A stretch of DNA of 64,000 nt from Paraphysomonas bandaiensis (Eukaryota > Protista > Chrysophyceae), in the NCBI GenBank assembly GCA_965644295.1, contig CBFFRP010000108.1:124001-188000 (forward strand), written 5' to 3'. Positions 1 to 64,000 of this stretch are shown here, in pieces (within the stretch, counting starts at the first letter, position 1; each line of letters starts with the position of its first letter). The notes under the pieces were generated by a model. That model was not told the DNA's origin, searched no databases, and saw only the letters and a list, made by a program, of their open reading frames with translations. The position numbers and the translations under genes are program-made.

Positions 1-3000
1 ATACTGACAGCGGCACCCGCATTTCCGAAGTTAGGACGCGAACGGCGTACTGCTAATTCCTTAATAACTTTTTTCCTCAAATCCCGGGATATTGAGAGCC
101 CGTGTTCTGTTATTAGTTTCACAACCACACGATCTAAATCCGCATTGTTGAAGTCCTCGAATCTAAAAGCATCCTCCAAGGCAAAGCGCCGAGTTAGACC
201 TGGATTTTGTCCCCGAAACATTTTTCGCATTTCTTTCTCGTAGCCAATCAGAACAACGGATATGTCCTCTCCTGGAGTACCTTGTACTAGCTCCGTAAGA
301 GTGTCCAGTGCATTGTGGCCGTAAGATGTGTTTGTCAGAGCATAAGCCTCGTCTATTATCAAAACCTTCCCTCGACATCTTTTAATCAGAGCGGCCGTGA
401 TCTTCTCAGCTTCTCCCACTGCCGAACCGATTAGGTCACTTGGCTGCTTCAACTCCACTGCACCGTCACTAAGCAACCCGATGCCTTTCAAAATGCGCCC
501 ATATAGCTTTGCAACGGTGGTTTTTCCGGTGCCTGGGTTGCCAAGGAAGACACGATTCAAAGACACTTCGTATGGGACCTCTCCTCTCAATTCGCGTTCA
601 TAATTGACCGCTGCAATGTTGATCAAGCTGTATATCGCTTTCTTTACACTTTCCAATCCGATCATTGCATCCAGTTCATCGATGGCCTGGCCAAGACTAG
701 GAGTATGTTCGCGAGTGGGAGGAGGGCCGAGAATATCGCTTATAGTGAGGGTCTGGGCATTGCGGTCTCGCGTCAATGCACTTCTATACGCCTTCTCAAA
801 CAGCAAACGCACTGCACCCGCATTCCCGAATGATTTATGTCCTCTCCCGCGAGAGATGCGGCGAGCTGCAACGGCGATTACACTGGGATCGGCGGGTGGC
901 CAGTTGTGGGTTGAGCACAGTTGCATTAGAATTTCAGCGACTTCGGGCTCTGTATAGTCCTCGAAGTTGAATATGTAGTTAAATCGACGATTGAAACCAT
1001 CATTGAAGTCAAAGAGCTTCGTCTCTATTTCATCCTTATAGCCCGCCAAAATTATAGTTAAGTCGGTACGACGTTCTTCAGTGACGTCAAGCAGCTGCAT
1101 TGCCACAGATTCTCCACTGACGTTCTTCTTAGGATCGAGTGCATACGCTTCATCAATGAATAGGGTGCCTCCTGTGGCCTTGTCAATCAACGCGCTGACA
1201 TCATCTGCACCCATTCTTGCCAATTTCTCGCCAGTGATAACTTCAAAAGAATCACTGCGTCGCACTCCGACTTCATGCAACATCTTACCCAGAATTTTGC
1301 CAACTGTGGTTTTACCTATATCGCGATAATCATAAAGGACATTAATATTATATTATTACAATATTGTTATAAAGTTATTACTGTATTAGGAAATAAAAAT
1401 AATATTGGGCAATACACATGAACATATAATACCTGTTCCCGGATTGCCTAATAGGGCAAAGTTAAACGTCTGAGGAACGCGCCGCTCAGCAGGTAGCGAT
1501 AACTCTGCGACAATGCTCATATAGATTTCAAGTGCTTTCTCTTTGACCGCTTTGAGGCCAACAAGTTGCATCATGTCATCCAATGCTGCTGACAGAGGTG
1601 ACCCCCTTTCCAGCTTCAGTTTTTCCCATTTATCTTGTGGAGTGTCGATCACGACAACAGCTTCTGGTGGAGCAATAAACGCTTGGTCCTGAGGGGTCTC
1701 CGCGCTGCTTAGCTCGTGTTCAGTCATGAAGCGTCTCGCGTGTGCCACATTATTGCAACGTCGTAGACAAGAAATCCTAAAGTTTTGCTCTGAATCAGAT
1801 CGGCACACCAGAGTTCGAGATATAACGAGAAAAAACACCGCATCAAGCGGACAGGACACCGTGCGCATTGTATCGTTTACATACTCTTCGATGAACTCTG
1901 CTGCATCCTGGTGATATATATCTACATGACTTGGTGCAGTATTGGCCAGAGCGAGATACAGAGAGACATAAGGCCAATTGGAAAGGACAGGTTTCTCAAA
2001 GATAGCAATTGCAACATCCACCTCTTTTCGAAGCACACTCATGGGCACCTCGCTATTAGCACCACAATACTTGGCTAGAATATCAAGCGCGTTTTGCACC
2101 TGCTTCTGGAGATGCTCTTCGTCGGGTAAGAATGGCCCTGCAGGGTGACCCTCGTGCCAATCGGAGCAACACTTCACAACCCTCTCGGCATCATCTTCGC
2201 CCCATCGCTGAGCACAGCTGTCCTTAAACTGCTGCTCTTCATTTTCTATTTGTGCAATCATCTCCAGGTCGCTTTCAGTCATAGGGAGCTCAAGATACTG
2301 ATAGCTAGTGATAGTCTTTTTTATCATGAGTGGAGTGTTGTAGGAGTTCGATCGCATCGCTGATAATAAATTATTTGCATTCGATATCTGCTTTATCAGG
2401 CGCACAGCAGCCTCCACATCGCATGTATCGGCCGCAAGCCCAGCTCGACGTGACTCATTTATAGCTTCTCGAAGTAAATCTTCCTGAGGGGGTCGGCATG
2501 ACAAAGCCTGTTTGAGTTGGTCCTTCGCCTGTCGATGACGCTCTTGCACATCTGATAATTTGGCAGCAGCAGAAGACAAAATCGGCGAACTCTCTCCATT
2601 CAGACCCAGAGCCTCAACCTCTTCGATTGCAGCAACGATCTCACGAATCCATGACTCAGTGCAGGTCCATTCCCTACACAAAGTATCTAATCGTCCTAGA
2701 GCTGCTTGCTGCGACTGCTCCGTCGCCGCCATAACACGAGCGTCCGCTTGCAAGAGCTGTCCCACCCCTCTTCCTCTCGACGGACCGCTTCCTCGCCCCC
2801 TTCCACCACGTCCTCTCCCTCGACCCTTCGTGAAACGGACGGAATCGTTCTTTTCCTTCTGCAAGTCTTGCAGAGTATGCTTTTCGAATTGTTTACGACT
2901 AAGACGAACTTTCATTCCTCGCCATTGCTTTTGAATACGAACAGCCGATTCGTTTTGAACTTTAAGGAAGTATTCCCTCTCGGCATTCTCTCGCTCCTCA

Positions 3001-6000
3001 ACTTTCTCATCGAGAGAATCCACTAGAAACCAAGGTGTGAGACGTGTTTTCAATGTATCGTCTGAATGGGCGATAGGCCGACATGTGTTGCTTGCGCCCT
3101 TAGTGAAATAGAATGTCCACTTCCACACTTTTTCTACTGCAAGATATTGAGTTTGTATGGATGCCCAACTCCGTAGTTTCTGCCGAAGGAATACATAGTG
3201 GGCTCCCTTGAATTGAAATGACGAATGTGGTCCATTTGATGTGGCTGTGGAGATATATTGTAGTGCTTTCAAGAGAGGCACTTGCATGTAAAGAGATGAC
3301 TCTGATCGAAAAGCTTTGACTAAGGACTTGTGCAACGGCTCGAAAGGTTTGAGCAGAAGCTCATATTTTACCAAATTCGACTCCAGATTGCGAGCATCGT
3401 CTGCAAGGTGATCATATTGCTTCTCCAAGTCCCGCAGTTGCTCATCTACCATATCTGGCCACATCTGCTTCCACTCAATGCCCTTATGCGCAAATAAATA
3501 GGCTTGTGTTGATATTTGTGTTTTCAGAAATTCCCGTAGTTGTTCCAGCTCTGTGACGGGAGTTGAGAGTAAAGCATACCTCTGTCCTTCGTCAGTTAAA
3601 TTGATATAAGCGCGAGATATAAAGTATTCCTCATCCTCGATCCCAGGATAAAGCTTCTGCAAAACGCATCGAATAGTCACGGAACTGTCATTCAATTCGA
3701 CCGCAGCGTCCACATACTCTTGAATAGGACGCAATGCGTTCACTAAACTTTGCAAGCTATCATAATCTAGTGAATGATATATCTGAAAGTAGTAAGATGT
3801 CTCAGTGTGAGAAGGTATTGATTTTAGTACCGCATCACCAAAGCGGCAAAACTTTTGGTAACTGGTCACATCTAATAAAATGGGTAAGTACGCCTTCCTG
3901 TCCTCAAACTCCATTGATAACATTGTCATGTCGATATCCTGAGCAGCTGTGACCCACTTGAAAGCTCTACTAACTGAGGTAGAGATTGTACTCATGTAGT
4001 CAAACCCGTTGCTCCACAGTTCTAAAGCCGCATTGAATCTCTCCGCGTGGTCAGTTAGACTCATTTCGTCCGGTTGCAAGGCATCCTGTAAGCCAACACA
4101 GTCCAGATCCACCAACTTGTCAAGGGGGCGCGTTTTGTATTCTTTAGTTAAAGGCGTAATCCCCACAGTGTTCGACATTTTCAAGAACTCATTATACGTA
4201 TCTAATAAATCTCGCAAAACAGATATCAGATAATTCTGAAAAAGCTCACTATCCGAGTTTTTAGTTGATAAAATCGACCAAACAGGCATAGATTCGTCGA
4301 GTAAAGGCTGGTTCGAGGAAATGCCACCCATTTTTATCCAGCGGTTGATACCCACCTTTACTCGAACCCACAATCGACGACTATAGATTCCATTTTCTGT
4401 TTTTATAGCATTCTCCATTAAATTTTCTATTGTAAGTTTCTTAGCCAGTGCCTCTGGAATGGGATTCGCGGACAACTCGACTGTGACCCAGTCGTAAAAT
4501 TCAATTAAATCAGGAATTACCCAGAAGCACTGCAACTTGTTACGCATTAGAATAAATGCCTTTGCAAGCGATATGGACCGGTCATGGGTCAGTTTGTCGT
4601 GAATCATCTTTATCAGTGGTGATACCAACGGCGGGTGTTCTTTGTGAAAATTAGTAAACCATTGCACGGAGTCCTGTCCAAATGCCTCGATTGCATTTTG
4701 CAGCCACGACCCCAGTATTTTATCTTCCTTTTCACAGGCAGCCACACACTCGGAAAGATGACTTATTGCTGAATCTGCTGTGCATAGTGGCATTTTGACA
4801 GTCACAAAGTATGCCAACTGAGCTGCCCACAGCAGTCTGTACTTAGGGTCGTCGATCAGCTCTAGTACTCCAATAACTCGATCCGATTCGTCTCCACTGA
4901 CCAGTATCGAGGTTTGGGCTCCCTGGAACATTGATATGCGATCGGAAATTCTCTGTACAATTAGCATTTGCACAGCGGATATTGCAATCGCGCGCTGAAT
5001 CGGGAAAAAATCTAGCGATGTCGATGTCATTATCTCTTGAACCAAAACAGCAAGAGTTTTTAAGTCATTTGTTTCGTGTATGTAGGTCAACCATTTCCAA
5101 GTAAAATGAAAGAATACATCCAACAAATTTATACGTTTCAGATCAGCACTGCATTGTAATCGCAGCCAATGCGGTGTATACACAAACTTCGCTTTCCCGA
5201 GAGTGCAATCTCCACCTTGCCTTTTCAGTGACTGCTCAAATAAGTCAATGATGTCGAATCTCCGTTGTTCTTTACCGAAATACTCAAACATTCGCACAAT
5301 TGTTGTTTCCTTACTTGAAAGTGTCTCCAGCATGCCATGTTTAGCTGCCCATGTACTACCGAAAAGAATTTTTTCCAAAATGGGCACTAGATTAAGAGGC
5401 ATATAATAAGATTGTGGCATAACAACGTCAAAGATAAATGTACAGTCATCTTCTGTTAGAGCGGTTGTGGAGCACCAGTAATCCAGCAATCGATAAATCA
5501 GCAGAGGTGATAACACAGCGATCGGGAAAATTTCATGTTCATCTTTCATTATCGATTTCCAAACTGCAGAGAGGGTTATTCTGTGATCCGATTCCAGCGA
5601 GCAGAGTCGACGGACGATGTATCGGAATTCATCCATGATAATAACCTCGTCACTTAACGAAGAATTTCTTGCTCTGAATCTAACAAGCATGGCAACTATT
5701 GTCATTACTCGAATCCGCTGTTTCTTATACTCCTGAGCACTGCTGGCCGCGTCGCTAAGCTTTGCCGCTGTGAAAGCTTTCTCCCAACGCTCAATACTAG
5801 ACATTGAATTTACCTCTTCGTCCTTAGCAAACAGCTGCATAATGTGATAATAATCATCGACGAGTTCCGTTGACAAACGAGAATGAACGTCTTCGTCGCC
5901 ATCCATAATAGACAACAAATGATCCCTAATATTATCGGCTATGGTGAGTTGAGCTAGGGGCTCAAAGAAAGTCGCTAGAGAAACGAGAAGACTGTGATGC

Positions 6001-9000
6001 CACTGAGCCACTGCATGCAGAGATGAGGGTTTAAACTTGGACATCGATATACCCTCAAAGGAAGAAAGCCACGCAACCAGAATGCGATGCTGCAGTTGTT
6101 CTTCACTCTGCTGCATCAAAGGGTATAGTTGGTGAACGAAATGCTGCAAATAACACTGCCATGTGTCATTAGGAATGTCACTGTCGAATAAGACATCTGC
6201 AGCAATGGTCGCAAGTGCATCACCGTCATCAGAAATTAAGCGGACTCTCTTCACAATCTCCAAAGTTATTTTTTCCCAAATCTCTTCGTCCTCGCTATCG
6301 GAATAAAGGGCTAGGACTTGGGAGGATGCTACGTCTACATACTTCGAAAGTTGTCGGAAGAACGGAAATACTGGCTTCGAAAGCGACAGGCCTTCTCTGA
6401 TAGAAATGTGGACCATCGCCAATGGAGCAGCAAGTTCTGAAAATGGAGGTATTGGAATCGACTTCAAACACTCTGCAAATATGTACACAGCGTTTACATT
6501 ATTCAGTGAAGAAGTGGCGTCGTATTGTGTGAAAAGTACGCTGGCATTGTAGTCTTCTAGCATTGCCATGATCATACGACTGAGATAGTTCGTAAACATA
6601 TTTCGCACTTCCAATGATATGTGTGACAGTGACCCTTGCAACTCACCAGTGGCAAGTTTATTGATTCTCTCTCGAATATGTTCTTGAAGCAAGGAGTAGT
6701 TGTCATCTGGTCCCGCCCACAAACTATTATATCTCGAAATTAGAATATCTTGAACCGTATTATCCTTCCCACTGCAGCCAATGAGTGACTGAAGTACCTT
6801 TGATAAACAGTGAATCCTTTTATCAAGGAGTCCACCCTCTGTAGCAACCCTATCGATGATCTCGTCGGGAACTTCAATAAAGCGGGCTAACACTTTCAAA
6901 ATATCAGGAACCCAGCTCTGCAAGACCGCTTTGAAATCCCAATTGCTTTGATATTGCTCAAATGTCATTTCCAGCCAAGTCACCACTTCAGTAGAATCAA
7001 CGTCATTAAGAAATGTGCTTTCCCAATCAGCACTGAACGTAGTGTCACAAAAATGATGAACTCTCAAGTCTGCCAAGGGCACATGAACTAAAAACAAAAT
7101 AGACTTCAACACCTTCGATTGAATAGCAGCGATTTCATCAACAGCATACCGAGCAAAGTTGACCTGGCTTACGGAAGTCTGTGCGCTATCAATAAGAATA
7201 AGCAAAACATTATTAGGATCGTTGATGTCGTAAAATGATTTTAAATCATTAGTAAACTGAGATTCACGGGAATATTGTGCGAATATCGCCAACCTTGTGC
7301 CTGTGGCACCCGCCAAATTTATTCCAGCACCGGTTTGAAGTGCAAGAATAGCAGCGGATGTGTGCGTAAACACTATATGCTTGCGGACAGAAGTTTCACG
7401 AACCACATAATCCAAAAGCTTAGCAAGACTAAAGTGCTCTTTCTGCTTGAGGTAAGAGTGTATGACTCCAGGAGGAATATTATCAGTGTGCCTGAATAGC
7501 TGCTCTGCCGCCACAACACGCACTAACTGTCTAACAACAGTAAAAAGAAGCATATGGGACAAGATGGCTTCCGCCGCCTTGGTTTCGTGTTCATTCGCTG
7601 GTCTGCTCAAGACTTCAATTATTCGTATTCGATCTCCCGATAGATTTGCCGCACATTGAGCCGCCCCTGTGTAACTCTTCAACTCTTGAGAAACCACAGT
7701 AGAAACGAAATCCTCGTCCTCCAGAAAATGAAACACAGCGTTAGCCACAACCTCAATATTGGTCCAAGACGACAGTATGAGAAGTACAGCAGATTCTATG
7801 GTTTGATGATTGGCAAGTCCATAAAAATTGCGTGGATGGATTAATTCAACAAACAAATGAATATGCTCGAAGAGCTTTGACTGTCGTAACACCATATTCA
7901 GCGCAGGAAGCTCGTGTAGCATGTTGCTATTGTGCAGATAAGAATGCAGCAGATCGGCTTGAGTTAAGCGATATTTTTCGAATCGATTCAGGAAGGGGGC
8001 GGGAGTCGTTTGGAGTTCGGCAAGCGTAATATGAACGATACAGAAAAAGCCTGATGCAACCTTGCATCGTCTTGAATCTGCGCCAACTGCGATATTCGTA
8101 TGATAAACGACCTCAGTGCAACCTTCACTCTTATCTTCAAATTTACGAAAATGCTGGTTAAACAAATCGTAAAAGCTCTCGTTGATAGCCTCAGTCTGCG
8201 ATAGCAGAACCACTTGACCTTTCTCAGCGGCCCATTTCACCTGACTGATGACATGGATCTGTCTTATGGAGCTGTCCTCAACAAAGCGACTTAGTTTTAG
8301 CGAAGAAATGTTGTTGCCTAATCGGTCGTACAGAATAGAAGACAATGCTCTTAGCACCGAGTCGTTCGATGTGGTATCGATAACCAGTATATAACGACCA
8401 GAGGGCGTAGTTGCTGCTTGTTGCTCTTTTAGTGCTGTTCGTATTAAATCGACGGGATTGCGGAGTGTTCGGGACGGAGCAGCCAGTCCGCGTCTCTGAT
8501 TCGGGGCAATAAAGGGCAGCAAGAAATATGTAATTAGCTCTTTCAATTTATTTGGTTCAACTCCATTCATATTACGCTCAAGCGCCTCTACAATTTTTTC
8601 AGTCGTAATTTGATGCCTGGAATCTGCTCTAGCTAATTCCCCTAGTTTCTTCATGAATCCAATGAAGTCGCGATTTCCCAGAAATTCTACAAAGTCCGCG
8701 GGCGGATGACTATCCTCTTCAAGCGCGTATCGACGTGATGTTTCACTCATGCAAGAATCGTAAGTCTCGCACAAGACATCCAAGAGGCCGCGCTGAGAGA
8801 AATCTTGAGATGATGGGTCGAGTTTCAACCCCACCTGCCTTCCACGACGGTACCCAGGAACGGTTGATATGATATTTTTCCTTTCGTTTTCAGAGCCAAG
8901 ACAGCCACGGGCAATGTTCATAAGCTCCTCATGATCTGGCTTTCCTCGCATTAGCAAAGCACATCGATTGCTCTTTGCGGCATCAAGTAGGTGATTCGAA

Positions 9001-12000
9001 ATAGCAACGAAACCTACCTCAGCTGAAACGTGCATATGAGATTCCAAATAGAAATGTAACACCTTAAGACTCTCTCTTTCCTCCTCCGGCAAACCAGCTT
9101 CATCCATAAACACAAAGCATCTAATATTTCCTCCGTCCCTATTCGCCTTGGTTTGTCTTTCGATGGCGCGGTCAAAAACTGCTTTGATCTCATGACTAGT
9201 GCTACTGCGGCTGCATTGATATCGGAATGGGATAAGAGTAGGCGCCGCACGGTAGAAAGGGCTCTTGGAATACTCGCCACGTGCATTCTCCGCAACAATG
9301 GTAACCGCCAGTGTTTTTGACGATCCAGGAGGTCCAACAATCATTAAGGGGACATGTGCAAGACAACAAACGACAACCATAAAAATATTCTCCTGCAAGC
9401 CTCTCGTCTTTGCTATACCCGGTTCCAACTCCGTATGATTCATGAGTGCACTCATACTTCGCTGCAAAATACCTTCGACATCCGCTTCATGTTGACCGCA
9501 AACATTCTTCAGCCGAGTGAGAAACTTTCTTCGGAAATCTTTGTCGACATCATTGCTATCGGTACCAAGACGCAAGTAATAGAGTACAGCAATAGACAAC
9601 AGCAGCGCCTTGTAGCATCGCCCACCATAAGTAAAATCGGAAAAAAACACTTGTTCTATTACCCCAGATGTTCGAAGAAAATAGGAGAAAAGCTTAAACA
9701 CACGGAGTACGTCACGCAATGAAACGACAGAACTCGCTCGAGCTGCGAGCTCTTCTTCGCTGATCGAATGACCCTGTTTGCTGTTCAGCTTACAGAGAGA
9801 AGATATGTGCTCTCTTGCGAAATCACGTATCATCTGCTGAGACACCTGAATGAGATTGGACATTAAGCGAATATTCGCATCAGGAACACCTTCACTTCGC
9901 ACGATAAAACGGAGTTTTTTGTCGATAAACTCGGCCTCTTGACTTACATTGAGAGAACCATAGACCCACGTCATTTGTTGTAGGGACTGCGGCAGTGGAT
10001 GAACTTGGTAGTGACCAATCGCCCACTCGTTGCCTAACTCTTGACGACGCTCTCCGGTGACTCCAATCTTACTGCGAGCAGGATTACAAGCAGCAATAAG
10101 CACGATGTTATCAGGCAAGGGATCGCCTTCTAGGCTGTGATCAATAAGCATTTCTTTGAAGAGACCCATGCAGCTGGAAGTGTTGACTTCATCAAAAAAA
10201 ATACATATTGTCGCTCGCCTGTGTATGTCGCTGTCCAGTAAGTCTGCCAATACTTTTAGCCGTCGAGCACGGGAAATTACATCTTTAACGCCGATGACTG
10301 GGTCGTTTGATATATCATCAGGTCCCAGCGCAGCGTGTACATCCACCGCGTGGAATGTCCAGTGCTCAGACGGATTATTTCTCCTCGCCATCTGAAGTTG
10401 ATTCCTTACAAACCAAAGTAGTAATTCGTAGCTAGCCGTAACAATGTCATCATGTTCTAAATCAATCAATGGGTCTAAACCTGGGTCCGCCTTGAGCTCA
10501 TCAATCAGTGTTTCTGATACGGTCGAAGAATTTCGTTGACACAAGCTTTTCGCAATTTTATCGGGGTGGTACCACACAGACATATCATCCGCGAGATCGC
10601 TACACTGATAATCATCCGCTAATTTCCGCAATGCTCTCAGTTCTCGAGTGTGTGCGTCATTCCCAATATCTTCTTCGGCTTCCTGCAGAATTGTTTGAAC
10701 GAACAGTGAAGGCACTCTGCTTACAGTGTTCTTGAGAAAGAATAACATCCGCGTAAGAGCAGTTTTGCTGACCCCGGTTTCACCCTCCATAATGCACGGC
10801 ACTCGACATTCAATTCTTTCGTTAATGCAAAGCATCTTCAGTACAAAGTCTAGAGTTAGTACGAATAGGTTATCCTCAATCGATGGCAATTTTCCAATGG
10901 CAAAATCGAATGGTTGGCCACTTGAAGAAATTTCTTTTTTGGCATTCTGTAACTTAACCCCAATCCCTATAGCCAGATAAGACTCAAGCACTCGAATGTC
11001 CTGTCGATTAAGGTCTTCGTCTGAGGGAACGTGCATTTTCAATGAACTCAAGAGATTCAATCTTCTCTGCCAACCGGAATCGGATGTAGTTGGAGTCGTC
11101 GCCAGTATACTCCATTTGTAGTCGTCCACGAGTTCACCATCAACATTTCGCATATCTCGTGAGTACACGAGTTGCTCATGATTGTAGGAATTCCAGTCCA
11201 CATGGAAGTTGTCCGCTAGTGCGTGCTCTACCTCCTCCAGCATTATTTTCATGGTTGTACTTCCGAAAGCAGCCATATCTTGGTTCTTATTGAACTTCTC
11301 CGAGGCTGCTAAGATTCCACACCGACGATAGAGATACTTTATCCAATACATTTGTTTGAGGCGAGACCAACCACTATTGGCAGTGTTCAGCCTCATGTAC
11401 TTCTGTAGAAACTTTATGCAGTCGTTGTCCGAAATGTTTGCACCCTTCTTCTCAATCTTTTGGCTCACAGTCAGTCGCTCACCTACCTCAACCCAAGCTT
11501 GAACCAGAGAGGCTGTCCCGTTGTCAGCATGAATAATACTGTCTCCTAATTTCTCATCACGAATACATGTAGATATAATCGACTGTTTCATTCTATAATC
11601 CAGTGCTACAGTGATAAATAATACCCGAATGCTTTGTCCGCTCGAGCATCGCAGTAGATCTGCAATTGTCGGTGCCAGATTAGAGTCACCAGTTGCACCA
11701 TCCGTTAAAGCCACAATCCACTTTGTGCCGGTATTATCTGGACACTGCTGTAGTTGTTCAATCGCTCTCTGGATGGCTCCCCACATTGCTGTGCCTCCCC
11801 CACTGTGGACACCTACCAGCGTATTACGGACTCGATCCTCGTGGGCGCCGTCCCATGTGTGGAGTGGAATGTTTCGTGAAATTGTGTTGTCAAACACAAT
11901 CAATCCCACTTTATCCTCCCGGCTTATTCGCGTTGCAAAAATATCATTCGATAAGCATCTTTTACATGTTTCTAAAGGGCCTCCTGTCATACTTCCTGAC

Positions 12001-15000
12001 TTATCCAGCACAAACACAACATTTTTGGACGAAGATTCAGCACCATAAAGGTCGTCAATACTGCCATCCTCATAAGCCTTAAGATATTTACAAACATGTC
12101 TGGCTTCAGAACCGACATCAAAGGGGCATGTGTTAGCGTCAACAATATCAGCGACAGCCATTAATATTGGTATATCGGCCGCTAACGAGAAACATCCTTC
12201 TCGATATGCCAAAGTTTTTCTTTCACATCCTTTCTCTAGGTGTCCTGTATAATCGGGTAGCTCAACACAAATTTGCAGATCACATCCTGGTGGGACAACA
12301 AACACCGCACCAGTGAGTGGATCTTCCACGAAACGTAGCAAAAGAAGGCTAATAAAAAAGCAGCTAATTTTTTCCATTAAAAATAAGAGGTCTGCTTCCT
12401 CACTGCACTTATATTTACCCAGATTTATTTGAAAAGCAATCGCAACGCTTCTACCTCCTGCGTCGTGTATGATATTAAGCATTCTTTCAATGGCGCGAGA
12501 GAATGAAAATGCCTCATTTATACTAACTACTCCAGTTTTGCAGTGATTCAGTGATTTAAGATGCTTTTGCATTTGATAGGTTTTGCCACAACCTGTTGAC
12601 CCTGTGAAACATGTTACAAAATTCTTAATGCAACCGCTATCGTAAACCCATTGCTGCAGTTTTTCCCTTACAATTACGTCGTGATCAATTTCCACAGCAA
12701 GCTCATCCTCATTTTGGACTGGAATCCAAGAAATTGATTGCAATATACTGGGACCAGTTTCAACACAATGTAGATTGCATGCGGCCACCTGACCTGTATG
12801 ACTGCTGGTGGTAGGGTCTCTTTGTTCAAGGAACACACTCAAAACAATATGCTGCAGAGTTGGTACTAGCCGATCGACTTGCAGTATGGTGAAGCATCCA
12901 TCTGGAAAATGCGATGCTCGTTCAAGGAATGCGGACAGTTCATGCGCAGTGGTAGAGTCCTGACACCATAGAATCTCAAACGGCCGTGGGGGTCGCAACG
13001 AATATATCACTGTCAGTAGACGTAGTAGCGATAAATGGGAAGGGTGAGAACTATACCGTTGAGGACCACTACGATTTGACAATGAAACATTGGCAAGGAC
13101 TGATAAGACAATGGAATGTCCACTCTGTTGCATTCGGCGCATCACCTGACACAAAAATTGAGATACTCGTTCCGGCCACTCAAGGATATGGGTGTGAATA
13201 TTCTTTGCATTGCAACTTTTGATATTGGTATTATTTTCTATGACCTCTTTTACTACTTTACGTAAAGCATCAAAGCTGTTCGCAGATCGAGGGAAAATAT
13301 CGCAGATAAGTAAGGCCAGTTCGGTTGCCTTGTTTGCGCTGATGAACACGTCCATTTTCTGGGCGATGGATGTGGTCAATAATCGCAAAATTCGGTTGTT
13401 CTTATATGTGGCCTCTAAAATATGTTTCCAATTTGAACGCTGTTCATGCAATTTACTTAAATCATCTTCGTGAACAAAATGAGCAGATGCTAGAAGCGAC
13501 AGAGTGCAGTCATCCCAAGTCTGTTCGGATTGCCCAACCACATGGGCGACAAGAGGTGACGATGTCCACATCCGATGACCCAGTGTTCTCAGCTCACACA
13601 TATCGACCAACAGCCGCCGATACTGCTGCAGTAGAGACAAGTAGCCCTCTACGCGACTGGACTCTACTTTCGCTTCGTGCTGGACGAACCCCAATCGCTG
13701 CTCAAAATCGCGTACCTCATTTTCGTTGAAGGATACTGAATGCTGCTTCTTCGGGTCTTTATACGTCAGCCTCAACTGCACGCGCTCCAGATCGAACCAA
13801 TATATACAACATGCCGATATGCACAAGTACTGTCCTATTACTGCGTCGAGCGCACTGAGACCTTTTAGAAACAAGCTACTCAAAAACTCTATATTTGCTT
13901 CCGCAGTGCGTAGTTGTGAAAAGGGGTTTGATGCTAGGGGACGCCTAGCTTGTTCCATGATACTGGTTGATGTACAGAGATTTCGCATTAACTCTATGAA
14001 TGGCAGCTGATGGTTCGCCACAAGAATTGAAACCCATTGTGCGACTGGAATAAAGTTATCAAGCACTCTGTAGTCCTCACCACTCAGTTGAGAGAGAAAT
14101 TCCTCTACCTTGTTGTTGAACACTGCACTGTAGCCTGTCCCCTTCGCTGAAATAAATTCTGGCTGTGTTTTTATAAACTCCCACACTTTCTCTGCGGCGG
14201 CTAAATTTTGAAAGAAGCTAAGCATGCCGAGTGCAATTCCCTGTGAAGCATCGTCTACACCAGGACACAAAAGATTTCTTAGCTTTGCCAATACTGCAGT
14301 ACACTCGCTGATCGTCCAGCTCCCTATCATATCTTGATTGCATAAATCTGTCGCGATTTTCTTCAACTCGGCATAGTCCGTATCCAGACATGCATCGCCA
14401 TCATGCTGTGCACAAGCGAATCCGTATCGTTCCAGTATGCTCAGTTTCGTTGCTCTACCTACATGCGACGATTCTCCGATTGCAAGTTCTTTCACCGGGT
14501 CAACGACTGCAATTAGATCTAAAATCGTAGGCAAGCTTGTTCTTATTCCACTATCAATGACCCCATTCGTAAAATAATCTGCAAGTAGCTGAAGCTCTGC
14601 GGTTGGTGATCGAGCCTCTTTTTTCAAAATATCACCAATCATCATGGTTTCGCTAAAGCTGAGCTCGGGAGGACGTAGTTGTAAAAATCTTTCTAACAGA
14701 CCATGTACTACCAAAAGAGACTCCACAAAGGCAGAAATCGTGTTCCACTGTTTTTCGTTGCTCTGCTTCACTCGTTGATCGCTAAGTAAATTAATGAATA
14801 GCACAGACTTGGAAGATGCCAGCTGACCGGCATTCACGTAGAAGTGTTCGAAAAATGAACGGGACTTATGATCGATAGCAATAACAAATCTGCGAATTTT
14901 AGTCGCACGGTCAGTCATTGTGCCTGGAGACTCCCGGGTTGATTCGCCTCTAGATGCTCGGAAAAAGGTAGCCACTTCCATTTCATGCATAACAACGGGC

Positions 15001-17528
15001 AGAAAATACGCTAGTGACTCCAAGAGAGGACGCTGACTCTGAATATAGTCAAAATCAAGACGCCACTGAGATAGATGTCTATTTAATAGTGAACTCCAAT
15101 GCACATACTGTTGAGGGGAAGACAGCCTTTTCTCGAGCATACTCACAATCGCAACATTGTCATTACAAAGCACTTCGAGATCTGTGCAGCTTGAATTAAG
15201 AATCGATTCTTCTGTAAATAACACATCGTTGCACTTTCGACGAAGTGGTTCAACATAGGAGTCGATGAAAGCAGTCGTTATTTCGGTTTTCCTGTTGATG
15301 TTCTCTATTTTTTTCACCACATCTAGCCAGGCCGACAGCATGCAATTCGAATGATCTAGAAACTTTGATGCTCGCAGCTGCGCTGTTAAAGAGGACATGC
15401 TATCAAAGTGAGCTAGAAGTTTCATTCGTTTTGCACATCGGATTCCGAATCGTACCCAGAAATATTGGTTGAAGGCCCCTTCAACGGCTACGCTATTAAA
15501 CAATCCATTCTTCGGGCTATCGAGCCGTACTTCTCCAAGCAGTTTTACTACAATTAATTCTACGACATGATTCAGTATTTCAGTGGAGTTGATATAACGC
15601 ATTTCGCGGCACATGATACTCACGTCATCGGCCAGAATTACTCTTGAATCAAGAAACAACCGGAGAAGGTCGAGGAACAAAGTGCTGTGTGCCGGCAATA
15701 GGGGGTGGTTGCAAGAGACAAGGGTGAGAAACCTAGTCCACTGTCGCTGATGCGTAGTCTCAGAGTTGAGAAATTTATGGAGAATAGCTCGAAGTTCAGT
15801 AGCTATTCGATCAGGTGTCATAAGCTGCGAATCAAAGGAAACCGCCACTTCAAAGGCATCTAGATAAGCTTTCAACTCCGCTTTGTCAATAGGCTTCTCC
15901 TGAAGATACCGCAGTAACGCCGTTGGGTCAGAATTGCCTAGAGTTCTCAGAAACTGAAACCAAGCTAGTACATCAACTATGTACATCCGCCCTTGTAGCA
16001 CGTGTGCTGTAGCGACCTCTAAGAATGCATCAAGATAACTTGCCAATTTCCCCTTCCTGCATATCTCATAGAGTTCCATGACGTCTTTCAACTGTCGCCG
16101 ATTGCCAATGAAGCGACAAAACTGCTGACGGAGGGCGTCTTGCAAGCAAGGCAGAGGGCCCGTAGTCGTAATGTTGTCGTAGCAGAGTACTAAAAGCTCT
16201 TCTAAGTCAAGAAGAGATCTTGTGGCAGGTGCACCGTGCTTCACAATGGCTTCAATATCCACTGATATTATGGCTGCAGGATTCCACTCTTTCGCTCGTT
16301 TTACCGCTTGATTCAGGTTCCGAATAAAGACTTGCACGGGGCCCGCTCCCATCTTGGAGAATGCGTCCTTGACCATCATGACTATTCCAGAGTGACAATC
16401 CACTTTCCTATCCAAGAGCGCATGGAATTGGACTAAAGGGACCAATTCATGGATGGTCTCCACGAGTTGTCCATCCAGTCTTGCTTGTACCTGTTGGTGT
16501 ATAAACGGCATGACGTAATCCCAGATACGTGGATGGTTGTGTACGAGAGCCAATCCCGTTGCATTCCATTGGTATAAAACTACAAAAAAATTTACGGTTG
16601 ATATTAAAAACTCGTTGAAGTAGTCTACCCAATGATGGAAATGCCTTTGTAAATATAGTGCAATCATTATCATGAGAGGAAAGTTAGATTCATTTCGTTG
16701 ATCTCTCAACAGTCGACATACGCTGATAGCATCCAGTCTCCAAGAGCTTAGGTTATCCAATAGATTAAGCACGTCATTTGCACTTTCATCAATAGTTCGA
16801 GACATCAGTTCAAGCAGTTGTCGCAATTGGCTGGATAAAGGCGGTAAATGCCGAGCCGATACTTTAGCAGAGATTCCCATGCAGGTGCAGTTTCTCCTTG
16901 CCAAGATAATTTGATTTCCAACGCTATAGGTTACTAGAATGACAGAAATAGTGACTGGTACGACCATCACGGCGTTCTCGTTGAGAAGCTGCACCCAGTC
17001 TTCAGTGGAGTACGACCACCACAATTTTGTAAAAGAATGTGTTTTACTCGGCAATTGAATCACAACACTTTTAGCGTGCTGATGCTTTTCACATGACCTT
17101 GCAACTTGTAATAAGTTTTGAATAAAAGTTGTGATGTCGGGACTATTGAAAACAGAAGTTTCCATTTGACAGGGAATAAATGCAATTGCGTTCTCAGCGT
17201 TTTTGGCGTTCCCATCAAAATCTTTAACCATCCAATTTTTCTGTCTTGATGTTTTTAAAGGACCTGCTTTCACAACACGGTCGCCAGGCAAACGACCGCT
17301 ACGATACTCTGTATTCGATGCTGACCCATAAGAAAATGTTATGGCATCGAGGCCTTCTTCGTTAAACATCGAGCCACATTTCTTCTCTCCAAATACATCA
17401 ATTTTTATAGGTATGGCGGGTAATTTTAACCTAGAAGGTGTCCTACAGAGTTCATTTAAGGTAAATGGAGACAACGTATAATAATTCTGTTGCATTGCAC
17501 CTGTTTTCGCTTGGATCAGTACCAACAT
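1..17528 (-). CDS. Giant RNF213/mysterin-like AAA+ ATPase with an inserted vWA domain, IQ and RGG motifs and C-terminal tandem CbbX/SpoVK-type AAA domains. Exons 17528-1433 and 1315-<1; at least 5,800 aa; 3' end lies outside the window.
   Basis: The 5380-aa ORF has RNF213-like motifs in the expected order: LTLDFVLKMLCI..CIMEGETGVSKT, FFDEVNT, IAACNP, YQVHPLPQSL, VSLRDV, ENIFMVVVC..PLMIVGPPGSSKT, YQCS..ST, MDEAGL, FVAISNHLLDAAKSNR, ESFYDLFNQ, PAPFLNRFEK. Splicing a phase-1 GT-AG intron (1432-1316) completes GNPGTG|KTT. The frame then stays open to base 1 through FIDEAY and a second FLGNPGTGKTT/IIDEAY/NPGL.RRF/NFGNAG unit. Confidence 0.9.
1316..1432 (-). other. 117-nt spliceosomal intron splitting the Walker A motif of the first CbbX-type AAA domain
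   Basis: ACAG|GTATT donor and TATAG|GTAAA acceptor on the minus strand; AT-rich interior; splicing restores GNPGTGKT in frame. Confidence 0.88.
11480..12027 (-). other. von Willebrand factor A domain with an intact MIDAS motif, within the giant AAA protein
   Basis: VVFVLDKSGSM (DxSxS), DKVGLIVFD, GGGTAMWGAI (MIDAS Thr), IVALTDG (MIDAS Asp). Confidence 0.88.
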
Positions 17529-18593
17529 GTACTGAGGAAGAGGTTTCCATCTGATTCATATGAGGATGATATCTTGCATCTTAAAGAGTTAGGGATCTGT
17601 GCTAAGATTTCTAGTGAGTTCAATAAGATTATATGATATCATGTTGTTATGATGTCTAGCTATCTGGATGCTGCATTGGATTGCATGCGGTATCTATTTC
17701 CAAAAATCCTAAAATAGGACAAAAGTGGATATCTTTCAAACCTGAAAAATCGGGATCCTCAGAAAAGTCTGGGCCCTCCACGAGCCGAGCCAAAAAACAG
17801 TCCTATATTACCAATATGATATAAGATAATTAACTTATTAACTACCTGAGGCCGTTCTTATGGTGGGTGAAACACATATACATACATGCCTATATTATTT
17901 TTGTGTCTCTTCTCTTTTTGATAGTAAAAAAAAGATTATTTTTGACCATGGAGTGGACAGAAATCATCTTACAGGCATACCATTGTGATATATTTGGAAC
18001 CTTGAGTCATAATTTTGTTACCATGAGTTGTACCAAACCTGCTCTATGTCGAGTAGGTTGAGCGCTTGTGTTGATTCTAACGATGTCCTTGAACCAATGC
18101 TTTACATCATGCCAATATGTCAACACATACTGTGCCATGCCAATATATATATGGCATGAAACCCCCCTTATCATAACAAACAGAGGGTTTTGTCTGTTTA
18201 TCCTAGAAAAAGGAGAATATTTCTACAAAAACTTGGGGTTTTATGAAAAAAAGTCAGTACCAAGCGAACGACAAAAAATTCTGTCACCATAAAGAGAGTG
18301 ATCACCATATATCGGTCACCAGAACTATACCAGTGGTATATGAACAAAAATACGAAAATACTGAGTATGAAAATTGGAACACCGGACAGAGTGATGTGGT
18401 ATACAGTGCTGTATATACACTACTCCTCTCCACTGCAGTTCCAGAGCGAGTACAGGAGCGTGAGTGAAGTGGAAGTGAGAAAGGTATATCTCATATCAAC
18501 CAATCGGAGAAGGTGTTCTCTATACACCAGCGAGAGAATGCGTATGTGAATATGAGAGTGAGGAGCTGATTGTATACATATACAGTAGCAGAT

Positions 18594-21544
18594 ATGCTCA
18601 ATCTCCGTGACCTCATTTATGGCACAAGTCAACCCTCTGAACCCGATATCGACACCCAGGACGATCAGACGGGTGATGGAGATGTTGAGAGTGATGAAGA
18701 GCCTCAGTACAGGTGAGAAGTGTGATTACAGGTGAATAGGCTGATAGATTATTGCAATAGGCCGTTAGGTCCGTTCTACTCTTCCACTCCTCGTATACGA
18801 AGAAAACACCTTCCTGATGTCTACTGGGAGTCACCACAGGTATGAGAAGGCCCTCCCCCCTCTCCTTTTCCTCACAATACATACAGGTGAAGTATCAACA
18901 CACTGCCCCTTTCTTTTTACCAGGACAGATGACATATTACCGATTCGGTCGACGGGAACAGGCGATACCTGTGACTCACAGGAGGATGGTAAGGGCTGCA
19001 TGGGAACAAGCTCTGCATGGTGGAGATGTCAAGTCAGCTGTGCAAGTAGGTTATGATGATATCGATCCATTTTGGGTGTTGACTGTGATGTAAGGTCCTC
19101 AAAGTGATGCTCCGAATTGAATCAGTGGAGTATGCAGATTTCTACAAATTCGTAACTGTATTGCGAGAGAGACATGGTAAGCTTTCATCGGCTCACTTTG
19201 CGTCACCGTATAATGATGTTAATGTTGCTTTGCACAGGTGTAACTGTATCGGAAATTGGCCTCATCGCAAGTACGGCTATAAAACTCAAACTGCATCCTG
19301 CACGTCGCGCGGCTACTGCACGAGCTGTGTTGGAAATGTTTGTGGAGCTCTTATCTGCCACATCGTCACCCACAGATGGTCTCTTGTCGCAAGGCGCTGA
19401 GCGTGCGATTGATTTATTGAACCGGTACCTTACCACGCGGGAAATGCATGGTGATGGAACACTCCTTGCGCTGCTTGGTGTGCTTCATGTATCTCGGGTG
19501 GTGGAGGCGGCATTGATTGTTGACTCTATATCTCCCAGCCTTCCTGATGTTGCTCGGAATCCATTCCTCTATAGTCGCTGTGTGCATACGTTACAGCGGT
19601 ACTGTGCACTCTACTCCATGTACGTCATTTCCCCTTCTTCTTCTCTTTTAATATATGTGCAGCCGTGTTGGAGAGGATCGGAGGCAGGAATTTAGACGAG
19701 TGCTGCAGGAAGCTGAAACACATCTGACAAGAGCTGCTAAGGTGGAGGATAACGGTCATATTCTAGATCTAATGGCTCTTTATGCTGCTTACATGCACAT
19801 TGCCCGTGATTCGACCGAGGTGTGGGCGGTTTTGAATATTCATGTCCGACGCTATTTAACTTACTGGTAGGCGGATAGCTTGACGACAGACATGGCCACT
19901 ATGTCCGATCATGGCCGGCATTTACGCCTTCTCTACCTCGTCACTTGTCGTCCAGATGAAGATAGAGAAGTTTTGGAAGCAGCACGGCATGCATTACTAC
20001 ATGACAGCAGCAAGTTAGTATGCCCTTTGCGTCGTGCTCTGGCCTGTGTGCATTTGCATCGTTTAGGAGCACTCACTGACGCCGAGTTAGTGGCTGTGCT
20101 CTGTTCCTGTCTAGAGTCCTCTCCACCGTCACTGAAATCCGGTAAAGTCGGTAAGATGCAGTGTGGATTGGGGCCACTCCAACACTCTCTGTGGAAGCAT
20201 CTCGCCCACCTTTTGGGCCCCTTATCTGTGACTGACAATGAAAGGCCACTCTCAACCGCCAGCACTGCAGGCAAGCGCATATCATCCGATGCACTTATGG
20301 CAACTCTAACCCCGGCTAACCGCAAGAGAGCATTTGACGCACTTTATGGGAGTAATGGCTCATGCTCTTCAGGTATCAGAGAATCTCTTGTGATGGGTTC
20401 CTTACGGGATGACAACATCAACATCGATTCCTTTAGAGCAAGGGAATACTCTCTGGAGCTGAGCGGCGTGTATGCTGGAGAAGAAATTTCTACTGCTGCC
20501 GATGATACATGTTCTCCCTCTGATGCAGGCGATACCCCACCTGATGGTGCTAGTCATGTTGCAAGTGTCTCATCTCATAATCCTATTGATGATGCCCCTT
20601 CTGTTGATAGTAATGCAAAAGAGGAAATGGCTACCGTGGCATATATACGGGAGAGTCGAAGCTGGTGGGTAAGCAGTGGGTATATCTTTTCCGCACCTTT
20701 TATTGGGGATGAGTTTCCGTGGAGTGTGCTGAGTTGCACCACAGAAGCTATGGAGAAGTCGGCTGTTGCTCGTCATACAACGCGCGATCGTGACCAATTG
20801 GATGATTGTTCACGTGTGAATATATGGTCGGCGGAAGTGGCGAATATGTGTGGGGAAGGTCTAGAGGTGGGGGATGGTGGTCCATGTTCTCGAGAAGGCA
20901 CACAGCGTACGGACGGTGCGGCCAATAGTGAAAGTAGTAGTGTTGAAGGAGAGCCGAGTGCTGAGTTAGAGAGTACCAGTATTGGAGAAAGGGATTTGTT
21001 TTTGGCATTCATTCACTGGTGTCAGGAGGGCTTTCCTCTCCCCCCTCAGCACCAAACTCTTTTAGATCAACGACCGGAATCTCTGTCAGCGTTTGCAGTT
21101 AGGAAGCGGTCATATGACTTGGAGGGGTCATCACCCCACTGGCGACCCTGGTTTAAACGCAGATACACAAACCTTGCGACACTGATGCGTAGAGTAGCGT
21201 CCATGGACAAACTCTTATACCTGGAAGCAGGGAAGGGACTACTGGAGACTCTGTGTTATCAGGCTGTGGTGTGTAGCCACATAGCCGGGGATCAGGATGG
21301 AGTGTTCCAGTCCCGAGTGGCCCAACTGCTAGTACAGCACGGGGAAGGAAATGATGACGCCTTACGATGTGTAGCTTACTTGCGTAGTATGAATTTTGAC
21401 GTTGTGCGCGCAGTAAAAGTGGGAAATACACTCAAGGCTCATGGAGCTGACGTATATATACCTCCGCCTCAGATAACTCCGTTGCCACCAAATGAAGTGA
21501 TTTTGACGTCCAGTCCGTTGACGGCTTCATACCAGCCATTATGA
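18594..21544 (+). CDS. Multi-exon helical protein, possibly TAF1A/RRN11-like (RNA polymerase I TBP-associated factor A)
   Basis: Spliced by hand from ATG 18594 (MLNLRDLIYG...) through short GT-AG introns that join the ORF fragments at 18842, 19104, 19174, 19655 and 19880. LWKHLA, RESRSWW and LCYQAVVCSHIAG resemble recalled C-terminal TAF1A motifs. The gene is well supported; the family call is tentative. Confidence 0.5.
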
Positions 21545-22216
21545 AATGATTTAGTTAATTTTGTATATATTACTGTATTTGTTTGCGTAAGTAATGGGTT
21601 GATTTTGCTATCGTTTCAATGTTTTAATATCAAGGCCTCCCAAAAATTTCAAACACAGGGCAATACGTGATTAACTATTAATAACAAGCTACCACTACAG
21701 ACAAGCCTATGATATTAGATGCCTGAACGACAAACAACGATACGGTTAAAAATATGCTGGTCATGCCACGTTGGATACATTTGACTAGATATATACAAAA
21801 CCGTACATACAGTTGTACATTCTCTGCCACAAACACCTTGCATAGTTATGAAAATCATTATGAAAATATCTAATTCACCTGTTGAATGGCGACTAGGTGG
21901 CGGTTGCTCTCATCAGAGCGTTGCATCACATGTGAGTAACGAGGCCACACGCGAAAGGATGGTACGGCTTGCCAACTGATTCAACTCGTAAATATGATAC
22001 AAAGTCCTCCCGAAACCATGCATGAGAGTATTGAAATATATATCACACATTTGTTCCATATCCTGTTCACCGACTTAGTGTCGTATATTACACCTATACT
22101 TCCACATAACAGTTAAGGTACTCTACTCTCAATAAATTCTTATCAGCTGTGTACGTGGAGGTATATAAATGCAGCACACTCATCTAGATATCCATACGAT
22201 AGATATGCATGATTAT

Positions 22217-22293
22217 GTACTGCTGTGTACAGAACAGTACTGCTGTGTACAGAACAGTACTGCTGTGGATGTACTGCTGTGGATGTACTGCTG
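22217..22293. repeat. Short tandem repeat of GTACTGCTGT-core units upstream of the PhyH gene
   Basis: GTACTGCTGTGTACAGAACA x2, then GTACTGCTGTGGAT x2, then a partial unit. Confidence 0.8.
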
Positions 22294-22503
22294 CATCTAC
22301 CACAAACACACCATCAACTATACGAACGTAGATACGTATACGAGTGTACCCCAGTACAAGATGTGTCGCGGCGTACTTATCAACATATACGGATCTACAG
22401 GTACTGCTGTTGTATAGATGCACAAGTGTATGTATGATACATAACACAATGCACAATTAACCAAACTCAGAGCTCATAACATAATTATCAAGAGTCGTCT
22501 ACA

Positions 22504-23349
22504 ATGTGGAAAGGACGAAGTGCTGCAGATTATGCATCAGAGGTCCGAAATAACGGTTATACGATCTTAAGAGGCTTCATAGCCACACATCTTATAGACG
22601 ATATGGCACATGCATTTCAACCACTTATAGACACACGTATTGCAAGAGGACCCCCAGATAGAGGTCCTAGTCGGTATTATACTACTCTACCTTTCTCCCG
22701 TCCCTTTGCAGAGGAGTCCTTATATGCCCACCCCTTCCTGTTGCAAATCTTGAAGGATATTATTGGGGAAAACTGCGTTATGTGCCAACTAGCTGCAGAT
22801 ACACCCTTACTTGGTAGTACAAATCAACCCATTCATCGTGATGCTGCTGGGTTATTTGCTGACATACCTGGCTATGTGGAAACACCTCCTTATCAGCTTG
22901 CATTCAATTTTCCTTTGTGTGACATATTGGATACAAGTATTGGCCCCCTCGAGATATCTAAGAACACGCATATGCTGACATCTAAAGAGCAGGATGATCT
23001 TATTGCGTCAGGTAATATTGAGTTGGAGCCGGTGTTGATGAAAAAGGGTGATGCCTTAATTAGAGATGTTCGTGCTCTTCACAGAGGTACTCCCAACGTC
23101 ACTGAAACTCCTCGACCGATGGTGGTTATTGGCTATTCTTGCAAGTGGTTGCGCCGACCGGAAGTTGGGATTAGCATTCCACAAAGCAGTTATGATTCAA
23201 TGGGTTCAGCCGCTCGAAATTTACTCAGATTTGAGGCCGTCGTTCCGGATGATGCAGATATGCAGTACGATGGCGTTGAGAGATATGATGCTGCCGTTCT
23301 CACGCAGTCATCCGGCAAGAGTATAAATATTGCAGATAATGTCAGGTGA
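22504..23349 (+). CDS. Phytanoyl-CoA dioxygenase (PhyH) family Fe(II)/2-oxoglutarate dioxygenase, intronless
   Basis: 281-aa ORF with NGYTIL, QPIHRD (HxD), GPLE, KKGDALIRD.RALHRG.PN....RP (distal His and 2OG-binding Arg). Confidence 0.88.
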   Translation: MWKGRSAADYASEVRNNGYTILRGFIATHLIDDMAHAFQPLIDTRIARGPPDRGPSRYYTTLPFSRPFAEESLYAHPFLLQILKDIIGENCVMCQLAADTPLLGSTNQPIHRDAAGLFADIPGYVETPPYQLAFNFPLCDILDTSIGPLEISKNTHMLTSKEQDDLIASGNIELEPVLMKKGDALIRDVRALHRGTPNVTETPRPMVVIGYSCKWLRRPEVGISIPQSSYDSMGSAARNLLRFEAVVPDDADMQYDGVERYDAAVLTQSSGKSINIADNVR

Positions 23350-23875
23350 TGAGAAAGCGTTTAGTCTACTAATATTGTATAAAACATGACCAGCAAGTAT
23401 TGCTTGTGTTATTGGTTACTGTCGTTAATTTCAGTAAGTTGTATTATGAGTATATGTTCGACTTCATTGAAATTTTTTCAGACATCAGCGACAAATCAGA
23501 AATAAATAATGAGTGCATTACCCGACATATCTATTCTTCCAATACTTCTAAAAATATTGTCTGTCATTTATATTCGACTCAAGTCTTGCACAAACTCAGA
23601 GATATGGTACACCAGGCACTAGGTTCCCAACTCCTTTATTTTCGTGATGCGAGCACCTCATTGTAATCAGAAGCAATACAGAACACATACTTTTTTGTTA
23701 CCATGATGCTTATTGTGATGCTATAGTATCATGGTTTAAACAATTGTTGCAATATTATTATAGCTTTTGATTTTGTTTTGATGAAGCAAAATAAATCAAT
23801 ATACTCACTAATTCTTTCTCGTAAGTTTTCTACCTCACTATAATACAGTACTAGTCTATGATTCACAAAACACAA

Positions 23876-26800
23876 CTATCTCCGTATTGTAATTCCGCAT
23901 ACCGGCCGCCCCCCTCTACAATATCACTTAACAAATCGATGAATACTAAGGATTTGGTACCTGTTGTTACTAGCTGTGGCACCCTCTGCCTTCACAGATG
24001 GCACCTGAATTCCTAACTTGGGGAGCTGAGCTCCAGCTTCAGAACAGTCCAGTTCGGTATGAATAGTGTACTCCGGATAATGCACCAAAAACACCTCCCA
24101 CACAGACTTTGACGTTGCAGAAGTGTCTGATAAAAAGGATGGGTTGACCACTAAGTCCGTTGTATCAGGGCATGGGTCACCTTCCACTACTCCTGAGTAC
24201 ACTTCCAGGGTAGGTGTCGAGTCATGTACACGAGAAATGTAATGCGGAATATTTTGTTTGCACACGACTGCTAGGCGCACTGTGGCCAAGTCTAGCTCCC
24301 CTGTGATGACGGAGAGGCGGTGTACAACGGATTCAAACGTATCATCTTCACGGATGTAGCTCAAGCAAGGTCCAGAGTTTGACGGTACCGGTTTAGCAAA
24401 ATTCATATAGAGTTCAAATCTATGAACCGCCACAGGAAAAGAACGCATACGAACGCCCGCACATAGCGGAGCGCATCCAGTCATATTTTTCCACTCTTCT
24501 ACAGTCACGTACTGCACACCCAAACTATGAATAGGAAACGAAGCACAGTCAGAGCTAAAGTAATCAACCCAACTGCCAGGGAGTGTGTATAACTGTGAGG
24601 AAGACAATAAGATATTACCAACCTGATGGTTGAATATGGTGAACGCAATAATGGCTGGGTGAGACGTCATAGGTGAAATTTGCGACAGCTGTATCATTTT
24701 AAACCAAGGATATTCACGATAATCAAAAGCATCCATGTCTGTCCCAGATTCATTTTCAGTGGAAATAGCTGAAATCTTCGGTTTTACGTTCCTAACGTTC
24801 GCATCATGAATAGGGCGCTTTCCGCTGCAAATTTCGTTCTCGTCTTGTGAAAACTCACCAGTCATTTCCGTGTTGGATGCCACAAGATTTCCATGGTGCT
24901 GGATCTCATCCGTAAGACATATATGGTGCCTAACTATCCGTAAAAGGTCATCTAAATGCATCGCTGAATCAGCCGGAACACGAATATATATACGATTTAG
25001 AGAGACAAATTCATCGGGCACGGGGAGGACTCCAGATGGCCAAGTAATTTCTTTATATACTGGCGAGAGGTCCATTACAGTGCTGACATTGCGTGCCTTC
25101 AACTGCTCGGAGTATAGCGCTGCAGCCTGAGGAAAAATCCTTTCAGAAAGCCATGTCATACGTTCTGAACGCATTCGATCATCTACAAGAATAAATTCAA
25201 GTCCTCTTTGAGGTGTGTCAATGTCTACAATAGGGAACGGCACACATCCAATTTCTAGACTATATTTCTTCGATACCAGGGAGTTAATGAACTTCTCGAG
25301 GGTGCATCCTTTAATGCGAGCAGACACAAACATTGATTTGCCTACACTTGTCTTCGTTATTTTCCCAATCGACAGCCGGTGTTGATCTGGGAACTGCAGA
25401 AGCCTCGACACTTCACTCGAAATTTTCGTGCATGGAATATCCCTAGAAAGAATGATGCCATCGCCGTTAAAAAAAGAGTCATATATATCGTCGTTTTGCG
25501 GTATTCCGTGATGGAGAGCTTGTATCCATAAGCCTGTATTTCTCCTAAAGTATCCGCCAAAATATATATCTTTTTGAGGTTGAGTATGTACCAGTACTTT
25601 ATAGGCCTCAAATTTCAAATATTTTTTAAGTCTAATGAAAGGTGACTGGCCCATGTTTTTCATATCATCATCTGAGACATCTGAATGCCGTTCTCCGGGA
25701 AGACAGCCAATTATATCTCCGCTCTCCACATCCCAATTTTTTAAAGTCAACACTTCTCGGGTATTTATTTCCTCCACTTGAAGTGGAGATATCATGTTGA
25801 CTATATCTATGTCCTTCCAAGAAACGGGTACAGAATAACCAAATCTTTCAAATGCAGCCGCCACCATATCCTTTCCAGTCGCATGCAGCGTAGACATAGT
25901 ATCATTCTCCTGGAATATAGAATGTCCGATATAGATCAGTGGGACTGCAGTAGCGAAAGAAAGAAAGTTAGAATCAGCCGCGGTTCTCCCTAAGGGCGAG
26001 TGCGGAAGGGTGAATTTCTCATCAAACATCTTGAAGAATACTAAAACAGATGTTGTAGTGCTTTGATTTCTCGACTCCCTCAATGCATTCAAGAGATCGT
26101 GCTTTAATTCACCGAATTCTGCGTACAATTCATCATATATATCATGTGCAAGAATATTGAAGGGGGCTGTCCCTTTCCCAATACCGCAACCTTCAAATGG
26201 ATCAAATGATAGCTGCAAGTGCGGAGGACAGAAGGTTTGCGCAACAGTAGTTAGAATGTGTGACTCTTTTTCACGAATGGATTGAATCTTCTCAACTAGC
26301 ACAGGATCGTTATATTCATCAAACAGGTGAACAAAGTAGCATGGTGGTCGATGCTCATCAACGATATTAACAAGTTCTCCGATAGTCACTGGATTTTGCA
26401 CACGAAATAATCCTCCATCTAAATATTCTCCTCTCCATATCTCTATATTTAACAGCACATCACATATATCGAAAAACAAGAACAATTGATGTATAGAACA
26501 TAAATATCACATAGTGCGCGGTGATCGAGACGTACGGTTAATACCTATCATATCTGCACTAGTACCGAGTTCATCTGCAATGGCCAGCAATAGGCCGAGA
26601 TACAGGCCACCTCGTATGAACTTCAAAGACCTAACATTCTGATGGCTAAGGAAATCGTCTTCTGAAGTGAATTCATGGAACATCGAAATGTCTTCGTCAA
26701 GAAAATATTTCACTGAAACGAAGCTGTCAATATGTTTCTGCATTATTAGTTCCTCTAGTTTTTTCGTCCTCTCTTCTTCAAGCCGAAGGTTTAGTTCATG

Positions 26801-29010
26801 AGGAATTTTGACAGATGACATTATCTGTAAAGTATTAGCTGCAGGACACTACACAATATATATACCACTGCACTCTACCTGTGCAGACTCTGACTCTCGA
26901 ATATACACGAGCATATAAGCCGAACTGAACCCCGCGCCACTCTCTTCACCGTAACACATCTCGACTGCCTCCCTGCGGTCCACTGAAAACACATGTTCGT
27001 CGTCAAACTTATACCACTTCCCAGAGGTACTTAGTTTCATTCCATGTGTGTAAATGTCATCCCAAAACCCATCCTGACCAGTCGGTCTGATAAAAGCGTA
27101 GTAATGCCCACCGTAGACATCGCCCTGCTTAATGTTAGACATACGACGAGCTAATAGGGCACACGAATAATACTCTCGTTTACAGCACTCACTTCATGAA
27201 CCAATACACTATGTAGTTGGAAAATATTTCGCTGGCCTCCTTGTTCCTTCTCCATATTTGCTGCCTCAGAAGCATCTACAAATTCATTCAGATCTAAACG
27301 CAAGGGAAACTCAAATCTATCGTGAATTTTAGCGAATCCCTGATTAATACAAATAAAATGTTTAAAAGCCATGGTGCATACGCACGTTTTCTTCTCTCAC
27401 CAATCGCCTCATATCAAACTCAAATCGCTTCAAATGTATTGTCAAAACTGGTGGAAGCTCAGTAAAGATCACCCCTTTCTCAGCGTCCTGCTTCCCCTGT
27501 CTGAAACAAATATATATTGCTATCAATTAATATAGTGGGGTGCAAAATTCATAGCATAACAACACACCCGTCTCCCGCATCATATTGGTTCTCCCCTGTT
27601 AGTATCTCCCTCGCAATGTACTTTCTAAATGAATCGTATACGTCCTTGCAGTCCTTAACATCCAGCTACACACAATCCCCAACACATTGAAATGAATATA
27701 CAGACACACATGCAATACACATATACATACCTGTATGTCATAGAATTCCTCTTCTCTGGTGCTCTCATAGGCAATGTTGATACATCGAATGTAGCTTCTA
27801 ATCTTTCCTGCGAACAGGTTCTTGACAGCACCGTCCACCGGTGTACCTTTCATACACTCCTCCAGCTTGTCCAAAAGCACCCGTAGCATCTCTTGTACAT
27901 CTTGTTGCTGTAACGCATCGCAGCTATCCCACCCAAAAGCGCGGGTTAGGTCTGTCGTTGAAACCGGCATGTCGCTTGTCTACAGTGGTCAGCACAACGA
28001 TTAGACGGTGAATAAGATAAAAGAGTTGAGCATATCCATTTATAGCATAATAACCTGAAGCTGGTTGAATATGTTCTGAAGCGAAAGGGTAGTGGATTTG
28101 TCATATATCTCGCCCGCAAAGGGAATGGTATACACACTATCTCTAAAGGCGTTGACGTGGTACAACATCTGACATGAAGGTGAACCACCACAGGCACAAC
28201 ATACTCAATAATTAACAACAACTCAACAAAATTTAATCACAACAGTTCATGTAGTCTAAAATAGTCATAGTATTATTACACATATTACAATGCGAACACG
28301 CACATAGAGAGTGTGGGACTCTAACCTGCAGTAGGGCGTTTAGATAGCACGTGGCGCCCAGGTTCTCCAGTCCCACTAAACCAGTGTGCAATTTCGAATT
28401 GTAGTTCGCTGATGCTACGGGAGAAATAGGAAGTGCCTGAAGCCGTACCCTTATAACAATATGATCATCTGGGGTCACGAAGTTGTGAACGTTTGAACGA
28501 ATATAACTTGTCTGAACCAATTCTTTTCCTCTGTCTTCGCTATTCCGTCCTGGGACCTTGCGGTATATATAGTTTAAGACCCCACACGGCCCAATAATAT
28601 TAGGGGATACAGTAGGAAGAGGAAGAATAGTAATAGTGGATTTGACATTCAACACGTATCCATCAGGCAAGTTGTTGCAATTGTAAAACCCTATGTATCC
28701 CCGTATATTACGGTCCGTGATGCGCATTAGTATCCCCCAGTCAGCACCCTTCCATCTGTGTGTGTTACTCCATGGATCTGAGTCGATCTGATCAACACTG
28801 AGACCGTTCAGTACTCTCCTGAATACACGTGAGTATGTTTAGTGTATGATTACATCGTATAGAAGGCGTTAGCACTTATAATACTTACGATATATCTAAT
28901 CGTTCATCCCATTCAATAATATCGTTATCCGCATGATTTAAATACAAGTTATCATCTCTCCAGTAACCCCTTTCATCCACAGTACTCCCAACAGGCCCAT
29001 TATCTCCCAT
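23876..29010 (-). CDS. USP7/UBP12-like ubiquitin carboxyl-terminal hydrolase (MATH-like N-terminus, USP catalytic domain, long C-terminal region), multi-exon
   Basis: Cys box GLVGLENLGATCYLNALLQ, QQDVQE, KIHDRFEFP, LHSVLVH, His box GGHYYAFIRP, WYKFDD, SAYMLVYIRE. Start MGDNGPVG at 29010; predicted last exon ends ...GITIRR* at 23876. Terminal exons are less certain. Confidence 0.85.
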
Positions 29011-29872
29011 ATCATACAGATCAATGGGTTGATTCTCTATTGGAACAGAGTGTCTCTATATAATAAATAAGACACACATATACATATACATACATATACA
29101 TAGTGAACATACCTGTCTTCACTTCCACTTCACTTCTTTGATGTCTTTTCAAGAAAGTCAGGAAGAAGTATGTGTCTCTGGGAGGAGAATGATACACACT
29201 GCTGCTGTACACATCTGAATACAGTATATATATATCCACTCTGGGGCTGTATGTTCTTCAATCTTCATATTCCGATGCTGCAAATAGATACAATTCCTTT
29301 TTTTAAGCTGGTTTCTAGATTTTGTGGGAAAAAGTCTATATTTAGGACTTTTTTATCTGTAACTCCAAAAAGTGAGGGATTCTATACGTGCCGTAGATAC
29401 TTGCTTTTAAGCAAGAACGTGTTCATCGAGCATTACGATTGCAGTGATTCTTTCATGCCAGCAGCTGTGGTAATAGGATTGAAAGTCGAAAGGTAACCTG
29501 CGCCTGGTACAATGTAGTTGCTGTGTCCAGTCATGCTATACGCTGTGGGCAATTGAGCTTCAACCAGAACATCATTGAAACACCTGAAGTCGTGTTGTCT
29601 TATGGTTGACATTCCAACTACTGAGTTAACAACATGAAATTCTAAGTATTAGATACTAGTAGTAGGAAGTGCCATATAGTATTGTATTGTTTATATTATA
29701 TATATCATGCTACAACTACTGGAGCTTCATTTTGAGCAAAGGATGTATACTCTGAAAAGTATAGTATTTATATATTACTCCGTAGCACAGCTTTTTGCGA
29801 TAAGTAAAATGAAAAGCGATTCTAGAGTAAAGTGGTCAAGATATAATGAGAGTAATATATCAGGACAACGGC

Positions 29873-30523
29873 ACAGGCACTTTAGATAAGTGTATACTAT
29901 TAGGCCATAGAAGACTACGTCCCGGCCTGACTTAAATGAGGACACTTATATGGATCATCTGTATCTGAATCGTGGGGCTAGAGATCCCATGGATTTAAAG
30001 ATTTCTCTCGACATTCTGCAGCAGTACGCAGATCGAAGAAGAGTACACACCACCAGATGGTCAGGACAACAGTACACCGCCCATATTGCTGAGCCACTGC
30101 AGCATTGGGAGCAGCAAATTTATATGGCGTGTACAGCGACTGATATTATTGATCGTTTACAGGATCATTTCTTTGAGAAATATCTTCAGAAGAACTCTCT
30201 CTTGCTATTTTCATTTGCTCAAAGAAATGACCCTGTAAACGATCAATAATATCAGTCGCTGTACACGCCATATAAATTTGCTGCTCCCAATGCTGCAGTG
30301 GCTCAGCAATATGGGCGGTGTACCGTTGTCCTGACCATCTGGTGGTGTGTACTCTTTTTCGATCTGCGTACTGCTGCAGAATGTCGAGAGAAATCTTTAA
30401 ATCCATGGGATCTCTAGCCCCACGATTCAGATACAGATGATCCATATAAGTGTCCTCATTTAAGTCAGGCCGAGGACGTAGTCTTCTATGGCCTAATAGT
30501 ATACACTTATCTAAAGTGCCTGT
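29873..30523. repeat. Long near-perfect inverted repeat (hairpin): arms 29873-30177 and 30218-30523, loop about 40 nt
   Basis: The arms are reverse complements with about 3 substitutions and one 1-nt indel by eye. The same peptide appears in opposite-strand ORFs 29950+ and 30146-. Confidence 0.95.
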
Positions 30524-31023
30524 AGTGGGTCTCTTCGATTTGAACATTCCCCTTCTTACTCGGCATCGATAACATAAGCCACCCTGGATTTCCATCGAAT
30601 TTACCTGGTCCTTACAATCAATACAAATACTCTACACTTCTTAGGTAAACCATGGAGATGGAGATTATATCGAAATCATATTTGCCTCATCATCGCAATT
30701 ATTACTACACTAATAAAATAACATTCGTATATTGTTACATTGTAGATTGCGTAGCATGTTGTTTCTAATTTTTATTGTTCTTACGTGTTTACTATTGCAA
30801 TATATGTAGACATGTAGTAGATAATTATTTCATCACCAATATGTTTAGCAATCATATATATTATATATATATTGTGGGCCCATACCTTTCGCCCTCTTGC
30901 TATCTATCGTAACTATTTTATAGGAAAATTCTTTAATTAACGAGTCATATATACATTCTTGTTACTTCTTACATATATCACAAATATTATGCAATCTTAC
31001 ATCTGACTTAACTATCTATATCT

Positions 31024-32796
31024 CTACGATTTACCCTCCTCTCTGAATCCCTTAAAAAATGATAAAATCCGTGTTAAGAAATTTCGTACAGATAATCCAG
31101 AAAATCCAAATATGATAGATGGGACGATGCCGTACCCAAATGCCCACATCATTGTACTAAAAAACTGTAAAATCTATGTTAGTAGTGTTAGTATGACATT
31201 TTGCACATCTACCTGCAACTTTGATGCTCTGACACTAGGAACTGTCCCGCACTGCTGTTTGGCGTAATCGTCCACCCCCTTCTGAGACTGATCCGGACTT
31301 TCAAATGCAGCCTCCACTAAGCATGCTGCGAAGTCCTCCGTCCCGTCCACGAAATGATCATACTTAATGCCATTTATGTAGAGTAGAGAAGGGGCAACAT
31401 ACATAGTGGTCATACAGAAGACTACCACAAAAAGAATAGATCTCCCATTGTACCTCAAACTCTCCTTAAGCATCGCTAGATTCACTGTACCCTTCCTTAA
31501 AATTGATTTGTTCAAAGATGATAGCCATGAGAGTCGTGCTGCGTGGTTGCGACTGTCTTGATTAGTAGTGCTAAGATCCGCAGAGGATGACCACGGCATC
31601 GTCGTGATCGAGCTGGTGAAAGGCGGTGAGTCAGAGGAGTCAGTGGTTTTTTTCGCTTTAGTGGCACCAAGAAGATCCTGCTTAGATTGTAGCGAAGGGC
31701 TCGATATGCCCCAGCTCATATTGCTACCACGCCAGTCCCCCACACTGCTGTCCTCATACAGACCGTCCCGAGCATCTGCCCACTGCCCAACATGCATAGG
31801 TACATCTGCTGCGGAATCCTCGCTATCGCGCACTAGAGGTTCTTTAATCATGCTCCCGCCGTACAAACAAGGGTCAAGACTTAGGAACACAGGAGTAGAT
31901 GATGGTGAATAGGGGGAGTCTTCAGACTGAGAATACTCACTAGACACAATGCTGCTACGGTTCGTATCGTCACCCATAACTTCACGTTCACTAGGACAAC
32001 TACTATTCAATTCTTGACCTGGTGCCATAGAAGATTGGGCATGGGTTCCATGAGGGGCAGTAGCAAACTTTTTCGTACTCACAAACACGCTGTGAATTCT
32101 GGCTGCCCCAGCAAGTGTGATTACCAGGCATATAAAATTCAGTATGCAGAAAGGGGCAAAGAGAGTGTACCAGAAATACCACTGATTGTCAGAAAATAAA
32201 TATAAACAGAATGGGATATTAGCTTGAGGATCAAAACCAAGGTTATCTCCAATAAGGGGAATTGAGGTCATGACAGTACAAAACACTAACGCAACTGCCA
32301 TATACCTTCCACGCAGTGCATCTATTTTGTCTTTAGGCATACGAGATATAATATGCAAGTATGTATCAATTGAAAGTATAACACTCCAGATTTCTACCCA
32401 TAAAAATAAGAATACTACTGTTGCTGCTTGAAAGATACATAATCCATCACGCTTGACATAGTGTGCATCCCCGTTGCAGACAACCATATCGTTTCGGTTC
32501 TCTATGAAAAAAATAAGTGATACAACAGCACTGACAAGAAACCCCAATATAAACATAGCGCGAAGAAACAATTTTTTGAAGTCGGCTGAAAGGATAGCCA
32601 GTGCTGTAGCTGTACAACAGAGAGACAGAGCCGATAGAATAAGTACTGTATGTGTAAGAAACGTCCACTCTTCTGAACTGTATGTAAGAGTAGGGCATGG
32701 AATGGCGCAATCACCAGGTTCATATGCCCATAGGACTGTATCGTGATTGCTATGAGCATACACTAGAGGTGCGGGACAATAAAATGTTGAATTCAT
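31024..32796 (-). CDS. Frizzled/Smoothened-like 7TM receptor apparently lacking the cysteine-rich domain. Exons 32796-31213 and 31164-31024.
   Basis: CPAPLV...CAIPCP..TYS.EEW linker before TM1, C.FQA in TM3, six hydrophobic helices in the ORF and a long Ser-rich third intracellular loop. A 48-nt GT-AG intron supplies TM7 (FFSTMMWAFGYGIVPSIIFG). Confidence 0.75.
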
Positions 32797-32979
32797 GATA
32801 TATACTGAGATAACGGCTGCTACACAGATAATCTACCCGTCAATACAGAAACACATTCAAAAATAATGATTTATTGATTAGTAATAGAGAAGAGATAATG
32901 AGATTGACAGTGAGCCTTCTCAGATTATGTTTGCCATATTGGATATGATTATCTTCAAATGATCGATCTAACTCCTGTG

Positions 32980-33485
32980 ATGTATGTATGTATGTATGTA
33001 TGTATGTATGTATGTATGTATGTATGTATGTATGTATGTATGTATGTATGTATGTATGTATGTATGTATGTATGTATGTATGTATGTATGTATGTATGTA
33101 TGTATGTATGTATGTATGTATGTATGTATGTATGTATGTATGTATGTATGTATGTATGTATGTATGTATGTATGTATGTATGTATGTATGTATGTATGTA
33201 TGTATGTATGTATGTATGTATGTATGTATGTATGTATGTATGTATGTATGTAGGTATGTAGGTATGTAGGTATGTAGGTATGTAGGTATGTAGGTATGTA
33301 GGTATGTAGGTATGTAGGTATGTAGGTATGTAGGTATGTAGGTATGTAGGTATGTAGGTATGTAGGTATGTAGGTATGTATGTATGTATGTATGTATGTA
33401 TGTATGTATGTATGTATGTATGTATGTATGTATGTATGTATGTATGTATGTAGGTAGGTAGGTAGGTAGGTAGGTAGGTAGGTAG
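32980..33485. repeat. Compound microsatellite, approximately (TATG)67(TAGGTATG)16(TATG)18(TAGG)8
   Basis: Read directly from the sequence. It explains the spurious HTYI and MYVC ORFs. Confidence 0.97.
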
Positions 33486-33546
33486 CATCGGTGCAGATAT
33501 TCCAGGTAGGAATTCCCAGTATATACTATCCACTGCCTTATATACT

Positions 33547-35854
33547 TTATATACAATATCACCGGCACTCTTACAAGGATATTAGTGGTTAGCTTGCATC
33601 AATGGCTGCTTTCAATAGTCTGGATGAACTGGGAATGGACGAGCAGTGGAAGCAATATGTCGTTCACTGCAAGAAGTCCCCTTATGATGTATATATCGGA
33701 AGAGCCTCTCCAGAAATGCCGAAAGGTTCAAATCCACAGTGGGGTAACCCATTTCAAATGCGAAAACAATCAGAGAGGGAGCACAATAGAGTGTGTAGAG
33801 AGTTTAGTGAGTGGATACTGACGCAACCTCAACTTATACAGAAAGCGAGAGCAGAACTCCGAGGAAAAATACTTGCGTGCTGGTGTTCGCCAAAGAGATG
33901 TCATGGCCATGTACTCTCTGAAATAGCTAATTGTAGCGACGAGTGTTTTGAGGTCAAATTTGGCCCTGTTTTGCATGTGGATACCATACAAAACGTTCAA
34001 GTTGAACCAAACGCATCTAAAAATGCGGAATCAATTCAGTCTATCCGACAAAAATTGTATAAACTAGACAGTGATGCAACACTAACTGCTCATCAACGAA
34101 AACATGAACGTCGAAACCTCAATAAGAAACTTGACCGACTGATATCACGTGAAAAGAGTGGTGGAGGTGAAACTTGTGTCCAGGCGTCTGTTGTTGTGGA
34201 TATCGGTATTAATATTACTAGCAAGCAGCTACGGGGCAAATGGCGCGATATATTTCTACGAGCGGAAGAGGCAAAGGTTGTAGCTGTTCTTCTTACTGGA
34301 ACTTCAATACGATGTGTAGAAGAGTCTATAGAAATAGCCCGGCAGTGGGCCCAGGAGAAGGGCACAAAAAATGTACACCATCCCAAGTTGGCGGCATACT
34401 GTACTGCCGGCATCCATCCTCACGATGCGAAATCATTCACTGAATCTACTACGCAACGCCTGCGAGAGCTTGCTGCAGACCCTTTGGTGGTTGCTATAGG
34501 AGAGTGTGGTTTAGACTTCAATCGCAACTTTAGCTCCAGAGAAGAACAGATTAGGGCATTCGAGGCTCAGGTGGAGCTCGCCTGTGAGTTAGGCATGCCA
34601 ATGTTTGTGCATGAGAGAGAGGCACATGAGGCTTTACTAGAAGTTCTTGATAGGTAACAACTTAATGTTCACATTTTGAGAAGATTTTGTTATAGAACTA
34701 AGTAGAGAATTAATAATGTAGATTAGTGTGATGTCTTTTGCGTGTTTAGAAGAGCTTGTTTGCATGTTATGCGACAGGAAGTTATGTGTATATGTTTTAG
34801 GTTTTCCGGAAGATTGCCACCACTGGTGGTTCATTGCTTCACTGGTTCTCACGAGGAAGCAATCGCTTATATAGAGCGTGGATTTTTTATTGGGTTTACA
34901 GGCACGCTTTGCAAGCACGAGCGAGGTGCGGTGCTTAGAGAAATACTCCGAAGCGGCACAGTGCCTCTAGAGCGAATCATGATAGAGACGGATGCACCAT
35001 GGATGGGGTTCGTGAAAGGAAGAAGGGAGAGTGAACCCATGGATGTCAATGGAGTTGCGGATAAGCTGGCTGAGTGCTTAGAAGTTGACGTAGAAAGAGT
35101 TCGCAATACCACCACGGCGACTGCATTTAATTTTTTCAGATTGAGTTAGCATAATATGTGGCTAATGATTTAGTACAATAGACTGCTATTGTTTTGATAT
35201 GAGTTGCATGATAGCTTAATGTATTAGGGTTGTGACAACTGGAAGTAGCTTTGGAGATTAGACGATTTTTTTACAGGATATTTTTTGTTAAAACTGACTA
35301 AGTCGTTTGCAAGTGTTAGATCTCAAGTCACAGCTGAGGTGATATAGTCCAATAGACTTCAATAGCTGGTTCTATCTGTTTTCAACTAAAATTTACGCAA
35401 ACCAACAAGCACATTGAGATGTTTGGCCCTCGATGCTGTTTGTAGTGATTAAGCTTTTAGCAAGATTACTATACAAATTTAATATACAGTTTTACTATAA
35501 CATAGCCTGGAATGTTATGGCCAATATAAGATGCTCTTCAGTACAGGTTGGGCATCTAATATCCAACAAATTCGTCTTCCTCAAATTCGCCTTCAGTGAC
35601 TGTGCCATCTGACATCGTGTATCTACATAGCTGTATCAACAATAGCTTTCACGAGTCAAATTACCTACCGTCCCTTTCCATGCATCATACCGCCTTTCCA
35701 CTCACCAACATACTCAATACCATCACACCAGTTTTTAGTTCCATGTCCTTCGTGCAATCCAGCTACCCATTCGCCATCATATACAACTCCATCGCTATAT
35801 GTCATGATACCTCTCCCCTCTCTCTCCCCAGAAGGCGACATCTGACCAACGTAT
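33547..35854 (+). repeat. Left arm of a ~2.3-kb inverted segmental duplication
   Basis: Reverse-complement match to 37299-39724 across the 5' flank, both exons, the intron, the 3' flank and the 3' half of the MORN gene. Confidence 0.93.
33602..35149 (+). CDS. tatD: DUF4326-TatD nuclease fusion protein, copy 1. Exons 33602-34653 and 34801-35149.
   Basis: N-terminal VVHCKK.PYDVYIGR..WGNPF..ELRGKILACWC.PKRCHGHVL (DUF4326). C-terminal DIGIN, TAGIHPHDA, AIGECGLDFNRNFS, FVHEREAH, VVHCFTG, ETDAP (E. coli-type TatD). GT-AG intron 34654-34800. Confidence 0.9.
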
Positions 35855-36419
35855 TGGTCACCGTTGCTGTATGTAAACGAAACAACGGAAGTAGTGTTTA
35901 CAGACTCCTAGATTCGGATAAAACTATGTTAATTCAAATATATTGACAGTATTAGAAATAAAAACCACACCGAGACAACGTTTTGTGCTGCCCGCAACTG
36001 GTCCTCCATTGCAACTTTCTCTGCTTCTATTCGCAATATCTCTTTATTTCTTTTATCCTTTTCCTTTTCCTCTCGTGTAGTTTCTAATCTTTTCATCCAA
36101 ACCCTATAACTTTTTGGGTTACATATTGGACAATACCCAGCGTCACGGGAGCTACGATAACGATATATATACCATGTCGTCAGTATACTACAAGACTGTA
36201 TATTGTCACCTACTCTTTATTTACCCATCCTACACCATCAATATAGCTCGGATACAAATCTCCTTCCAAGTGTGGCCTGATATCTTCGCATGCACAACAC
36301 TTTAAGGTAGATGACGGGTAGCAGTTATGTCCGCATTGTTTCAATTGGGGTGTCAAAGATGCAGCTGAGGTGATGTCGTTTTCATCATTGACATCATTGG
36401 CATCTGTAGCATCATGCAT
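35556..36419 (-). CDS. Small 4-exon protein: Cys-rich putative metal-binding motif, coiled coil, C-terminal MORN repeats
   Basis: Spliced by hand: MHDATD...CGHNC..CCACEDIRP..YIDGVGWVNKDSRDAGYCPICNP...EKEKDKRNKE...[72 protein letters not shown]. All three introns are GT-AG and keep the frame. Mostly missed by the ORF track. Confidence 0.75.
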
Positions 36420-37184
36420 TGTGTGCCTATATAACCTAATCAGATGTTGATGATGCAATGTGTTGATAGTGATGAGTGTGTCCACTCCACTGCACAGACA
36501 ACTCTAGAACTGAGCCCAGCCAACCATTTCCATAACAATGCTTGTGGTTGGTGAAATATTTCTACCCTTCCTGCCTACCAACAAACATAAAAAGCGTATT
36601 TTATACATAATCCTAGAGTATTTTAAAAAAACTGGATATTTTCATGTCGTGAATATCCATGGATATGGGAAAACTTGTGAAAATACATTCATTCGTACGA
36701 AGTATTGTCCTAATATTACGATATCTATGTGCATGATGTCAATGGAAGGTATCCGTAGTGCACATAGTAATCATTATGACAGTCTACTGTCGTCCTCAAC
36801 TGCATTCTTCTAACAAGTTTTGCCCGAAGTATATCGAGAAGAAGTGGAATCGGCGCAACAAAGTTGACATGGAGTTCAGGAACGGGGTAGAATCTTGAAC
36901 TCTCACCCACTAAAATATAGTTCCGTTTCTAGTGTGAACTCTGTTATAGAATTTGTACAATTGAAGCAAGTTAATAGGTGCAATACGTTATACAATGTCG
37001 TAGAAGAAAGGGTGAATTTACCTACGAAGAAAGTAAATTCAGATACTGCTGTGTGCCCGTAATATATATATATGACGTAGGTTTACTTGGTGAACATATG
37101 CAAAGGGTATATCAATGAAACTAGATATTCATGATGCTGCTTAGCTTGATACTTAAAAATAAAGCCTTGTGCATAACAAAGTAA

Positions 37185-37297
37185 TATTGAAGTCTATTGG
37201 ACTATATCACCTCAGTTGTGACTTGAGATCTAACACTTGCAAACGACTTAGTCAGTTTTAACAAAAATATCCTGTAAAAACAAATCATCTAATCTCC
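37185..37297. repeat. Third copy of a ~110-bp segment from inside the duplicated arms, abutting the inner breakpoint
   Basis: TATTGAAGTCTATTGGACTATATCACCTCAG...TCTAATCTCC matches about 37780-37893 directly and about 35252-35364 in reverse complement. Confidence 0.85.
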
Positions 37298-37298
37298 T

Positions 37299-37597
37299 AT
37301 ACGTTGGTCAGATTCCGCCTTCTGGGGAGAGAGAGGGAAGAGGTATCATGACATATAGCGATGGAGTTGTATATGATGGCGAATGGGTAGCTGGATTGCA
37401 CGAAGGACATGGAACTAAAAACTGGTGTGATGGTATTGAGTATGTTGGTGAGTGGAAAGGCGGTATGATGCATGGAAAGGGACGGTAGGTAATTTGACTC
37501 ATGAAAGCTATTGTTGATACAGCTATTTAGATACACGATGTCAGATGGCACAGTCACTGAAGGCGAATTTGAGGAAGACGAATTTGTTGGATATTAG
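37299..37597 (+). pseudogene. 5'-truncated duplicate of the MORN-repeat gene
   Basis: Starts mid-exon (YVGQIPPSGEREGRG...), keeps the last intron and the stop at 37595-37597, and has no upstream exons in this orientation. Confidence 0.75.
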
Positions 37598-37997
37598 AGT
37601 ATCTTATATTGGCCATAACATTCCACGGCTATCATGTTATAGTAAAACTGTAAATTAAATTAGTATAGTAATCTTGCTAAAAGCTTAATCACTACAAACA
37701 GCATCGAGGGCCAAACATCTTAATGTGCTTGTTGGTTTGCGTAAATTTTATTTCAAAACAGATAGAACCAGTAACCAGTTATTGAAGTCTATTAGACGAT
37801 ATCACCTCAGCTGTGACTTGAGATCTAACACTTGCAAACGACTTAGTCAGTTTTAACAAAAAATATCCTGTAAAAATAAAATCTTCTAATCTCCAAAGCT
37901 ACTTCCAGTTGTCACAACCCTAATACATTAAGCTATCATGCAACTCATATCAAAATAATAGCAGTCTATTGTACTAAATCATTAGCCACATATTATG

Positions 37998-39669
37998 CTA
38001 ACTCAATCTGAAAAAATTAAATGCAGTCGCCGTGGTGGTACTGCGAACTGTTTCTACGTCAACTTCTAAGCACTCAGCCAGCTTATCCGCAACTCCATTG
38101 ACATCCATGGGTTCACTCTCCCTTCTTCCTTTCACGAACCCCATCCATGGTGCATCCGTCTCTATCATGATTCGCTCTAGAGGCACTGTGCCGCTTCGGA
38201 GTATTTCTCTAAGCACCGCACCTCGCTCGTGCTTGCAAAGCGTGCCTGTAAACCCAATAAAAAATCCACGCTCTATATAAGCGATTGCTTCCTCGTGAGA
38301 ACCAGTGAAGCAATGAACCACCAGTGGTGGCAATCTTCCGGAAAACCTAAAACATATACACATAACTTCCTGTCGCATAACATTCAAACAAGCAAACGAT
38401 ATCACACTAATCTACATTATTAATTCTCTACTTAGTTCTATAACAAAATCTTCTCAAAATGTGAACATTAAGTTGTTACCTATCAAGAACTTCTAGTAAA
38501 GCCTCATGTGCCTCTCTCTCATGCACAAACATTGGCATGCCTAACTCACAGGCGAGCTCCACCTGAGCCTCGAATGCCCTAATCTGTTCTTCACTGGAGC
38601 TAAAGTTGCGATTGAAGTCTAAACCACACTCTCCTATAGCAACCACCAAAGGGTCTGCAGCAAGCTCTCGCAGGCGTTGCGTAGTGGATTCAGTGAATGA
38701 TTTCGCATCGTGAGGATGGATGCCGGCAGTACAGTATGCCGCCAACTTGGGATGGCGTACATTTTTTGTGCCCTTCTCCTGGGCCCACTGTCGGGCTATT
38801 CGTATAGACCCTTCTACACATCGTATTGAAGTTCCAGTAAGAAGAACAGCTACAACCTTTGCCTCTTCCGCTCGTAGAAATATATCGCGCCATTTGCCCC
38901 GTAGCTGCTTGCTAGTAATATTAATACCGATATCCACAACTCCGCATGCCTCTTTTGGCCCAAAACCTGAACCTAACCCAGAAATCTCACTCGTGTCATT
39001 AATGCTGGGAAATACTTTGGTGTCTTGATGTACTGTTTTAGTTACCTCTTGGCTAGTCGCGTCTGAGTCTTGCGTCAAACAATTAGCTTCATTATTACTC
39101 TGACCTCCACCACTCTTTTCACGTGATATCAGTCGTTCAAGTTTCTTGTTGAGGTGTCGGCGTCGATTCTTTCGTTGCTGAGCAGTTAGTGTTGCATCAC
39201 TGTCTAGTTCATACAATTTTTGTCGGATGGACTGAATTGATTCCGCATTTTTAGATGCGTTTGGTTCAACTTGAACGTTTTGTACGGTATCCACATGCAA
39301 AATAGGGCCAAATTTGACCTCAAAACACTCGTCGCTACAATTAGCTATTTCAGAGAGTACATGGCCATGACATCTCTTTGGCGAACACCAGCACGCAAGT
39401 ATTTTTCCTCGGAGTTCTGCTCTCGCTTTCTGTATAAGTTGAGGTTGTGTCAGTATCCACTCACTAAACTCTCTACACACTCTATTGTGCTCCCTCTCTG
39501 ATTGTTTTCGCATTTGAAATGGGTTACCCCACTGTGGATTTGAACCTTTCGGCATTCCTGCAGAGGCTCTTCCGATATATACATCATAAGGGGACTTCTT
39601 GCAGTGAACGACATATTGCTTCCACTGCTCGTCCATTCCCAGTTCATCCAGACTATTGAAAGCAGCCAT
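37998..39669 (-). CDS. tatD: DUF4326-TatD nuclease fusion protein, copy 2, with a longer linker. Exons 39669-38480 and 38346-37998.
   Basis: Same motifs as copy 1; exon-1 ORF is 46 aa longer; GT-AG intron 38479-38347. Confidence 0.9.
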
Positions 39670-40246
39670 TGATGCAAGCTAACCACTAATATCCTTGTAA
39701 GAGTGCCGGTGATATTGTATATAATGGTTTATGGTTAAGTGTGTGGATACTGTACCGTGATATCTATAGATCACATGAGTGAGATGATGCTGCCCTATCG
39801 GATGCCGGATGACCAGAAAGAAAATACGGAGAAAGTCCTGGTGTATTATACATACCAGTATACCAGTACAGCAGCACGTATGCACCAGTACAGGTGGATA
39901 TGTATGGTATACATCCACTCCTCTTGTTCCTTCTGTACATATGTGCACTCCACTATGAACCAATCACATACTTCTATCGCATATTTGTTGGTATCAAAGA
40001 TCACACTTCTGAAAGTTATGTGGAAGGGGTGGAATTAACCAGCATATGCTCGCTCAGTGTCATTGCACCATATATTGATGACTTCATGTAATGAAGTGAA
40101 GTGGCGAATTTAAGTTGATCATGTATACACGTATATCATATGAACGAAGCGTAAGATGGGCACATGTACGTGTATTCTAGACACACATATATACATACAT
40201 ATAATCCATCCGTCCACATATACATACATAACATACACAATATAAG

Positions 40247-43200
40247 ATGAGGATATCCCGCAGCACTCTATACGCTCTCTATACAATGTACACCACATCT
40301 TTATGTTTTTCCTTCATGGGAGCATTCACATGGGCAGGCCCATTGACCTACATCTCCGCTGTGTTGTCTGCTCTATCAGCTGTTATGTATTTTGGTGCAT
40401 GGTTACGTAGTTTCTTAGGCGTTATATGGGGCACATGCTGGGCATCTCTTGGAGGTACACTTGTTGGGATCGCCTGGAAGCTTCCAACCCTCCAGTTCTT
40501 CCTGATATTCATTGGGATATGTTGGATTAATAAGTGTTCTATGTGGAGCCCAACATCCAAGACATTTGGAGGGATTCTATTCACTATTGGGGCATTATGG
40601 CCGACTGTGAGTGATGGTGCTGTTGTTGGGTGGGCATCATTTGGTGGATTGATATTGTTTGCAATCGTTCCCGTGTTTTTAACTGGAGTTACTCTTATTT
40701 TTCCCTTTCCAATGCTCGCATTGGGTCGGCTGTCGATACTAGTTAATGAATTATGTCAGGATCTGTCATGTGTAGTTAGCGCTTATGTGGATGCATTCTG
40801 CTTTTCTGACAGAGCAGATTTTCATATATCTGTAGCGGAATCCTATATCAATGATGCTAGAAATTCATTACGTACACTAAAGGAAGTGTCGTCTCATATT
40901 TCCGCGGAATCATGGGTATTCCCATCTTTGAGACCTCTAGCAACCATGCTCATCGCATTCACACCTATCATCAGTCAAGTGATAGACGATCTTACGCTTC
41001 TTCGGGATATGATAGAAGATATCGTTCCCAATGAGACTCACCAGAGGTTTGTATCTCTTCTTAAGGGGCCCCTAGATCAGGCTGTCAATGAAGTGTCTAC
41101 TGTACTGACTGAAATTGTGACTTATCGAATATCTTCCTATGACTTTCAAGTTTCAGAAACGGGTTTCGTAGGGAGGGCATACTGGTCATGGCGTAGAGTT
41201 ATCACGCAACTGTGGATGACACACCTGCAAAGTTCAAGCTGGAGTATACAAAGCCCTGCTAAACACCGGTCGGTGTGCTCACCAGATATAGTGAGTGCAG
41301 CTTTCCTACGTATGTCTGTATGTCGCTCCAAGATCATGCAGGCAACTCAACGAGCAAGAGAAAAGTATGTTTTTGTCCGTCCACCTTCGAAAGGACCTCC
41401 CTCTGTGACATCCTGCACCCGTAGTAGAAATTTCTCTGCAGACCATCTCTCTGTGGAAGAAGATGCTAAGTACGCGGAATATGTTGGATTCGGCAGCGCC
41501 TGGGACGTGGGAGATGAGGCAGAAGAAAAGACAAAAGCTTCCCTTGAAATGGTACCCCAAGGGGAAATTGCGTTTAGTAATACGGAGGTAATGACTGTTC
41601 TTTCTCTGGATAGTAGTACTGGTACTCGAATTCAACGATCGAATTCTCTGCCCCTGGAGGGTGAAGGCTCAATTCAGTCTGCAGATGAATCCAACAAGTC
41701 TTGTAATGGTTTGGATACAGATATGTGCAGCCGAGTAGTGACTGTATTGTACAGAGAAAATCTTCGACTTGGGACCCGTAATTTGGCTCCACGAGGAGCT
41801 TTTCTGTGCCGCCTACTTGCGGTAATGTCTACCCTTGAAACATTGGAAGGGGTACTTTTGGCAGATTCTTCTTCACAAAGTACATCGTATATCGGATGGC
41901 TACTAGAAGCATTGTGGACTTCTATCAAAAGCGCGCTATTTTACCTTGTAGATTGTTCAACTGAGCCTTTTGCTATCTGTAGCAGTCTGTATGCTGTAGT
42001 TGTCTCATATATAACCCAGTCTAGGTCTGGGGTTTCTTCTGAGCTTGCTCACTTGAGGTCGTATCAACACCCTATGAAACTTGCCCTGATCTCGTCTTTG
42101 TGCTCTCTCCTTGTTCTCTCTCCCACATTGTACAACATGTTTCCGTATGGCTTATGGGGAAGTGTGGTTGTAACTCTTATCCGACAAGACAATGCCGCAT
42201 CATCATTTAATAAGGGATATCAACGTATTGAAGGCACTGTCGTGGGGTGTTTGTTCTCATACCTTGTTTCGCAAATACTGCAATGTCACAAAGATAGCTG
42301 TAACAACGCTACGATCATTACTGTTATCGTGTTCTGGCTGGGTGTATGTGCCTATTTCAGAGAGCGTCCTAGGCATGGTTATGCTGGGATTGTAGCCGGT
42401 TTTACACCTATCATTGTTCTGTTGGGGCCTACCCGCGGTTCGCAAGACGCCACGTGGGGAAGGGTTGAAATGACCTTCTTAGGTGTAGCTGTATATCTTA
42501 TTATCGATAATGTTCTCCTCCCGAGTAGAGCAGATGTAGCTTTACGGTCAACAGCAGTGCGGTCTATTCGCCAGCTTCGCGATGTGTTGGGAGCTATTAG
42601 ACATTCGATGGATGCTTTGCTCTCCTACAAACCAGAGCTCCTTCATTGCGGTGATAGAAGAGAAACTCACGACGAAGAAAATATGCTTGATGGTAAAGTT
42701 AAGTATTCTTCCCTTATAGAATCTGACGAGGCAGAAGCATTGGAAGTAAGTTCAACTCACTCTACTACATCAGGAGAACTCGTGGATATTGTTACGAATG
42801 CGACCACGACTCTTGGCCCGTTCATGACTAGCGTCACTGTTCAACGAGAATTAATAGAGCTGGCGGTTCTAGAGCCAATAATATGGCACAGGTTCGCTTT
42901 AAATCATGTCATGTTTTTTTGGTTTTACGTTGGATACAATTAGACCTTTTCCTACGGCAGCTTATGAGCGGTTAATAGTGTGTCTAGAGGCAGTCGCTCT
43001 GTCGTCTAGGTCAATGTGCGCTGCCATCACTGCTGCGGCGAAGTGCCTCGCTAGCCTACCACCGGATACAGCAGCTATCAATATTAGCGTCTTGCAGCAT
43101 ATGAACATGCATCTTATTGAGGTAGTTTTTCCTTTGTACCAGAGTTAAGTTTTATGTTGCGGTTAGGTCTTTAACACCGCGGAGGACGCTTTAAAATGTC

Positions 43201-43617
43201 AAGGAAATGCTCTTAAAAGGTGGAATCACGTATCACTAATGTTTGCGTTTTAAGTTTTGTACAGAATGTTTTATGGTAAACACTACCTCCGTAGCGAGTC
43301 AGAGGCAACGACAACTTTGTCGGCCATTATTACACTCTCAAAGATCGTGGAACTGTCATTGACACGCTTAGATGAAGCGTTTAGAGTGTATTATTATCGA
43401 GCGACATTTAATCTAGGGGAAGGTCGGGTCAACGTTGGCTTTGTGACTCATTGGCAGGTTGGTCGACTGCCTATGGTTGTTTATTGATGTATAATTTTAT
43501 GTAATTGGCTTACAGAACATTTATGGAAGCACTAGACAACATATGAGAAGCTTGACACAACTTGGTATCGCACTTCATCGTGTCCGTAGTATAGAGTCGC
43601 ATGGATATTGTGCTTAA
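40247..43617 (+). CDS. FUSC/ALMT/aromatic-acid-exporter superfamily membrane protein, multi-exon
   Basis: Two clusters of TM helices separated by a helical soluble region. Motifs ASSFNKGYQRIEGTVVG, GYAGIVAGFT, RVEMTFLG and spliced EPIIWHR|PFP.AAY. Small 3' exons end at TAA 43617. Confidence 0.8.
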
Positions 43618-44443
43618 GTTTTGACTATATTTTTGATATGTATATTTATATATTTGTATTGTTTATCTTGACACCCGTAGTATATGTAGTCTAAATGCAT
43701 AGGTTGTTTTCAAAAAGGAGTACTATCATGAGCGGGAATATTTTCGCCTTCATGGGGGAAACGATAGAGTTTTCGGCATATAGCCTGATGAATTTTGATA
43801 AATACGTTAACTACATTGCTGCAATCATAACATCCTTTTTTGTATGAATCTGTAGTCTAAATGTCTAAATGTAAAAACGTGCTTTATAATCTCAATTTTT
43901 TCTTCCCTAGCACTTTGAAGTTTGATTGCGTCTATTGAGTATCATAGCTAGTTGTCGTCTGGAAGAATTTTATAAAAGGAACTGACAATATAGACTGACA
44001 TTTATCAGAGTTTTATGTTTTATAGCCTTGGTATATAGACTACTTTGGATTTTGGATGCCTAACCTTGTAGTGTATCTCGACTTGTGTCATATGTGTAAC
44101 CTTATTATATATTCTATAGAAAAATTGTGGTAATATATTTGTCCCTACTTAATTTATCCGACGTTCCTACTAAACCAAAAAGTGCCGTTTGTTGTGTTTC
44201 TACTAAATCACGCAACGATTATGCAAATGAGCTCCAACCAAGTAGGATATAACAGCATACTAACAAAAACATCAGCTTCGTAATGTAAAAAGGTATGACT
44301 TGCTTCTTATTAAATACAAGGCTAGATGTTGAAGAACTTCCGAGCAACTTCTAGTACGAAGTGGGCGGTATCCAAATGTCAAAATTACAATGTTTTAACT
44401 AAACACAGCAGTCGCCCACAAGATTAAGTAATCAGGAGGGCGT

Positions 44444-45899
44444 TTACATTGCGGGGAACTCGGTTACAAATTCCCTGGAAACCTTAGACAAGTGATTGAG
44501 CACTTCCACAGTACCAACCCACAGGTTGGTCTCGTGGTACGTGACACCCTCTGCCTTGCAGAAGGAAGTAACAAGCTCGTGCGCCTTCTTCAGGTTGTGC
44601 CTGGGCAAAGATGGGAAAAGGTGATGGTCAACCTGGTACTGCAACCCCCCACAAAACCAATCCACAAACCAGTTTGAGGTAATATTACGGGTGGTGGAGA
44701 CCTGGAGCTTCCAAAAGTCGGGACGCTTGTCAGCAGGATACACGGACATACCGTTGTGTCCGAGGCCGAACACTGTGGCGAGGAAAAGACCACATGAAGT
44801 CTGGCATACAAGGAAATATGCTAGTGCATTCAAAAGTGGCATACGTGAAAGGATGAATAGAAGTCCGACGTAGTGCAGAATAAGGCCGATCTTCTCAAGC
44901 GTGGGGTACTGAATCTTTTTCTTGTCAAGGGTGGCGTTCTTCACACTCCACTGCCCCATACCGCCAAAAACGAACACCCAGGACTGGTGTGCCCAGGCCA
45001 GACGGGCAAAAAGAAGTACTGGAAAGTAGAAGACAGCTTGCCAGCGGATCATAAACCGGCCGAAATCGCTATCCTTAGCAGTCTCAGCCATTTTAAGCGA
45101 CCAGGCAAGAATGGGCATGGTATCAATGTCAGGGTCACCATCAGCCGCTGCCGGGGATGACTCGTGCAGGTTGGGCACCGCATGGTGGGTGTTATGCTTC
45201 GACTTCCACCACTGTACGGAAAACCCTTGGAAAAAGTTTCCAAGAAAGATTCCCATAAGGTCACCATAAAGACGGTTTTTAAACACTTGGTGATGGAGGA
45301 AGTCATGCGCGAGCCAGCCGCACTGCTGCCAGAAAAGCCCGAGAACAGTGGCTCCAATCATCTGGATAATGAAAGAAGAAGCCATAGCACACCGAACGGC
45401 AATGCACAGCAGCAAGATGTTGGAAAGCACCTTGTAGAGGTAGTAGACAGGATCGGAGTTAAAAAGTCCAAGTGCAAGCATCTTCCCTCTGAGCTCTCTG
45501 TAAGCTTTCTCAAACTCCCGCTGTTTCTCTGGTGCAAGACGATTCTCACGAGCCTTAGGAGATGAGTTCTCATCAAGTTCACCAATATAAAAACGATTGA
45601 GTTCCTTTAAAGCTGATGATGGATGAAATGCTGCAAATATATCCGTACAATCATCTCCTGCATGAGTGAATATAACGGACCCTCCGGGATGATCACTCCA
45701 GTTACTCACATCATATACTTTACCCTAAGAAACCCTTCAGTACATGTATAATGCAGTATACGGGGGTATGTACCTTATGAACTAACCAGGCGTCTCCTGG
45801 TGTACGATGCTGGCCTACTTCATCAGGGGTAATCTTCCTGGCCACTGGTTCCACAGGGAATACGTTTTGATCACCACCAGATCCTGCTCCTTTCCCCAT
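44444..45899 (-). CDS. Front-end fatty acid desaturase, probably delta-6, with an N-terminal cytochrome b5 domain; 2 exons
   Basis: MGKG start, DAWLVHK|GKVYDVSNW.DHPGG, His boxes HDFLHH, HNTHH and QVDHH, DGDPDIDTMP, C-terminal EFPAM. Confidence 0.92.
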
Positions 45900-46452
45900 T
45901 ATATTATATTATGATCTAGAGAGCAAGTTAATATTATGATGAGATGAGGGATATGGATGTGTATGTATGTATGTATATGGGCTCCGATCTTACGGGAGAG
46001 TCCATAGGTTGCATGCTCCATACAGGAGACGGGCAGGAAGCCATTCCTTTTGAACACATATGATAGTGACTACATTCCACTTCATCCACAACGTCATCGA
46101 ATATAGCCAATCATTGAGGTTCTGTTATGTAGATATGCATCACCAGCAGCAAGAAGAGCGATCGAAGATACTGAAAACGGTCAGATTGTGGAGGTATAAT
46201 ACGCTCCTGTATATAGTGTATTACACTGACACAGTAATATGTGAATACTGTCCTGTACGTACAAGATATAAGAATGTTCTGTGTATGTGTACAGCAGTGT
46301 ACATGTACATGTATAGGCAGTCCCGTATGATGTCTATCACACCACATCATCATATCATATAACGAAGTCTAGTGAAGTGGATATTAAGAAGATCACTAAC
46401 TTCACTATACCCACACACGCCTCTACTTAACAACACCCACACCCACACCCAC

Positions 46453-48063
46453 ATGCTCTCCAACCCATCTCTACGTATACATACATACAGCGCTGTGTTA
46501 CGTCTCCGGTCCCCTCTCATCTATCGCTCTATATCACACCACAACACATTCAATTACGATCAATTCACACGCCAGTTTATTAATGAAATTAAAGATGTAC
46601 ATACTGCTACTGATCCAACACAGTCTTCTCGTATACTCAGACGTCTAGTTCAATCCAAACACCTCATGTTTACTGATATGTCTGATAATCCTGCGAAGTT
46701 CTTCCTAGCTCATCGGCTACTGGCCACAGTAGGATTAGGAGGGTTTGGTATACGATTCACAGTACAGTATAATCTATTCGCTGGTTCGATTGTAGGACTT
46801 GCAGGAGAAGAGCAGTTAAAACTATTGGACTCTATACAAGAGAAGGGGCAGTTAGGGTGCTTCTTGTTGACTGAGATGCAAGCAGGAGTTCTCTCTGGAT
46901 TGATTGTAGAGACCACTGCTGACTGGGATGATCAAAATCAGCAATTTATATTGCACACGCCATCTGATAAAGCAGCAAAGAATTGGATTAGTCAGGGGTA
47001 TACGGCAGAGTTGGGGGTAGTCATTGCTGATCTACGTGTAGGAGGCACCAGCTACGGTCCACATGCTTTTTTCATGAATCTACGCGACGGAGAGGAGGGA
47101 AATCTGCTACCCGGAATACGAATTGAAGACATGGGATACAAAACCGTGGCAAATGACTTGGATAATGCTAGAGTGTGGTTTGACAAAGTCCGTTTGCCTA
47201 AGAGTGCCCTCCTGAATAAATTCGCAGATATTCAGGACAACAGATATGTGCAGGTGGGAACTGAACGGATGCGCATCGAGGTCATAGGACAGCGACTACT
47301 CACAGGCCGTCTTGCAATTGCAGAAGCAGCTCTTGTGTCATGCCGCGTTTTACACATGAAGACTGAAGAATATGCCCGCAGAAAAGTCTGCAATGGATTA
47401 GCGGGTGAAACGGAGTTGTACAACATGCCACAATTGCGGGCAGTGTTCGATGAGTCATATAAAGCTCTGGATGATATGATTGGGTTCGTAGCAGCGGTAG
47501 AGGAGCAACTCAATGATTGTCTGATTGCGGGTCGAATTCCTGATCAAGAGCTAGTGGAGGCAATTAGTGTGAGTAAAATAAGGGCAATAAGTACTGCTAT
47601 CGAACGTGCTCACGCACTTAGACTGGAGGTGGGGTCTTACGCTTTAATGCACGACACTGGGTTTGAATTGATGGATATGCTCCTCTGCTGCAAGTTTGCT
47701 GAAGGAGACTCCCGCATTCTTCAAATGAAACTCGCACGTGATAGACTCAAGCGCATACAACGGGAAGGGCTCGCGAAAACAGCTATTCAATTTCTCCAAC
47801 CGGCACGCAAAGAGGTTTTGGCAGCTGGTAATCTAGCCTGGAAGTTATCATCCGCGGGTAGAGATGTAAAGAAAATGGATGCTTTATTCAGGGAGAATTG
47901 GAAGGATATATACGCCCTTTCGAAGCTTATTGAAGATCGATACATTTCCAGCTACCCCAGGAAGCAGTTTATGGAGCCAATGGTCAACCGCCTCACTGGT
48001 GCAAACGCTGCGTATGATCTTTCCTGGAAAGAGAAGTTAGGTAAGAGCGAAACGTCTCAATAA
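46453..48063 (+). CDS. Acyl-CoA oxidase/dehydrogenase family flavoprotein
   Basis: FTVQYNLFAG, GCFLLTE, ETTA.WD..FILHTP..A.KNWI, EDMG.K....LDNA.VWFD.VRLP, FAEGD (catalytic Glu). First ATG at 46453. Confidence 0.85.
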   Translation: MLSNPSLRIHTYSAVLRLRSPLIYRSISHHNTFNYDQFTRQFINEIKDVHTATDPTQSSRILRRLVQSKHLMFTDMSDNPAKFFLAHRLLATVGLGGFGIRFTVQYNLFAGSIVGLAGEEQLKLLDSIQEKGQLGCFLLTEMQAGVLSGLIVETTADWDDQNQQFILHTPSDKAAKNWISQGYTAELGVVIADLRVGGTSYGPHAFFMNLRDGEEGNLLPGIRIEDMGYKTVANDLDNARVWFDKVRLPKSALLNKFADIQDNRYVQVGTERMRIEVIGQRLLTGRLAIAEAALVSCRVLHMKTEEYARRKVCNGLAGETELYNMPQLRAVFDESYKALDDMIGFVAAVEEQLNDCLIAGRIPDQELVEAISVSKIRAISTAIERAHALRLEVGSYALMHDTGFELMDMLLCCKFAEGDSRILQMKLARDRLKRIQREGLAKTAIQFLQPARKEVLAAGNLAWKLSSAGRDVKKMDALFRENWKDIYALSKLIEDRYISSYPRKQFMEPMVNRLTGANAAYDLSWKEKLGKSETSQ

Positions 48064-48914
48064 TTAACATCGGTGTGAATGTTGAATTTAATTGGGATCT
48101 ATGTTCGAATATTCTTAAAACTCAAACTGTTGCAATTATGATACGATATCGAAGAGTTTGCCATTGTACAGCCATAAGTAAGTATACTTTTTGAAGGTCA
48201 TGCCATGCGTTTATTCCATTTTCCACTACAATGTATTAGGGCTAGGGAACAATATATTGCAACATATTGTAGAGTATATTGACAGGTCGTCCGGTAAAAA
48301 TTTACATCAAGAGTGCTAACAATGTAACGTATTGCTACAACTACTATTCTTTTACGGCTACAACTAGTGAGGTAGTACTATGTCTGGTCTATATCCTCTG
48401 ATTATCTCGCAAATGGCGACTATTAGCATGTACTATTGCTTGATATTAGCTTACAACTTACTCCGAAGTATGTACTTGAAACTTGTTGATGTTGTAGCTA
48501 GTACGCTAGTACATGTCCTGTATTCTGTGCAGCAATGAAACACAGGTTGATTGTAGCAACCAGGGTATCTGTGTATCAATTGATTTTCAACGAAATGTCA
48601 ATTATTGAATTGGGACAGCAAATCATCATTTCAATTGTAATTGGCTACAACTTGCATCAATTAATTGAGAATAAACATGTCACACCTCTGGTAACAACAC
48701 AACACCAGTATTTTCTTCTACAAGTAATATACTTAACAGCTAACGTATTTATTATCACCCCTGCATCTATGATATTATCACTGTGATTAGTTCTGCTCTT
48801 TATAATATGCTCTGAAGTCTTACTCTCGAGCAAGATGTCCTACCACCTTCTTACACTTGTTGCAGCTGCCCATATCAGTCTGATCAAAGGTTACGAAAAA
48901 ATCGTGTAGAAAAT

Positions 48915-49157
48915 GTGTCATACGAAGTTCAGGGGAAGTCAATGTCAATCAAGCACAAAGAACACAAGAGAAAGGTCAGAAGCAACAAGTGTAAAAAACT
49001 AGGACATTTTGTCCGAGAGTGCAAGACTCCAGAGCATATTATAAAGTGGATGAAGGGGAGCATCAGATCACAGAGAGTAGATCATGGAAGCAGGGGTGAT
49101 AATAAAGTTAAGCCACCTGTGTGTGAGATATGCCACCTGAAGACCGTTTCATGCTAA
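48915..49157 (+). mobile_element. Possible decayed transposon/retroelement fragment with a degenerate CCHC zinc knuckle
   Basis: SNKCKKLGHFVREC fits Cx2Cx4Hx4C with the first Cys lost; a CEIC motif lies downstream; there is no intact gene context. Confidence 0.3.
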
Positions 49158-49505
49158 CTGGATATATTGTTTGTAGGACTGCTTTGAACCAGAACACCGG
49201 TCTAGCAAGATCAGCAATACTCAGTGTCTTCAAAAGCTCAATTTAATCACCTGTTAATACTTACTGGATGTGGTGTACATCTTCATTGTACAAAGTTGAT
49301 GCTGAATAAGTGAATAACACAACGATAGTCAACATATTCCATTATCATTCGTTAATCAAGGCACATCTGACAATGTCTCGTTAGTTCTGTGAGAATACCA
49401 CTACCCCGTGACATTTTTTGCTGTGTAGGTGGTGATCTATTTTCTTAAACAACACATATAATAATCTATCAGAGCATGCAAACGCACCACTTTTCTCAAA
49501 ATACA

Positions 49506-50384
49506 CTACTTCTTCTTCAAACCGACAGTGCCAGCGAAAAAGAAAACAATAATAACAGCGATGACCCCAACCTGCGAAAACACCATCAGTATATAGATTC
49601 CGTCAATGCTTGTTGTACTTACTGTGAGCATGAAGCAACCCATGTAACCTAGAGTTTTTCCATGTGCTCGTTGATGTCTCTCTGCTGCCCGAATGTGGTC
49701 CACGCCTGCAGATGTGTTCGCTGCAGACCTGTCTATTTGGTCTGCTATAACATTAACTTGCTCACCCTGTACTGTAACAAGCCTGCTGACGTCCATGAAT
49801 AGGGCATTTATTTCTTGTGTTTTCTTGGCAATACTTTCCGCCTCCCGTATCCTCTCCTCAACAAGCATTTCATCAACATCAGAAATGTTTTCTAAAGACC
49901 GCATGTGAATTGCTGACCCGCCTTCCACACCCACGTCTTCGGATGTGCTAGTAGGATGGTGAAAGCTGTCCCTAAACTCATGGGCAGATGTCATGCTGAG
50001 CTCCGCAAGTTCAAAACTAACTGTAGTAAATTGCTCCAAGACCACCATAAACTCTCGTTCTAGTTTTGTTTTCTTATGGTTTTGTGTGCGATTGATCGGA
50101 TCCTCAAGATCGTGTTCATTGAATGACAGTCTGTCTAACCCCTGTTTGATCTCCTGACAGATCTTATTCATAGACTCCTCTTGCTCGAGAAGATGAGAAA
50201 AACTCTTGTTACCTTTAGCAACATCTAATTTCTTTTTAAGTGCATGTGTTTGTGTATCTAACCACTTTAGTTTTTTGGATAGGTCGTCTATAGTTGCAGG
50301 CCCGCTGTGAGGTGAGCTGATTAGTTCAGGTGTCCTCTTATGAGCAGGGTTAATCACCACTGCTTCATCAAAAGCCGAAGCCAT
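49506..50384 (-). CDS. Syntaxin (Qa-SNARE, probably endosomal SYP2/STX7-like)
   Basis: Habc-like helices, SNARE motif ERIRE..SI....QEINALFMDVSRLVTVQGEQVNVI and a C-terminal TM helix. In-frame 51-nt intron 49622-49572. Confidence 0.88.
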   Translation of the reverse strand: MASAFDEAVVINPAHKRTPELISSPHSGPATIDDLSKKLKWLDTQTHALKKKLDVAKGNKSFSHLLEQEESMNKICQEIKQGLDRLSFNEHDLEDPINRTQNHKKTKLEREFMVVLEQFTTVSFELAELSMTSAHEFRDSFHHPTSTSEDVGVEGGSAIHMRSLENISDVDEMLVEERIREAESIAKKTQEINALFMDVSRLVTVQGEQVNVIADQIDRSAANTSAGVDHIRAAERHQRAHGKTLGYMGCFMLTVSTTSIDGIYILMVFSQVGVIAVIIVFFFAGTVGLKKK

Positions 50385-50650
50385 TAGATTAACTATGAAT
50401 GTGTGTTGTAATGGCTATGGATGGATTGTCTTGATAGATGCGTGCAGGACTGCTGTGTATATATAGAGGAAACAACCAACCCATACAGCACTACGATCCA
50501 CTGTATATATACACAGTATCTGCAGATATCAGTCACTGGACGGTAAAAATACCAAGAAAAGTGTGTTTTCTAGCCCGAAAATCACTTTTTATCATATAAA
50601 AAACACGGTTTTTCAACAATACATACTCTGTATTTGTCAACAAAAAACAA

Positions 50651-50721
50651 TACGGCAGCGGGGAATCGAACCCCGGGCAGAAGAATGGGAACCTTCTATG
50701 TTACCACTACACCACTGCCGT
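50651..50721 (-). tRNA. tRNA-Gly(CCC)
   Basis: ACGGCAG/CTGCCGT acceptor stem, A box TGGTGTAGTGG, anticodon arm GAAGG-TTCCCAT-TCTTC, T arm GGTTCGATTCC and a downstream T-run Pol III terminator. Confidence 0.93.
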
Positions 50722-51442
50722 TGTTTTCACGTCAACTCGCTGATGAATTTAGTATATATAAATAGAACATAACACGATAGCGAAGATATATCAGTCACAT
50801 GCACGTATCTTCCTTCGACTCACTGTGTTGAACACCTGTGTGTATGTGACACAATGCAGTGTGGTAGATTCAGCGCAGTGTATGTGAGATGAGATGCTCG
50901 GAAATGAGAGTATGAGCGTCGGAGTGCTTGATTGACTATAAACCCCCGCTGTGATTGACTTCCTTTGTAACTACATCCACTCGTTACAGCTATGAGTTGA
51001 TTCCACCTGTTGCACACTATGAACAATTAACTCACCGCACATCTTAACACTCCCATTCAATTGGATGTAGTAAACATTGCTATCAGAAACGCAATCACCG
51101 AACCTCATGGTACACAGGTGAACACATGACTCCACATGTAGAGCTAAGAACTCCCACCTCACATTCCAAATAAGTTACGACGATCTCTCTTAAATTTGGG
51201 TACCTCTGCAATAATCTGATCTGTTGTCTTAAACTTCCCCCGAAGAATACGCTTCTTCTGTTCTATAAATACTGAACCACACAACGCCTTCGTATATATC
51301 ACCCATCCGTTATCGACTACTCACATGAATCGATTTCGTTTTATTAAACTGTTTGGGATCCACATGCTCTCTAATCATGTTATGCTCAATATGTTTCTAT
51401 CGTTGATGTTGCCTTCCAATATTGAATGCTTTTTCCGTATTA

Positions 51443-51548
51443 CTTTCGTTGAAAATCGTGGCAACACCTCCACTTCGTATGATATATCCTGCCTTGTATA
51501 CATAGATAAAAATAGTAGCGCTCCTATCAGTGAACGATAGGGAAAATT
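51443..51548 (-). mobile_element. Decayed Ty1/copia retrotransposon pol fragment
   Basis: The minus strand translates as NFPYRSLIGALLFLSMYTRQDISYEVEVLPRFSTK, matching the copia consensus PYRSLIGSLLYL..TRPDI.YAV..LSRF. Flanking frames are interrupted. Confidence 0.65.
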
Positions 51549-53451
51549 GTCAAAAGAATGTGTTCCTCAGCCGAATGCACATGTTCCATTCCCCTTTAAT
51601 TCTATTCATGACAAAAGTATAGGTTAGTGGGTACTGCCAAGTTGAGCCACAAACTCCACATACTTTGCTAATATATTTTTGATGTATACTGCTTAGACTA
51701 TTTGTAGTTTGTGTTTTGTGTAATTCTCACGCTCATAAACTGGACAAAATCTAATTCACATCTATATTACCGAACCTTTTACACACTCTTCGCTAAATTT
51801 CCAAAATAATTTTGGTTTTAACCACACTAAAAATCCACACTCATCATTACAACACAAAGAAAAACACTGCTGTTATGTACGAAAAAAACGTAACATCGGA
51901 CTCAACTCAAATGAAGTATGTGAATTCATATGACAGCAGCGGACAACACTCCCAGTGACCCAATCACAGGGCAAAATGATGTGCAGGTAACTTCATTATA
52001 TTCGACTTACTTTTAGATGTCTTTAAAGCAGAGCAGATCCAATACAAAAGAGCGCACAGAGAAGGCTGCCACGACAAGCCAAAATTAGAGCTAAGTCGAA
52101 CAACCTTCAAAAGCAGTGGAAGCGGATTAATTTGAGACAGAAATCGTTTCATTTGCCAGATTCAGACCTTCTCAGTTAATATCCAACGTTTACGCTGCGA
52201 AGGTCAACGCTTCTGAGCATATTTCTAAAGTTTGTTACATCTGCACTCTTGTCACGACAATAGATCCTGAGCACCTCCGTCACAACAGAGGGGACTCTGT
52301 GCTACTGTTATCTGTGAGTAAGATATACAAGATGCTTGCAATTTGTATTTGTATTTAAGAAAAACAGTTCGTGTTTACTGGTGTCCTGAAGAAGATCCGC
52401 ACACTTCGTTCGAAACTTGAGTATTACCGAAAAGAGTTCAGGAGAAATTATCCTACGATTTTGTCGTTCAGCATTCGATTTGCCGAAATATTCACTTCCA
52501 ACTTTACGTTTGACAAAGGCTACTATGAAGATATATCTTTGAACTTCAGAAGTATCCTTAGAGGGATTGGTCGTGCTCTTGCTGGAGAATGAGAAGCAAG
52601 GAAGGGTTGCGGCTGTATGAGCTGTGTGCACCTCTGAAACACAAGTTGACTTGCATGTTGGATGTGTGGCTGCACGATGCTATCAAACCACTGGGGGAGC
52701 ACTTTAGTTATTGTCAAACACTAGCAAACGATTTGTATGTACATGCAAGCACACTCTCTGATTGTACTATCTATTCAGTAGAGTAACACAATAAATTTAA
52801 TTGATTTGGACGTAAATATATTACTTCTTATAAGTGTGGTTACTGACTGTGGTTAAGACCATATATATGTGTTCATCTCGACATGCTATCAGCATATCAT
52901 CTACAGACATCACTAACAGCACTAATTACCCCTGACCGATTTATAGTATAAATGTTTCACGAATTTCAAAATATCGTCTCCAGTTCTTGGACGTAAATTA
53001 CCATCCGCTACCATGTTAGAATTGGACGTTACACTGATGTTAACCTTGCTTTACACGTAAGAAATCATAAACTTGCTTTGTTGCACACAACGCACTTTCA
53101 AGAAAGAATTATAATTATTATTCTCAATACTTCACAACAATTTCATGTAACATCTAGTGGACATCTGTGTATCATACGTTACTCTATATCTTATATACTA
53201 TATACTAATACAACAGAAACTGAATTTACTTCCATTATAATTCCCTAGACCTGACAACTATTTGCTCTAAAATGTATTTGCAATAAGAAAGTAAAAGTAA
53301 AATCAAGTAATTAGTATAATTTCTTATACATATCACAAGGTACAATCACAATTCTTATGTACATAAAAATAAGGAAAAATAAATTCACACGGCACTACAA
53401 TTCTATATGCCTCTGTAACAGTAGCCCAGAAACGCTAATTCAAAGAAACTT

Positions 53452-54771
53452 TCACAGATCTCTCCCTTCCTTGGTCTCCTGATCTTCTTCCAGTACTCCC
53501 TTTTTTACCCACTCAGGAGGTTCAGGAGGGTGGGGGTGATCTAGAGCCTTGTAGACAAAATACGGGTGTACCTTAATGAGATATGGATTCACTTTCTTCT
53601 TCTTGGGAGCCTTTACACCTGGCCCAAGTCCAACAGCAGTAGGGTTTGTAGACACTGAGATACTTCCATCTGCGTCCCCATCCCACTGTCCTGACACAGA
53701 CCCTGGATCCACTGGTGCTTCCTTCTTCCGACAACAAGGTAGCCAGCAACACCACATATACCAGCAACACTTACCACAACATTTACAGCATTTACCACAA
53801 CAGGAGCAACACCGGGCAATGCACCGATAAATCCCTTCACAAAAACTCACACAGCGCCGTGACCCTGGAAATCGTTCTGGTAGGTCGCCCTGCAGAAATT
53901 CGCCCTTCTCCTCCATCGCCTTTAGTAGTAATGGGTCTGGAGGGTCCGCACCATAAAATCGACACAAATAGCACATATCTTTGAAGAAGACAAGTTTCTT
54001 GGCACAAACGATACATCGTTGTCGTCTGCAGTAATACAACACGACATATATTCCCAAAACACTTATCAGCCAAAGTAAAACTATCTGGGCAGGATTCCAT
54101 TGGTGTTTGCCAACTGAGTGATATATGATGTATTTTTCCCTGAAATAATCTCCGGTAGCAAGTGGTACAGTGCTTTCTGTAGCTATTACTGAGCAGGATC
54201 TAACACTACGCCACGAGAAGAAATTCTTACTCATCATAACCACCTCAAGTGTAACCTCCACGCCAACTAAATATGTGTCGTCATTTTCAACATCGCAAAA
54301 AATAAGAGTTCCATCAGATTCGTTGTAAGTACAGGCTGAGCGTTTAATTGGACAAGTTATAATCTCAGTATCTGTCTCAAATTCATTGCGAGCCATCCGC
54401 AATTCATATCCATAAAAATTCGTTTCAGGGCCAGTATCGGCATCCACTTCGCATTTCAAATCCCAAATGTCAAATTCCCTGTCTTCACCGCAGCATTGCA
54501 AACAGTAATTTATACCCCAAACATCATCAAAATTTCTGTAATAAGGGAGATCATTCAAGAACACAGTGTCGTCATCCGCTTGATTGGCTTTACACCGTGT
54601 GAAGGAGAAGCCCTGATAACATGTGCCGTAAGATAATAATACAGCACTCTCATCCAACTCCTCTTCAGAGTTATCGATAGCACCCCATATGGTGAGCTCT
54701 GCAGTTATGTTCCATATGATGAGAGCCGTTACGAGTAACCGTAATACAATCTGATCCATGCTGACACTCAT
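53452..54771 (-). CDS. Uncharacterised type-I membrane protein with an acidic Cys-rich ectodomain, a cytosolic CxxC...CxxC motif and a cysteine string
   Basis: 439-aa ORF with a signal-peptide-like N-terminus, TM helix IVLLWLISVLGIYVVLYYC, CIVC..CYLC and CCSCCGKCCKCCGKCCWYMWCCWLPCC. Confidence 0.8.
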   Translation of the reverse strand: MSVSMDQIVLRLLVTALIIWNITAELTIWGAIDNSEEELDESAVLLSYGTCYQGFSFTRCKANQADDDTVFLNDLPYYRNFDDVWGINYCLQCCGEDREFDIWDLKCEVDADTGPETNFYGYELRMARNEFETDTEIITCPIKRSACTYNESDGTLIFCDVENDDTYLVGVEVTLEVVMMSKNFFSWRSVRSCSVIATESTVPLATGDYFREKYIIYHSVGKHQWNPAQIVLLWLISVLGIYVVLYYCRRQRCIVCAKKLVFFKDMCYLCRFYGADPPDPLLLKAMEEKGEFLQGDLPERFPGSRRCVSFCEGIYRCIARCCSCCGKCCKCCGKCCWYMWCCWLPCCRKKEAPVDPGSVSGQWDGDADGSISVSTNPTAVGLGPGVKAPKKKKVNPYLIKVHPYFVYKALDHPHPPEPPEWVKKGVLEEDQETKEGRDL

Positions 54772-55333
54772 ACAGACATGTTAGTGAGTAATAGACAGGT
54801 GTATGTTATGATCGTGACATGCTCAGTAAGCACAGGAGTGGAGTAGTTGTTCCTTGTATATCTGCTTATGTATGTCAGTGTCTGTTAATGTATGTGTGTG
54901 TATGTATACAGACGACAAAATAGAAAATGCCTGTATGTATTCTGCTGGTGTATGTGTATGTATATGTATGTATATGTATGTGTATGTATGTGTAGGAAAT
55001 TCCTATGTATGTGCATGTGCTGTATGCATACGTGCCACACACACATCAGATCGTTTCACTGTATACATGACTGTATATATACACTCCCTACGAAAGTACC
55101 AGCAGCAGCTACACTCTCTCAATGTGATTTTTTTTGTTTGCTTGGTTTGCTTATGATGGTACTTACATTACCTATGAGGAGTGTCGTATGCGGTATGAGG
55201 TAGGTTGCTATCTACATGTATGTATGTATGCCTGCCTCTGTATATACGCCTCTTTATATATGTAATTTACAATAAATCACTCCTTGCAAAGGCGTATACT
55301 GCACGACCATAATATAAACCCACTTATACCGAT

Positions 55334-56256
55334 ATGTTTCGCAATCAATATGATACAGATGTTACGGTGTGGTCCCCTCAAGGGAGACTGCATCAGGTGG
55401 AGTATGCCATGGAGGCTGTCAATCAGGTGGATATATATATATAAGTATCATATATTTTAACTAGGAATATTCAGGGAACTGTTTGTCTTGGATTAAGAAG
55501 CTCTACACATGTTGTTATAGCTGCTTTGAAGCGGTCTCCCAACGAACTTGCGTCATATCAGAAGAAAATACAAAAGATAGACAACCATATGGGTATTGGT
55601 ATGTCAGGACTGACAGCTGACGGCAGAAGCCTTGTCAAGTAATTTCATCACGAAATAATTAATGTCATATGATTTATTATTTTTTTGTATAGATATATGC
55701 GCACCGAGGCATTGAATCACAAGTATGTGTACGGTACTCCCATGCAGGCGGGTCGCATCGTTGTGGACCTCGCTGATATGCACCAGAGGTGTACGCAGAC
55801 TTATGTTAGACGACCTTATGGTGTTGGCCTTCTGGTTGCTGCATACGACCAAACCGGTCCTCATCTGTATGTTACTGAGCCATCGGGCAACTACTTCGAA
55901 TACTACGCCATGGCCATTGGGTCTCGCTCCCAGACATCCAGGACCTACTTGGAGAAAGAGTTCGAGGGATTCCCCGAATGTTCTGTTGACGACCTCATCA
56001 AGCATGGTCTGAAAGCTCTGGCAGCTTCACTTTCAGGAGATGTTGAGTTGGACTCGCAGAGCGCCTCAATTGCAGTCGTCGGGAAGGACTATGCCTTCAG
56101 GGTGAGTAATCATTCTCAATTTAACTCTGTATATTAACGCGACGTGAACAGGTGATAGAGGGAAGCGACCTTCAGGTGTATCTAGACCAGATCGAAGTAG
56201 ACGCGGATGCAGATGCCGGAGATGCCGACATGGTGCTCGAGACACCTGAGGCGTAG
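55334..56256 (+). CDS. PSMA1: 20S proteasome subunit alpha type-1 (alpha6). Exons 55334-55426, 55475-55638, 55693-56101 and 56152-56256.
   Basis: [64 protein letters not shown]. Confidence 0.95.
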
Positions 56257-56754
56257 GCACAGAGAGGTGAAGCTGCAGGGTAATTGACGAAACTGCCATG
56301 CTAGGTTTATCATTTTCTCCTTTACGTTAGTCATGCACAAAAGTATTCATTAATAAACGGTTGTCGTAAGTTTACAGCTCGCCAGTATTAGATTATAATT
56401 TCCGACTCACTGCACAGTTATCCTGCCTTCTTCCCTACTACTGTGTCTACGCGATATCGCGATAGTCTGATAGTCCAAAATTTAAATTTCTACCACACGC
56501 ACGTTGGTAATACTAAACACAACTGGCTCCTTGTCGGTTAAAACAAACATCGTATTTCTATTAGCTTCTTAGTATTTTGTAGACTGCATTAGTTGGGGGA
56601 GTAGCAGATATATCACAATAACCTTTGGCTGGTAGAGTGTTCAAAGTTTATTAGGAATATAATATATTGTAGTAGTGAATGTCTTATTATTAGAATATAA
56701 CATATTGTAATATATTGTGAGCTATTTTAACCATCACAATATAGGTGTTTGACT

Positions 56755-56985
56755 CTAGCCGGTCGCCCAGTCAATATTTCAACAATAACCCTGATATAAG
56801 GAAGTCATCAACATCAATACAACACAGTGGCAAACACCATATATTGTAAGTGTCGGCAGTAATATGATACTGCGTATATTCCCAATTCCCAATACACTTA
56901 TCAATCAAAGTAAAACTAATTCTTGCTGATTGAGTGATGTATGATGTATTTTTCACTGAGATAATCGCCTGTGTCTAGTGGTAAA
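56755..56985 (-). pseudogene. Decayed partial duplicate of the TM-region of the 53452-54771 gene
   Basis: ACACTTATCAATCAAAGTAAAACTA and TGAGTGATGTATGATGTATTTTTCACTGAGATAATC align with 54059-54083 and 54115-54150 in the same orientation, with indels. Confidence 0.65.
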
Positions 56986-57715
56986 TATCTCCCAATAAAG
57001 GAAATTTTAGATAGTTGTACATATAGATATTGAGCTTGTAGCTCGCAGTAAACAATGAACTACGTGAACAACGGCGATTACTTTACTGCACATGCCGGAC
57101 ACACCAGCATTATAGCAAGCCTATCATGACGATATGAATTCTCCTCGTCGCAAACATTCATATTGGCTAGTATTTTGCTTCAGCCGACAAAGAAAATGGA
57201 AGTTTGTGTCGAAGCTTAGTACACATGTATCTCTAAGCATACCACATGAGCCCACTGACGCATGTGCTATATCTCCAATCAAACCAACTATAGATTATCT
57301 GTCTAACCCCCTTGATACTACCACGTCATGTTCACTGCAACATAACAATAAACAGGTAGGTAGCTCTAACTGTACACAGATATATGGGCATCTCTAATCT
57401 CAACTGGCATTGCAGAGGGTTGGATTGTATCTGTTTCAGCGCGCACTGCACTGTACCGCACTAGAGTATAGGCGGTACAGTACATCATGACAGTGAAAGC
57501 ATGCATACGTATACCGGTATACATACACCACCCCGTACACATACATACCACTGGTATACATACACATACTGGTGTAGTACACTGTAATACATACATACAT
57601 ATATATCATATGGACACAGCTCACCTCATTGCAACACACCATACCATTTCCAGTCCACGGATTGAATACTCCTCCATTAACAATTGCCACGAGAACTAAC
57701 TATCATTATTCAGTT

Positions 57716-59707
57716 ATGCGACATAAGAATAAGAGCTCCAATCATAAGGCTCATAAGCGTGAGAGTGTATGTAAAGGTGCACCCAATGACACTGGACGGT
57801 TACATAGTAACAGTTGCAAACTAACAAAACAACAGAAACGTGATTTAAAAAGAAACGAGAAGTTATCATCTAGAGTCCAGACAACGAATGATTCGAACCC
57901 TATCAATGCATCGAGAAGCGTATATAAACGGAGCACAGTGTACCCCTCTGAATACACAAGCAGCACATGTCCGCAGGGAAGATTTCTTGTACCTGCCGAC
58001 AACGATTTCGTAAGAGTTAAAGAACTTTGTTATCCTGGATTTGCTTGTGAGAGCAGAGAGTCATTCTCATCGGATTTTCACATCTCTTTTAAAGAGGCAT
58101 TGGAGGGACTGGACAAGGATGGGTTTTACCAATATGACATCACTCAACCGGCAGGGCTGAATACTAAGACAGCAAAGACTTATGTTACCCGATGCTTGGT
58201 TGGCGAGGCAGGAATTACCTACAAGTACCTTGGGCTACGCATGTTTTCTATCCCGTGGGAGGACGGGGCCCAGGGGAGCACTAAGAGCAGTGTGGATATA
58301 GGTCGCCTTAACCGAGAGCTGGTTAGTCGCACTACGGATCTTCTGCGAAGCACAGGGAAAGCAGAGACAGGGCGTTGCGACTACAACCTCACATTAATCA
58401 ACCGGTTCTGTGTTTTTGATTATATTTTCAGCGTTTGTAATATGTGTGCAGGTGTTTTCCGGCCTCAGAGAGGAAACTCAAGAGTGAACCGTGCTTCAAA
58501 CGCGACAAATGTACAGTCTCTTGGCACGCGGATAGCTCACTGGAGCACTTTTCATCCATAGCGGTGTATCATCATTGCCAGCCAGACGATGCTGGGGGTG
58601 ACCCATGGAGAGTTGCATTGCGTGTATGGCCGGATGCTGAAGGACCAACAGCAGGTTAAATGATGTGCACCTCGATGTATGAGTTGTTCTCAGCCTATTT
58701 GCAGGACGATCGCGGCTTAGTCAACAAGAGCAGGATCGTCTCCGGGCCCAACCAGCTATAGCAGTGCCCTTAGACGACGGGGAGGCTTATTTCTTACTGG
58801 ATGACTTTAATCATCATCACCAGCATTCCGTATTAGCAGGGGAGACCCACCGTTTTGCTAGTACCCACAGAGTGGGTAGGACTGAAGGGCACTCGTATCA
58901 ATGGATTAGTGGGCGCTGTGAAGCTCTATTACTACATACCCCAGTAAAAAAGCAAGTATCTGCTAAGCAAGTGCGCTTGGAACAGTGGCTCCTTGGGGAA
59001 CTTGAGTTTGAATGGATAAGGCAGTTCTACATTCAGGTGTTCATGTAGTGCTGTATATATATCACGATATGATGTGCCGGGGAGTAGTACACGAGGTAGT
59101 AAGAGTTGTATGTGTATTAGGGATCGCAATATCGTGAATTACATGCGTGGTGGTTACGTCCAATGGATGAGCTGATAAAGTGGTGGACTGAGTTGAACAA
59201 GAGAACAGTTACTGCACTCCACGCCCTTGCAGAAGCAGCGGGTATGAATAATTTAACACTGTTGTTTCTGCTAACAATCAATGGAAACAGGAGTAATAGA
59301 AAATGAGTGCTCTGCAGCCTCAAGGAAACAGTTGGAGAAGCAAAAACGGCGACTTGAAGGTGTTGATGAAGGGTCGTATGATGCCATGGCTGCCGCACTA
59401 AGAGATGTGAGTACATTAGCTTTTCTTCTTATAGGCTAAATAGTCTGTAATTGTGATATAGCGACATGAAAAAAGAGAAGGATGGCTTTCTCGTGTTAAC
59501 GACCCCATTTTTTTGACGCTGCCAGACAACTGTAGACCTGTGGAGCCTCCATTTGAACAACAACTATCCAGCACATTTTCTGAGTCTAAGATTTTTTCAT
59601 TCTGTGATATCAATGTGAAACAAATCTGCGGGTCAACCCACAGCGATGCTTTACTAATCTTGGAAAAGCTTGTGTTAGAATGGAAGCAAAAATTTGTTAA
59701 TAAATAG
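57716..59707 (+). CDS. FTO: FTO alpha-ketoglutarate-dependent dioxygenase (RNA m6A/m6Am demethylase family), multi-exon
   Basis: TRCLVGEAGITYKYLGLRMFSIPW, YNLTLIN, VSWHAD, SSIAVY, WRVAL, YFLLDDFNHHHQHSVLAG..RFASTHRV, EFEWIRQFYIQG and C-terminal domain motifs, joined by GT-AG introns. Confidence 0.92.
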
Positions 59708-60096
59708 ATATATAATATATAGCATATTATCATTGGTGACTAATACTTTCACAACACGCAATAGAAGATATACTTGCTGTAAGCCAGTACTGTTTTTTCC
59801 AACCATTTTAGTCTTTCTCAACCTGTGCTCTATATGAGCATATTATTTCTAAACTCTAGGTAATGTGGCGTAAAGAGTTGCTTCAATTAGTTACTCTGGA
59901 CCTGCTGTGGTCTATATTCTATATAAGTATTCTAGTTTCAACTCTAGGCGATATTGCATTCAGAGTTGTTTCAATAGTCAGCAGCGATATTGATAAATGC
60001 ACTATGTGTACACAAATAGAATTAACGAATAATCGTTTTTAATAGGTTAAATTGAAGGGCCAACAAAAAGCAACCATAATCCACTTCTCAACCAAT

Positions 60097-60823
60097 CTAA
60101 CGGTATCTGAGCATAGACTTGGTGTTGCGTCTCTTCCAGGCAGCAGAAGCAGAGCCACCAATGATGTTGTTGGCTCTGTGGCCACGCTTGCGAAGGCCTC
60201 TGCTCTTTCTTCCAGCGGAAGTCAACCCACGTCTCTCACGGTGCTTCATGACAGGCTTGCAGATCCAGTTGATGCGAGGATCATTGCGGATAACAATGTG
60301 GGAAGGATCCACAAGGATGACCTCGTAGTACTTGTAGGTGGCGTCCTGGTTGACCCAGTAAGAGTTGAGCACGCGGAGGTTTCCGCAAGCTCTGCCGGCA
60401 CGCTCCTCAGCAACGCTGCGGAGGTTACGACGGAACTTCAGTTCGTTGATACCCTGGTTCTTGGGCTTTCCGTGGACAATACCCTTGCTAAGCGGCCTCT
60501 TGCGGCCACCGCGACGCACAGCCACTCTGTAAATAACAAAGCCCTATAGCAAACACACATAAACGTAATTATAAATATATTTATTCCGATATAAATACTC
60601 ACCTGCTTGGCCTTGTATCCGAGCTTGTGAGCCTTGTCAGTGCGAGTAGGTCTGGCGACTCTCACAACCTTCTTGGCCTGTCTGTATTCCCAAGCGCTAT
60701 ATACATATATAATCAGATAGGGGACATTATTATATCAAACTCATACCGAACACGCAAAAGGAAACGCAGAACATCACTCTGCTTCTTCCTCCAAACTTCC
60801 TCGAGGTATTTGTAGGCACCCAT
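60097..60823 (-). CDS. RPL15: 60S ribosomal protein L15 (eL15), 3 exons
   Basis: [67 protein letters not shown], ending LRYR. Confidence 0.97.
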
Positions 60824-61595
60824 CTTGGCAATTTAACCTTTAAAATATATGCAAGTCTATATATAGAGAGTCTGGTACTGTATATTCATTCAATGGCACT
60901 CTCCACACTGCACCACAACTCCAACAAAATCTTCAATCGACATAAAATAAAAAACTGAAATATTTGTTATTTTTGAGTTTTTTTGGTTGGTATTCGGATA
61001 TGTATGTGGTGATGATGGTTTCACTCCAATCATACTTCGCACCATGCACACAGCAGTCCTCACTGCATGTTTTGAGAGAACCGATCCATACATGGATCAT
61101 GGGCGGAGGTTGGAGAAGGGTTTGCAAGTCGTTTCTCGTTTGTTGACTTCTATCGAGAGTAATGATGACATGCTGAGCCTAATCGTACATATCGAGTGAG
61201 GCAACAGGCCTGCATTACATTGGCAGGTTATCGCGACTGCTGAGGCTTTGTATTCGTTGAATCAATCTATACTCTATCCACAGGTATACTCGCAGATGAT
61301 TCTCACGAATATGAATGGGATTTTGTTGGTTATTGGCATTTCTGAAGTGATGTGAATATCGAATATTTCTTTCGAAACAGAGACTGAGTAGTCATGCCCA
61401 TAAACTTGAAACTATCATCAATGACGTCTGTTGAAATGCGAATTCTTTATTCGATGCTAATTTCGTAGGGGACATGGTCTGTAATAGATTTTTCGCTGTA
61501 TATTCTATGACTCGATGATAACTATATGCTATAGCATTGTTTCGATGATAATGCTATTAGTTTTGTCTATGAACCTAGATACAACCATGTCCCCG

Positions 61596-61975
61596 TCTAC
61601 GTGGACTTCAAATTTATTATTTAAATAAGTAGTATGCTTCTTAATGATGCATTTTGAATGGTCGGTTATCCTTCACACATAAATGCATCATTATGTCCGA
61701 TTAAGTATATCCGAGCATTATTAGCACTTGAATGTATTTCATTGCTAAATAGAAACATAAATTATCTACGTGGACTTCTAATTTATTATTTAAATAAGTA
61801 GTATGCTTCTTAATGATGCATTTTGCAAGGACGGTTATTCTTCACACATAAATACATCATTATGTCCGATTAAGTATTTTCCGAGCATTATCAGACTTGA
61901 ATGTATTTCATTACTAATTAGAAACATAAATTGCTTATATAAATTATACTAATTAGAAACATAAATTACTTATAT
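61596..61975. repeat. Two ~169-bp AT-rich tandem units plus a short repeated tail
   Basis: Units start TCTACGTGGACTTC at 61596 and 61765 and are similar throughout; TACTAATTAGAAACATAAATT recurs at the end. Confidence 0.88.
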
Positions 61976-62633
61976 GTGTGTCTTCACATTTAAGGAATAG
62001 TAGATTTATAGTGATAAAGTGATGTCGTGTCAATCAGTTTGCGAAACTGCAGCCAACTCCAATACACACACTGGAGTTTCTAGATATAGTAGTGAAATGA
62101 ATGCTACACTGTCCATCTGTAGAGGAAGGCCAAACTGAAAATGTTGCAGACCGCAGATAAATATGGGTTTTTCCAACAGCACAGCACCATAATATTGCAA
62201 TAGATACTATCTCTCAACTCTTAAGCAGCCATCGAAGCCAATCATTAATTTTGTAAAACTTAACAAACTAGTATTCTTGATCTTGTCTTACCCCATCGAC
62301 TATTACTAATAACATGAAGTAACTTTTTAAGTGAAAAGAATATCTATAATGTGTTGGGACTAAACAAATGTAATTAAAGAACTGCTTTGTCTATACATTC
62401 CACGAATCAAGTATGAATTTAGAATTTATACCACTTACGTATAACATATAACAAAGCGTAGAAAGGTGAATGTACAACAATAATTAACAAATATTGTTAT
62501 TATTACACAATGTACTCATTTGCCTGGGTTATACCACTGACAACATATGATACACACCACCAACCTACATTAAAATAATTCTAATGTGGTAATACCCAAT
62601 ACAAATACAGCATTTTTCGAAAATTATACTCCT

Positions 62634-63191
62634 TCATGAGCTCATCATCATATTAACATACTCCAAGTAATGAATTAATCCCGCGCTATCAGTCTCAAGT
62701 TGGCTTACGAGATCGGTGGCTTGATCAGGAGTTAATTTATCTGCGCCATACGTGCACAATGCTCTAATTAAAGCGTCAGACTTTACACATCCAGGGGGAG
62801 CAGTCCCTTCAAAAACCCTGAAGGCATTTTTGACTTGCTCAGCCGTGTACGTCGCATTCACCTTTCTGGACATGACCTCAACAAACTCCTCGAAATCTAT
62901 TTGCCCATCACCAGAGGAGTCAATCCTAGTTACAAGAATTATAATCTTCAAGGCTATGTAACGGAATTCCATCACTTACTCGTTAATCATTAACTCGATT
63001 TCTTCCGCGGTGGCATCGATGCCGAGAGTGTCCATTAACTCTCCCAATTCTTCTTTCGTAATCGTACCACCACCATCCTACACAATAATAATTATAACAT
63101 CACTGATATGTGTTGTATTATTTACTTTGTCCACAAGGTTGAAAATCTCTCGAAACTCCGCTATCTCTTCGTCGGATAAGTGCTGAGTCAT
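62634..63191 (-). CDS. Calmodulin-like EF-hand protein resembling flagellar outer-arm dynein light chain LC4; 3 exons
   Basis: MTQHLSDEEIAEFREIFNLVDK|DGGGTITKEEL...E|IDSSGDGQIDFEEF..MSRKV.A.YT.EQVK.AF.VFE...ALCTYG.DKLT. The C-terminal pattern matches the recalled Chlamydomonas 18-kDa LC4 rather than calmodulin. Confidence 0.82.
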
Positions 63192-64000
63192 GATAATACA
63201 GCTTCCCACACACGAATATATAGAGTTAATGTAATAGACGTAGACTAGAATGTATGTAGTGTATTTAACAAGACCTTACGTTGACTAGAGGAGACCGAGG
63301 TGTTTGTATAGTCTACAGTGTACAGTGTATGCCACCATATGTAGTGATGGAACTATCGGTTTTGTTTTATACGTATAGAGGGTAGACGGTGGAGTTTGTA
63401 GTATACGGTATATGTTGGTGTGAGTGTGCAGGTGACGATGATATGTACAGCAGTATCTAGATACAGCAGTATGGAGGGCCGTAGAATATTCTGTACTCTA
63501 TAGGTACATATACTGCGTATGTTGTATGTACTATGATTGTACGTATATTCTGTATTCCAGGATTGGTGTATACAGCAGGCAGTGATAATGCAAGTAGTTG
63601 TTTGCATGACGCAGCTTGAGCCTGCAGGGCTTTCAACATATAACTTAAACTACAATATCGCTGCATATTACGAGACGAAATTGGAGTGTAATTGAACATT
63701 TGAGATGGATGTTGTGAGAGGAACTTAGTAAGTTATGGCTCTGACTGTTTTTCATATAATTTATTGCTATTATTCTATAGTTTGGGTTATATCTTAGAAG
63801 CCTACGAGTTAACTAAATTACCTGAAGATGAAAGTGTTTCCACTCACCCCGATTTCATTAAAGCAGTTGCATTTTGGATGGTATTTTTCATAGTTCTTCA
63901 TGTGTCGTTTAATACTGCTTTCACGTACTTGTTTCCGACCACCTTTCAAGCCCTCCCAGAGAAAAAGAAAATTGAGATGTCTACATATGTCATATCCACT

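Follow-up and report, generated by a model that had tools for sequence, protein, structure and literature searches.

A giant gene on the minus strand of the Paraphysomonas bandaiensis stretch analysed here (64,000 nt, hereafter the window) almost certainly comprises just two exons, and encodes a protein of approximately 6,312 aa that belongs to a conserved stramenopile and haptophyte subfamily of the RNF213 superfamily. RNF213 is an animal immune protein, a giant AAA+ E3 ligase. We propose that, in the protein described here, an RNF213-like ring and an inserted VWA domain would operate a C-terminal cassette of CbbX-type units, and we assign a probability of about 0.5 to this overall explanation, gene and mechanism together. 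The features of the gene are collected in Table 1. Exons 1 and 2 were analysed as separate sequences, and the length given for the protein is the sum of both.

Table 1. Features of the giant gene. Positions are those of the window unless prefixed by C108
Feature	Position	Strand	Remarks
Exon 1	1433..17528	-	ATG at 17528; 5,365 full codons plus one base
Intron	1316..1432	-	GT-AG, phase 1, 117 nt, between exons 1 and 2
Exon 2, part in window	1..1315	-	437 aa of 946
N-terminal arm, aa 1 to ~1480	13089..17528	-	Without recognizable domain
First P-loop AAA unit, aa ~1600-1830	12039..12731	-	Pfam AAA_7 (dynein motor region), E 1e-9
VWA domain, aa 1836-1973	11610..12023	-	Pfam VWA, E 4e-12
RNF213 AAA3-AAA4 homologous core and beyond, aa 2218-3195	7944..10877	-	phmmer against PDB
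Distal ring/hinge, aa ~3299-3856	5961..7634	-	RNF213-like by profile and fold
Family-specific helical region, aa ~3857-5290 (~1,400 aa)	1659..5960	-	Position taken by the E3 module and CTD in RNF213
CbbX-type unit 1	714..1640	-	Lead-in helix PQDKWEKLK..., intron-split Walker A, Walker B LFIDEA, AAA_lid_6
CbbX-type unit 2	1..700	-	Walker A GNPGTGKT near 520-542, Walker B VLIIDEA; cut by window edge
CbbX-type unit 3 and tail knuckle	C108:122476-124000 (outside window)	-	Pore loop GSFVGQT, canonical

Read without splicing, the ORF (1386-17528, minus strand) encodes 5,380 aa and runs into an in-frame stop at 1386-1388, 15 codons past the donor site. The intron, which has a GC content of 21% against 44% in exon 1, interrupts the first CbbX-type P-loop (GNPGTG/KT), and splicing restores this motif in phase. 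The joint is ungapped in alignments with homologues, for example at residues 5825/5827 of protein P0002. Immediately 5' of the exon 1 ATG there is an in-frame stop, and tblastn searches with the N-termini of longer homologues found no extra 5' exon. The initial annotation had left the reading frame open at base 1; followed leftwards on contig G000:C108, exon 2 extends a further 1,524 nt to a TAA stop at C108:122473-122475, which gives the exon its length of 946 aa and the protein its total of ~6,312 aa. All five P-loops counted earlier are present, three in the RNF213-like core and two of CbbX type, and a third CbbX-type unit beyond the window, where only two had been claimed, brings the total to six. 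The genes next door to the giant gene are ordinary metabolic genes.

At least 10 independent database proteins from other organisms are colinear across the splice joint, eight of them reaching the same tail, and at least eight further proteins from stramenopiles and a haptophyte share the full colinear architecture, with 45-65% identity between orthologues. Because at least eight database proteins are colinear and align straight across the splice, the architecture is neither a chimera nor unique. Rather than a one-off chimera, it marks a conserved subfamily of stramenopiles and haptophytes whose members already sit in sequence databases, labelled as 'hypothetical' proteins. Our literature search found no publication on this architecture, which is conserved in many algae and apparently unstudied. 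The P. bandaiensis genome holds at most two copies of this type, and in near relatives the C-terminal module is replaced by WWE or SAM. In a quick maximum-likelihood tree of the AAA3-AAA4 region, the giant protein fell outside the RZ-bearing RNF213 clade and in the other major, deeply separate clade, where it stood with a protein of Diplonema and with relatives from the sponge Oscarella that bear SAM (branch support 100; the root was set by midpoint only).

The relationship to RNF213 is carried by the ring. The Walker A motifs GSTGCGKT (12579-12602), GETGVSKT (10761-10784) and GPPGSSKT (9312-9335), all on the minus strand, were found where the initial annotation had placed them. The second and third units also have a Walker B motif (10182-10208 and 9093-9119, minus strand); both Walker A motifs pair residue for residue with RNF213, and Walker A and B of the two units are kept in 40+ relatives. 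Searched against the PDB with phmmer, the AAA3-AAA4 core matched RNF213 chains alone (E 7e-31 and 1.5e-33), and neither dynein nor midasin chains were among the matches, midasin being checked up to E 1. This exclusive match makes the core specifically RNF213-like, rather than midasin- or dynein-like, in agreement with the earlier assignment. The first P-loop unit lacks a canonical Walker B, and its family profile gave weak ORC5/AAA+ matches and nothing stronger; its position, the sole basis for the assignment, suggests that it is the equivalent of RNF213 AAA2.

Profile and fold comparison traced the RNF213 kinship onwards to aa ~3860. The distal ring/hinge aligned with a canonical RNF213-clade alignment in hhalign (probability 94%, E 1e-7), and an AF2 model of aa 3201-4300 (pLDDT 79.5) returned RNF213 for all of the top eight Foldseek matches (E 1e-9 to 1e-7), the ninth dropping to E 4e-3. 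The same model predicts an additional alpha/beta AAA-like unit. At the other end of the protein, the N-terminal arm had no match in Pfam and no sequence match in the PDB, and its conservation is confined to near relatives; for the N-terminal 1,800 aa, a sequence search of the PDB found no match and a family profile gave only weak ones.

Inserted in the ring is the VWA domain, an adhesion domain, which separates the first core P-loop from the second. Its MIDAS motif is intact (DKSGS at aa 1842-1846, T1913 and D1943), and the elements DxS[GES]S and TDG/SDG are kept in about 25 relatives; conservation of the MIDAS residues spans the VWA clade, and the sponge relatives lack the domain, with a clean gap in the alignment. 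In integrin I-domains and the MIDAS domain of midasin, an acidic ligand residue is captured via a bound metal ion.

The initial annotation had put a second motor in the position of the E3 module. That position is occupied by the ~1,400 aa helical region, and the cassette follows only after a body equal in length to human RNF213. Against canonical RNF213-clade C-termini (hhalign), similarity ended at aa ~3856; family profiles of aa 3201-5365 retrieved no RNF213 chain in the PDB, and the model of aa 4301-5365 gave no fold match. The region includes an RGG box (2790-2825) and an IQ-like motif (2922-2945; Pfam IQ E 0.002, which fails the cut-off). We found no RING by Pfam, regex or Cys/His-density scan, and no RZ finger (PF20173) in either exon by Pfam or regex, so that the absence of both from the visible part extends through exon 1 and the full exon 2. 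The E3 shell/core and C-terminal domain scaffold of RNF213 was not detected by profile, fold or hhalign. The absence of RZ is real, since the same model detects fingers elsewhere in the genome, where two other RNF213-like genes (C186 and C219) have them. The helical region and the 1,480 aa N-terminal arm could hold the real activity.

The CbbX/SpoVK character of the C-terminus was upheld by PDB matches to CbbX (3syk, E 8e-30; 3zuh, E 1.8e-26) and EccA1 (E 5.5e-26), and by Pfam matches to both AAA and AAA_lid_6; the match to CbbX, like that of the core to RNF213, is much too strong to be a chance one. CbbX is a red-type Rubisco activase in which an aromatic pore loop pulls the substrate tail. 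Walker A and B are retained in all three units. Across 11 proteins, each unit is marked by a conserved signature of its own, and unit 3 alone has the aromatic pore loop. Downstream of the units come a helical domain, a coiled coil and, at the protein's end, a short Cys/Cys/His(/Asp) knuckle with no more than three invariant residues, two Cys and one His. In the alignment, the cassette ends with C-x2-G-[YF]-x-W...G-[WY]-x-C-x-G-G-x-H at most about 20 aa from the C-terminus, and the giant protein conforms.

This tail module is absent from Pfam. With a threshold of E 1e-3, a tail-cassette profile retrieved 1,400 cluster representatives, and the knuckle was C-terminal in 119 of 126. The cassette occurs in stramenopiles, a haptophyte, a malawimonad and a chytrid, with diverse partner domains. 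Proteins that have no other known domain also carry the knuckle, in tandem arrays of as many as 16 matched stretches. Within the P. bandaiensis genome, a ZNFX1-type helicase gene (G000:C362:123945-133000) ends with the same CbbX-plus-knuckle cassette, which confirms the earlier statement that such a module follows the helicase in ZNFX1-like proteins. The N-terminal engine of this protein is an SF1 helicase (PF25396, AAA_11, AAA_12) with ankyrin repeats, and its cassette is 30-45% identical to that of the giant protein, including the three units, helical linker, charged coiled coil and knuckle. The RZ finger is common to animal RNF213 and ZNFX1 (bioRxiv 10.1101/2025.09.05.674436), and the sharing of the cassette by RNF213-like and ZNFX1-type proteins here mirrors that arrangement.

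From these features we tentatively propose a mechanism in four steps. One P-loop unit of the ring would probably bind nucleotide only, with intact Walker A and B in two units, and by analogy with RNF213, in which ATP controls output (PMC12075652; bioRxiv 10.1101/2025.09.05.674436, Discussion), the ring may act as an ATP-gated conformational switch. The VWA domain, its MIDAS intact, could bind a metal ion and with it take hold of a protein ligand at an acidic residue. As there is no RING, no RZ finger and no recognizable E3 scaffold, the output would not be ubiquitin transfer; the analogy with CbbX suggests mechanical remodelling by three non-equivalent units, with substrate pulled by unit 3, which alone retains the CbbX-style aromatic pore loop. 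The terminal knuckle would be a small metal-binding element for docking or assembly.

The biological role could be cell-autonomous defence, in which some structure derived from a pathogen would be sensed or bound by the ring and VWA, and the cassette would serve as an effector arm independent of ubiquitin. This role, which is compatible with the proposed mechanism, is suggested by the immune function of the homologue RNF213, by the cassette on the ZNFX1-type helicase, which echoes the RZ shared by animal RNF213 and ZNFX1 (bioRxiv 10.1101/2025.09.05.674436), and by the C-terminal swaps for WWE or SAM, such modularity being common in immune proteins. However, we consider it rather unlikely, given the low copy number, the ordinary metabolic neighbours, and the colinearity and identity of the orthologues, which are unlike those of a fast-evolving arms-race family.

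The same low-copy, conservative and colinear evolution would suit a housekeeping remodeller like midasin/Rea1, which would act on a large cellular assembly to strip off or rearrange one of its factors, the CbbX units contributing unfoldase power. An AAA ring with an intact MIDAS fits midasin logic, and the RGG box and the IQ-like motif are hints of contact with RNPs or calmodulin. We nevertheless regard this role as doubtful: the PDB matches show RNF213 only and no midasin kinship, and outside stramenopiles and a haptophyte this search did not find the architecture, so that the function is not a universal eukaryotic one.

It is very unlikely that the protein is a cryptic E3 ligase that uses the knuckle (C-P-x-G-[YF]-x-W ... 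C-x-G-G-x-H) as a truncated RZ-like site of transthiolation. The knuckle superficially resembles the RZ of P0041 (C-x-x-G-H ... C-x-x-C-G-x-x-I-G-G-x-x-H) and, like RZ in animals, is common to RNF213-like and ZNFX1-like proteins, here at the extreme C-terminus. Yet the Pfam RZ model, which detects the RZ of the two paralogues, misses this tail even with the threshold relaxed to E 1; the few invariant residues, the tandem arrays and the lack of a detectable E3 scaffold upstream of the knuckle also count against a ligase. An assembly chimera, or an RNF213-like gene ending at 1386 beside a separate CbbX gene, is scarcely credible: the early stop in the unspliced frame would suit it, but the perfect P-loop restored in phase, the independent proteins colinear across the joint and to the same tail, and the uniform composition of the 351 kb contig all argue against it.

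RNF213 and ZNFX1 are the two animal proteins with the RZ finger in common, both now read as nucleotide-driven engines that control an atypical E3 module. In P. bandaiensis, homologues of these two engines share a wholly different C-terminal module, the three CbbX-type units with the knuckle, and canonical RZ-type RNF213 paralogues coexist with them. We speculate, as an unlikely proposition, that the cassette is an ancient eukaryotic output module, which in many protists and some fungi stands in for the animal RZ finger at the end of RNF213-like rings as well as ZNFX1-like helicases, and that these algae keep, beside RZ-type RNF213 paralogues in one genome, a ubiquitin-independent mechanical effector arm of an ancestral cell-autonomous surveillance system. 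The subfamily offers a natural comparison for what a giant ring does without attached ubiquitin chemistry, and brings to notice a widespread tail module outside Pfam. If the family is defensive, RNF213-type immunity extends to ecologically weighty algae; if it is not, the RNF213 ring proves to be an all-purpose scaffold.

Among known systems, RNF213 (mysterin) shares with the giant protein a homologous AAA3-AAA4 core with conserved Walker A and B, a similar body length (in the giant protein, 5,365 aa up to the cassette) and a long N-terminal arm. It differs in its RING, RZ finger, E3 shell and CTD, none of which is detectable in the giant protein, whereas the latter has the VWA/MIDAS insert in the ring and the appended CbbX-type units and knuckle. 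Against the six-AAA ring of RNF213, the giant protein shows three P-loop units and one further modelled AAA-like unit. Midasin/Rea1 also combines a giant single-chain AAA ring with a MIDAS-type VWA, but there is no detectable sequence kinship between the rings, and the VWA/MIDAS domain of midasin is C-terminal rather than between ring units. The lead-in helix, GxPGTGKT, hhhhDEA and AAA_lid_6 of CbbX, EccA1 and SpoVK are present in each cassette unit; in contrast to those proteins, the giant protein fuses three non-equivalent units, of which units 1 and 2 are without the aromatic pore loop, and has no link to the Rubisco or type VII secretion context of CbbX and EccA1. The ZNFX1-type helicase of the same genome carries a cassette like that of the giant protein, driven by a helicase engine with ankyrin repeats and not by a ring.

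The gene under study lies on the minus strand in two exons. Its open frame begins with an ATG at window position 17528, closely preceded by an in-frame stop, and runs to a stop at 1386-1388 (5,380 aa). Within it, the Walker A motif GNPGTG is interrupted by a GT at 1433; the sequence resumes with GT-AAA-ACC after an AG at 1317-1316, joining GNPGTG to KTTVG in phase 1. The predicted intron is 117 nt long and contains 21% GC, against 44% in exon 1. The initial annotation had left the frame open at base 1 of the window; the leftward extension showed that it continues for 1,524 nt past the window edge, to a TAA at C108:122473-122475 on the same contig, and exon 2 therefore encodes 946 aa. The protein predicted from the two exons comprises about 5,365 + 1 + 946 = 6,312 residues. 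No upstream exon was found 5' of 17528 by tblastn with the longer N-termini of the database homologues P0002 and P0011. The window spans C108:124001-188000 of a eukaryotic assembly (62.5 Mb, 669 contigs), and single exons or exon parts, rather than the spliced protein, served as search queries.

The features of the protein and of related loci are collected in the table, in which residue positions follow exon 1 numbering up to the CbbX-type cassette. Six P-loops were counted, three in core units and three in CbbX-type units, correcting the five originally proposed. The N-terminal arm (aa 1 to ~1480) contained no recognisable domain by Pfam or PDB sequence search, and the N-terminal 1,800 aa had no match among PDB sequences. 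A profile of aa 1300-1830 (21 sequences) weakly matched ORC5/AAA+ in the PDB and did not match RNF213. The IQ-like motif and RGG box both fall in a low-confidence linker preceding the cassette, and the family consensus retains both in part. Exon 2 ends in the motif C-P-M-G-Y-T-W-H-R-E-G-N-G-W-R-C-A-G-G-S-H-R-V-N-D-F, which contains the terminal knuckle.

Features of the predicted protein, of RNF213-like loci elsewhere in the genome and of neighbouring ORFs (C186 and C219, other contigs of the assembly; L003, left-flank sequence)
Feature	Location	Strand	Remarks
AAA unit with GSTGCGKT	aa ~1600-1830		Pfam AAA_7, E 1e-9; canonical Walker B absent
VWA domain	aa 1836-1973		E 4e-12; MIDAS intact: DKSGS, T1913, D1943
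Walker A GETGVSKT	aa 2249-2256		Walker B FFDE at ~2445
Walker A GPPGSSKT	aa 2732-2739		Walker B FMDE at ~2808
Long helical stretch	aa ~3860-5290		
IQ-like motif AVRIQKQW	aa 4862-4869, within window 2790-2945	-	Under Pfam cut-off
RGG box (G-R repeats)	aa 4902-4913, within window 2790-2945	-	
Three CbbX-type AAA units	from aa 5297		Each with Walker A, Walker B, AAA_lid_6
Exon 2	L003:476-3313	-	946 aa
Exon 2 tail	~160 aa		Small helical domain, charged coiled coil, terminal motif
RZ finger (PF20173)	C186:24843-24968	-	Profile match
Distant RNF213-like AAA core	C186:29210-31157	-	
RZ finger (PF20173)	C219:178131-178324	+	Profile match
Distant RNF213-like AAA core	C219:171731-174005	+	
DUF4326 + TatD-type DNase fusion ORF	window 33602-34657	+	Pfam E 1e-21 to 1e-29 (both ORFs)
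DUF4326 + TatD-type DNase fusion ORF	window 38476-39669	-	

The RNF213-like core recognised in the initial annotation was upheld by PDB phmmer, Foldseek and hhalign alike. In phmmer searches of all PDB chains, aa 1301-2800 and aa 2601-4100 matched only human and mouse RNF213 (E 7e-31 and 1.5e-33), with both Walker A motifs aligned. No dynein or midasin chain was returned at E up to 1, and identification of the core as midasin or dynein was rejected. For an AlphaFold2 model of aa 3201-4300 (14 homologues, pLDDT 79.5), the eight best Foldseek matches were all to RNF213 (E 1.4e-9 to 1e-7, probability 1.0, ~1,200 aligned columns), followed by SAMD9 (E 4e-3). TM-scores of 0.30-0.33 are low, which a model with several domains would lead one to expect. 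In a fold comparison limited to chains of up to 3,000 residues, residues 1-317 of this model showed generic AAA and dynein AAA5/6 likeness (Z 8.5). Alignment of the family by hhalign with canonical RNF213-clade C-terminal halves covered aa ~3299-3856 (probability 94%, E 1e-7) and nothing past aa ~3856. Profiles of aa 3201-4300 and 4301-5365 yielded no RNF213 chain and nothing meaningful in the PDB, and no structure of similar fold was found for the model of aa 4301-5365 (pLDDT 69). RNF213 homology spans the two active ring units and continues to about aa 3860; these searches recovered none for the N-terminal arm, the first P-loop unit or the stretch that corresponds in position to the E3 module of RNF213.

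With the core as query, 49 giant relatives were found. Ten (P0002, P0003, P0005, P0006, P0007, P0009, P0012, P0013, P0014 and P0015) are colinear across the exon joint, and an assembly chimera was rejected on this basis; at the sequence level, the architecture is conserved and not chimeric. Eight of the ten cover the three CbbX-type units and extend as far as the same knuckle, while P0005 and P0014, which do not reach it, are truncated proteins. The closest match was a partial protein labelled Ectocarpus fasciculatus, with identity of 65% in the core by BLASTP and 72% across the tree alignment.

A quick maximum-likelihood tree of the AAA3-AAA4 region, rooted only at its midpoint, contained two groups. 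The first is RZ-bearing and includes an R213A-like protein from a mollusc and a protein from Mesostigma; the second unites relatives ending in SAM, from the sponge Oscarella, with a Diplonema protein and a VWA clade made up of stramenopiles and one haptophyte. Cassette-bearing proteins nest in a 20-row group with 99% support. Compared with the sponge proteins, the VWA domain is a clean insertion. Relatives lacking the cassette carry other C-terminal modules, namely SAM in the sponge proteins and WWE in P0004. WWE domains are poly-ADP-ribose binders. P0004 is a close relative (~43% identity over 3,400 aa), and its WWE end in place of the cassette points to an exchange of C-terminal modules among members of the clade.

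Elsewhere in this genome the cassette occurs just once more, at C362:123945-127083(-). ORFs upstream of it, in the same orientation, encode a ZNFX1 domain (PF25396), ankyrin repeats and the helicase halves AAA_11 and AAA_12, and are followed by three CbbX-type units and then the tail; a CbbX module C-terminal to the helicase of ZNFX1-like proteins, as initially proposed, is thus present in this organism. Across 11 proteins, each of the three units keeps a signature specific to its position, and the aromatic pore loop of CbbX type, G-S-[YF]-[VL]-G-Q-T, is retained in unit 3 only. Recent duplication does not account for the three units.

The tail has no Pfam model, and gave no usable match as a query against the ESM Atlas. 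Of 1.84 billion cluster representatives, 1,400 matched our tail profile at E up to 1e-3, and 547 did so at E up to 1e-10. In 119 of the 126 matches listed, no more than 20 residues separate the knuckle from the C-terminus. Among the organisms that carry the tail are a chrysophyte, a malawimonad and a chytrid fungus. The tail is also found in proteins whose N-termini are unknown, ankyrin, MIB-SH3/PDZ or SF1-helicase. A few carriers are tandem knuckle arrays alone; the metagenomic proteins P0050, P0058 and P0179 consist mainly of tandem knuckles (16, 8 and 4 matched stretches, respectively), with other Pfam domains absent. It follows that the knuckle is an independent mini-domain, able to occur in repeats.

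Neither a RING nor an RZ pattern was detected in the protein by Pfam, Cys/His density or regular expression, in agreement with the initial annotation. The absence of RZ is meaningful because PF20173 detects clear fingers on C186 and C219 (49.6 and ~30 bits, respectively). Each finger lies ~4.2-4.4 kb downstream of an RNF213-like core on the same strand, a spacing consistent with the layout of canonical RNF213. From spacing and strand only, we infer that finger and core form one gene at each locus; it is therefore probable that RZ-type RNF213 paralogues exist in this organism beside the RZ-less protein. A third distant core (29-35% identity) lies at C298:635923-638316 (+); its match is interrupted by stops or introns, and an RZ finger was not detected there.

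Sequences with this architecture are already public under uninformative names, such as 'hypothetical' or 'VWFA domain-containing' for P0015 (Prymnesium parvum, 6,534 aa). We found no paper linking RNF213 to CbbX modules, and nothing that looks related on RNF213, ZNFX1 and fungi; judged by title and abstract, papers combining RNF213 with 'algae' deal with subjects other than RNF213-like proteins of algae. Nothing unusual is encoded next to the gene: its neighbours are a PhyH dioxygenase, an ALMT/FUSC-type transporter, a cytochrome b5-desaturase and two DUF4326-TatD fusions. The two fusion ORFs are convergent, with ~3.8 kb between them. Base composition is uniform throughout the window, and neither neighbours nor composition give any sign of a viral or foreign island.

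We tentatively propose, with a probability of roughly 35-40%, a joint mechanism of an ATP-gated ring, MIDAS ligand capture and remodelling by the cassette. The MIDAS site would bind an acidic side chain of the ligand, and the triple cassette, with its one pore-competent unit, would do mechanical work on a bound polypeptide. A role in defence, by analogy, would be compatible with such a switch and remodelling mechanism. A midasin-like housekeeping role is a further alternative. Another is a cryptic E3 acting through the terminal knuckle; likeness between the knuckle and RZ patterns is suggestive, but the RZ model gives no support for it. In the mechanism that we favour, the simplest reading of the ring as an ATP-gated switch would follow RNF213, in which ATP binding to the AAA core turns on the output module (PMC12075652; bioRxiv 10.1101/2025.09.05.674436).
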